Assembly (NCBI RefSeq): GCF_964204865.1
Contig: NC_135253.1
Coordinates: 15,748,001 to 15,812,000 of the forward strand
Length of the DNA stretch: 64,000 nucleotides
Source: Styela clava
Lineage: Eukaryota
Direction of reading: 5' to 3'
Below are positions 1 through 64,000 of the stretch, in pieces (the stretch's first letter is position 1; each line of letters starts with the position of its first letter). The notes under the pieces were generated by a model that was not told where the DNA came from, did not search any database, and worked only from the letters and a program-made list of their open reading frames with translations. The translations under genes were made by a program, and so were the position numbers.

Positions 1-2755
1 GAAATACAACTCCATACTCTATTTCATTTCTAAAAACATCGCCTTTTTAGAATATATAAAATCACTTTATTGATAACAATTTAGAAACTATATGCAAATG
101 GGCACATTTGCAATGTGCCACAAATTATACGCAAATCAGGTTTTTCTGATTGGGATATTAAGGAAATGTGACTAAGGTTAATAGTATGAATTTTTTATGT
201 GACATATACATGCAATACGAATAACAACCCCAGAAACAAAATATCTCTATATTCCTTCTAATCCTTTATAAATCAATCAATCAATCAAATCGTTTTTTAT
301 CAGCCATCCCGGCAAAGCTGGACATAAATGAAAACAATTGAGATCACAAAAATAAGCAGGATATCCGCGAAATGACTATTCGGTCTACTCGTCAGCGGCA
401 ACCTTAAAATAGCTTAAAACTTGAATACAAAATTTGCACAGCGCGAAAATTTTTTATGCGAGAACAGCATCGCCCAAGATGACGCTGAAAAGCAATAATA
501 ACCTTATTATTTATAGAATTAGGGAATTCCCCCTATATTATTTCGGAGCAGTGCTGTTCCGGCACTTTTAGGTTAACGTTTCTGGAAAAAAGTTAGACAA
601 TACATATTAGGTTTAGTAATAGGACGATACCAAAGAAATGCCAGTACTGAAACTGGTAGCTAACGAGAAAAGATATCTTCATGACAGTAAAAATACCTCA
701 ATGAACATGTAATGTGCATGCCAATGTACATGTAATTGTATTGTAACATGAAAAAAAGTACAGATCAACAATCATGTCTAGCAGACACTGAACACTGAAA
801 TAAAACTACTATGATATTGGGGAATGCAATACACATTTATGCAGAATATAAGGATAGTAAATGGTTGAGTAACTGAGTTTTAAAATTTGGATTTGTTGAG
901 TCTTTAAATAACCAATATTTATGTACAGAAACTTTCTGTACTTTTCTATCAGAACAACAACATGTGTGTTGAAAAATCACTTACACTAACAATTCTTTCT
1001 GAAAGCCAAGTGTAAGATTCTTGCTCACTTCCTGCAGTGTTAGAATGTCTACGAAAACATCTTGGTCAATTTCTAATATTTCTCCTTTCAATTTGTGACA
1101 TTCCATGAGGAAAAAATATTCTTCGCTGACAACAATCAATATTCCGGTGTTTGATTTGTTGTATAATTTCCAAGTCTTGATAAACATTTCAGCCAAACCA
1201 AGTGTCATATCTGCGCTATCAAAATCTTGCTCAAATGGAATTCTTGCTTTCAGTAAAGAGCGTTTGTAAACATGCTTGAGAAAACTTGCTACACCAAATC
1301 CCCATCCTGAAACACCCCATTCCAAAAGTTTAGGAAGTTGGATTCCTTCATCAGTTTCAGTCACCATGTAATCTGCTCTCGTTATTGATAGCTCATACCG
1401 GTCCTGGAACATGACTCATTTACCATATGTATTTTAAATAACAGATTATTCATAAAGAGTCGTTCAATTACACGATAAATCGGTAGGAAGTGTTAAAAAC
1501 AACACATGTGAATCTGTAGTTAATTTATTACATCGTGAAGACGTGAAGAGTGTTATAATTATATTCATTTTCAGGTCCAGCAGTTGGAAAAATACCATTG
1601 CAACGTATCAATTTCTACACATGCATTCATGAATCAAGAACTTGCCATGATATATTTTCTGTCAAGTAGAACCCTACCCGCACCTGCAACCGACCTTCGA
1701 CACTTACATCTCGGACAAGAATAAACAGTTTACTTACCTCACGATTGACTGATTTCGACACTCTTTCGTATATGCCGAACATTTTTTTAATGAGCCAGTC
1801 CGCTTTCGCAACACTAAAAGTAAATATATAACTCCATATTCATTCCGCATACCTAAAGATCACAGACAAGCATGAAACGGTATGAGACTTACAAAACTGT
1901 CTAAAGAATGATATTTTTTCCTGTACTAAGTTCCTATTTATGTGATCTCAGACTAGATATGAGTTTGTTGAATAAGTTGTTATATATTTATGATCACTAC
2001 ATTCGCAAACTGAGTAGGATTTACCTGTCCAATCCTTTCTTCACAAAATCGAAATCAAAACTGACATTATGATGAAGTTTGTGAAATTCTGGGCAAACTT
2101 GGTTTACTCTGCGCATAACATCAACGGGCATTCTCGAGGGAAACAAACAAAATGGAGCCATCTTGTCATGCTGCAAAACCAACCATTAGTAAATTTTATT
2201 CGACATAGATCACCTATTTTTAACGCATGATATCTGGATAAATTGCGAGTGCTAACTAAAAGAGAACAAAACTCTTAATGCGGCTTCAATCGTACGCCCA
2301 TGTGTATAACTGATAACATTTTACTATCAGCGCAACGAATTTTACTTGAATGTAATTATTCTGTGTGGACAAATTTCGGTTGACAAGGATACAGTGAATG
2401 AAAATAGTTAGTCTTATCATTTTTTGGAATTTACTTTCTAAAAATTAAATATTTTGACGGAAGAGATGTTTTTTTTTATTTTTCATAAAGGTGTATAGTG
2501 ATCAAACCTGGCAGAGCGAGGGACAATACAACCAATTTTCGAGAATTTTAATTTTTATAGAAAAACCTAAAACTAGTTTAATCTTCCACAATAATGATAG
2601 ATACGTACTGGTTTTCTTGACTCGTCATACCACTGAAAGAAAAATTTTTGCTTCTTGGCCTCTTCGATCGCTGATGTTGAGCATTTTTTCAACCATTCTT
2701 TCGATTGAAATACATTTTCAAATTGATGTTCAATAACAAAATTATCAGAAGACAT
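1..2755 (-). CDS. Glutathione synthetase-like ATP-grasp protein, diverged; 5' part (exons 2755-2609, 2170-2025, 1813-1738, 1403-985, 29-<1), continues off the window
   Basis: Manually spliced with GT-AG sites in compatible phases: MSSDNF...RKP / HDKMAPFCLFPSRMP...KGLD / SVAKADWLIKKMFGIYERV / DRYELSITRADYM...KLLEWGVSGWGFG...ELLV / NEIEYGVVF. Collinear with eukaryotic GSS motifs APFTLFPS, DDFTARLFDI, RSDYM, KQIEINTISASFG and LFVDGQEIAVVYF. Confidence 0.8.
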
Positions 2756-3358
2756 TTTCAATGTATTTAGTATATCTTTATGAACCGGGTAATATATTTT
2801 ATTATATATGTATCTGAAATAAAATAAATATCCTTCTTTTCATGTGATATGCGAATCACTTCTAAACAAAAGACTATACAAAAATACCATCTATGGCAAG
2901 TGTATAGTCAATTTTTGTGCCTGACCAACGAGGAAAGATCGTGTTTCTTTTAGAACACGAAAACCGTTAATGTGATGAATGAACTTATCAATTTATCGAT
3001 TTTCAGAGCAAACGTGATAAGCAAACACATTATCATCATATAGGTAAAAGCTGAAAATGCTGCCTCACACGTGTGGGTCGTTGCCAAAGGCAATAAAATC
3101 TTAATTGCCTTTTCTTACAGCAATGGATACTCATCCATAACGCTCAAACAAAAAGATAAAATGGCTTTTGGTTTGATTGAAATCAAATATTAAAGATCGA
3201 TCAGATTATTTTCATATTGATGAGGATCCTCCGTTCAGTCATCACGGACCACCAGGGGCACCGTAGTTTGGGAAACCTTGCTTTAGAAATTAATTATCAA
3301 TATTTCTGTACAGAAAAAAAACTTCTCACTTACATCAAACCATATAGGGTGAGACATT

Positions 3359-3650
3359 ACTTACACTAACAATTTATTCTTAACCTTCAAGTGCATGACA
3401 TACTGTAGTGTTAAAATGTCCACAAAACGTCATGGTCAATTTCAAATCGTAACATTCTATAAGGCAAATTTATTAATCGCACACAACCATCAATATCCCA
3501 TCGTTTGAACTCTTGCTCCCTTTTCAAAGTTTGGTAAATATTTCTGCCAGACCAGGCGTCATATCTGTGCCAGCAAAACCGTGCTCATGTTGAATTCTCG
3601 CTTCCAGTAAAAAGCTTTTGTAAATCTGCTTGAGAAAACTTGCTACACCT
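3359..3650 (-). pseudogene. Decayed duplicate of the large GSS-like exon
   Basis: 3359-3650 matches 980-1296 at the nucleotide level (cttacactaacaat..., gtcatatctg, gcttgagaaaacttgctacacc) but carries deletions and frameshifts, and similarity stops abruptly at ~3650. Confidence 0.75.
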
Positions 3651-5627
3651 AATGTTTGTTATCGTGAAATTGGGGGGAGACGTCTGGTGCTATGCCGCGA
3701 TATCACGAGAAAAGCGCAAATTTGAATTGAAACACTTACATCGATATTTGGCTCGGACCAGTTGTAGAGCCCATTTGATGTTACTTTTACTTTTGTAAAC
3801 GACTCTATTGGGTATGAAAAGTTCATAAGCATCGTATTGCAAAGTCGTCGTCGTTGTTAGTCTTGATATTGAAACGACCTTTTGTTGAAGGGGATATTCG
3901 CGTTTCTCCACAACCAAGTTTAGAATTTTCAGTGCTTAAGAAAGAAGTGGCAAAAGGCTATTTTATTTTCAAATCAACTCTGGGTATTACGGGACCCGAT
4001 ATTAAATCCCAAATTTTGCTGTTTTATTTCAATTCATTGTGATATTTTTTCTTCTGTCAAAAGTTACCGCCGCCGTTGCGAATGTCCGCCGTTTGGCTGA
4101 GGGAATTCGCTGCTATGGTTAACATTTTTATTGGAAACGAAGTGAACCTATCGATCGTTATGTTGTTAGTTCAGCTTGATAGAAATATAAATATATTGTT
4201 GCAGAAGCTACCAATATCAAAAGCTCAAGTGCCCAACGTGTTGTCACAGAAAAACCACCACAACCAGTGGCCACGTCTGCTCGGAGTTTTGCCTGGATTT
4301 AAACAGAACAGGTTCTGATAACTATTGTAACATTAGCGTGACAGCAACCCGACCTGATGTTTAATTGTGAGTACCAGCATTTGTTGGTAATTGTCATTAC
4401 AACAATTGATGCTGTTTGACAGAAATTACTCGTAGGAACCATCGTACTCATGCAAGCCTTAATCAGGTTAAAAAATTGGCCGCTACTTCTATCATAGTAG
4501 TAATTACTACTGTTAATACTAGTAACATAAAAACATCCTGGTCAGGATTTCTGACATTCAATTCAATTCAATCAAAACATTCAATTGCAGGTACCATTCT
4601 TTGATAATACAACAAAGTCAGCGTGCAAATGATCCGGCGTCTATTTCGCCGTCGCCTGGACCTCTCCAGAGCATGCGGTCTAATTAGGCTTCCCGCTGCT
4701 TGTCAACAGGGAACCTATTGTATTCCTGTGTTTTAATATTATTATTTATTTATTATTATTTATTATTATTATTATTTTTTTTTCAAATTGGTCCTACAAA
4801 CTTGAAATTCACCTCAAAAGTTCTCTTATGCAGACTCTGCTATAGCCAAAAACAGTTATTCAGTGCAATTGTGGGCATCTGAAAATACAACACACAAAAA
4901 ACAGAGTACATTGAAATATAGAAAAAGAAACAAAATTCTCAGTTGTTCTCTGCACATATGTATTCCTCCTGTTGCAATGTACATTGTCTCATTCAAAAAA
5001 ATGTAACTTGTTAATTTTATACCCATTGAAAAGCGTTTTTTCCCCCTCATTGTGCAAACGCCTTGAAGCGTACATTCATCTAAACTTTCATTATCGCTGC
5101 CAGATCTCTCGGACAAAGTTATAGCCATCTTCAAAACGAAATAAATATTTTTATTTTGAAGTTTGCATGTAAATGGATCCATGAAAAGAGAATTCGCAAA
5201 ATGCTAAATATTACATCGCCTGTATATTTTCATGTGTATCTACAATGCTTAATCACCAAATATTTTTGGCGAAACTATCAAAACTAATTAATACTGAACT
5301 AATCGTAAAATATAAAACGGTAACATGCATAATGTATTTTTGTATTTTTTGAGAAAGCAATTATTAATAAGGTATGTGCATGTGTAATAAACAAGGTACA
5401 TATATATACAAAATTTCTAGACGCGGTTCAGGTTCAGGTGATCTTTCCAGAGAAAAATCAAAATTTATGTATTTGTCGTTAGAGAACACAGATGATAGTC
5501 ATTGTATAGTAAGTCAAATATCCAATTCTGAAAACAGTTGGAAGAATTGAATACGATGGATGAGCCACGGATTGCGGTTATAACTAAATTTAGTTGGATT
5601 TGTTGTAAATTATTTTTTGTAACCTAT

Positions 5628-7505
5628 TTACCCAGATTTTAACAACAATGGTTTGCTTTCATCAATGATGCTTCTTCGTTGACTCGGAGTGTCTGTTTCA
5701 TGAACCATCTCTGCAGAGAGTCGTCTATAGTCTGGTTTAACAAGGGCAACAAGGCAGCACTGCATAAAACATGCAATCAAAGGAACTATGATAGCCATGG
5801 TTGCCCCATGCATGTCCATAATTTTTCTAATCACAGCACCAAAAATGAACGCTGCCACCTCGGAAGGAAAATAATATATTGACATAAGTATCGTATTGTC
5901 GAACGGGTAGATGACTTCAGTGAGAAATTCCGTAAAAATGACGTTGGAGCATATGCGCAAGGCCGCAAGCGCGGGATAGAGAACGATTAACACTGGAAAA
6001 TATTTACATAAATGCCCAAAATATATTCCTCCAGTTACCAGCAACATTCCGACAACGACTGAAAAAAATAATTTTTGAGCTAGTCACAAAATACTGAATT
6101 AACGTTTTCTACATGAATTACAGTATTTGCAATAAAAGTCCAAGTCTACAGGTAAGTTTGCGAAAAATACACACCTGTACATATGTAGGCCTATATATAA
6201 TGTTTCAGAAAGTATGTATTTTTGTCTGGTTACAGGGTAATGCAAAGTTTGCATGTGCGGTATGCAAGAAAATAGCATATGATATGTATTAGAAGATGTC
6301 TGGATCGTAGATAAATAAATTGTGCAATATTAACTGTGAATAGAGTAATTCAAGTGATAAAAGAATAACATATATACTAACACCTAGATGACTTACTTGC
6401 CATAGCGAATTCTTTGAATTTCTTTAATCTGTCCAAATAGTATCCAACAGCAAGACCAGCAATTATCGATGCAAGAGTACCAGCTATTCTAATCCACCCA
6501 ATTTCACGGTATGTTACTTCGGGAAATGTCATTGAGATCAACGAAGGAGCAAGCACTTTTGCTAATATCAAGGCTGACAATCCAAGTGAGTTAGCACTAG
6601 CAAGAAGTAGAAATTGACGATTTACCAACAAATTCAAAACTAATTTCAAGAAAGATGTGTCTACTTCATGGGAAGCCCTTTCGTTTTTATCCGCTTTTAA
6701 CGAAGTAAGTATGTTAGCCTGCGCTGCTCCCGGCGGTGTTGGTGGTTGATTTTTCAACATAAAAACGAAAAACAATGCTGATATCGTAAGAATGAGAGCA
6801 GAAGTTCCTTTTGTGCTCATGAAAATAAGCCTAATATCATGGAAATTGTTCTCTATTTGAGTAGCGTTTCTGTAAGGAAGACACATAGGGTAGACTAATG
6901 CTGCTGTCGCCTCTCCCAAACTCACAGCGGACCATGTTACGCCGATGGCGGTCGCCGTTTCCTGTGCAGGAAACCAGCTAGCAGCAAGCGTAACCGGTAA
7001 TATAAAATTGATTCCGTTGGATAATCCAGTAAATAGTACTGCAGATAGAATCATCGGATACAGTTTTCTGCAAAAAAATAAGAAGCATATGCGGTTAAAG
7101 TGTGTCATACGTACACTGTACATTTAAATATTGTGAAAAACATCAACCGTGGGGCAGGTTATTTGGTACATGAAAAATAAAACTATACAAGAATTACATA
7201 ACTTGCCTGTTTTTAAATGCAAAAGTTCCTACGCCGATTCCGATACCAGCCGACAGCGCCATTATTGTTGCTTGAAATCGTAACCCAATTTTATTTTTGA
7301 AAATTGGTATCAACACCGTACATACTCCAGCCACCAAGAAGTTCAACAGCGTCAAAATATCTATTTGAAATGGGGTGACGTTGAAGTAATTCGCGACGAC
7401 GTCATTTACAAAACTGTACGAATAAATTTCACAGAGAATGATCGCCATGCAAATTGATAAAACTGCTAGAAACACCCAACGAATTGAATAAACTTTGTAT
7501 TCCAT
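5628..7505 (-). CDS. MFS transporter, FLVCR/SLC49-like (~466 aa; exons 7505-7207, 7067-6397, 6058-5628)
   Basis: MEYKVYSIRW start, LAASWFPAQETATAIG and QPPTPPGAAQ motifs, and C-terminal KPDYRRLSAE, all typical of FLVCR/SLC49; about 12 hydrophobic segments; splice phases are consistent (first intron GC-AG). Confidence 0.85.
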
Positions 7506-10500
7506 CTCTTCTATCTGAGAACAATAGAAAATATATTCTATTTTCAAAGGACATTCAAAGTCGAAAACTACCGTTGCATCAGCAATGCATTGGCGTTACA
7601 TCAGACCTTATAATATTACAATAATCACAAAAATGTGTGTGATGGTGGGGAGTGGGTAAAACAAAACGTTCAAAAATGATTTCGCAAAACAACGCAGTAT
7701 ACGAAGTCGAGAAACATACAGTTCTTTGAGAATAGCATTTCTTTTCAGATGCAAAATTATCTTGTGGTTGAAAATTTTTAATTTTAGTCGTTTAACATGG
7801 CTCGTTTTGGGCAACTTTCGTTTGATAATTTTAAAATCTCTAATAGTACCTTTAAATGCCATAATGAGACGTATAAAAACCATCTCTTTCAATATGCCCG
7901 TTATACCTTTTATCACTTGCATTTCCTTTGTTGTTTATTCCGGCCTTTTATTATTGGTAATTTTGATATTCAGGATGACTTATAAGGAGAATAGTTGCAG
8001 AATTTATGTACTAATTTCGCAAATTGTTTACTAGATAAGAATAAAAAATCTAGACAAACGACATGTGCAAAATGTAGCTAGGCTCGATGATGAGCCGTGC
8101 AAATTCGAAACTCTGTATCTAAAAGAACATGCGATGTGCAGAGGATTGAAATAATGGAAATGGAATTAACAATAAACGAAGTACTCTCTTTAATATCTGA
8201 CAATCTGCATCTTTTTAACGAGTTCTTTCAGTTATAATTTTTTTGAGAATTGCAGAAGAAAATTCTTGAAGTTTTGAATATTTCGGGATGGAATATTACG
8301 AAATATTTGATTCGTGGACTTATTTGAATCATCCAACTCAATTTTTCTAAAAAGTTCGAACCAAAAGTTGTAATTTAAGTGTGCTGCGAACGATTTCATC
8401 TATCGTTCTTACCTGAGCTTTGACTTGGCCGATAGGGAGAACTGCACATTCACGCTACTAATCGATGTTGATATCGTCCTTGAGTTTCTAATTCACCTTC
8501 TGCTTAGAGAAACAATTTTCAATGGAACTAATAAGAAAGCAAATTCTATTCGCCGCTTCTTACAGCAATAAATTCTAAAAAAATCTATTCTAGCCAACGA
8601 TTAACAAGACTATGATAACACTACAAAATCTCGTTTCAATAAGTTTGAAAAGCAAACAACAAAAAAACACGGTGTATTTTTGACTGACGCTGAGACTGAC
8701 GCCGGGTGCAAGGAAAATAAGGACAAACCTTGACTAACTGGTATGTACGATAAACGAGGCGTACATGCCTCCTCGAAAGTTGTTTGTTTTCCGCAAAGAA
8801 ACTCGACAAACGTTCAGGAAATAACATATCATGCGCTTGTTTTAATGTCATATTGATCAAGCATATCCCACTGATAAAGTTTCAGATATGCTTCGTTAGT
8901 GCGTTTGGTATGAAATGTTTCCTGAAATGTGCGTATCCGATTTTATGATACTATTCCACTCACAGGAAGCTAAACTCCTCTGTACCGGAACATTAATTTT
9001 TCAGGAAATGTGAAAACCAAGTAAAATTGAAGCTTGATAATTTGAGTAAATCTCATGATATTAACCGCGTATTATATTTTGCTATGTATATGATGGCCTA
9101 TCTTATATCCGTACTATCCGACCGCAGTTTATTATAGAATATCTCATATTTATTCCGTCAGCTTAAGTTTTCTTAATTTGGTGATCAAAAACATAAAAAA
9201 TCTTTTCGATAAGTTTTTTTTCGTCGGTTATGAGCTGGGCTGGATTTATCATTGATCATGTTATGCGGTCGAATAAACGAATACGATTGAATAAACGAAT
9301 TTGTCAAAGTACTCTACCCATCAAACCTTGAGAACAAAGTATGCTAGTTTAAATTAATTAATCAGTTGATACTGTAATAATGTCTTCATTTTTTTAAATA
9401 AAAAGAAAATATCGATATATCACTATACTGATTCATATAAACAGAACGAGCCTGTCAACGCCTAAATCGGACCCAGGCTATGAGACACGATACGCAGCAA
9501 CAATGTTTTATCTGTATTATATATTTTTTCCGTTATAGCTGCTGATACGGAATTTGTTGTTTGAGGCGACTTTCTGTACCATTAGATTTGGGGGAGGGGG
9601 AAGTTCAAAATTCGAAAGAGGAGTTCTTAATCATACCTTGAAATGTTCTTTTGCGACATATAAAAAGCAAAAATCACTCTCATTCTGAGATGTCAGGAGA
9701 TGCAACAAAACAATTTTAATGAAAACTTACGCATTTTATTAAAAAGGTACTAGAAATGAAAGTGCGTTAAAAAAGCGAAAATACGAATAGTTCTGGCAAT
9801 CCTTGTTTAGCCGATCCCCGATGTTAGAATAGGACATTTGTTAATGCAGCGGTTTGCAGCAGTGTATTTAAGTATTGATAGCCGTAATTATATGACGTAA
9901 TAGTTAGAATTGTTTTGATAGGAGGTACACGAATATATGCCATTTCCTGTTGACTGCTTAGGGCACGAGTCTAGGGCGTTAGTGTTGTTCCTGTGCATAT
10001 TCTAGGCTTGGCTTGATTAAGATTATTTTAATGCCTAATTTGCTGTTTTGAATTAATATGTAGAATTATAAAGTTAGGATATGTCCTGGTATTGAGCTTA
10101 GTTGTATATTGTTTCGATGAAAATGTAATTGTGATTTCTATTTAAACGGTTTCTTTTTCTGTATTAATATAATAATCTGGCAAAGAAGCACTGATTTCAA
10201 TTCAGCAATTCAGTTACCGCAGTTTCGAAAGTATGATTGTCACTTTAATTGAAAGACAATACCTATCGTTATGTTTTTATTAATTTTATGGACTCGTCTT
10301 GTGTACAGGTTTATGATTGTTATTTCCTGCATATTGGGTTTCTTTTAATTATTAAAAGTTTCGAGTATTAACTGCATTGAATTGGAACACAATATGGAAC
10401 AAAAAAAAGAGAAAGCTGCATGCCTGCAGCAACAGCATTAGTACTAAAGTAGACCAGACCCTGATTTGAAGATAACTGCTAATTTAGTCGTTCACACAAT

Positions 10501-11489
10501 TTATTTTTCTGTGTGACGGGGATTAATTTTAACAAAAACTATTCAGGGCTGCATATCTAATCCATTCGAGCTTGCAATTCTCATTTATTGGCTAGCAAAA
10601 ATTATAGCTCATTTCTTTTATATAAATAGTTGTTTCATGCGTTGAATATTGTAGTAAATAATTCTATGCTATTACAGTACCTATAATATTTCGAAATTCC
10701 ACATAGCCATACTAAATAGCAAACTCTCCCGATCGAATTTCGAACATAGATGTCTTGAGTAGCGTTTTAAAATGATCAATATCAAGTCGCAATCCTGTTT
10801 TATGTGTTACTATTAAAACCACTTGGTGTGAAGATATCATCTGAAGCAAATTTGCTCATGACTTGACTGAATTTATTATATACATGCTATGTAATGTTTA
10901 ACATTATTCAAGTTTTGTGTATCGATCCTAAATAGGCAAATATGTTAAAATGTCAGTAACAAAAAAAATGACAGAGCTTTAATTAATAAATTCGAAAGCA
11001 CTTATTGACTGCAAGTGTAACCAACGCATGGCCCATCGGTCGGATCCGGTCGGTAAGGCTGCCTCAGATAGAATTTAATTTTCTACATGAAAATGATTTT
11101 GGCTGTTGTCTTGTGACACAAAAAACACAGTAAATCATGACCATCTATATTTTTCGATTGATTTATTGGCAGTTCTCATTCAATTCGGTAAAAACAATAG
11201 TGGTTTTATGTTGCCCAGTAAAGAAGCTATCTTAAAATAAATGCAGAAAATAAAAACAGAGAAATACCACACGAAATCAGAATTACAGAACTCAAGTTCA
11301 AAGGTTAGAAACTAGTGAATATGAAAAAAATTTCACAAGGGGGATTTCCCAAGTTAAGTGTTTGCACCCAGGGCTGCCGCAATCTGCAAAGTTTGAAAAC
11401 AAAACTTTCTGATTTTCAGGTCGTTTTAGGTTGGTTCTGTGTGCTGAAATAGTAGAAATTTAACAAGTGATACTTATTACAATCAGACC

Positions 11490-13802
11490 ATGCATATTAC
11501 TACCTGCGAAATGCACACATGCGGCGAGCCGTTGAGAATCATTGAAACTGGATTTCCAAATATCTCGGGGAAAACAATCTTGGAAAAGATCGCTTACATA
11601 CGAGAAAATTGCGATGATATAAGGAAGTATGTATTTCTGAAATTGCAAAGTTTGCCATATAACTTTTGCCCTCAATGTTAAACTACCAGAGAAACATAAA
11701 AACATCACAATGAGGCTAGAATCCCATAGTCAAATAATCATGTCTCCCTTCCCTTGTATAGAATATCATCTTGTGGTACTCCTGAAGTATGCGCACCAAG
11801 ATGTCGCATAACCTGAACCCTAACGTGGTACACAATCTGAATTCGGGTTGTGTGTCATCTTGGTGCGCATACTTCAGGAGGTCCCATCTTGTTTTATACT
11901 AAATAAACATTTAGTACTGCCAGATTGTAGTTGGTATATTTGGCTCTGGTGGAGTTTGAAGTTGTAGTTAAACTTAATGCAAAAACTGTCATATTTCTGG
12001 AATTTATTTAAGGTTTTTGATGCATGAGCCTCGTTTGGAACATTGAGAGTTGAACCAGATTTACCAAATGCAGATGCAGCATTTATATTTATGCACAATG
12101 AAGGATATGGTACAATGTGTGGACATGCCATCATCGCCTTGGGAAGGTAGAATGTTATGATTAACAGTTTTGTATATTTTTAAAATACGCGCATATGCTT
12201 GTTTCATGTATATTTTTGTCCATTTCCACACCTGATAATTTTGTCTTGGGTATTATCGTACCATGGCTTCCTTTTTGGTGGAAATAATAGTTCAGCTTGC
12301 GTGTGTGACAAAATAAATTAGTATTTTTGGAATTGGCTTATGAGGTGGGTTTTTCAACTTTTCTGTGTTTGCTGAGATAATAACCAAAAAATTTTCAGAT
12401 ACTGCGTTGATAACAATATAGTTGAAGCAAAAGAGCCAGAAACCTTGGTCAATATTCAATGTCCATGCGGGCTTATTCCAACCTATGTTTCGTATAGTAA
12501 TGGTCTATCTGGGAGAGTGAGGTTTCAAAGTGTCCCATCATTTGTTTTGAAAATGGGTAAGAAAAAAATGCAGGTGTTAATTTTTTTTGTTATTCAATAT
12601 GTTACTGTATACAAGGTTGGGTAGACCATAGAGTCTCAGCTCAAGTCTCTTAAACGCTCGTCTGTACATAGCAAGGACGAACACAATGCTATACAACACA
12701 TTACATTGTACACATACCTAGATATTAGAATATGTAATATATATAAATGGAAATCTCAATATAAAGCAGTTTTTGTGCATACCTATTTGAACAACAACAT
12801 TGTCATTTTCAGATGTCAATGTGAATGTACCAAACATTGGTATGATCACTGTAGACATATCTTATGGGGGAGTATTCTATGCCTTTGTTTCTACTGACGC
12901 ACTCGGTTTGACAGTCAAGGCTGGTGATGCATTGAAGGCCGTGGAAATTGGGCAAGCTGTAATGAATGCCACGAAAAAGATTGTAAGACATACCCGTAAC
13001 TGTTTTGAAGCATTTAAAAATTACCAAACTTAGATATGAAGGTATTACCTCAAATTAAACTCATATTCACAAAAAAGCCTGTAAATCGGCATTTAGGAAG
13101 GACAAGTTTTACGGAACAGGGTAACAGTATAATTATCAATACAAAAAAGTTTCCCCCATCTTCGTACATTATTTCACATCTTAGTTTTGTAAAACTGCTA
13201 ATAATGCACAAACATCATAGGTTAAGGTTGAACACCCGGAAAATGAAGATCTTGGATTCTTATATGGCACTATAATATATGATAGAACAGAATTAAAATC
13301 AAATGATTTGATTCGACAAATGATAGTGTTTGCGGATCGTGAGGTAGGTGAAATTACACCTTGAATATATATTACTATCAACAACTATTGTCTGGTCTTT
13401 TTTATTTAGTAGTTACATTGAAATTGGTGATTTTTTTTTTAAGTTGGATAGAAGCCCATGTGGTTCAGGAACAGCAGCTCATATTGCTCTGATACACGCA
13501 AAAGGTCTACTGGATGGTAATTGTCAAAAAACTTTCCAGAGTATCGTCAATGATTCAAAGTAAGTACTCTGATGTCTAAAAAGTTATTGAGTGTCCAATT
13601 GGTTCTCAATAACTCTTACAATCACTAGCTCATATACGTTTAAATTTTTCCAAGGTTTACTGGAAAGGTTGTCAAAAAATCCAAATGCGGAAACTTCAAA
13701 GCTGTCATAGCAGAAGTGTCTGGGAATGCCTATTACACAGGCAAAAACTTGTTTACATCAGAGGATAAAGACCCCTTGAAGGCTGGTTTCACCGTCCGAT
13801 GA
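11490..13802 (+). pseudogene. L3HYPDH: L3HYPDH/proline racemase-family paralogue 1 (Cys/Cys active site), frameshifted in exon 2
   Basis: Seven exons matching copy 2: [40 protein letters not shown] net 16-nt deletion at ~12035 removes GHHDMY and gives TGA at 12044-12046. The other exons are open. Confidence 0.85.
11775..11884. mobile_element. 110-bp palindromic MITE, Merlin-like (GG..CC ends, 8-bp TSD catcttgt)
   Basis: TIR ctcctgaagtatgcgcaccaagatg; TSD at 11767-11774 and 11885-11892; absent from the matching intron of copy 2; second copy at 36949-37058. Confidence 0.85.
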
Positions 13803-14028
13803 TCAGTTGCAATATTACCTTCAGCAAAAGTGAAAAAATGTATCCGTCAGACAAGGGTTCTGCACCTCACATATATATCTCTCACGAAGAAAATTGCTGC
13901 TTCTCATTACAGCTGCTAAAATTTACATTTCAATATAGATGAAAATATCTTGTGTATTCTATCATCAAAGTTACTGCTTAGTTGCTACTTTTTGTATCCT
14001 CGATTTGGCGTAGGGGGCTGTTCACGAT

Positions 14029-14436
14029 TAGGACTGGGCCTTTCGAATCGAATATTCGAATCGAATAGTAAATTATCCGAATCGGTTAAGAGCTAAATTT
14101 CGAATCGCCGCCATCTTGTTTTTATCTTTCCACTAATGGTCGAGGTGAATTCCCCATTTTTTTTTTCATTGGAGTCATATTTTTTCAACGAAATTCAAAC
14201 ATATGACTATTTTCTGTAGTGAGTTATTGATGAAACGTGTTTGTTATTCTGTGTGAACGCTCAGTAATCTATCTGAGTGATTTATTCTATGTCTTCAGTA
14301 ATTCATTTGTTGAGAGGACCAATTACTATAATAAAGTCGCTTACAATTATATATTTTCAAGTATTCAAGATTCGATTAGAAAAAATTATTCGATTCGATT
14401 CTGAAATCACAAGGTAATCGAAAATGCCCAGCCCTG
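14029..14436. mobile_element. Non-autonomous hAT-type element
   Basis: Imperfect TIR taggactgggcctttcga / tcgaaaatgcccagccctg; 8-bp TSD ttcacgat (14021-14028, 14437-14444); subterminal ttcgaatcga repeats. Confidence 0.85.
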
Positions 14437-15661
14437 TTCACGATCCGACAGCAGAGTTCTTTATCATACCTTGAAATGTTCTTTCGAAACATATAAAAAG
14501 CAAAAATGAAATAGAATAAAACAATTTTAATGAAAATTTACGCATATACTTATATATAAATTAAAATGATGCTAGAAATAAAAGCGCATTACAAAAGCCA
14601 AGCCTTGTCTAGCCAATACCGGGTGTTAGATCAGACCCTCTGATTGAAGATAACTGGGAATTTAGTCGTTCGGACAATTTATTTGAACTGTGTGACGTGA
14701 ATTAATTTTATTAAAATCTATTCATAGCTGCACACAAAATTCATTTGAGCACAAGAATCTCATCCACTGGCCAGCAAAATTTTTTCACAAAAAATGAAAA
14801 CAAAGGGAGCCATCTCACATATATTATCATAGGCTATTGTGAATAAGTCTACCAGACAGTTTTAAAAGACTATTATAGTACTGCCTACAGTTGACTTGTG
14901 AAGAAACTGTCAATGATACAGTGCGTATATATCTAGAAAAGATAAAATGTGCTCATTATAGCTCATTTCTATTATAAAAATAGTTGTTTCATGCGTTAAA
15001 TATTGTAATAAGTCTATGCTATTACATTAGCTATCATACTTCGAAATCCCACATAGCCATACTAAATGACAAACTCTCCAGATAGAATTTCGAACATAGA
15101 TTAACTTCTTAAGTAGCGTTTTAAAATGATCATTATCAAGTCGCGATTCTGTTTTATGTCTTATTCTTAAAACTACTTGGTGTGAAGATATCATCTGAAG
15201 CAAATTTGCTCATGACTTGACTGAATTTTTACCGCTACATTACTTTGTACAGGTTATGCAATCGAACCTTGTGTTGAGTAAAAAAAAACAAGAAATATAA
15301 GACCATCTGTTTGGGTTCTCATTGTAACCTTCTTTAAAATATTACTAGTTTAAATGATCAAGCCATAGCTTTTGAGTTTGAATTATACCAAATTTGTTGG
15401 CAGTACTGTATAATATTCGATATGTATATATATATATAAATTATCACCACGTGACGTGAGATGATTTGTTATCCAAATTGAGAACAAAGTACCAAGACAA
15501 AAATTTTGTTAAATGCTCTCTTTACATATAGTAATTGGTATTAATTTATTTCAAAAAATTTTACCAAATATATATTTACAATCAAACATTACATTAAGAA
15601 TAATACATGCTATGTAATGTTTAACATTATGTTTTTTGTATCGAACATAAATAGGCAAATA

Positions 15662-16361
15662 CCGTATTTCTCCACGTATAATACAAATATGGGGGTGCGT
15701 ATTATACATTGGTCTAGTCTAGAAAATATCAAAAAATAATAATATTTATTTATGCTTAAACTGGCCAATAATTGTCGCATTTATTAATCTTAAGTTCTTA
15801 ATTTTATGTGGCAAAGTCTGTTAAAATCAGATCATGCTTGATTCGCTAGAAGCATACCCAGTTTAACAGCAATTTAGTAATGATAAAGGCGCAGAAAATA
15901 TGGTGAAATAAAAGGTATAAAAACACCCTGTACATTCGTTAACTTCTGTCATGTCTGGTCTGTTTCTCTCGTTTCGCCGAATCGGCAAAACTTTACCGTA
16001 ATAAATCACCATATGAGTGATCTACTTTGAAGTGCAGCGTCTGAAAACACATTCTGATATCGGGCCTTGTCAGCTTTTAAAGAGGGAAGGACAAATAACT
16101 TTACAAGGTAATTTAATGCCAAATACCATCACATCATTATTTGCAGATGTTTCACAGGCAAATACATAAAACATATTACCAGATATATATGGTTAACAAA
16201 AGGCAAGCAGACAGAATGCCTGAAACGCCGGAAAAAACATCTACATAGCAAGAGAGAGCGGAATTTTGATATGCGTATTATGCATGGAATTCTCGTTGAA
16301 AATGTACTAAAACCTGGGTGCGTATTATCTACGGGTGCGTATTATAAACGAAGAAATACAT
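15662..16361. mobile_element. Non-autonomous Tc1/mariner-type (Tc2/pogo-like) element
   Basis: Ends ccgtatttc / gaaatacat, internal gggtgcgtattat repeats, TA target duplication. The empty site ggcaaaTAtgttaaaatgtc is present in the duplicate at ~10935. Confidence 0.8.
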
Positions 16362-16851
16362 TATGTTAAAATGTCAAATACAAAAAAATGACAGAGCGTT
16401 CAATCAGTATATATTTACGGTTTAAGGGCTTGCTACATGCTGCCTCAGAAAGAATTCAATTTTCTACATGAAAATGACATCCAAATTTTGCTGTTGTCTT
16501 GTGACACAAAAAAACACAATAAATCATGACCATTTATATTTTTCGATATGATTTTTTGGCAGTTCCTATTAAATTCGTGCAGATGCTTTTACCGTAACAC
16601 TTTTTTCGCGAAAAACAAAACACAGAAATACCACACGGAATCACAATTACAGAACTCAGGTTCAAAGGTTAAAACTTGTTATTATGAAATGAACAAATTT
16701 GAGGGGATTTCCCTAGTTAAGTGTTTGCACTCAGGGCTGCCACGATCTGCAAAGTTTGGAAACAAAATTTGTGATTTTCAAGTCGGTTTTAGTTGGTTCT
16801 GCGTGCTGAAATAGTTGAAAATTAACAAGTGATACTTGTTAGAATCAGACC

Positions 16852-19087
16852 ATGCATATTACTACCTGCGAAATGCACACATGCGGCGAGCCGTTGAGAA
16901 TCATTGAAAATGGATTTCCAAATATCTCGGGGGAAACAATCTTGGAAAAGATCGCTTACATACGAGAAAATTGCGATGATATAAGGAAGTATGTATTTCT
17001 AAAATTGCAGAGTTAGTCATACAACATTTGCTCACATGGTTAAACTACTAGTGAAACTACTCGTCCACAAAATTAATTGATTACTTTTCATGTGTGGAAA
17101 ATTCCCTTCTGTAGAAAATCATGCAGTTTTTATTATTCATCAACATTTAGGCTAGTACTGTCAGATTGTGGTTAGTATATTTGGCTTTGGTGAAATTTAA
17201 AGTTATAGTGAACTTAATACAGAAAATTGTCATAATTCTGGAATTTATTTAAGGTTTTTGATGCATGAGCCTCGTGGGCATCATGATATGTATGGAACAT
17301 TGAGAGTTAAACCAGATTTACCAAATGCAGATGCAGCATTTATATTTATGCACAATGAAGGGTATAGTACAATGTGCGGACATGCCATCATTGCCTTGGC
17401 AAGGTAAAATATATAATTTACAGTTGTATTTATTTTTAAAATATGCACATATGCTTGTTTTCATGTTTGTGTTCATTTTTACATCTGGCTATTTTTTCTT
17501 GGGTATTGATGTATCACTGGCTCTCGCTTGTGTTTTATGACGAAGTAAGTTACCGTTTTTGGCTTATGAGGTGGGTTTCTCAACTTTTCTGCGTTTGTTT
17601 AGATTATAACAAAAATTTTCAGATACTGTGTTGATACCAATATAGTTGAAGCAAAAGAGCCAGAAACCTTGGTCAATATTCAATGTCCATGCGGGCTTAT
17701 TCCAACCTATGTTTCGTATAGTAATGGTCTATCTGGGAGAGTGAGGTTTCAAAGTGTTTCATCCTTTGTTTTGAAAATGGGTAAGAAAAAGGCATATGGG
17801 AATTAATTTTGTTATTATGTTGCTGTATTGTCTGTAGGTGCAAAGGTAGAATATATATGTAAAACCAGTGATGACGTAAGGATAATTCCTTATCCAAACT
17901 GATATCCCAATATTAAAAACTAGATGAACACAATGTACACATATCTAGATGTTAGAATATGTAATATAAAAAGACATCTCAATATAAAGCAGTTTTTGTG
18001 CACACCTATTCGAACAACAACCTTTTTTGATAACATTGTTATTTTCAGATGTCTGTGTAAATGTACCAAACATTGGTATGATCAATGTAGACATATCTTA
18101 TGGAGGAGCATTTTATGCCTTTGTTTCTACTGATGCACTTGGTTTGAAAGTTAAGTCTGGTGATGCATTGAAAGCTGTGGAAATTGGACAAGCTGTAACT
18201 AATGCCACTAAAAAGATTGTAAGACTATTGTTCAGAAGCATTTATAATTTGTCAAACTTAGATATGAAGGTATTACCTCAAATTAAAATCATATTCAACA
18301 AAAAAGCCTGTAAACCGGTATTTAGGAAAGACAAGTTTTTACGAAACAACGTAAAAGTGGAATCACCGATACATAAAAGTTATTATTTTTGTAGAACTGC
18401 TTATTAATATATGCACGAACATCATAGGTTAAAGTGGAACACCCAGAAAGTGAAGATCTCGGATTCTTATATGGCACTATAATATATGATAGAACAGAAT
18501 TGAAATCAAATGATTTGGTTCGACAAATGACAGTGTTCGCGGATCGTGAGGTACGTGAAATTAAACCTTGAATTTATATTACTATCAACAACTATTGTTT
18601 GGTCTCTTTTATTTAGTAGTAACATTGGAATTTGTGATTTAATTTTCAAGTTGGATCGAAGCCCGACTGGATCAGGAACAGCAGCTCACATTGCTCTGCT
18701 ATACGCTAAAGGTCTACTAGATCTAAATTGTGAAAAAACATTCCAGAGTATCGTCAATGACTCAAAGTAAGTAGTACTCAGTTTCAGATGTGTAAAAAGT
18801 TGGCAAGTCTCCCTTTAGTTTTACAACCACTAGTTTTCATGTTGATGCATTTACCGGACTAAGACTATATTTTTGATGCTTTTCCAGCTGTCATACGTAC
18901 CGGACAACTAAAGATTTCATATCTGTTCAAATTTTTAAGGTTCACTGGGAAGATTGTCAAAGAAGCCAAATGTGGAAACTTTAATGCCGTTATAGCAGAA
19001 GTGTCTGGCAATGCCTATTACATCGGCAAAAATTCGTTTACATCAGAAGATAAAGATCCTTTAAAGGCTGGGTTCACTGTCCGATGA
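16852..19087 (+). CDS. L3HYPDH: Trans-3-hydroxy-L-proline dehydratase (Cys/Thr active site), intact paralogue 2, seven exons
   Basis: [77 protein letters not shown]; all GT-AG introns keep the frame. Confidence 0.92.
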
Positions 19088-19354
19088 CTGCAAATTCAAT
19101 TATATTTCATCGATCATACCTACACCGGACTGCTTCTAATTAATCAACATTTACATTAAAATATCTTGTGTATTCTCTCATCAAAATTGCAATATAGAAT
19201 AAGACAAAAATAAATACATGATCATCACGAGTACGTTTGGTTATTTAGGCACATAGTGCGAGTTTTACTATCGTCCAATTTATATCCGTTTTTTCTTTCT
19301 TACAATGGCAAGCAGACTTACAAATCAGCGGTTTTAAATCAATAAGTTTTAAAA

Positions 19355-22300
19355 TTACATGGGTTCATGATTATTTAAAGGGTAGTGTTCCTTATATTTT
19401 TTGACATGTTCCCTCATTTCATTCATTTGTTTTTGTAAATGAGCTGGAACGTCATGATACACGTCCGTGAATAAATGTTTCGGCGAAGGTTTCAATCGTT
19501 TCTCAGATGCGGCAAATGCTTCCATTATCTATGAGAAATAAAAAATTCTTTACAGAACAAGACTGAGCCCCTAAACATCTTCTGGAGCGCCCAAAATATT
19601 GCATGTGTTGAGGGTAGTCATTTGATAAAAGTTAATGTCAATTAACTTATCAACTTCTCCACAGATAGCATATTAGGTGTGATTCCAGTATCAACTAACC
19701 TGTTTTCTGCTTAGCTTTTTCCATTCTTTATCCTTGTCATCATCCCATGCACCCCTCTTAGTTATGTATAACCTAAACCTGTTGATTGGATGATCCTTTT
19801 TATCCCAATAATTAACTTCATCAACAGATCGATATGCACTACTGTCATCACTGGTACTGTGGTGTCCAACTCTAAAAAGTATAGTAGAATAGGAAGGTTT
19901 ATAATGAATGACCTGACCAGCGAGGGGGGTTTGTGGAGTCTGGAACCCTACCTCTTATAGAGTGGAAAAAAAGCTTTTTTCTCTATCATACATAGCACGT
20001 TTTCCAGCCTGAACCCGCTAGCTGTTACAGTCCAATCAGTTTTAATGGAGTGTTTAGTAGGCCATGAACAAAGTTGCAGGTCAAGATCTGAATCTTGTAG
20101 CACTTACCTGTATGTCATTGCTTCAATTAGAACTGGTCTGCTTTCTTCCACAGCAATTTTTCTTGCTCTTTTAGTCGCATTATACACAGCAAGTAAGTCA
20201 TTACCATCAACTCGGATTGTTATGATACCATACCCAGGACCCCTGCCTCCTATACCATCTCCTCTGTATTGGTCAGATGTGGGAGTAGAAATAGCATAAC
20301 CATTGTTTCTACTGCAATAAACATAACGAATAATGTCCACAGATTGTCAAATTTGCAATGCTTTATTTAGTTGTAACCGCGGGTTACAATAAACACAATT
20401 ATATAATAAGACAAGAATATTGGGGTAAGGTGATTGCATGCAATTCTATAAAGATAATTATAATAATAAATATAAAAATCATACCAAAAAAATATACAAG
20501 GTGCATCTAATGTTGCTGCAAAATTAAGAGCAGCATGAGCATCACCCTCTGAAGCAGCTCCTTCCCCAAAGTAACAAATAACACATCTGTCAGGTTCTTC
20601 GCTTAGTTTAACAGCATATGCAGCACCAGCAGCCTGTCGCATAACAATTATTGGAATGTTTAGCAAGACCATTTTTAGGTATCTTGTAACAAATCGTTTG
20701 TAGTGATGTTGTATTTGTAGCTTATTTATATGCAGAGTATTGTGTGTTGGTTAACAATGGTATAAAAGCCCTAGGCTTTAACCGATATGAAATCACAACA
20801 AACTTTAGTATCTATCATCAGTGCAAATCAACAAATACTACGGGAGTCACTTGGATAGTCCCCAAAGTCGTAATCGAACTAAAATGAGGAGAACTGGAAT
20901 AAAATTATGACCTAACTCTAACCTGGTACACATACTACGCTCCGGTGTCCGCCATCTTGGTTCACATACTTGAGTACCCTATCATCTAAATTACTTTTGC
21001 CACACCATTACTTATAATCACACCGTCCAATTCATTGCAAGCCTAGCAGCAACTAGAATTCAGAATTTGACTAAAGGTGTCCATATCAATAAGGAACAAT
21101 TTGCAACTGATTTTGAATATTTTTATCCATTTAACAGCAATATCAGGATATACACAAATTTCACTTACAAATATATAAAAATTTATACAAAATTCAACAT
21201 AACATTGATTTTATTCCAAAAGGCACTTCATCAAATAAATCTTCAGATCAGAATAAAATATTGTACTCCGGACTTCCATAACTATGACTATATTTAAATT
21301 GAATACAAAGTCTAGTGTATACCTGTGGCATTTGTGTTGCAAGTGGAGAACTAATTGTGTAAAAATTAAGTTTTTTTGATCCGTAGTGAACAGGCATTTG
21401 TCTTCCTTGTGCCGGATCATTTATATTTGCATAACATTGGTCCATGAATTCACCCAATGAGAAACCTCTCCACATAAGTACACCTGTGAAAAAAATAAAA
21501 ATTCTATTATCACAAAACAACGATATTCTTGTTTTACTGATTAATTTGCAATATTCTACCTTCCACATCATCAAAATGTTTGATCAATAAAATGAATATC
21601 AAGTCAAAAACATCATGGCACTCTTACAGTTGGAATGAAGTTAGCCAATAGCATCCAAAGTTTGTTTAGTAAATAAGACCATTTCAATTCAATGATCAGT
21701 GTGTTGAATAGTTAGCTAGAACTTTGGTATGCGATATGGGAACCATAGAAAAGAAAAATAACCCTAATACATAATAAAATAATCTCATCTACCAACATCA
21801 TAAGACAATGATCCTCATTTTTAAGCAACTGGAACTGTGATATACAATTTATTGCAAGTGTTGACGCTTCCCAAACTTTCTTCCTTACCTGCTTCCCTAT
21901 ATTGTCCAAAAACTAGGTCTCTATCTTCTAGAGCGGCAGCACTTCCTACATGTGTGCCTTCTTCCCCATAGTTCGTCATATAAAAACTGATTCTTCCTTG
22001 TCTTTGAGATTCATACATGATTCTGTCCATTGAATTAAGCATTGACATGCTTTTGTACATTTTGACCAAAGTTTCATTGTCTAACTACAAAAGAGATTAG
22101 TGAATAATATTAATTTTGAATTGTATAAGTGAATATTGAGAACATGGTACACTACGTTGCTGTAAAAAAGCGCATTCAAAGGGTGGTTAACAATGAATTT
22201 CACCATCATTCAATACTTAGGTTTTATATAAAATGATTAACATCATAATCTTCCAGAGAAATTGGTTATATTCCAAACAGTAAATTCTTAATTTTAGGAA

Positions 22301-23126
22301 CAATTAAGATTATTTCAATCTAAAAGTTCAGATTCAGACAGACAATAGACTGCATTATCTTCTGGCATTGCAAAAATAGAAAATCAAATTTAATTCAACT
22401 ACTTCGCAGTCTGCATCTTATCAAATTATATTTATTTCTGCAAATTTCTCTGTTGAACATGACCGAACTTATTTCAAATTCGGTTTTGGCCACCCCTGTT
22501 TTTAATTGTCATTTTCCTACGTACCTGTGGGTCTTGAGTCTCGTCTATAATCGCTCCTTCCCTTGACATCACTCGATAAACAGGAATTCCATCTTCAGTA
22601 TTTGGTTCCAAAAACTCAAGTTTATGAACATATTCTGTTTTATATCCAGGATATTGTGGTTTATCATCAGTAGCTTCAATGCTATAAGAGTTCTAAAAGC
22701 AAAACAAAGGAAAGCCTTCACTACTAATATCTACAACTTCGCTAGGTTGTTTAGATACAAGGCTTGCTGACTGAGAGATCGTTTCAACTGTACAGTATAA
22801 AGTTCAGAATTTTCCTTCTCGTCATGCAATGGTATCACACACAACATTGCAAATTCCACTTCATTCATTCTCATTATTTTCTTGATTTGAATTAGGTATA
22901 TTGAAGTTTATGGTGTAACAATTTTTAAGAAAACAAAAACTCACCGAAAACTCGATAACATAAACAGACCAAACTGTAGCTTCTAATATACAAAACAAAA
23001 AAAATGTGAGATTCACTGTATGAAACCAACCTTCAAAAATAATGCAGGAATGCACTTTTTTGTTGAATTTTGACATAAAATCCCATATCTTGTTTTTGAC
23101 ACAGCTCGAGTCAACAATCGAAACAT
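19355..23126 (-). CDS. BCKDHA: Branched-chain alpha-keto acid dehydrogenase E1 alpha subunit, mitochondrial (8 coding exons)
   Basis: Transit peptide [13 protein letters not shown] (23126-23031), then [40 protein letters not shown] motif [14 protein letters not shown]...[24 protein letters not shown], ending [10 protein letters not shown]. Confidence 0.97.
20820..20978. mobile_element. Truncated copy of the ~230-bp Merlin-like MITE, in a BCKDHA intron
   Basis: Right arm matches 52081-52314; ctatcatc repeat at 20812-20819 and 20979-20986. Confidence 0.7.
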
Positions 23127-23844
23127 AGTTTCAAACCATACAAATCACATAGATTCAGTCTAGTTATCAACAATAACTGTAAAAATATAAACTCTTCATA
23201 TCAGATATATTACGAATACCAAATTAATATACCACTAGTATTTTCAAACAGAAATAGAGTAATTTGATATGAAAATAATAATTGCATCTCAGCTAGTGAA
23301 AAAATTAAATTCTTCGAGTCAATAACATTAAAAAATTATTTGACAATTTTGGGTATATATCAATGGAAATGATATGGCGCATACTTTTAAAATGATGAAA
23401 CAATCAAATATACCGTATATAGAATACTGCAAAAGAGAGTATTGCAAAATATGATATACAATTTGAATAATTGTAATTCCAGATTATTGGTTGCTTTAGC
23501 AAAAGGTGAATTCGAATAATGGGTAATGAGAATGTCAAAAAAAGTGCCCATCAATAAAACCATAATCTCCATGAAAATTTTTGACTTTTGGCAAAAATTT
23601 GTGAAAAATTCAAAATTCACCTAATGCATAATAATGCATCTTTACAACGATTCAAAATCCTCTATATGCATTGGCCTAATGACTACATGCATTCTCAGAG
23701 GAATGAATATGAATTTGTGAACTATCTTGCATTTGCTGTCAACATCGATCTTTCGTGTCATAGTAAACAATTCAACTATATGTTAGTGAAATTTAAGTTC
23801 AACTTTGAACCCGATAAGAGAGTATCTTCAAATTTAAATGTATA

Positions 23845-25618
23845 TCATGAATCTATTTTATTCTTTAGGAGTAGATAATTTCTTCTGCTGTCAATTGCCT
23901 GTTGAACCCAAAATAATTCCATCACGATATCTCGCTTCCTGTCCAATAAGTGTTGCTGATCAATTTCATTAGAGGGAGATTTACACTTTTGTGAGGAAGT
24001 ATCTGAAAAAGGTACAGTATATATTGGACAATTAATGACAATTACAAAATGGTAGAGAAAAACATTGACAAATCATCATGCGAATGTACAAAAACAGAGA
24101 AATATAAAACTTGGTGGTTCGACGTTATAGAGACTTCGATGCATGCTATGATATCCCTACTCCCTACACATTGCCAAACGGTGATTAGAGTAAATATTAC
24201 AGTCCTCATTACAAATCATAGCAAACATACTTGACAAACATACATCAATACCATTCAAAATAATCAAAAATATAATTTTATAATTATTCTGAGTGTAATT
24301 AGTGAGCACAATTTTAGGCAATCACAATCTTCAGGCATGCATCAAGCCCATATCGGACAATTTTCAATATCATTAGTTCTGGGAATAGAGGTGGAATTAC
24401 CATAACTTAAGTTCACCTTTCAAATTTCCACGATTCTTTTTCAATGCGTTTTACCGAATTTTGAATAACAGAAGTAGCTTTAACAAACTTTGAACTATGG
24501 TACATTACAGCCATTTTCATACATTTCAGCCAGTATTCATCATACTATATCTATATCATACATCAATATGGTCAACTAGCTTTTCTTTCTTTTTCATTTT
24601 TGAGACATTACAAGAGTGAAAGTCTTCACACAGAAATAGTTCACAAAGTAACAAAAAATCCAAACCTGATGTTACATCAACTTCCAAAATCTCAGGTATT
24701 GAAGACCTCGTACTATTGGTTTTGTTTTCTTCATTTTGATCTACAGACTTTGAAACGACAGATGGCCTTTTCAAAATGTTCAATTTGTTATTTCTTGCTT
24801 GCTGATATTCAGTTTCAACGCCATCTATTTCTAAAACAACACTTTTATACCAATCATATATTTCTTGAAGCTTTTTCCTGCACTGATATCCTCTCCAGCA
24901 TGCCTGTGATAAATATGGTAGTAAGTTTGTTGAAGCCAATAATTTAGTTCTGTTCCTATGTGGGGAGATATAAAATATCTTACTCGTTTCAGATATTAAT
25001 AGTGGATTAATGTTGAGCTTTTATTATGTATATATTTATTGGTATTCGGTATTCACCTTACACTTTTTTTCACCGGGTACATTTGTTGTTCACTATCCCA
25101 ATAAACAAATAGTGATTTATACCTATTTAACTATCTAAGATCCTCCTGCACATGGCCAGGGTCATGTGTGAGTAGATGGCTGGACTTTTCACAATTGCTA
25201 TCATGGTTTCTCCATGTCAAAGCATGTTGAATACTATATTATTCCAGTACTGATGTAATTATTGGTGTATGATAGCTTATATGGTTAAGAAACTATATTC
25301 AATTTTCTCTCCACATAGATAAATATGAAAATCTCATTATATTCTTTAACCAATCGTTAAACTGGTGATTTATGGTTATGATAAAATGAAAGGTGCAACT
25401 TTGGTATGCGATCTCATCTGCTTAACGTAATCTCAATTGAGGAAGGACATTCTCATGGTCTTCAGTTTCTAGCCCCAACTAAATCACTGACATCACACAA
25501 CCACTGAGATTGCATACCAAAGTAGCACCAAATAAAGAGTTTAAAAAATCAAATTTATAAGATATAGTACCTGGATCTTAGTGACAGCATTTGCTACAGT
25601 ATCATCAATATCCTTCAT
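23845..25618 (-). CDS. IQCC: IQ domain-containing protein C-like (~147 aa; exons 25618-25571, 24903-24666, 24002-23845)
   Basis: IQ motif AVTKIQ/ACWRGYQCRK followed by YKSVVLEIDG, and C-terminal MELFWVQQAIDSRRNYLLLK, matching the IQCC blocks. Confidence 0.8.
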
Positions 25619-26834
25619 ATTCAGATCTATGTCACATATGAAAATTTTTATTTCGTACAAATTTTTTTAGAGCAGACATACACTTATTAATAAACACCTA
25701 TTATTATAAATAAGACAAACCAGATTTGTTATATCAAAAACATTCGGACAACAAAATACTACACAATAGTAATATGATGAGTACTGAATAACCGAGGTTT
25801 CAAGACTAATTTATATTAAATCAGTCAGTTTATCTATTAATTGGAAGAAAACAATGGTAATGGGTGTTATAACGAAGCATGCGCCATACATACATCATGA
25901 AACTTGCCATCATTACAAGCTACTAAGACATATTGTAATACAGTATTTTGAATATCCAAATAACAATATCCAGACTTAATTTTCATATAAATATTTGTGG
26001 TAAACAAAAATCAATGGAACTGGATGGATCATGGATCAATGGAAGTGTTGAAGATGAAATAGTGTTAATCACAGATATTTTGATATCATATTTTCCCATA
26101 TTAATATAGCCAAAATTAAAATTGATACTTCAATACTCCCAAAAACGCAGATATTGATAAAAAGAGACATTAATCAACCACTCTATTATTATATATTCAA
26201 GTTTCAAGAATTAACATTCATGGCGCTTATAACAAAATTTTTACAATATTCAAATTCTGACGATATTCTTAAAATTGAAATCATTATTTTCCCCAACTTT
26301 TAGTATTTACAAAGGCACCCCCAAGTGGAAAATATTAAGAAACACTGCGCATGTTTGATAGAATTTCATAAATGAATGGGGGATTGATGAATGAAAAGCA
26401 AATTGGTTTTACTTTACCAAATCACTGAAAGGTTTGTCGACAAGTAGAAGAATAAATATTAAAAATTCAGGCCTAGCATCTAGTTCTAACACAAGTTTAC
26501 ACTTGATAACTATCTTTAGCAGAGAAACAGTTCCAAATTATTCTTTGACAGTTTGTATTATTTACAAATTTACTGAAGAAAATATGTAAACAAATAGATG
26601 GAATTTTCAAACCAAATCGCACTAAATAAAAAAGCCTTAATTGAAGATACTGCAAACCATTCTAAAATATTAGTGCTCTGTTGTAAAGCATATAGAAAAT
26701 ACCCAAGTTGGTTATCAAATGTGAAGGGATTGTCATCATACTACTAAACAAATAGATAAGTACAAACTGATTATACAATACAGTAGCGAAAATGAGGTTC
26801 ACAGAATATTGTGGAACCAATACTATTGAATTCA

Positions 26835-27209
<375 letters not shown>

Positions 27210-27330
27210 CTAATATATCATTAATAACATTTATTTTAAAATTCTGATTGTGACAAAAAAAGGTGTTAATTTCACCATAACACTTTTCAAAATGTTGAGG
27301 CTAAGATATTTCTAGAAAACTAGAATTTGC

Positions 27331-27805
27331 GGGTCTCATGTAGTTTCTTACCTAACATACTTCTAGTGGGCGTAGCATAACAATTTTTTACGTGTCAATC
27401 CTAACCCCCACCTGCAGACCTGACTACGCCATCAAAAAATTATGTCACTACGACGTCACAGTGATGTAATAGAGCCCTTCAAACTATACAAACTGTCATC
27501 CAAGACGCGCAGACACTGCACCCGAAATCAAACAGCTATTTCTCTCGTTTTCTCATAGCTCAGTAGCTACGATCCCAATTGCCAATAGGATAGAGATCGA
27601 TGACGTTTGTCAGTTCTTCAGCGTCGGCAATGATGGCATTTCGGGCGATTGTACGTATATTTGGCAAGCTCTATGACGCGATTGTGATGTCGCAGTGACG
27701 TAATTTTTGGATGGCCTAGTCAGATGGGGGTTAGGATTGACATATCAAAAAATTATTATGCTACGCCTACTAGAAGTACGTTAGGTACGAAACTACACGC
27801 GAACC
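27331..27805. mobile_element. 475-bp MITE with ~140-bp TIRs, Merlin-like
   Basis: Ends gggtctcatgtagtttc / gaaactacacgcgaacc; flanking (a/g)gaatttgc duplication at 27322-27330 and 27806-27814. Confidence 0.85.
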
Positions 27806-28416
27806 GGAATTTGCTGCTAGTTCAACACAGTACTGCAGTAACAGCAGCTGAGTTCTGCTAAGTACCGGTATATCCAAATTAAAATAAATATTCAAATGAA
27901 TTCCATTGGGGTACCGGTACGGCGTTTACTTCACCAGAACCACATCCAGTGCTAACTCTCATTCAAAACAAACGTCATTGCCGCTATTGCATTATTACAG
28001 TTTACCGTTATTGCATTTCGAACAGCTGAAACGGCTGGAATATCATAAACAAGACCTACCGTACCGGTATCTTTTCTATCAAACACCTGGTATCAATTTC
28101 CCTCCAACGGTCCACTAGGAATGTTTATTTGACCTTTAACCCCCTAAAAAATCTACCAAATTTTGTTCCCTAAACTACAAGATAAAGCAAAACATGTTCC
28201 CTCACCTAAACGCAATAAATTACGTTATCCAAATAATTGTTATATTTGAATCGAGCATTCCTATATTCTGCATCATTTTTGCAACACAATTTCATTATGT
28301 GTCAAATCTCCTTAGTTGAAAGAACGCTTTCATAATAGCGTTCTTTACTAAGTTACAGCAGTTCTGATTACCACAAATTAAAAAATTATATTAAAGACAT
28401 GTATATGATTATATAG

Positions 28417-28665
28417 TAAACAAGAGAGCTATGCTCAAATATATGGACACGTAGAGTCACATAATTTTGATGACGTCATAGCGAAAAAAAAAAGTAATAG
28501 CCTTCTGGAGATTTTTTTTATCTTTAACCACTGAAAATTTCAAAGCAATTGGTCCAGTATTCGAAGAGAAAAGCGACTTTTTTAAAACGTGTCAAAGAAC
28601 AACAACAACAACAACAACAACATAATATTGAAACGATCTTTATGTCCACTACGTGTCCAAAAACA
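28417..28665. mobile_element. Possible Helentron/HINE-like non-autonomous element with a (CAA)n microsatellite
   Basis: Begins aaacaagagag; inverted pair tggacacgtag (~28443) / ctacgtgtcca (~28649); internal (caa)n; A-rich flanks. Confidence 0.35.
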
Positions 28666-28770
28666 TCAAAGATATTGATGAAATTGGCAATGAACCTGTT
28701 CTTTTTACGTATGTTATTGTATTGGGTACAACTGACTCTGATGACCCCAAAAGGTCGTATCGTTGTCACG

Positions 28771-29139
28771 TGTAACGTAGCGGGGTTTTTAGGCGATGGC
28801 GTTCGACGGTGATATACTGTGTAGAAAAGACCGTCTACTTCCTCGCTAAACGACAGCTAATTGACTTTTGAATACAGGCAAATACTCGGCTATTCTGTTG
28901 CCCCAGTCCACAGGTTCACACGATAAACAGTCAAGAAATATTCACGGTGCACTTTTGTATTCAATGCTAGGATACGATACCCAGCCATCAAGGTCAGAGA
29001 ACAGAAAAGAACAGTCTGCCCGATGCAACAGACACGACTTAAAAAGAACAAGTAATCAAAAACACGTGGCAACACAACAAATGCGCAACGCATAAGCGCC
29101 ACACAGTGGAATGAACGTAAGACTACGTATTACGTTACA
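28771..29139 (-). repeat. 3' LTR
   Basis: TG..CA ends; direct repeat of 32843-33170; PPT adjacent at 29140-29151. Confidence 0.95.
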
Positions 29140-29474
29140 CCTCCCTTCTTTACAAAAAAAAAGAAATTTACGTAGTCAATTTCTTTCACACCAAATATGA
29201 GTACAAGTAAATCCAACGTGAAGGAATTAAAATATATCTATACATCATCTGATTAGGATGAGGGCGTTATTACTTGAAACTTGGGACAATGCAATAGTTG
29301 AAATCAAATATTGAAACACATTAGCAATGAAATGCGATAATTACAAAATTCACACAGTAGATAACGATTACATTGAAAATACAACAGCAATGTAATAATA
29401 TGAACTAAATGTGAGAATACAATTACAATAAATTCACACTCATAAAAATATGAAAATACTGCAATAAAATAAAA

Positions 29475-30898
29475 CTAATACAATTCAAAATTATCAAATC
29501 TGGTAGGTAATTTTGAAACATAGGGTTTGATTTGTGAAGTACTTGGAATATCGAGTACACCACGACAAACCAAAGATTCACGTCCAGTAAAAAAGGGTTT
29601 GAGTCTTATTAAAATGAATTCGAATACTAGGATGAAATTTTCTAATATTTTCATCAACGGGTACAATAGAACAAGAAAATGGACTTTCACACTCTTGAAT
29701 TACACCATTATCTAGCAATTCTTGTATTTGCCTTTTAATTTCACCTCTTCATCTCTTAAAGCATGTGGCTCATGCCTTGGAGGTAAACGAATCGGTCGCC
29801 CGACCGTTGGAATTTCATGTTCACATAAATTTGTTCTACCCAGATCCCATGGACTAGAAGACATGATATCTAAATTATGTTCAAGAAAAGTATACCATTC
29901 CTCCTTCTCCTCAGGAGTTAATTTCACATCATCGAAAGATACTTTCGAACGAAAATCTGAAAACTTTTCTTTTAAACTACTTATCTCAGGGGGATTCTTT
30001 TTCGTGCTCTCGGTCACGTTAATATTGCAACAAGAGTGACCCGCATCGTGTTCAACAAGAATCCAGTCATTGGGCGAAGCATTAAAAGCATCATCCGAAC
30101 CTACTACAGGTGTAAAATCACCAAGTAATTGATTTATATTTACTTTCAATGAGAACGGTCCTGGGGTCATAATACGAACCGGTATTTGGGCATCAATAAA
30201 ATAAGAAACAAAGTTTGAAACAAGAGCCGACTCTTTTTGCTGCAAGGGAAGTCTATCAACCAAAAATACGGGTCGGCACAATACCACTTGACTCATCAGA
30301 AGACACAGATTGCAAATTAGTCTCGATAATATTTGCAAATTAGTCTCGATAATATTATTGGTGCTTATATCTGTGTCATTATAATCATCACCCATCAGAC
30401 TTCTCATTACGACGACAGTTTCAGATGGTCGGATTACGACTTCATCTATCGACGACACTTTGTAAGTGCGTCTTGGATATGGGGTAGGTTCAGATGTAAA
30501 AAAAAAACGCAGCTATGCCCAATCTTAACCCTAACCCTAACAGTATCTTATCGACATTACCCCTAATGTCTCCTGTTACAAAAAACATGTGATAGTCGTC
30601 TATACTTCCAATACGAATACGTATTTTTGTTCTACCTTTAATATTAATAGGTTCTCCCCTATAACATTCAAATCTGTGTGACGGATTCTATGTCCTGATT
30701 TTTGCTAGCTTCTTTCCACAGAGTAGATGAAATGGAAGAGGCACCAGTACCACTATCTATGATAGTATTTGCATGCAAATTATCTCCGATCAAAATGTCG
30801 GTGTAAACGGGAGTACACAGTTCCCTGTGCTGGTTAGTAACATTGGAAAGGGTGTTCGAGACTTTCTTAGCATATTCTTCATATGCTTTAGTTGTCAA
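29475..30898 (-). pseudogene. Degenerate pol remnant (aspartic protease, RT N-terminus; RT core, RNase H and IN core deleted)
   Basis: IIDSGTGASSIS protease motif and DLGRTNLCEHEIPT...PIRLPPR; no YxDD or DDE region before the PPT. Confidence 0.8.
30454..30547. mobile_element. ~94-bp mini-element nested in the Gypsy pol region
   Basis: Flanked by (c/t)tatcgac duplication; contains aaccctaaccctaa like the other MITEs. Confidence 0.55.
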
Positions 30899-31094
30899 GG
30901 GCTTTTCAGTTTCATTTACAAATTACAAGCCGTTCATTTGATCCGGGATTTACCTTGGAATCTTTCTCGGGTTGGTGACTGGCCTCGTTCCTCAACCCTT
31001 CCGCGTTTAACACTGTGTTAACATCGGATTTGAACTGTTTATCATCCTTAATCTTTATATTCTTATATCTACGTAACACTTTCTGTAAAGCAAA

Positions 31095-32116
31095 ACAATT
31101 CTCATCTATGTGGTTAGTCTTTCAACAATAACTACAACCATCGCGATTTCGAGGTTCTTGTGTGCCGGAGAAACCTCCACGGCCAACCCGACCTCTGTTA
31201 CATGATCCACGGCCTCGGCGGTCATTTTGTTTACCGCCATAGTTTTGGCGTCTGGAATTGCCACTACCGCTATATCTTTGCTTTGAGCTCATCGCATTGA
31301 TTTGCGAGTTTTGTGAATCATTAGGATCCACATAATTATATGCAAACTGTTTCGCATTAGCAGCCCACTCCATTAGACATTTAACATAAACACGAAAAGA
31401 GGTATTCATAGGTCCAACCATATCTAAAAATTCTTTAGCTCTTTTATTTCTAAGGCCATACTTAAATTGTTGGCACAGTATATCTTCTGTAGTTGGTGTT
31501 TTACCATATGCCAAATAACCCAAATGTTCGAGATCCTGAGCATACGCATTATAGCTTTCGCCAACCTGTTGTATGAGATCTCTAAATTTCTGGTGGGGAC
31601 TAGTTTCACCAGCGGTACCAGAAAACTTTACCAAATATTGTAAAATAGCATCATAATTAAAACTGTCTTGGGCAGGAATAACCGTTTTCAAGCGGGTAAG
31701 AACATCAGCATCAATGAACCCATACAAGCAAATTGCTTTTGCAGGGTCATCCCTAGCTTCGGTATGAGATAGACTAGCATTAAACCGAAGTGCAAATTTA
31801 TTCGGTCATCCCCGTCATGAAAAACTTTGATACTACGGTTAAGGGTTTTTGTTGCTGAATGAGCAATTTGATAATCTTCCCGTGTAACATCAGGACGACG
31901 TCCCTCGACCCCCGGTACAAATTGTACATACGGTTGTTGAATAGGTTGTTGTTGGGGGGCGGGCTGTTCGGTCCCCTGGTAAAATGGATATTGCGGAGAA
32001 ACCATAGGAGGGTTACTAGGGAAATATGGAGCATAAATCTGACAATACATTTGATACGGAATATTCCCATAAAACATATTTGGTAGTTGACTACTAGGAT
32101 AAGCAACGCCAGCCAA
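31095..32116 (-). pseudogene. Degenerate gag with zinc knuckle
   Basis: QQVGESYNAYAQDLEHL and QFKYGLR (retrotransposon gag); RG-rich linker; CSYC*KTNHIDENC (CX2CX4HX4C with an internal stop); frameshifts near 31700-31800. Confidence 0.85.
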
Positions 32117-32153
32117 GGACGTTGAATTAACGGGTTTAGATAGGGTGGTAACA

Positions 32154-32231
32154 ATGGTAGTATGGTTACTCCTAACACTATGGAAGTATGGTTACTCCTA
32201 ACACTATGGTAGTATGGTTACTCCTAACACT
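32154..32231. repeat. 26-bp tandem repeat x3 in the Gypsy 5'/gag region
   Basis: atgg(t/a)agtatggttactcctaacact x3. Confidence 0.9.
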
Positions 32232-32842
32232 TGGTGTTGTTACGCCAGTAGCAAAACCAGAAAAAGTAACAAAAGTGTTAGACATACTTGATACGATAAT
32301 TTCTCCTTCTTAAGTCGCGCCAGAAGTTGACGGAATATCTTCATCTTTTGATTGGTTCATTATTTTACGTGGAATTGTTTTTTTGTTGTGTCGATGTGGA
32401 ATGACAGTTATTTGAAGTACTCGAAATATAAGTACTTGTAGTTGTTTCGAGAATGTTCTGGAGATTTCTGCTGCGCAATTCCATAAACCACAACAAATAT
32501 TAGAAAAGTCTGTCACTGTCCAGTTCGTCGTTTATCAATCCAATTTAATTGCACTAATTGTTCAAGTGTTCTACAAACAAGTAACGGAATTTGATTTGAT
32601 GAAGCGAATTGTCCAACTCACTTGAAGTTGCCTCGACTCTGATAGCAATCGGTGTTTTGGTTGTTGAGTTGACGCAATCTTCTGTTGTGTGTGCAAGACC
32701 AGAGAACTGAAGGTTGATTAGAGTTCAAGATTTCCGAGTCCCGTATTCTGGTAGTACTCGCCTTCTTGTATTGAGCAAACTCCAAATCAAACTTTAAATA
32801 GTCAATGTCGTCATCCACGCTCTTACAACGCTGCCACCAATT

Positions 32843-33170
32843 TGTAACGTAGCGGGGTTTTTAGGCGATGGCGTTCGACGGTGATACACTGTGTAGAAAA
32901 GACAGTCTACTTCCTCGCTAAACGACAGCTTAATTGACTTTTGAATACAGGCAAATACTCGGCTATTCTGTTGCCCCAGTCCACAGGTTCACACGATAAA
33001 CAGTCAAGAAATATTCACGGTGCACTTTTGTATTCAACGCTAGGATACGATACCTAGGTTACGATAGACTTAAAAAGAACAAGTAATCAAAAACACGTGG
33101 CAACACAACAAATGCGCAACGCATAAGCGCCACACAGTGGAATGAACGTAAGACTACGTATTACGTTACA
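32843..33170 (-). repeat. 5' LTR
   Basis: TG..CA ends; followed on the - strand by a tRNA-Leu-type PBS (32829-32839). Confidence 0.95.
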
Positions 33171-33348
33171 CACGAAAGAATTTGTTTATCTATCATTTAT
33201 ATACCGTATTTTATGATCCATAAGGTTCATTGTAAATTCTGTTATTTTTGCTCTCAAAAACCAAATGGCCCGATGCGCCCTATGTATGAATAAAAATGAA
33301 TGAATGAGCAATTTATTGACAGTTCGCCGCCTTATTGTACGGCGCGCC

Positions 33349-33805
33349 GAGGGCCGATTCTTGGACTTTAGAGGCCCTAAGCACTTAAGACTTTGGTTCC
33401 CTAAATAATATTAATAATAGGAACGTAACTTAACTTCCGTGTTATCCAAATTGAATAAGTAAGTTTTAGCATTCATCACTGATTAAAGGCCAAATTATGA
33501 TCAATTTACAGGATATTTTTTGAAAATATTTCTCATGCCTATATACATTTAAAGATAGGTTTAAAGTGATACCTACCTGGGAAAGAAAATCACTGATTAA
33601 AGGCCAAATTATGATCAATTTACAAGATATTTTACAAAAATATTTCTCATGCCTATAAACATTTATAGATAGGTTTAAGATGATAAACTGAGAAAGAAAA
33701 CAAGCAAAATTCATTTCAACTCGGCTATGAAAATTTCGGTGGTGCCGTCTTTTCCTTGGTGCCCCAAGCACCTGCCTATCTTGCCTAATGTGTAATTTAG
33801 CCCTG
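33349..33805. mobile_element. hAT-like non-autonomous remnant with an internal ~114-bp tandem duplication
   Basis: Ends gagggccg / agccctg; duplicated block atcactgattaaaggccaaattatgatcaatttaca...tctcatgcctata at 33475 and 33589; no TSD found. Confidence 0.5.
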
Positions 33806-34738
33806 CTATAACAGTCTTGAATTATTATACGCCTACACATCCGTCAGCATATTAAAGCAAGACCAAATAGAGTTAGTCTCACGTTGTAACCCAAACTGAA
33901 ACCTTCGATGAAATCAATTATCAACATTATTGAAATTACGAACAAATGTTATTTATATTTATTTCTTTATATATATATACGTTTTCTTTCAGAAAAGTTT
34001 GTAATAGCTATTTGGTGGTTTTCATGTTTCTCAGATTTGTTATATACACATATTATTCATTTGTTTTGGTTACTCGTTTTTTATGTTTTATAAATAATAA
34101 TAATTAGAAGCATAGGCGTTAACTGAATTTTTTCATTAAGCTGAATCAGCATCGTAGGTGTCGCTGCTCGAAGACCTTTCGAGGCACCTCGCGACTCATG
34201 TACTTTTTTATTTATTTTATATATATCTTATTTTATTTTTTATTTTATCATTTTTTTACCTATTTATCTATTTATTTTATTTACTTCATATCTTACCATA
34301 TTTCCGTGATATATATATTTATATTGATTGTGTTGACGAAAAAATGATGATTGATCGATACGTTTACCGACTGACGCTCCCAACGGTATTAAAGTTACGG
34401 CGAAATACTATATAAACATTTAACGACTGACGCTTTTTAACAGTATTGAAGTTTCAGACAAATGCTATTTTTCTACGAAGTCTATTAAAAACAGTAGCCT
34501 ACTTCATATTGGCACAAACTCGAATAGCATTTTTTCATACACAGAAATTTCTTTTAAAATTATGATATAGAAAGATCTTGAGTAATTATCATACTAGAAC
34601 TCGATTATCAACTGTTCTTTATTTAGTTGTTTTGAAAAATCCATGAAAATTCTTTTTTTTTTTAACCACGATTCAGACTACCCACAACAGAAAGTAGTCC
34701 CAAACAATCGTGCAAAAATCCCAGGACAGACAGGACGC

Positions 34739-37700
34739 TCAAATGTAAATGTTCAGGTTTGCATGATCACACTTTTGACGGCACATGAAGCAAAACTTTC
34801 GGAGTCTCTTTCCTAAACAAACACCAAATTTAGACGTAGAGAATTTTAATTACATTTATTACAACTAATAGTGTTTGTGAGAGCGGACCATAGGCATGCT
34901 CATAATATATATTTATGTCGCCGATAGTTTATCTTTGTCGGGATTTTTTGCAGAATATGGCAGCTCAAAATGACACAAAGTTCATAAAGATAAACCTTTA
35001 TTAAGCTCGTTATTGAAGAATAGCTGAAAAACAATTAGTTATATACAACACAAATAATGCTCGAAGTTTGAATTTGATTTAACATTTATTATTTTGTTTA
35101 TTTTCATATGTAATATTTTAACTAGTGTTTGGTTTTTGTTGATGATTACGCTAATGTATTATAGTAACTATACCATACTTTTATTTCTTCGATGTATTTT
35201 CTGGGATTCTCCAACGCAATCTAACACGTGTTGACTGTGTTCCTCCTTTTTCTTTGCACAAAATTTGTAGCAATTTTCCGGCACTTTCACTGTTTTTGTT
35301 TGAACAATGTGTATTTCGGTGGTGTGGTGAATTTGATGTAGAATCTGTAATGGCAATGAGAGATTGACGTTGCAATCCAATTTGTATGCGCTGAAATACT
35401 GAAACAATTTTTTGTAAATGATTTTCCTTCTAACAAAACTATTAAATGTTGTTTTCCCAGTGAGGAAAAGCATCTAAAATTTTGGTTTTTACTACAAATA
35501 TACAGTGCAGCATATTTGGAGTGAAGTTGGATCGTTGCAAACCAGATTGTTGCAATTTATTTATTTCCCTGGGTCAACGTTCCCAATCGGAGAGCGTAAT
35601 ACCAGCTACGAAGCTATTCTACGCAAGATTGAACAAATACCGGAATCAGAGTTTTTATGTAGAGTGGGGAAGAAATAAAGAGTTCCAAAATAGGCAATGA
35701 TGAAATTTATTGAGAAAAGTTAGGGACCGGGTGAAGCATAGAACACACAATAGTAACGTATGAACGTCTGCTCCGAACCCACACAGTCATGTAGCTGCCA
35801 ATTGGCGTCGTCGGGGATAGCCAAGTGTGACGTTGATAAAATCTTCTTAATCAAGTGAGGTTTTAATCACGCCAACACCCGTCAGTACCGGTGCCTCAAT
35901 GGAAGCGTGCATGTTTGTTAAGCATAAGGCCAGGTGCAAGGTTGGGTTCAAATCCCAGAGAGTTGAGGTGCAGAGAGCTAGCTAGAGATCAAGGCATTCG
36001 CAGACTGGAGTTGAGAAAGGCATGAGGAGGGAGGGAGACGAACGGAGTCGGGAGTGGCACCGACGGACCGCTGGAATAATAGGGAACAAAAGGATCAGGC
36101 TAAAACGCGGCTAGGAAAAGAACGGGCCGGAAGGAGACAGAGCGGAACAGACAGACAAGAAAAGGTTTAGAGAAGGAAAGCCACAGACGGAATAGCGGGT
36201 GCGGCAAGAGGCAGGCCGGGCTTAAAGGGGAAAATGCCGATACTGATACCTAAACTGGTCAAAAAAATGTTGAGAATTGGGGACCAGTATCAGAGTCAGA
36301 AGAAACACGATGGTCAAAAGCATGGTCAAAAAATAAGCGAAGAAGTCTGAATGCAGCGTTGTTTCTTTTAGCGCCAGATGGTGATGGATTTAAATTATTT
36401 TTTTCCTGAGGTTGAATCTTTCACCCAATTTAATTTTTTTTTATTTCTTGAGCGCCAGACGGATGGGTGTTTTAATCAAATACGAGAGAGAAATGGAAAG
36501 AAGAACCTGCATACAAAGAGGAGATAAATTATGAAAAGAAGCGAGGAGGAAGTCTTGATGCAGCGTTGTTTGGTTTAGCGCCAGATGGAGATGGATGGAT
36601 GGATTTAAATTTTTTATTTCTCGAGCGCCAGGCAGATGGGTGTTTCAACCAATTCAGCGGGTTCATGAAAATGTGAAAGTAATTTTGAAACTTATATCCT
36701 GATAAAGTGCGAGCAGGTGCTTTAAAATTCAGAATGAAATTCAGGTCTTTTGGATAAGATTTAAAAAAGAAAATTTATTATTAGTGTAAAATTGATGTGC
36801 AAAATGATAATTTTGTTCATCGAGAAGACATATTCAATTGATTTTAAAAATGCTGTTTCCAAATAGCTCCTCCTGTTCTCTTAAAACACCCAACATTTCT
36901 GCCATAATACCAATCCCCGGAGAGATGTCCAAAACACACCATATGTAGGGTGCTCCTAAAGTATGCGCACCAAGATGTCGCATAACCTGAACCCTAACCG
37001 GGTACACAACCTGAGTTCAGGTTGTGCGCCATCTTGGTGCGCATACTTCAGGAGGTCCGTAGTATTGTATACGGGGCTTTTCTTGCGTTGGTTACCCTTT
37101 CTATCTTTTGAAAAGCACTTGATTGCCACCGGGTATATTCATGTTATGCATACTCCCGTAGTATGTGAATCAATATGGCGGACACCGGGACGTAGTATGT
37201 GTACCAGGTTAGGGTTAGGCCATAATTTCGAATGTTCCTAATTTTAGTTCTATTACAAGTTCGAGGACTAGCCAAGTGACTCCAGTAGTATTTGTACCTG
37301 AAATTATGGCCTAACCCTAACCTGGTACATATACTACGTTTCGGTGTCCGGCATCTTAGTTCACATACTACGGGAGTATCAAACAATATTCCAACGTTTC
37401 CAATTTCGTAAACTGCCAAGTCACAATAAAGATATAGGCTAGCAATTATAGTAAAAAGAGTGGCAGGCTATACGCGCATAGATTGTTTCAACTTTAAAGC
37501 CATGTTTACCCGCCAAGAAGAAATTCTTCCGCTGGTGAAAATTTTGTCATTCTTTGGGAGGGATTTTACCTTGTATTTACTGTAGTACTACTGATATTCG
37601 GCTGGGTTCCACTGGCCTAAGTTGTTTGAAGTATTTTAGTAAATGATTAAAGACGATAAATATGAATATTCAAACAAATATATCATGAGAAATTGACACA

Positions 37701-38197
37701 CCACATGATCCAAAATCATTTGTAACAGTCCGTCGTCTTCATAGTCATATTCTTCTTGGCTAGGTATTGCAACAGAGATGTCCATTACTAAAAACCAGAA
37801 AATGCTTCAAGTTAATATCTCATATTTGACTAATTATTTTATTGTTTTGAGTTTTTGGGAGTTCAGTAATATTGCAGTAGTTGTGCAATATAAAATTTCT
37901 ACAACGTTGGGTGAATAAACGTTTTCACATGCGATTAACACACAATAATACGTATTCGGCACATAAGATTTTTGGTCTTTTTCATATGTATATATATATA
38001 CTACTCAAATTAAGTGGTGGCAGTCGAAATTTTATTTATCATATTTATAAATGTATTTTGTTAGCATAACAATATAACTAACAATAGGACCTATTAGACG
38101 AAAATTTGCATTTCGAAAACGTATTATATTGAAAGAAATTGTAGTGCATACCTAACACGAAAAGCAACAAGTCAAAAACGTGTCTCGATGGCAGCAT
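34739..38197 (-). CDS. Small secreted His-rich/6-Cys protein A (123 aa; exons 38197-38152, 37787-37702, 35344-35179, 34812-34739)
   Basis: Spliced product MLPSRHVFDLLLFVLVMDISVAIPSQEEYDYEDDGLLQMILDHVILHQIHHTTEIHIVQTKTVKVPENCYKFCAKKKEEHSQHVLDCVGESQKIHRRNKRKRLRKFCFMCRQKCDHANLNIYI*; exon sizes and phases match paralogue B. Confidence 0.85.
35690..36240 (-). repeat. GC-rich repeat-element remnant in intron 2 of gene A (family unresolved)
   Basis: Abrupt rise in GC and strong purine bias on +; AATAAA on - at ~35706; no recognisable ORF. Confidence 0.35.
36341..36650. repeat. Degenerate direct repeat pair
   Basis: gaagtc..tgcagcgttgttt..tttagcgccagatgg..gatttaaatt..gagcgccag..gatgggtgttt at ~36341-36475 and ~36550-36647. 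Confidence 0.7.
36949..37058. mobile_element. Second copy of the 110-bp MITE
   Basis: Near-identical to 11775-11884. Confidence 0.85.
37150..37380. mobile_element. ~230-bp palindromic MITE with a TTAGGG-containing arm
   Basis: Arm tactcccgtagtatgtga..gtaccaggttagggttaggccataattt and its inverse; other copies at 52081 and 20820. Confidence 0.85.
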
Positions 38198-38845
38198 TAT
38201 TCTTTTCGTTTCCAGCAGCTAATTTCCCAAAGTCACTTTGAATATTTTTAAAATAGAAAGTTATTCACAGTATTTTTAGATATTTATCTTTTATCTAATG
38301 ATAAATCCTTTAATTTACTTATGACATATCATGTCGTGTTTGAGACCTGGTATATATGTTATCACAGTAATAAGTTTTCATATAAATTGACGTCATTGGA
38401 TGACGGTAGATGTTGTTCAAGTCTCTATTTTAAATTTTATAGAGAGGTAATATACATAACGAGGCAGACGTTCGGCATACATAGTGGCCGGCAATTTGAT
38501 TCGGAGATTCTGAACGTTTCAAATTACAAATGAGTCAAAATAGTTAATCTACGCTAATCTACTCGCAAACGTACTCATGATTCTGTAACTAACTATGTGG
38601 AGTTCATAAGTCGAGGTTTTTTCGTGCAACCCTGGAAAAGTATTTTTGCAGAGAAAACCCCCAAAAAGTTCTCATATTGTGGGATGACAAATACACTCAA
38701 TATCCCTTTTTGATTAGAATCAGAATTATTACATGAAGTGGAATTCAAGTCAAAACCGATGTTTCGCGAAAAAAAACAATTAAACTCGTGCAGAATACCA
38801 CAATTTGCCAACTTTTCTCATTGTTACAAAATCGGAAGCCCCCTC

Positions 38846-39310
38846 TATATATAGATACAAAACCTCCAACTTGATTCTACCTTGTAATATGCAAAGTAAC
38901 TCTCTACGACAACAAATACACTATAAACTAAAGAATAATACAATGTGGCATAAAAAATTTGTCTGAAATTCTCCACTTTAAAACTCTTCAAATACGCAAG
39001 GCAAAGCTGTCAGACGATGCAAAAGTGGACTCTAATATTCACTATTTGTAAATAATGCTCAACATGAGGCATTAAAAAAGTAACTATGTACCATTTTCGT
39101 GAGTTAGTTATCTAGCATTTTACAGCGGACATGACTCCTAAACTCGTAATCTCAATATTGCTTGTATACAATAGTTTATCTTTTTAGGATGCTGACGGAG
39201 GGATCCGCTTTCTGTTGGTTAAAGCGATCTCGTTTCATGAGTAACTTCATAAATTGACTGTGAGTAATAAATTTACAATGAAAGGAAGAAACCGTCGAGG
39301 AAGTTGAATC
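38846..39310 (-). promoter_or_regulatory. Putative promoter/enhancer of secreted gene A
   Basis: TATA-like tatatataga followed by GGGG, plus blocks shared with 43371-43676. Confidence 0.55.
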
Positions 39311-39620
39311 TACCGCCGTACGGGTGTAATTTGACCATTTTTCAAAATTTGTAACTTGATTTAAACTATAAATCATGCATAAAAATTAGGTACGAATCTT
39401 ACGCAATGTTTCGCTCATTTTTTTCAACGAATGATTGACAAATAACAATATTTTGAAAGCGAACAACACATAGTCTGTAAGTTCCCTCTGAATTTTAGGT
39501 TTAAAAATTTCCAAAAAGTGCCTGAAAGCGCATACCACTGTTTAGAAAAAGCATAATATATATCCATAAATGGTACATAGCTATCTCATAGGAACATAAC
39601 TTTCTTATGTTTTAGAAAGG

Positions 39621-40032
39621 TTATCTCTTTTTTTCCAGAGGATAGTTGTTTGAAAAACAGACATTGAGTAATACTGGTATAAGAATCGTTTTTAGTAGGG
39701 TGAAGCCTTCTTGAGGGACGGGGTGACACATCATTGTATTTGTATGTAGACCACAGTGATGCTGAATGCTTGTACCAGTATGACCTGGGTTGTATCGTTT
39801 CCTATCTTTTTTGCACGCTATATTTGCAAACAATATCCTGATACTTGCATATTTTGATTTATTTTGTGTGTTGCACATCCTAGCGTGGTAGGAACGTTCT
39901 CTATCCCATAAACATAATTGGACTCTGCCGGCACTACTACGTTTTTTTTTCTTGTTTCGTGCGTCTGTGCCAGATTTAAAGCAAGAACAGATAGTAAAAG
40001 ACGCAATCCAAAATAATATTTCGAATTTTCAT
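39621..40032 (-). pseudogene. Intronless secreted Cys-rich ORF (~136 aa) with a +1 frameshift immediately after the ATG
   Basis: The start reads ATG-AAA-A-TTC. Removing one A gives MKFEILFWIASFTICSCFKSGTDARNKKKKRSSAGRVQLCLW...CHPV...VCFSNNYPLEKKR*; that frame is open from ~40028 to 39621. Confidence 0.5.
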
Positions 40033-40484
40033 GATTTGCCTGTCATTTTTGAGAATCTTACTTATCTTTGTTAATTTGTAATGCACCACAACTTAGTTTT
40101 CGTAGGTTCCGTCGTGTTTATAAAAACTCAGGCATCAGTATATCCGTGATAATATGCACAAAAGCTTGACAATTCTTCGCCTTCCATGAAATTGAAATAT
40201 ATTTAAAAGGAATCTAATATAATTACATATTTCCTCTCACTTGTTGAACGTACTAGTCAAATATTTACGTCCAATTGCCCCATTTACTGCAAGTTTACAT
40301 ATAGATGTAAAACGTAAGCACCGCACAATGTTTCGAAACTTTAATATATATTTTCCAATCACATAAATTCCATATTCATAAGATCAAGAGTATAATCTCA
40401 AAATTGACAACTTGATTAGGATATATTCTTTTCTTTGTTTTATTGAAATTCATGCAACTTTCACGTCTACTTGAAATACGATGC

Positions 40485-43013
40485 TTAAATGTAGATGGAC
40501 AGATTCGCTTTAATGCATTTTACACGGCACTTGAAGCAAAATGCTCGTACTTTCTCTCCTGAAAAAAATACAATTTTATGTAACGTCGACCACCTCATTT
40601 CAAAACAAGTTTGTGAAGTCAATAATACTGCTTGGAGCATATCTATATGGTTCTAATGTGTGATCATGTCTGATATTTTGTTCAACTTAGCGAGTCCTAA
40701 ATAGAACACTCACTCATACATTATACATTACATACATTATTTGAATACGTTGGAAATTATTTATAAATGATATATTAAGTTCTTGTATTTTAATTTCAAA
40801 ATTTTTTGAATTACAAAGGTATCGAAATGGCCGTGATCCAGACATAATTTTTTTTGTTCCAATGTCGTATGAATGCTCGCGTCTTCACATTCAAAAGCGG
40901 AAAAATTGATGTGACTGAGGCTACGTCACCTCCTCTGTAGTCTTGACGAGCTAATCTATGTGCTCACGTTTTCACGAGTCTGTGACGAACAATTGACTGC
41001 CAGGTGTGGGCTATATGGGTCGAGAATGGACAATGAACTCGCGCAAACTTGGAAATGTCAAGACAAGCTGTACTACTAGCAGCCATCTTTCAACTCACTG
41101 CAATTATTGGGCTAACAATTCGGATGATATTTGATTACTTTTATTTACCCTATTGTAGAATAGCGCCAACAATATCGGTGACCTCCATCGTTTCAGTGCA
41201 CATTTCAGTTTCAGGACTCTGGTCAAATTTCAAATATCTCAGTTTTGTTTGTTCAGAATAACTAAAAATTTCATTATTCTGAATAAATATTTTCACATTT
41301 TCTGGAGACACAGGACGGAAAGAAATGCAGTTTTGGACATTTATACCGCAAGATCTCATTGCAAGTCCCAGATAATCCGATCAATGCACGTTTGCATTGC
41401 TTACGTTGTTTTGACTACATCGTATACAGTGCTTTAATTTCTGATTGCCCTATGCTATATTTTACGAAATGGGAAACCATTTTATTACCACACATAAAAC
41501 GAGCTCGGGTAACGACAATAGACATTAAAGCTTTATATAAAAAATACCAATTATACTTGAATAGTTGTTGAGCATGTATCAGCTACTACAACAGTTCCCT
41601 CTGTTTCTATATATTTTCTATGGGGTAAAATTCATAAAAATCCAAATTTTACTTTAAGCCAATACAAATTTAGCTATTATTCATAAAAATATTTTAGCTA
41701 CTTTCGCTATACGTTATAGGAAGAACGATTTGTGACGTTGATCCATATTGAAATTGTGTTAATTTCAATGTCAAGTTTCTAGAATATTCACTGGATGTTT
41801 CACCGACTATTTTTCCTTTTTTTCGTAGATTTACTCAATTTTATTTACATATATTTTAAGTGAATGTATTTTTGTGTTGTGATTTTACAAGTGTAGTTAC
41901 TAGTTACTAATCTTACTTTTTATGCATTGCACAAACATTGTAATTTTATCAAGATTGGTTGTGTCAATTAAATTTCATGAACTTGCATTTAAACATACTT
42001 TTCTTATCTTCCTTCATTTTGAGAGATTCTTCTATGCAATCAAAAGCGTATTCTTCCTTATTTTCCTTTTTCTTTGCACAAAATTTGTAACATTTCTTTG
42101 GAACTTCAGCCGTTTTTGTATGAACCATCGTAACTTGAGTGTGAAGCGTTTGGTGCAGTATCTGTGAAAATAAGAAGAACGAAATTAAAACCAAATATAA
42201 TATATTTACACAATAGAGAGGAAGAATAAAATATAGAGAAAAAAGAAAGCATAAAGTAAACATACCACGTGGTCTAGAAGCATTTGTAACAGGTCGTCGT
42301 TTTCATCTACATAATCCTCGTCATCATGCATCGCAACAGCCACGCCTGATACTAAAAATAATCAAAGTTTCAAGGTAAGTTCGGATTGCGTTTTGGGGAT
42401 TGTAAAACTAGACTTCGATGGCTTTACCCCAGAAGAAAAATTTTAAAAAGCTGTTTTCTAGAAAATGTGGAACGCGTATGCTTTGAAATCTAAACTAAAA
42501 TTTTCATCAAAATATTTGATTAATATTGCTACAAACTATGATTAAACACCAGCTTAAAAAGCATCTATTTCTTTGTAATTTTTTCAAATAACGATGTTTT
42601 CGAATTCCAACATTGGCCCTTTTGTCTCGAAACCACTTCTCGTACCTTTTTAAATTGAATAACCCTTTTTGTTTCATTTGCAATTCAGAAGAAACAAAAG
42701 AAATTCTCATTATTCATAATATTTTCACAATATATGCTGTATAAGCATAAAGGCAAGCTGGCGATTGATCATTACTCACTTATTATACATCATCAACATA
42801 TTATCGCCTTGTCAAATGTCAAAATATTTCAGTTCAGTTGTGTGAAACAAAATAACAGAATTTGCTAAAAATCCCGAATTGAACAATCGAATGGGTTCCA
42901 GGTGTTTTCACGTAAATTATTATACTTTCGAAAAGTATTCCACACGAAAGATAAAACAAAATCGTACCTAGTAGAAATAACCATAGACCAAGACTCCATC
43001 TCAGTGAAAACAT
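40485..43013 (-). CDS. Small secreted His-rich/6-Cys protein B (122 aa; exons 43013-42968, 42351-42266, 42161-41999, 40558-40485)
   Basis: Spliced product MFSLRWSLGLWLFLLVSGVAVAMHDDEDYVDENDDLLQMLLDHVILHQTLHTQVTMVHTKTAEVPKKCYKFCAKKKENKEEYAFDCIEESLKMKEDKKREKVRAFCFKCRVKCIKANLSIYI*. Confidence 0.85.
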
Positions 43014-43370
43014 CTTTTTTGGGGTTCAACAAATAATTTTTCTAAACCCCTAGAAAACATAGAAATAGATAAGTTATTGACAACATCTAATGATCTCTTT
43101 TTTCTTTGGGATTTCAAGACCTTGCTCATTACTTACATCTAAAGATGCTTATTCTTTGTGCGTCATTTCATTTAGTCTTTAAAGATTTTATTTCGATACT
43201 AAAATTTGATAAGGATTTGTTAATTCATACTCTTAAATATCCAACTGAGATTAAATTGACTAAGAGGACGAATTTGGTCAGCTCGTAAGTTATACGCGGC
43301 TGATAGATAAAATAGCTGCATGCAAAATTTTCTTCTTTGCAATTCATTACAACTCAAGACCACATACCCC

Positions 43371-43676
43371 CTTATATACACGGAAACTCAATGAAGTCAA
43401 GCGATTCTACCTTCAGCTATAGTGCCTAAAATTTGATATCAGGATAATAGACCTACACGTTTCTTTAAGAATTAATTGCATAGTCAATCCGCTACGGACA
43501 TGACTCCAACGCGCTGTAGTATCAATTTTGCAGGTATACAATGGTTTATCTTCTCAGGGAGCAGACGGTTGGATCCGCTGTCACATGAATACAATAATCT
43601 TGATTCATGAGTAACTTCACAAACAAGCTTTTGTATTTCTTTAACAAAGGAAGGAAGAAACCGGCGAGGAAGTTGA
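43371..43676 (-). promoter_or_regulatory. Putative promoter/enhancer of secreted gene B
   Basis: TATATAAG followed by GGGG; shared blocks gattctacctt, cggacatgactcc, ttcatgagtaacttca and aggaagaaaccgNcgaggaagttga. Confidence 0.55.
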
Positions 43677-44873
43677 CGCGACAGTACACGTGCACTTTCA
43701 TCATTATCCTGATTAGAGTCATTAATCGAGCTGCAAATCATGCGTGCAAATATTACTTGACAACAACAATTATGGTTTTTTATTTATATACTTTTTTACC
43801 CATGAAAATAGTCAATAATCTGCCAAACGCTTCGGAAAACCGAAGAAACTATCAATTTATTTTATAAACTCAAGAAATGTGAATGATCCGTACCGGCTAC
43901 ATCAAAATCCTATATTTTGATTATGCACAAATTTGTGAAAAAATCGTGCACTGCTAACCATTTAGTTGAGCCTGACGCCTTAACCGCTGAGCCTAAGTAT
44001 AAGCGGTTATACGATTGGTTCAAAACTATATAGCTATAGCTTCAGTCTGAACAAAATCTTGTTGTCGACTTGATTCTTTAATTACGCCTATTACTTTTAC
44101 TTATGGGTATGGGCCATTCTTCGACCAAACTTTTATATATATAGAAAGAAATTCACTGAATTGAACTGACACGTTGCAGAACAGAACATTGCCCGTCAAG
44201 CTTATAGCACGATTACACTGTTTCAATCCTAATTAGACAACAACGCATAAAATAATATATACGTCTGATTCCGTTTTATTTGAGAAAACAAATAAAGGGA
44301 ATATTATTCATTTATTTACAAACAAATAGGTTACAATTACTTCAGTAGTAGGCTTAAAATACTCTAGACAGTTTTATTGCGTGACATAAATTTGTCGTAA
44401 AAATACTTTTTTGTTAAACGTAATCTACACAACAGCTTTTGTTAAAAAAAATACCCAAACTACCACAAGATTGGCTATTGAAAAAATATGGACCTAGAGA
44501 CAGATTAGAATTTGGTTTATACAAAGATGGCAACCAGTTTTCCACAGACTTTCCCGTGAATCATAAATTTTTGATAAGAAAACCATTTAATTTTGGAGAT
44601 ATACATGTCATTACCAGTTATACTTTTTCATCAAACCGAGTTATAAATTTGTTCGACCAGTGGACAAATTATATAAAAAATATTTTTTGGAGAGTTTTTA
44701 TTTAATACATACAAATACAACCAATTTACTTTAAATTTGTTTACCGCCAATTCTCATCATCATATTACACTTAGTTAATCTTGGCAAGAAAATTTATCTC
44801 TACTATAAAAATGTCGGGTAAAATATTGACTGTTGTGAAATGCAAAAAAACTTGACTGCGTGAAACTGATTGT

Positions 44874-47800
44874 TTACAATTCTTTTTGCGATTTGCGATC
44901 ATCATCATCGTCATCATCATCATCGTCATCGTCGTCATCATCATCGTTAGCTAGCTCATCCATGACGTAATCATCGTCATCGTCCTCTGTGTTAATTGTG
45001 CCGTCTAGTACATCATGAATCCAATGATCAAGTTCATGTTCTGTTGGAAGCTCTCCATTTGAAAAATTCATCCAGATACTGTCGGCCTAAATATGCAATT
45101 GATTACAATTGAAGTGAAATATCACAAATAAGAAAAAATTACCATGAAATGTAGTTGTTTTTTCAAATAAATGGGCTGCTCATTTTTTTTTGTTTTAATA
45201 TACTAGGTTATATACAAATAATGTTATTGGAATAGTAATATGAAAACGTATACAATGTCTCTAGCGTTGGTCAAACGAAATGCCACAAAAAAAACAAAAT
45301 GCCGGAGGGCGATGCAATACCACACAGCATTAGTCTTAATCTGCTACAGTCATATGAACTTTTGAAAATCCTCAACACAAAAACAGTGGGGAAAAAGAAC
45401 AGTAGTTAGTTGCGCGTTACAAAAACCGGACTACTTTTATATAGTGACCCCACGATGACGGAGTGGATCGCTAGTGCGAAAGAAACTTACATCAGTTGCA
45501 TTCACGACTCCAATACAGGGGTCTTTCAGGTCGACTCCAAATGTTCGTTCCCAGTATGCATGAAGCTGGAATTAAAGAAAAGGAAATGGAAAAAATATCT
45601 TATTTTTAGTTCAAAATTAATTGACAAATTATATTTTTATTTTTCCAATGCCTGTAGTTCAACTGCGTCAGATCGTGGTCAGAATACGTGCTAACCATTT
45701 ACCCTTCAATTGTAACAAATGAAATGTTGCTCTCGTTCAAATTAAAGCTTCATGATGATAACAAAAAATAAATACCAGTGGAAAATCGTCTGGGTCAATC
45801 CAAATCATGGTGAGATTGCTATCATCATCATGATGACAAGCGATTTCCTTCACAGTATTCAAAAACGCATATCCTTCTGGATCATGTTCATCAGCAAATA
45901 CGACAATGTGGGTATCATCTTCATCATCTTCCTAAAAAGTATCAATAGTATTACTTGAATCTTTGATGAAGTTTCATTATTATAAACGAAATGGCCACAT
46001 GAATTGTTTTGATGAATTGTTGATGTTGAGCGATCTTTTGGTGTCGAAGAAATCGATTTTCTCAAGGCTATCAGACAAATGGATTTTTAATTTCGTTACA
46101 CTAAGATGGAAGTAGTCGCCAGACTACATATATTTTTCAAATTTACTCCGTGTCCTATATGATCCGATATTTCGCGTATGATTTCGCTGTTTTGGTATAA
46201 TTCATGGGAACACTGTTTTCAATCCGTCAAGCATGACCGTTGCGTCACGAATGTTCTTTCTTCTCGTTTCGTGAACTAGGTGCTCTTCCTAAGTTGCGTA
46301 GTCTACCGGTACTGCGCTTTGTTATTGTACTTCCTTGCCCGTGCACGTGCACTTCCTTAAACAGTGCTTTCTTGTTTTGCACGGAAAAGAATATTGGAAT
46401 ACCATATAGCTTACCCATGTGTGATACATATCCATTGGTCTCAACTTCATTAATGTCCATCTTTTGTGACATTCCAAGAAGTCTTTTATCGTTTCTTCAT
46501 CGTGGGGAAGTTCGCCAGGGATGGTGCATCCTTTCTTCATATAAGGTTCGTGAAATTCAATCTGATTCAACTCGAATATGCCGAGATGCTTGGCCATCTA
46601 AATAAAATAGAACTTACATAAAATACAAGAATTTATGTAAAAAACAGGTAGTTGATGTGGTGTTAACAGTAGGAATTTTGTAAACCCGAACACGAACTTA
46701 TTTCTGAACGAAAACGGGTGTTTAATTTTTTAATAGAGACACAAATTGTTGGGATGATATGGGCATCAACCACAAGGCAAAAAAAACGTTATGTACTTTT
46801 GCTCTTCTCACAAAAAGGTCAGAGTGTTATCGATATTACACTATACACTTACATGTTTGTCGAATGTAGCGTAGAAGCTGGTCATTGGTTGATAATCAAG
46901 AGCCACATCAACGAAGTCTCTGTAAGCTAAAAATAAAGGTTCTTATATTTATCAATTCAATCAATGCTAAAACTTTTTACCTTGTTCAAAACTAGTTTTG
47001 TGTTCTGTTGCTGTTATGTTTATGTTGATCATAGTACGATGAAGACTGATAAAAGCAAAACGAAAAGGAAATAGGATGTTAAAAATGATATACCTTCGGT
47101 GTCGTTACTTTCAAACCATCCGATGACTTTAGGAAGAGTATTTCTTCTGAATCCTTCAATTTCGCATTGGCTGTTGATGTATTCAACTGGGTACTCATCC
47201 AACTATAAAGTAATTGTTCTCATATAATTTAACCCGAATTTTCAACAACTTTGAACGACCAAAATTGAATAAAGTATGTAACATGCTGTTTATTCAAAGG
47301 CTGTTTCCTAGTATTTTTTGAAACATAGCCTCAACTTACCTCTAGTAGGAATTCTACTAGGACATCAGCCGACCTTTGTCCATCAAACTCAATCATATGA
47401 TCCAATTTGAAAGCAAATATGGAACCTTCTTCAGTGAAATCTGTAAACAAAATATGCGTTTTCAATTGGCGAATATACGATTTAAAAATGATATATATTT
47501 GCAAAGATTCCATCACGCATGGTAGAAGAAGGATTGTATTCAACAGACCACGTTTGGCCGAGTAAACAATCAAACATGAATTCTTACCAGGGTCACGGGA
47601 ATCGCAAATCAGCAATTCCCAGAGGAATACCGGCATAAATGAATATTTATAGTTGTTGAACACTAAGCATGATGTGGCGTCAATATATTGGCGTGTTCAT
47701 TCATGCCTGATAAGGTCACGTGCACAGATGTAATTAATCTAATAGATGTCTGGGCTTTAATAATGAGAGATATTTTCATTTTTTTTTATTATTAAAAAAA

Positions 47801-49144
47801 ATTGATGGTTTGCATGATGTCTTCAGATTTGAGCAATAACACTAACCTATTTATAAATGAACTTAAGTTGTACTGGAGAACCAGTAAGGTATTACACCGT
47901 GGACAACTGATAAAACACGAGAAGTCACTCGGCTATATAAAATTTGGTACAGTATATGGTATGGGTAATTGTATTCTTACAATCGTGCATTTTGGTAGTA
48001 TGATACACATTTGAATCTAATGTGTATTCTGTATATTGGCCTTTGTGTGTATATATTATATTATTTTATAATTTTCGACAGTTTTTCAATCTGAAAATTG
48101 TAACGTATATATATATACAAGAAAATGTATTTGACTAACTGTATTTTTCTACCAGTTTTGTGTCATCAATCATATCTACAACACCAATAGCGATCGATTC
48201 TCTTTCAACTACTTGAGCAACGAGCTGTGAAAAGAAATATTAAAAGTTAGAGATCATGTAAGATCTAAGAAGATAGTTAAGAAAGAAGAAATGTTAGAAA
48301 AAAAAATATGAAGAAAAGGAGACAAAAAAATGATAATTAGAAGAAATAATTGACATATAACCTCCAGCATTTCTTCTATACGATCCCACTCTGCCATTTC
48401 AATAGGATCACTTGAATTGTCGAGTTGTGTCACGTATACCAATAATATGTCGTTGTTTTTCAAAAATCTGGAAATGTAAAACAATTGTTTTATCCCGATG
48501 AACTAATACGATTCTAAAGCAAATTTAGCCTAATACAATTATAAATATACTTTGTACTTTCCACTCATATACCATGCACATTGCACAATCTAAAATTTAA
48601 ACATAGATCTCTGAACTTACTTGTTGAAATTCTTCTTTTTTAGGTTGATGACTCTGTCTGTCCCATCATGTTCCGGGAAATCCAAACCCATTTCAGCTTT
48701 GCATGATGTTATGAAAAAAGCTGAAAAGTATGTACGAGTTGATAAAAATAGTATTTTAGAAGAATTGATGCTTTTTGCTTGGGCTAGAATGGTTAAGCTT
48801 ACGAGTTTCTTACTTTGTAAGTAATATATTTATAGCAATTTACTAAACAAAGGTTTGAACAACAAATATATTAATTGAAATCTACAATTATTATATACAT
48901 AAATATCGTATTTAATATAAAATATGTGTGCTGAAATTTATTGCAGATATATTAGGAACCATAACAAGATGAAGATCGTTTTTAAAACGTTTTAATCTGT
49001 CGGAACTTGTTTTTCTGTTTTAAGTACGTTATAAAAAGAAATTTTAGAAAGTAAATAGAACATACAAACTCAAGTACCAAATATAAACAAAGCTAGCTTA
49101 CCTGTTAATGACAGTAGCAAGAAAGCCACACAAAGATGCTTCAT
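44874..49144 (-). CDS. CASQ: Calsequestrin (~11 exons) with signal peptide and poly-Asp tail
   Basis: Signal [11 protein letters not shown]; [16 protein letters not shown]; [18 protein letters not shown]; FHEPYM; [17 protein letters not shown]; [10 protein letters not shown]; [10 protein letters not shown]; [17 protein letters not shown]. Confidence 0.95.
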
Positions 49145-52080
49145 TTTGTTTACCTAACTATGTTACCCTAAAGACAAAAGCAAATAACTGAATGAAGACT
49201 ATTACTGAAAAACCGACCTTAAATCACAGTACCACACTCTCAAAATGTAACCATTTGTACAAACGATTTCGCACTCTATCTGCGCGAGTGAGAATTCATG
49301 TTCCAAACTGCGATAACGTTCCGAAGTGCGATACTCAAACTAAGGATGGATATTTTTTCCTTGCAGCCTGTCGTGCGTAAGTAATTTACGTGTCTGCTAA
49401 TTGAGAAATGTATTGGTATGATGACGTCAATTTCTTGTTAATTTAATGAAACTAGACGGCATTCTCGCGCCACTAATGTCTTCTGAGTTTAGCCGCCGAC
49501 GTTAGGTCGAGTGGTACGAAAAACAGCTGTCACTATATTTATTCGCCTGTTCGCAGCCATCGTCTTATCAAGCTGGTTACGACACTAACATAAATTGCCA
49601 ATTCCAAATGAAGGAACATCACAGGATCAACATATGCTGCATAAAGTTTTATATACCATCCTTCGAGTTATACTTATTAAGTTATTTCTTCAGAATTTAA
49701 TGAATATATATATTTATTTAATTTGTGAAGATTTCACAATTATTCTATTGTTCATTTATTATTTATTGTACCTAGTTAAAATTATGATGAAAGGTTCGTA
49801 ATAGAATCTTCTTCTGTTATGAAGATTTGACTCGGTGTATCCATCTAAGTAAAACATTCATTGCTGTTAAATTTGAGTGGTATATTATACCAAATTTTAA
49901 ACTACAACATAGCACTAATAGATTTTATGCACAATGATATCATACCTTTTCGTATTATAACTGCTTTATATAAATAAAATATTATTTTGGTAGATTTTCT
50001 CAAATGGAAAAAATTTTCAAGCCAAAACACTTTTCAAAAACACATTGACAGTGGTAATTATAATTATTTAGAGTCGAGAATTAATAGAAAACGAGTTTTG
50101 AAAATTGATCGGCCATAAATCACAAAGCAACGGACAAAAAACGCTGGCAATGAAAAGTATGCGCAGATCGAAAAAACATGGAATATGGAGATCGTTGAAC
50201 CTTCTTGGTGGCGATAGAGGACCATGTATATTAAAAAAACTAACAACAAAAGTCAATCAATACTTTGGTTCAAAACCAATTTCCATTGGTAATACTTTAG
50301 TTCGTACGTAAATGATTTGTTTTGTCAAATTAATATATCACTAGCAATTTTGAGTTTTTTATCGGCCAATAGACTTTGACTATATTCTGATTGGTTGCAA
50401 AATACAGGTTGTAAGTTTTTAAAATCACAAAGCAATGATTCAAAATTTGAGTGAGGTAGTCTGAAAGCATATGGTTGAACTAACGCCATACTTTTTTCGA
50501 CTTAAATGTATAAATGATATCTTCTACAAAATTATGATCTCGACTACGAATAGTCCGTCGTCGCTCCTATATCACTCATTTAACTTGCTGGACGAGGCAA
50601 AATATTGTCTATTAATTCATAGTCCTCTTGCACTATGTTTTTAAATCATTTTATCTGAAAAAGATTGTGGTGCTCAAGCTATTAAATGCATTTCTCCCAA
50701 ATAGGCTCACTCGCTCTGTCCCTCTTTGCATAAAGCCAGGCACACAGTGGTTGATGCTAAACTTATATTGATTACCTTAATAAATGTGGTTCGAACCCTC
50801 GATATTTAGTCTGCGAAACAAAATTGTAACGCAAGTAAGTTTGGTAAGCGGTACAAAGTTATGCATCGCAAATATAAAACTGAACCCTGAAATAGAAATT
50901 TACGTTATGTAGTATCAGTATTATCTTGCATCGCGCTACGCATATATATACCTTTTACTACTTTGATCCCCAAAAATAAATTAGCGAAATTGTTTTCAGT
51001 ACATTTAGCTATAATGTACTAAATCTTTTGATTCTCATAACTTCTAGCTTCAGATAACCGAGAGACCTAATTTGGAGTTGCTTAATGATACAAACCATTA
51101 AATGGTATATCATTATACGAAAAATTGCAAATTTTCTTCAAAATTCCTTATAAATCTACGCTTGCACCTTATACTATAGTCAAATATCTCTCAAGTCCTG
51201 ATAACAAAGAAACTAAATTTCTTTTGAAGCAAGCAAACCATGAACATGTTTTATTTGGGGCAAACGGAAAATGATATTCAAATCAGCCACGATTCTTTGT
51301 CATGCTGCGTCACTAGGCATGTTCGACTATAAAGTGACGCATCTTTTAAAATTTCTGTCAAATTGCTTTGTAAACCATGCTTAACAAGACTTGGCCTGTA
51401 ACATAGTCAATTCCACACTGAAAAAAAAAACTAATTCTCCCAAACTTATGCTGTCTAATAATAAATATTGAGCGCAGCAGCACGGGACTTGTGGGTCGAA
51501 GAGTTTTGACTGAGTGGCCTAATTAGGTATACGACATAACATTCTAGAGATCCCAGATAAGTTGGTGTATTGGTAATTAAGACCATCTCTGGATTAAAGA
51601 TTCCTCACCCACTAAGTTACCGGACGGGAAAAAATGTCGCATAACTGTGTTTTGAGCCATAAAGATCTTGTAAATGTACCTTGTGTCTGCTACAATGTTT
51701 ATATATTACGTAGATGCAGTTAAATTTTGAGGCCATATATTAACATACGTGCATAACCTCTCTGTACAGAGATTTGTTTGTAAAGAGGGCAACCAGTCTT
51801 CATTTGAAGTCAGCATGGTTGCATTTGTATTTACGACCACAAAAATTATATTGAATTCCTGAATATATAAAATATTTGAAACCCTTAAGATGATAGTATT
51901 ACCTGATGCATGGGTCCTCGATTGTGTTGGATAACTGACAATCGTGCTGTTCATGATAGCCTAGTCTAGGGGGCTATGGCATTTCATGTCAGAGCCCAAG
52001 TGACAATACTGTGCTTGTCTTATTACCAGACCAAACTAACTGATGAAATGATATACGTCTCATTGAAACGCATTGGGTTT

Positions 52081-52314
52081 GGTACTTCCGTAGTATGTGA
52101 ACCAAGATGGCGGACACCGGAACGTAGTATGTGTACCAGGTTAGGGTTCGGCCATAATTTCAGGTACAAATACTACGGGAGTCACTTGGCTAGTCCCCGA
52201 ACTCGTAAAAGAACTAAAATAAGGAAAATTAGAAAAACATTATGGCCTAACCCTAACCTGTTACACATATTACGTTCCGATGCCCGCCATCTTGGTTCGC
52301 ATACTACAGGAGTA
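52081..52314. mobile_element. Copy of the ~230-bp MITE
   Basis: Matches 37150-37380; flanked by tgggttt on both sides. Confidence 0.85.
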
Positions 52315-53662
52315 TGGGTTTATTTTTATTGTTCCTTATTATCTCAATGTTGATTTTTTAACATAGTATTATGTCAATAAATGGAATTTTGTCTAAATGT
52401 CTCCCATTTACATGGCTAAGCCTTCTTTGTTTGGCGATGATGAATAAGCTTGTGGCCTGAAGTAAATTCACGTTCAGCTTTCGGATAAGGCGGTGTTCTG
52501 CTGTACAACAATTTTCAATCAATGTAACAAAAGCCCGAAAACAGTAAATTATTGGATTGCTATTGAACTACAAATAAGAATTTTCTTTTTATATTAAAGA
52601 GGGCTAGCAGCGTTGTCGAGTTTTATCGCAGCCGTTATCCGTTTTGGTATATAAGCATAACCCGACAGCGCCTAAAATATTTTAACTAATAATTGAGATT
52701 TGAATGTGTGGTTTAACCGTAAATATATACTACTAACTAACAACTTAACTCAATCAGAAAAAACGCATAAGAAAGTTCAAGAAATACGAATAAAAAACAC
52801 TTTTTTGCAATGGCAATCAATGTGTTCATTGTAACATTTACCGACTTTATTGGTCAGTGATTATGTGAGTTTCTAGATTTAGGATGTAATCAGTGTCAAA
52901 AATTGAAATGCGCATATATAATTCAGATGGATTATTCACTTTGGTTCATTTTTATGATAATTAATGATTATTTATTATTTTTAAAATTGATTTTAGCATA
53001 TAGGTGAGAAGAATACTTCAAATATCGTTTCGATCGACAACACGACGCCATCAATGTACTATAGTGATCTATAATCCAATAAACAATTTCTATGTATTCT
53101 GATTTGTGTTGCAAATTAGAAAGATGTTTTCAATTCTTGTATGTATACTAAGGCGTATGATTCTTAGTAATAATCAATGAATATTATGAAAATTCGTTCC
53201 TGAGGGAGGTATAGATTGATCAGTTTCAGTGCTAAATAAATAACATCTTCAGTCAATCGCAAACCTTTTTGTATTGTAAGATATGAGTTTTCGTTCGGAG
53301 ACTGAGCAAAGTACTGTTTGTTAACAGGCTCAGTAATGTCGTATCGTGTACATTGGTTAATATTCTAATTTCGTAAAATTGCCAAAACAATCATACGAAT
53401 TTAATTATAGTGTTTGTAATATGATGTTAAAAATTGTCTATAGAGTAAGTTTGAGTCTATCACAACGATGTGCGTGATATTTTACATTATATGTCTTCAC
53501 ATAGAAATTTCAGTATTTAACGATTGTGGAAAAATGCAGTAATTTAAACATTTATTTTGAGTTTTTGGCCAAACAACCTGATACTGATTATGTACAAATC
53601 TAACATTTTTGGCATGACCGTAGTCTTTTTATTTCTCCTAAGATCTAGTCTAGAATCTAGAT

Positions 53663-53742
53663 CAGGGTTACTCAACTTCCCAGGTAAAAGGGCCGCATTT
53701 TGACCACAAAAGATGCGACGGGCCGCAGGTTGAGAATCCCTG
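53663..53742. mobile_element. 80-bp hAT-Charlie-type MITE
   Basis: TIR cagggttactcaac / gttgagaatccctg; 8-bp palindromic TSD atctagat; gggccgca subterminal motifs. Confidence 0.9.
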
Positions 53743-55621
53743 ATCTAGATAGTGGAGATTTAAACAAGATCTGCCCTGTTTTTCAATGCATTTATATAGG
53801 GATTATTCCATTCCATTGGAAACAAAATTTTCCACGACAAATGAGTTTTTATCAGCATGATGAATTGCTTCCAAACACTTAGGTACGTTAAGCGTCGTAT
53901 TTAAGCGACCAGAAAATATGTTCAACACTCACAAAGTAAATAAAAATTTATGACTTGACTGGCTTTCTTCTTGAAAGATGACACACAACGGTCTCTGTTT
54001 ATTCAAGTATCACCTTTCAATGACCAAACCACGCTATACGCCTCGACTATGTAATCCAAAATGTTTGCCATTTACCTCGTAACGTAGTAGTCGATGAGTA
54101 AAGAAAAGCCCAAAGTTAGATAAGGCTTTAGGAAGTCGTTTAGGTAATACTACAAGATAGGAATCTTGAATATTATTCTGCAGTGTCATTGAGAGTACTT
54201 TTGGAGAAAGTGGATGAGATAGATCAGCCTGCAGCATGCAATCCGTCAAAACCCAATTCTAGATTAATATTATTTTTTGTCATTTAACTCACAGAAGTTT
54301 CTTCTTCCATCGTTGAGATCTCCCCCCAAATTAGTAGGGCAATAATATAATAGTGAGTTGATAGTGTGGTGATTCTTCTTCATATTGCACCAGAGATTTA
54401 TTTGAGGATTTACATGAGATATAGAAAGTAACTATCCTCATTATTTGTTTGTTAATAAAATTCTAGATTGACTCGTTAACGATCTTTTTTTTTTATATAT
54501 TTTTACTAAAGATTTAATATTTTAATAAGCCTATAGTCGCAGCTATCTTGTCAGATGAGTCAGATATTTACACAAAAAAAAATATATATATACAAACTTT
54601 ACTCCAACCCCCCAACGTGGTCGAAAATCAAACAAGTTGTTATCTCCGGATTTAAAAATGGTTTTCGATTCGGTGTATTTAAATAAAATATTTATAAGTT
54701 GTGCGATGTAAATGCAATATGAAAAATATGCACTTCACCTTGGCTGCACAAAGCATTAGTGTTTACTACAATTCTGCGCTTAAATACGCTATTTTACAAA
54801 CAGTGGTGTATCTACGTAAAATGCCGTCCATGGCAAAGTTTGAAAATGCACCCCTTTGTCGTAAAACTAATACTTATTATTATAGGTAAAATTATATATA
54901 TTAAATATAATTGGTTAGATGCACGCGCAATATGCCAATGTTCCTTACTACGACCTCACTTGTGATGTTTTTTTTTTTTTTTTGTATGAAATCAAAGTTT
55001 ATCCAATCTCTGAAATTCAAGACGAGTGATGGAATACACAACAATGAGCATACGTCACAATTTCGTCATTGTTTGATATCTGATACACCGGTTCTTTGCA
55101 GGATTATTATCTTGTTTTTCTCGGATGAAATAGGCAACAAATGACTAACCCAATATTTGTGATCCATTTCTCCTTACTCTTGATTGTATACATTCCAAAT
55201 TGTTGTATTTATTCACTTGACATTTGTTTGTATTTCTGTTTTATTCATAAAGTCATCCATTTATTCATTAAATAGGAATTTTATTTGTGAATTTTTTAAT
55301 TGTCATAGCATTTGATTAATACATCACATAAAAAACGTTCAAGCATAAATGCTTCTTCAATACATGCATTTTATGCTAAATATAAATAGTACATTTACCT
55401 GGGCAAAAATCTCCAATAATGATATTTCAGTGCATTTCATTAACAAACAGCACGTTTGTTAAACTAAACTAACATGTTGAATTATTGAAATAGAAATATT
55501 TTTTGTTCTGTATTTGCTGCTGCTGTATAACTTACATCTCATAGAATAGAAATTAAAATTCAATAAACTACGAAGAATATTTTTCTTGGTGGTTTACCAG
55601 GCAAGGTATACAGTTAGGGAA

Positions 55622-58600
55622 ATGCAACGCGATGATTATTTTTGCGAAGATATAATAGAAAGTACTGGAAGAGGAGAACCATTACCACCCAGGCTAAGCC
55701 TAAGCGATGAACCGGAAATTAATGAAAATAGTTCAGTACCTATATATGAACAAACACACAATGTTCATCGACAAGCATTCGGAATAGACACGCCTGGAGA
55801 ATGTTACAATGTCAACAATGGGGATTATTCGTTTGGATTTACGGATAATGCTTCAGAGAACTTTCGCTCTAAAACGGTAAGTACACTTCGCAAACAATAC
55901 ATAAAATTTATTAACTTTTATGATGATTTCGTCCGGTCGTTTGATTCGTGAAAAACTAGCACGCGATTTCTTGCTCGTGGTGTAATTCGAATTCATGGGT
56001 GTTGGTTACAATGTATCTGTTGGGTGACAGAATGACTTGAAGTGTATTTATAACATTTAAATCTATTTTTTGCTGTGCATCGGGTCAAATTCAAGGCAAT
56101 GAATGTTGTCACATACAGTTATCATGGTATTCAAACTGGCAGCATTTAAGCTTACATAACAATAAAAATAGTGAGCACCCAACTAGTAAAGGACCGAGAT
56201 TTACAGAAACTTACGTCTGTTCTGGACTAGGGTTGGTAGGTAAATCTTAACTTTCCTCTGGGTCATATACAACCAACCGAAAGTAAAGCGATCAAGAAAA
56301 ATGTCTTGTGACGTTTGATGATTACGTACATATTTCCACTGAGAGTAGATTACAAGCTACACAATGAAGAGGCGTTTATATCGCGCACTACGTCAGCTTA
56401 AAATAGTGTACTTTGCTAACACAAACAATTAAAATCTCAGGGGTGTTTTTGTGAGATGATTAGGTTATTTCACAACTCACAGCATGGCTCAATATATTTA
56501 ATACATAATATGAGACAGCTGGATTTTTGATATCAGTTGCAACGAGTTCAATTCTGCTTTATTTTGATTTGTATCGTATATAAAGTAAACGCTATAGAAT
56601 TAGTGATTGTTGTTAAAACCAGCACTATAAAGATAAAAGGGCATCGTCGGTATTTAACAACACATTTTTTACTAAAATTTATTAGTAACTTAAAAACATT
56701 TCAATTTAATTTTTAGTCAGACAATCATTCAAGTGGAAAACAAATGCCCGATCCATCAATGACGTCACTGACAGTCTCAGCCCTCGTTTGTGACAAATCG
56801 CCTTCCCAGCCTGCTTCTCCATATCTTTCACGTCACAGGTAAGAGTTGGTCTCAAGACTTTATTATACGAATGTGCTTTTTATTCGTACACGAAATGGAC
56901 AAAACGCGGTAATGCCGCTTCTAGATGGGTAAAAATCTTTGTATCGGTAATGGACGGAAATTGCTTTCTCCCGATGACGTTGTCATTCGCTTATTTTAGG
57001 TTTCAAAAGTCAAAATTATAGTTTCAATACAGCGAGAAATTAGATTCTCAAGACAACTTCCCCCTATTCTCTATCTTGTATTTTTGAAGGTTCCAAAGAG
57101 AATCACAGGCCAGGGTGAGTGACGCTGAGATTGTGAAAGAACGGAGAAAAAAGTTGATCAGCATGAGACAATCGTCTGCGATGTTTGGTGCTGGAACAAG
57201 TTCAGTTGGTAACGTTACCAAGAGTTTTGGTCACGTGCGCAAACGACATTCAAGTGGGAAGTCTTTCGCAAAAAATGTCAATGATGACCACAAAGAGTTT
57301 GCGTTTGGTCCTGTATGGTTGGACGGAAAAGATTCTGAAGTCAAAAATTTGGATGTCGATATCAAGTCTCTAGGTGAGTTATTTCGATAAATGATGTTTC
57401 ATACACACAGAACGCAAAACAAATGCGGTGCGTTCCAAGTTTAACTCAACAGGCGATAAATTGAAAAATATTATTGAATTGTGTGGTTTATGATTATGTG
57501 ATTCATGAATCGTTGTTGGAAAAATAAAACTATCGTTTTCAAGTTGTCTATAGTCTATGATGAAAGCGTCTCCTAGTATTCTATAATTCTTTCTTGTTAA
57601 ATTACATCTGGGATCGCCACTGCCTTCAAATTTTTGCCCATTGGATAGGAAGTGGACATATGCATTGTTTTCTTTCCGGATTTCTGGATGCTGCGAAAAT
57701 ATTGCTTTGTTTCGCTATTGGACCTATCAACTTCAAATTTTGTATATCCAAAGGCAAAAGAAGTCACTACAAGACTATTATTACTTTTATTTATTTATTT
57801 TTCAGTTTCTCTTTTTAACTCCTACCGACTCGATATTTTTTTAACCACCGGCATTCCTTCATATAAACTTCGGTATACTTTTCAAACGATTGACTGCAAT
57901 TTTGTTATTTGACTTTCGTGTCCACATTGCTCTCTTGCTATGATTAGCGCTGCCACCATGTGGCAATTTTATTAAACTGTCCGAAAATCTCATTCAGTTT
58001 GCTAACCATGAAATTAGAGTAATTTTAGAAAGCTCCCAATGAGGGTAAATGGAAGGTTTAAATTTCTCTGCGATTTTTCATATTTAGGCGACGCTATTAT
58101 TCATTCAAGCGTCATTCTATATATTTTTATGTTAACTTGGGACACGATTCTTCCGTTCCAATACAGGAAATATACTGGTCAATAGGCAATGTACAAAGCG
58201 CATTTTCCCATGCTCGCTGACGTCATTTTGCCTATTATTTTTTAAACCAATTTAGTTGCGATTGAAGCAATCAGATGAAATTTTGATACCAAAATCACTT
58301 GTGATTTTGTTGACTTAGCAAGTTAGCAAGCTTACTTTATATGGAAGGAGTTCATAAATAAAAAAAAATGTTGCGTGCTTAACTTGCGAGGGGCTGATAA
58401 AGTTCAGATGCAGTCGATAATTTTTTGTAGCGTTTTTAGTTTCAATTCCATCACGAGATTTATTTAAAAGTCTATGGTAATACTATAAATTTACCATCGG
58501 CATTTTGGTTTTCTTTTTCTTTGCATTAGGTAACAAACAGTGCGATTTATAGGTAAAGTCTAGTTCAGTTCCAAATGTATGAATCGTATAATATTCAGTA

Positions 58601-61600
58601 TAAATACAGTCAGTCAGGTTGCCAACGTTTTAGATAGCAGAAACGTCAAACTATATCTTCATTGCAGATCATGCATGCTGTATATAGACTGTTTAAAATC
58701 ACATTAACCGTTTGTCATCTCAGTTCGTACAACGCGAATCATGTAAAGTCACTGAATTTCATAGCTTCAGAACAAATCTTGCAAAAAGATATTCGAAAGA
58801 TTACTTAATGCAAATTTCATCTCCACAAGAATCAAATTGAGCAAGCGAACAGATTCGCTTTTTTATCGCTATTGAGGCTGTAGCAACTATTCATACAAAA
58901 AACATGATCGCATTTAAATTGGTTGCTATTTTACTAAATTTGAACGGTATCGACATTCAAGTCATTCTCATTAACATTCTTGTTTTTTTCTATTGCGAAA
59001 TAAAAGAATCACCTGATCTTCGTTATGCGAGGAGTATTGGAATAACAACAGAATCTTTTGGGTCTAAGCGAAATACAATCGCGGCAGTTCACTATCAACA
59101 AATTCATTCTGAGAAACAACCTATTGATGTAGCAAGGTACTGTTAGTTTATTTTTATATTCATCAATTTGTATAAGACGCATTTTCAGGACTTAAAATCC
59201 CGCAATATCATGCACGATTTTTTTTGCCGTTTTTGATCCCCCCGATACAAACAAAATTTTTAAAGTATAATTAATTCATTGAGAATAAATTAAACGTAAC
59301 AAAGTCAAAGTAGGCCTTTAAAATGGAATCTAATTTTTTTTATATTTAATACGACAAAGATACAAAACAATGCAGATGGAACTTTGTTAAAATGGGAATA
59401 TTGGTATAAAAGGTCTATTTCCCCTTTAAACTCGCGTACTTATATAGCAACCTCATGTTGTTTGGGCGATATTATGCTAATGGTATGAATCTTGTATTCA
59501 TACATGAAATGGTATAGAGTTACACTTAACCGCACCAAATTCTTTGACCGCCAAAAGGAAGTAATAATCTTCCTAGTAATCGGAGAAAAGAAACAATTCT
59601 CAGACTACGCACGTTCCTGTGGCAAATAGCATAATTATAAGAAACAAATTACTTTGCATAACTTCGGTTGTATGGAAACCGCAAAATATTTTCTATTGTC
59701 GCAATGCTCTAAACATGATCTAGTACCATGGGAAAATAATGGAAATATAAATATTATTTTTATTCCATGTATATTCGACGTAACCAAATACCAAACTGAT
59801 TCCCAATCTTTTTTTGCTATTGTTCTATTATATCATATTTGCAATCCAATATGTTTTTAATCCTGCTATTTCATTTGATTGACATTCAAATTTTTATAGT
59901 TGTGTAAAATGATATTAGTGAAAATAATCTAGAAATAAGCATATGAAAACTATATAAAAGAACATTTTGAGTCGTGAGAGTAAAAATGCTATTCATTTCT
60001 CATCTATTATATAAAAATACGGCGAAACCTAAATTATAGTAGTCACAAACTATATACTTATGGAGTTTTTATGGAATTTATACTTTAGACTGAGTCCTAT
60101 TTGGTAAAATTGTTATATATTATAGCCCACGTAAAAGAACTATAGCACCAATAGGAAGTCTTGATGATCAAATACGTCACAGAAAGAACCATCGCAAAAT
60201 TCGATCACAGACTTTACCAGAACGGGAAATAGAAAACGAAATAAAAGGTAAACAGAAATCTTCATTTTAATTTTGGTTCCATAATTGTAAGGATAAAAAT
60301 TTGATAAAATTCAATGTTTTATAGTTTTTAATATATTTTCTTATTTTTCAGCATCACCGAAATTATTACGATCAGCCACTATACAAGAAACTGTTAGGTA
60401 CGCTTGATATATTATTCGTTTTTATCATACTTTTGATTGAGTAGACACCCCAAGATTCTAAGTTCTAGATAATAAATATTAGGTAAGAAAATTACGATAA
60501 TATGAAATATCCTGAGTGATTCAAGCGCTTCTGCATACTATCCCAAATATATTTCGGTAACGTTTCGTCTGATCAAAGTCAGACTTCCTCAGACAAACAT
60601 TATTCAACTTGGAAACAAAACTCTTGATTCACTTAGAATAGTTATCTTCACTCTTGCTACATCATCCTTGCATTATATGCATACTGATCCACCGGAACAA
60701 AAGCTTAGAGGAAAAAAAAGTAGTTAGTCCTGTAGAAACCCAATCGATAGTATATGTGAAATAGTTGTAATTGAATTATAATTATTCTACCGGTGATTAC
60801 TTATTTAGAGAGGAATCCGACGAAACGACTTCACCAGAACCAGAGTCACCAAAGTCTCCAACTGCAAGTCAAATTCTGAAAGAAGATCCTGAAACCAAGC
60901 AAGCTGTTTCTTATCCTGATATTCCGAGAGCAATTTCGCCAGAAAGTTTGAAGTACAGTCAAAGCGGATCAGGTGCTTATTGAACCTTTTTAGTTGCTTA
61001 ACGACGTTAAGGATAACACGAACGTTTTATCGATGCCGTGGTTTTTTTTGCAAGTTTTTAATTGTACAAATGAAGGCCGTCCTTCACTCACATTTGTAAT
61101 ATCCTATTCATATTTAAAATTTGCGATTTATTTTTGCATTTCTGTAAGTAAACCCAGCATTGTAGTGAAATGCATAAAAATATTGATATTGATATATCAT
61201 TTTTGCTTCAACATCATCACAGCACAATTACAGCATACAAGCACTGACTAATATTTTAACCTATTGATTGCCTTTTTTTACAAACCTTCAGAATCATGTC
61301 GTTATTATTATTGTCGTCATCATTCCTCTTACATATTACTATGCAGCCTATATACAACTAATAAATTTTAATAATTTACAAATTCACAATTCACAATTCT
61401 TGTGGATAACGCAATCTTTAGCAGATGGAAACACTCTAAATATTGCTTATTTTGCTGCAAAACCAAGATATTTTAATTGGTAATATTGCTCTTTTGTACC
61501 CAATATGTCTATATGGATTGCGGAAAAACGTTAGCTAACTGAACCCACTTCGATAACTTTTAAATATTGTCTGGCGTTATAAATTATTCTATTCTGAATT

Positions 61601-63712
61601 TTCAGCAGCAGATATGAAATCGGCTTTCAAGAGAATGCGTAGTAGACTGAATGCATCACAGCGGATTTTACCACCAACTTCTCCTCTCAAACCAACAAGA
61701 GGAACCGTTGTCACATCCAGTCCAGAAGAAACAAAAGATATAAGAGACAGGTTAGTAAATGTGATAAACTTTTCAAAAAAAAAAAAACTTTTCCGATGCC
61801 AAATCACTATAGCCTTCCAATTACCAACATGAAAAAAACTCAGATGCTAAGATTGGTGCAAGGTCTCGCAAATCAAATATGACCTTAGAATCTTGGATGG
61901 GATGTAGGCCACATAATTTATATTCACTTGTCTTCTACTGAGATGATACAAGCAAATGCGGAAAAGGTTCTCATTTTGTATTCGATTGTTCTATTTGTAA
62001 AATTCTGTAAAATATTGTAATCAATAAAATCAGTCTTTAATATTTTCAAACCACATAATTCTGATTCAGAAATTCGATTAAAAAGATGAGATATGAAAAC
62101 TCAAAGTTTGAAAATTAAATCTCCAATAACAGCGCCAATTCGTCGTTGTCGTATTCGTTACAAAGCAACCATCATGGTATCAACACTTTTAGGCTTTATA
62201 AATGTGGGTACTTTGAAATCATAGAGTTATTATTTCAACAGACCATCGATGTCATTCTCTGTCAATGCTACAGTAGATGAACCGAGAAAACGTTCTGGTA
62301 GTTTTGGATCCAAAATGTTAAGAAGAGCTAAAAGTGCAGTTGGAAAGCAATCTAAGAAAGAGTTTCAAGTTCACAAAAAAGACCAGAAAGAATTGAATGC
62401 TGAATCTCCAAGTCCTGCAAGAAATTTAATCAGAAAGCAGCGAAGCTTAAACGAAAATTTGGTTCATCGAGTCGGGTCGTCCCCTAACGATTATAGTGTT
62501 ATGAGGCAAAATACCTTTGACGGGTAAGTGTAGCGTGAAATTTGATGATCAATAATGCTTAATGTTTGGGGTCTTACATTTTTTAAATATACCTCTGGTA
62601 AATAAATTGACTATAAATGGAGTTATTCAATGGCTTCACTATTCATTGTAAATTTTTTTTTAGCTATTTGTTTGATTTGAAAAAGACATTGGTTACCACA
62701 GCCTTGAATAACTAATACACATAAAAAGCCACAGTATTGCAAATGTTTTGTGGTTCACTGATTTTAATACATATCTGACAATGATTTGGCCATGAAGACT
62801 TTCCACTCATTTTCTGCTATCGATCGACGTGTTCCATGCATGTTTAAGTGACTATACCTTTGATAATTTCATTCGAAACTTTGTACAGATTTCTAGTACG
62901 TGCCGTTTATTCACTAAACTGTGAACATTATTTTCAAATACCTGAATTCAAGTTTGCATTCGTTTGCTTCTTTTTATTTTTAGGTCATTCTTTGAAGATG
63001 GAAGCTTGTTCCACGGCTCAGATGTTTCATCATTTTCAATCCCTCGTTCGAGCATGAATGTAGTGATGCAGGGCGACATCTCACGGCGACGGCGAATGGG
63101 TTGGACTAAAAATTGGGGCGTATTGACAGAAGACAGGATTTTAACCTTGTATAAATCGAAAAAAGATTTTGAAGTTACGAAAAAGTGTTGGGGGTTGCCA
63201 ACAGAAAACCAATTTGACATGGAAGACAAGACTGGGACAATTGGAAATTATTCTTACGCCAATTCCCCCGCTCCGTTGAGTGGAATAGCATCTGTTATAA
63301 ATTTAAGTGGAGGATGCGAAATAGAAGACGTCGAACAAGGTAGTAAAACATTTCTCTGGTCCGACTTGCGAATAAAATTAATTTTATGTGAATATGTATA
63401 TTCTTATTGAGCTACTTCTACTTGAAAATTTCATAAACCAAGAAAATTTAGATTAGAAATTGGAAATACCACATTTTAATTGTATATTTATTAGGAAAAT
63501 CATTTTGAATCCCAAGGGCTCATTTATTTCATGAAGACTTGATTGCCCATTGTTGTCGCTACCATTGGTCACCTTGTATAATTACTCAAATAAACAAATA
63601 ACAATAGTCCTTAATATTTACAGGAAAGAAAAGCACAACATTCAATCTCATACCTCATTCCTATCAATCGTTTTCTCACCGAGGAGTTACATCAACACTC
63701 CCCGTTGATATC
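55622..63712 (+). CDS. Multi-exon PH-domain protein with a long disordered Ser/Pro/basic N-terminus; partial, continues beyond the window
   Basis: Candidate exons ~55622-55876, 56717-56838, 57090-57373, 59006-59135, 60124-60247, 60352-60397, 60810-60971, 61606-61750, 62242-62523, 62984-63339, 63624-63712 with GT-AG ends; VMQGDISRRRRMGWTKNWGVLTEDRILTLYKS is a PH beta1-beta3 signature. Confidence 0.65.
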
Positions 63713-64000
63713 GGTAAGAAATTTTGTGTTGACAGCTTGTTTACTGCATTAAAATGTATTTTGCTTCGGTTGTAATAAATTCAAGGTCATTACGATAACA
63801 TGCGGTAGGTAAAACATAATAACCAATAATATACCATATGGGTATGAATGTAATTATAACAAGAAATTACATTATGTTTTGTAATTATAGTAAATTAAAT
63901 TATAGTTGAGAACAATTGCTCAATTTGCATAGCCCAATATCATATTAATTTAAAATCTTCTTTTTGTGAACAAGGGTCGGCCGTAAATCTCGTTTGTCCT

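What the first reader, a model, noticed from the sequence alone, without database searches (positions are those of the whole stretch)
34739..43013. Hidden tandem pair of secreted acidic/His-rich/6-Cys precursor genes
Seen: two four-exon genes that the ORF track misses, with matching exon sizes (46/86/166 or 163/74 nt) and intron phases (1,0,1). Both encode a signal peptide, an Asp/Glu-rich segment, a His-rich LLQMxLDHVILHQ segment, and a Lys-rich domain CYKFC-x13-C-x19-CFxCRxKC ending ANLxIYI. All six Cys are conserved while the introns have diverged, which implies purifying selection. I recognise no family. Hypotheses (inference): (a) a host-defence propeptide, since acidic propieces and His-rich segments recall ascidian clavanin-type precursors and the basic clusters KKK and RKR/KKR are convertase-like; (b) a metal-binding protein, since the Lys-rich CxxCRxKC resembles the C-x2-4-C repeats of ascidian vanabins.
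Basis: partly seen in the sequence, partly recalled or inferred. Interest (0 to 1): 0.85.

Follow-up and report, generated by a model that had tools for sequence, protein, structure and literature searches.

The report
Orphan sea-squirt secreted six-cysteine protein pair

Summary
Two minus-strand genes, A at 34739-38197 and B at 40485-43013, each have four coding exons of 46/86/166/74 nt (A) and 46/86/163/74 nt (B). All introns are GT-AG, with phases 1,0,1.

They are not hidden. Their spliced translations are identical to the Styela clava RefSeq proteins XP_039249435.1 (LOC120327104) and XP_039249437.2 (LOC120327105), both named "uncharacterized protein".

- **Relatives:** the genome holds only these two copies. 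Searches of 1.84 and 5.8 billion proteins found one further relative, an unnamed 121-aa protein on a 1-kb Logan contig that is not in this genome.
- **No known family:** Pfam, PDB sequences, ESM Atlas and fold searches gave nothing. AlphaFold2 confidence is low (pLDDT about 50), with an all-helical prediction.
- **Selection:** A and B are 52% identical, with dN/dS about 0.29 and dS about 1.2.
- **Added here:** an invariant Tyr in an acidic, sulfation-like context; an invariant His ladder (i, i+4, i+8); and a basic six-Cys C-domain (pI 9.3-9.8). A 183-nt non-coding block plus a TATA region upstream of both genes is better conserved than the exons.

The vanabin and clavanin resemblances fail the membership tests. 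Function remains inferred: a cationic extracellular effector is my first guess and a signalling ligand the second. The scan earlier found a different orphan secreted-peptide array in this genome (s1-819786), not this family.

The parts
38152..38197 (-). Gene A (LOC120327104) coding exon 1, 46 nt: ATG plus most of the signal peptide; donor GTATGC
   Evidence: translation equals P0007
37702..37787 (-). Gene A exon 2, 86 nt: end of the signal peptide, acidic Tyr segment, LLQMILDHV. The tandem donor GTG|GT accounts for RefSeq isoform X2, which lacks Val44
35179..35344 (-). Gene A exon 3, 166 nt: His ladder, CYKFC, KKK, third Cys, basic cluster
34739..34812 (-). Gene A exon 4, 74 nt including the TGA stop: CFMCRQKC ... 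NIYI
34618..34623 (-). AATAAA about 115 nt after the gene A stop; candidate polyadenylation signal (inferred)
38846..38883 (-). Gene A candidate core promoter: AAGGTAGAATC motif (38873-38883) and TATATATAGAGGGGG (from 38853 downwards), shared with gene B
39126..39307 (-). Gene A copy of the conserved 183-nt non-coding upstream block (75% identical to the B copy). It contains a conserved GAGGAAGT (ETS-like) word on the + strand, AGATAA, and TTACTCATGAA
42968..43013 (-). Gene B (LOC120327105) coding exon 1, 46 nt: ATG plus the signal peptide; donor GTACGA
   Evidence: translation equals P0003
42266..42351 (-). Gene B exon 2, 86 nt. The tandem acceptor (TATCAG) and tandem donor (GTG|GT) account for RefSeq isoforms X2-X4
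41999..42161 (-). Gene B exon 3, 163 nt; donor GTATGT
40485..40558 (-). Gene B exon 4, 74 nt including the TAA stop: CFKCRVKC ... SIYI
40439..40444 (-). AATAAA about 40 nt after the gene B stop; candidate polyadenylation signal (inferred)
43373..43413 (-). Gene B candidate core promoter: AAGGTAGAATC (43403-43413) and TATATAAGGGGG
43495..43676 (-). Gene B copy of the conserved 183-nt non-coding upstream block

Best explanation
These are two intact, tandemly duplicated genes of Styela clava, RefSeq LOC120327104 and LOC120327105. They belong to a taxonomically restricted (orphan) family of about 122-aa secretory proteins.

Shown:
- Four GT-AG coding exons in each gene.
- Purifying selection between the two copies.
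- Three family members only.
- No detectable known domain.
- A conserved upstream block and TATA region at both loci.

Inferred mechanism:
1. The N-terminal 22 residues act as a signal peptide, cleaved after the small residues VA/SG.
2. The roughly 100-aa product is secreted whole rather than cut into small peptides.
3. The product has an acidic tail with an invariant Tyr in a DEDY-type context, likely O-sulfated in the trans-Golgi.
4. Next comes an amphipathic helix carrying an invariant D-H-x3-H-x3-H ladder.
5. The C-terminal Lys-rich helical domain is locked by three disulfides. From the spacing these are probably nested: C1-C6, C2-C5, C3-C4.

My best functional guess, at about 35-40%, is a cationic extracellular effector. 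It would bind anionic targets such as microbial surfaces or sulfated glycans. The acidic tail and His ladder would act as a charge-, pH- or metal-sensitive mask or switch. Reality of the genes and secretion: about 0.9.
For: - **Gene models and identity to RefSeq proteins:**
- **Two copies only in the genome:**
- **Third relative:** P0008 has all six Cys and the helix motif conserved. It reads uninterrupted across all three exon junctions on a 1036-nt contig, so it looks like mRNA, and it is not in this genome.
- **Selection:** dN/dS is 0.29 overall and 0.17 in the acidic/His part; dS is about 1.2.
- **Charge layout in all three members:** the acidic tail carries -6 to -8, and the C-domain carries +8 to +14 with pI 9.3-9.8. 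His sits at i, i+4, i+8.
- **Invariant columns:**
- **Predicted structure:** all-helical in two AF2 runs.
- **Shared regulation:** a 183-nt block 75% identical and unique to these two loci, plus a shared AAGGTAGAATC/TATA region.
Against: - No expression, tissue or peptide data could be obtained.
- AF2 confidence is low (pLDDT 52 and 49), so the fold and the disulfide map are inference only.
- The signal peptide is the least conserved part and the core is conserved. The family has two old copies rather than an expanding, fast-evolving array. Both points are unlike many antimicrobial peptide families and fit a ligand with a fixed partner at least as well.
- Signal cleavage and sulfation were judged by eye against textbook rules, not by a predictor.
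Confidence: 0.5

Rival explanations
1. A signalling ligand (hormone, cytokine or pheromone-like) that acts through a conserved receptor. The conserved His-ladder helix and the disulfide-locked domain would form the binding surface.
For: Purifying selection is strongest on the helix: 13 of 17 residues are invariant and dN/dS is 0.17. The copy number is low and stable. The signal peptide has diverged while the core is conserved. Promoter elements are conserved in both copies.
Against: No similarity to any known ligand family was found. No receptor or expression information is available. The extreme charge segregation is not typical of helical hormones.
Confidence: 0.25
2. A metal-binding or metal-buffering secreted protein. 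The D-H-x3-H-x3-H ladder would bind Zn, Cu or Ni. In the first reader's version, the Lys-rich Cys domain would bind vanadium as vanabins do.
For: His at i, i+4, i+8 with a preceding Asp is invariant in all three members. His-X3-His on a helix is a classical metal site (established knowledge).
Against: This is not a vanabin: it has 6 Cys against 18, and no sequence match. One three-His site is a low capacity for a buffer. In a secreted protein the Cys residues are probably tied up in disulfides.
Confidence: 0.12
3. A prohormone or AMP-type precursor cut at the basic clusters (KKK; KR/KK before the fourth Cys). Cutting would give smaller peptides or a two-chain disulfide-linked product. The acidic/His part would be a discarded propiece.
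For: KKK is invariant, and a K/R cluster precedes Cys4 in all members. The anionic part roughly balances the cationic part, as in defensin-type propieces.
Against: No conserved basic site separates the acidic/His part from the Cys domain: A has VPEN where B has VPKK. The basic clusters lie between conserved Cys. The supposed propiece is the best-conserved segment.
Confidence: 0.1
4. Non-functional or chance ORF mosaic, or pseudogenes.
Against: Both copies have complete open frames and canonical splice sites. dN/dS is 0.29 at a saturated dS, and six Cys are invariant. There is a third member from other DNA, and RefSeq models with isoforms exist.
Confidence: 0.03

Closest known systems
Anionic-propiece / cationic cysteine-rich host-defence precursors (alpha-defensin-type organisation; in ascidians, the signal + anionic piece + cationic peptide layout of clavanin and styelin precursors)
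   Same: A signal peptide is followed by an acidic segment whose charge roughly offsets a cationic part. The basic domain has six Cys, and His-rich helical sequence occurs in a Styela clava secretory protein.
   Different: No sequence or Pfam relationship was found. The Cys spacing C-x3-C-x13-C-x19-C-x2-C-x3-C and the predicted all-helical structure are unlike defensins. Clavanins and styelins are linear, Cys-free and amidated. No conserved cleavage site lies between the parts, and the acidic/His part is the most conserved.
Vanabins (ascidian vanadium-binding proteins)
   Same: Ascidian, Lys-rich, helical, with closely spaced Cys pairs.
   Different: Vanabins have 18 conserved Cys forming nine disulfides and a bow-shaped fold, and the classical ones act in the cytoplasm. 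This family has six Cys and a signal peptide, and a family profile matched no PDB chain.
Cystine-stabilised helical mini-proteins (Cx3C helical hairpins; nested-disulfide helical bundles such as saposin-like folds)
   Same: C-x3-C sits on one predicted helix and C-x2-C-x3-C on another, which would allow helix-to-helix disulfides with a nested pattern.
   Different: This is analogy from Cys spacing only. There was no Pfam, PDB or fold match: Foldseek gave nothing at E<=0.001, and VIA gave Z<5 to generic helices. Domain length and spacing differ from saposins.
Other orphan secreted-peptide gene arrays of Styela clava (earlier scan note s1-819786)
   Same: Small multi-exon secretory genes, in tandem, lineage-restricted, and uncharacterised in RefSeq.
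   Different: That is a different family: three exons, an RRK(R/G) site, an acidic tail and seven copies. I did not check that note myself.

Membership tests
Vanabin | 18 conserved cysteines forming nine disulfide bonds in the core domain (PMC9486056) | tested here: not met
   Six Cys in each mature protein; vanabin features read
Vanabin | Detectable sequence similarity to a solved vanabin | tested here: not met
   A profile of the family against all PDB chain sequences gave 0 matches at E<=10. I assumed, but did not verify, that a vanabin chain is in that copy of the PDB.
Clavanin-type precursor | Yields a 23-aa linear, Cys-free, His/Phe-rich, C-terminally amidated peptide (PMC10608444) | tested here: not met
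   The His-rich helix has no Gly plus basic amidation or cleavage signal on either side, and it is joined to a six-Cys domain
Clavanin-type precursor | Sequence homology of the prepro region to clavanin or styelin cDNAs | not tested
   No reference sequence was available by id. The searches of 1.84 and 5.8 billion proteins returned only the family itself.
Any curated protein domain family (Pfam-A), including defensins, ShK, saposin, Kazal and Kunitz | Score above the family's gathering cut-off | tested here: not met
   The best hits were DUF4354 at 12.8 bits (cut-off 25.5) and Evasin class A at 10.5 bits (cut-off 27)
Classical secretory protein | N-terminal signal peptide: basic n-region, 10-15-residue hydrophobic core, small residues at -1 and -3 | tested here: met
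   By inspection only. R5 is invariant, the hydrophobic run spans about residues 10-21, and VA|, VA| and SG| sit at the aligned cleavage position in A, B and P0008. No SignalP-type predictor was available.
Tyrosine O-sulfation substrate | Tyr in a secretory protein with several acidic and no basic residues or Cys within about +/-5 | tested here: met
   Invariant Y29 has 5-7 Asp/Glu within +/-5 in all three members. This is a consensus match only; the modification itself cannot be tested here.
Expressed, spliced gene | Transcript evidence for the three introns | tested here: inconclusive
Indirect evidence: RefSeq models with isoforms that use tandem splice sites present in the DNA, and an uninterrupted homologue on a 1-kb contig.

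The most novel reading that the evidence does not exclude
A previously undescribed class of styelid-ascidian extracellular protein. In it a sulfotyrosine acidic tail and a His-ladder helix would act as a pH- or Zn/Cu-operated switch, unmasking a disulfide-locked, Lys-rich helical domain. That would make a new structural type of host-defence or matrix-binding effector, or a new chordate ligand family, with a fold unrelated to known six-Cys families.
Probability: 0.2. Interest if true: 0.55.

Novelty: new variant of a known kind. Interest (0 to 1): 0.3.

Why it matters
If the proteins prove to be hemocyte or tunic effectors, they would add a cysteine-stabilised helical type to the Styela clava defence repertoire. 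That repertoire is so far known for linear peptides (clavanins, styelins). They would also offer a compact natural example of a His-ladder switch. If they are ligands, they would be a lineage-specific signalling system in the sister group of vertebrates. As it stands, this is one more well-formed orphan gene pair in a tunicate genome and is already present in RefSeq. The practical gains are a clean annotation, a third family member, conserved regulatory DNA suitable for reporter assays, and concrete residues to test.

Tried and rejected
**Searches that found nothing**
- Pfam on each member: only sub-threshold noise.
- PDB sequence search with one protein and with the profile: nothing.
- ESM Atlas on the whole and the mature protein: no usable hit.
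- AlphaFold2 twice, with shallow alignments of 4 and 6 rows: pLDDT 52 and 49.
- Foldseek against PDB: no match at E<=0.001.
- VIA wide: best Z 4.8 to talin and other generic helices, below the tool's own noise level for helical models.
- Paper searches for the LOC and XP identifiers: 0 papers. Searches for Styela clava cysteine-rich or secreted proteins: nothing relevant.

**Readings considered and rejected**
- The upstream conserved block as a dispersed repeat. Rejected: the genome has only these two copies.
- The block as coding. Rejected: the ORFs over it use different frames in the two copies.
- The block as a structured RNA. Rejected: fold z-score +0.2 and no Rfam hit.
- A possible third paralogue at C3:4361445-4361573 (CYKHC-x13-CIEE). 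Its genome-wide E is 0.66. Within +/-8 kb no exon-2-like piece was found, and the only exon-4-like score was noise (5 bits, E 0.97, opposite strand). I treat it as chance or a relic.

**Tools unavailable**

**Handling of the spliced model**
- Exons were searched by window reference.
- Full-length searches used the database proteins P0003 and P0007, which equal the spliced translations.
- Exons were joined only inside local scripts, to check frames and compute dN/dS.
Full report
**What is there**

The region lies in AT-rich (about 34% G+C) intron-bearing DNA without N. Reading the minus strand gives two gene models, each with four coding exons and canonical GT-AG borders.

| | Exon 1 | Exon 2 | Exon 3 | Exon 4 | Introns (nt) |
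|---|---|---|---|---|---|
| Gene A | 38152-38197 | 37702-37787 | 35179-35344 | 34739-34812 | 364 / 2357 / 366 |
| Gene B | 42968-43013 | 42266-42351 | 41999-42161 | 40485-40558 | 616 / 104 / 1440 |

Exon sizes are 46/86/166/74 nt in A and 46/86/163/74 nt in B, and intron phases are 1,0,1 in both. A 166-nt exon in B would need a non-GT donor.

An AATAAA lies 115 nt (A) and 40 nt (B) after the stop codons.

**Not hidden**

I searched exon 3 by window reference, inside its surrounding open frame. This returned Styela clava RefSeq proteins of 122-123 aa.

The spliced translations are identical to P0007 (XP_039249435.1, LOC120327104 isoform X1) and P0003 (XP_039249437.2, LOC120327105 isoform X1). 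Both are named "uncharacterized protein".

The further RefSeq isoforms are explained by tandem splice sites visible in the DNA:
- A GTG|GT donor at the end of exon 2 in both genes gives forms with or without Val44.
- A TATCAG acceptor in B gives forms with or without Val-Ser.

By established practice such isoform models rest on transcript alignments, but I could not see the reads myself. An older RefSeq version of B (P0001) differs at three residues: H24Y, V111Q and N117K.

**Family size**

Exon-wise and profile searches of the whole 377-Mb assembly find only these two loci.

HMMER against 1.84 billion cluster representatives found two relatives. One is gene A. The other is P0008, a 121-aa unnamed protein seen once, on a 1036-nt Logan contig.

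A profile search of 5.8 billion proteins added nothing. P0008 is not encoded in this genome: its best match there is 48% identical, to the two known loci. It therefore comes from other DNA, presumably a related ascidian. Its frame runs uninterrupted across all three exon junctions, so that contig looks like mRNA.

**Selection**

A and B are 52% identical in protein. Nei-Gojobori dN/dS is 0.29 overall, with dS about 1.2, that is, saturated. By segment:

| Segment | dN/dS |
|---|---|
| Signal | 0.34 |
| Acidic/His part | 0.17 |
| Cys domain | 0.39 |

Between the loci only exons 2, 3 and 4 and one upstream block align; the introns do not. This is an old duplication with both copies kept under constraint.

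**Protein anatomy**

1. **Residues 1-22:** a basic residue (R5), a hydrophobic run, then small residues at the aligned position. By inspection this is a signal peptide. It is the least conserved part (6 of 22 invariant).
2. **Residues 23-35:** charge -6 to -8, with an invariant Tyr that has 5-7 Asp/Glu within +/-5. This is the textbook context for tyrosine O-sulfation (inference).
3. **Residues 36-52:** LLQM-L-DH-ILHQ--HT, with 13 of 17 residues invariant. His sits at i, i+4 and i+8, preceded by an invariant Asp. Both AF2 runs predict a helix here.
4. **Residues 65-122:** pI 9.3-9.8, with 15-19 Lys+Arg. The pattern is C-x3-C-x13-C-x19-C-x2-C-x3-C with an invariant AKKK after Cys2. The predicted structure is helical, and the protein ends IY(I/M).

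The spacing of Cys1/2 (i, i+4) and Cys5/6 (i, i+4) would suit two antiparallel helices bridged C1-C6 and C2-C5, with C3-C4 closing the loop. This disulfide map is inference only.

**Regulatory DNA (new here)**

The best-conserved stretch between the two loci is not an exon. It is a 183-nt block at 39126-39307 (A) and 43495-43676 (B), 75% identical at 116 bits. Exon 3 scores 72 bits.

- The block occurs nowhere else in the genome.
- It is read in different frames by the local ORFs.
- It does not fold better than shuffles (z = +0.2) and has no Rfam match.
- Downstream of it both loci share AAGGTAGAATC followed by a TATA box and a G run, at 38846-38883 and 43373-43413.

I read this as a shared promoter and enhancer (inference). 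It would place transcription starts about 0.3 kb (B) and 0.6 kb (A) upstream of the ATG.

Conserved words include GAGGAAGT (ETS-like), AGATAA (GATA-like) and TTACTCATGAA. These are consensus matches, not evidence of binding.

**What it is not**

No Pfam family reaches its cut-off. No PDB sequence matches. The ESM Atlas gives nothing. The low-confidence models find only generic helices.

Vanabins are defined by 18 conserved Cys and nine disulfides (PMC9486056); this family has six. Clavanins are 23-aa linear amidated peptides (PMC10608444); here the His-rich helix is unflanked by processing signals and is the most conserved segment. Both resemblances are analogies at most.

**How it most likely works**

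Shown: real paralogous genes, constraint on the protein, a secretory-type N-terminus, conserved Cys, His and Tyr positions, and conserved upstream DNA.

Inferred: secretion of an intact protein of about 11.5-12 kDa, Tyr sulfation, three disulfides, and a helical fold.

My functional ranking is:

| Reading | Odds |
|---|---|
| Cationic extracellular effector that binds anionic surfaces or sulfated glycans, with the acidic tail and His ladder as a charge-, pH- or metal-sensitive mask | about 35-40% |
| Ligand with a conserved receptor | about 25% |
| Metal-binding protein using the His ladder | about 12% |
| Precursor cut at the basic clusters | about 10% |

The conserved core, diverged signal peptide and low, stable copy number argue against a typical fast-evolving antimicrobial family. 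That is why the first option is not rated higher.

**Limits**

No reads were laid, so expression is unverified here.
- The joined spliced sequence was never typed into a search tool. Exon references and the identical database proteins were used instead. Exons were joined only in local scripts.

**Verdict**

The finding is an orphan secreted six-Cys protein pair that is already catalogued but uncharacterised. It has some testable features: the His ladder, the sulfotyrosine motif and the conserved promoter block. Interest is modest.

Noticed in passing
window 36339-37379 (inside intron 2 of gene A); also 51976-52353: The 2.36-kb intron holds a roughly 207-nt tandem duplication (36339-36389/36546-36596 and 36437-36479/36610-36652). 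It also holds two hairpin elements: arms 36946-36992/37015-37061, and 80-nt arms 37150-37229/37300-37379 that are 91% complementary. The first hairpin gives a sub-threshold mir-559 Rfam hit on both strands (44 bits against a cut-off of 95), typical of MITE-like palindromes. An ORF over the second hairpin resembles one at 51976-52353, so the element looks dispersed.
   Followed up: partly
G000:C3:4361445-4361573 (locus L005): An isolated open frame with CYKHC-x13-CIEE, the same Cys spacing and flanking residues as exon 3 of the family. Genome-wide E is 0.66. Within +/-8 kb no exon-2-like piece was found, and the only exon-4-like score was noise (5 bits, E 0.97, opposite strand). It is chance or a relic.
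   Followed up: yes
window 26838-27188 (-): An intronless 117-aa ORF with a Skp1_POZ domain (E 5e-10). By eye it looks like Elongin C.
   Followed up: partly
window 29712-32116 (-): Three long ORFs in a locally G+C-richer stretch (0.40). One has a Gly/Arg-rich tail ending in a C-x2-C-like knuckle, suggesting a retroelement gag-like remnant. Pfam found nothing at E<=0.01 for the two ORFs tested.
   Followed up: partly
window 38388-38395: A perfect CRE palindrome TGACGTCA lies about 190 nt upstream of the gene A start codon, inside the putative 5' intron or UTR. It is absent from gene B.
   Followed up: no
protein P0001 versus P0003 (gene B): The two RefSeq versions of gene B differ at three residues (H24Y, V111Q, N117K). 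Two of these lie in the last 12 residues of the Cys domain. The older version's CRQKC matches gene A and its KAK matches P0008. This could be allelic variation or exon-4 gene conversion.
   Followed up: no
window 37785-37787 and 42349-42351: Both paralogues keep a tandem donor (GTG|GT) at the end of exon 2. RefSeq lists forms with and without Val44 for both genes. Removing Val44 changes the His ladder spacing from i, i+4, i+8 to i, i+3, i+7.
   Followed up: partly
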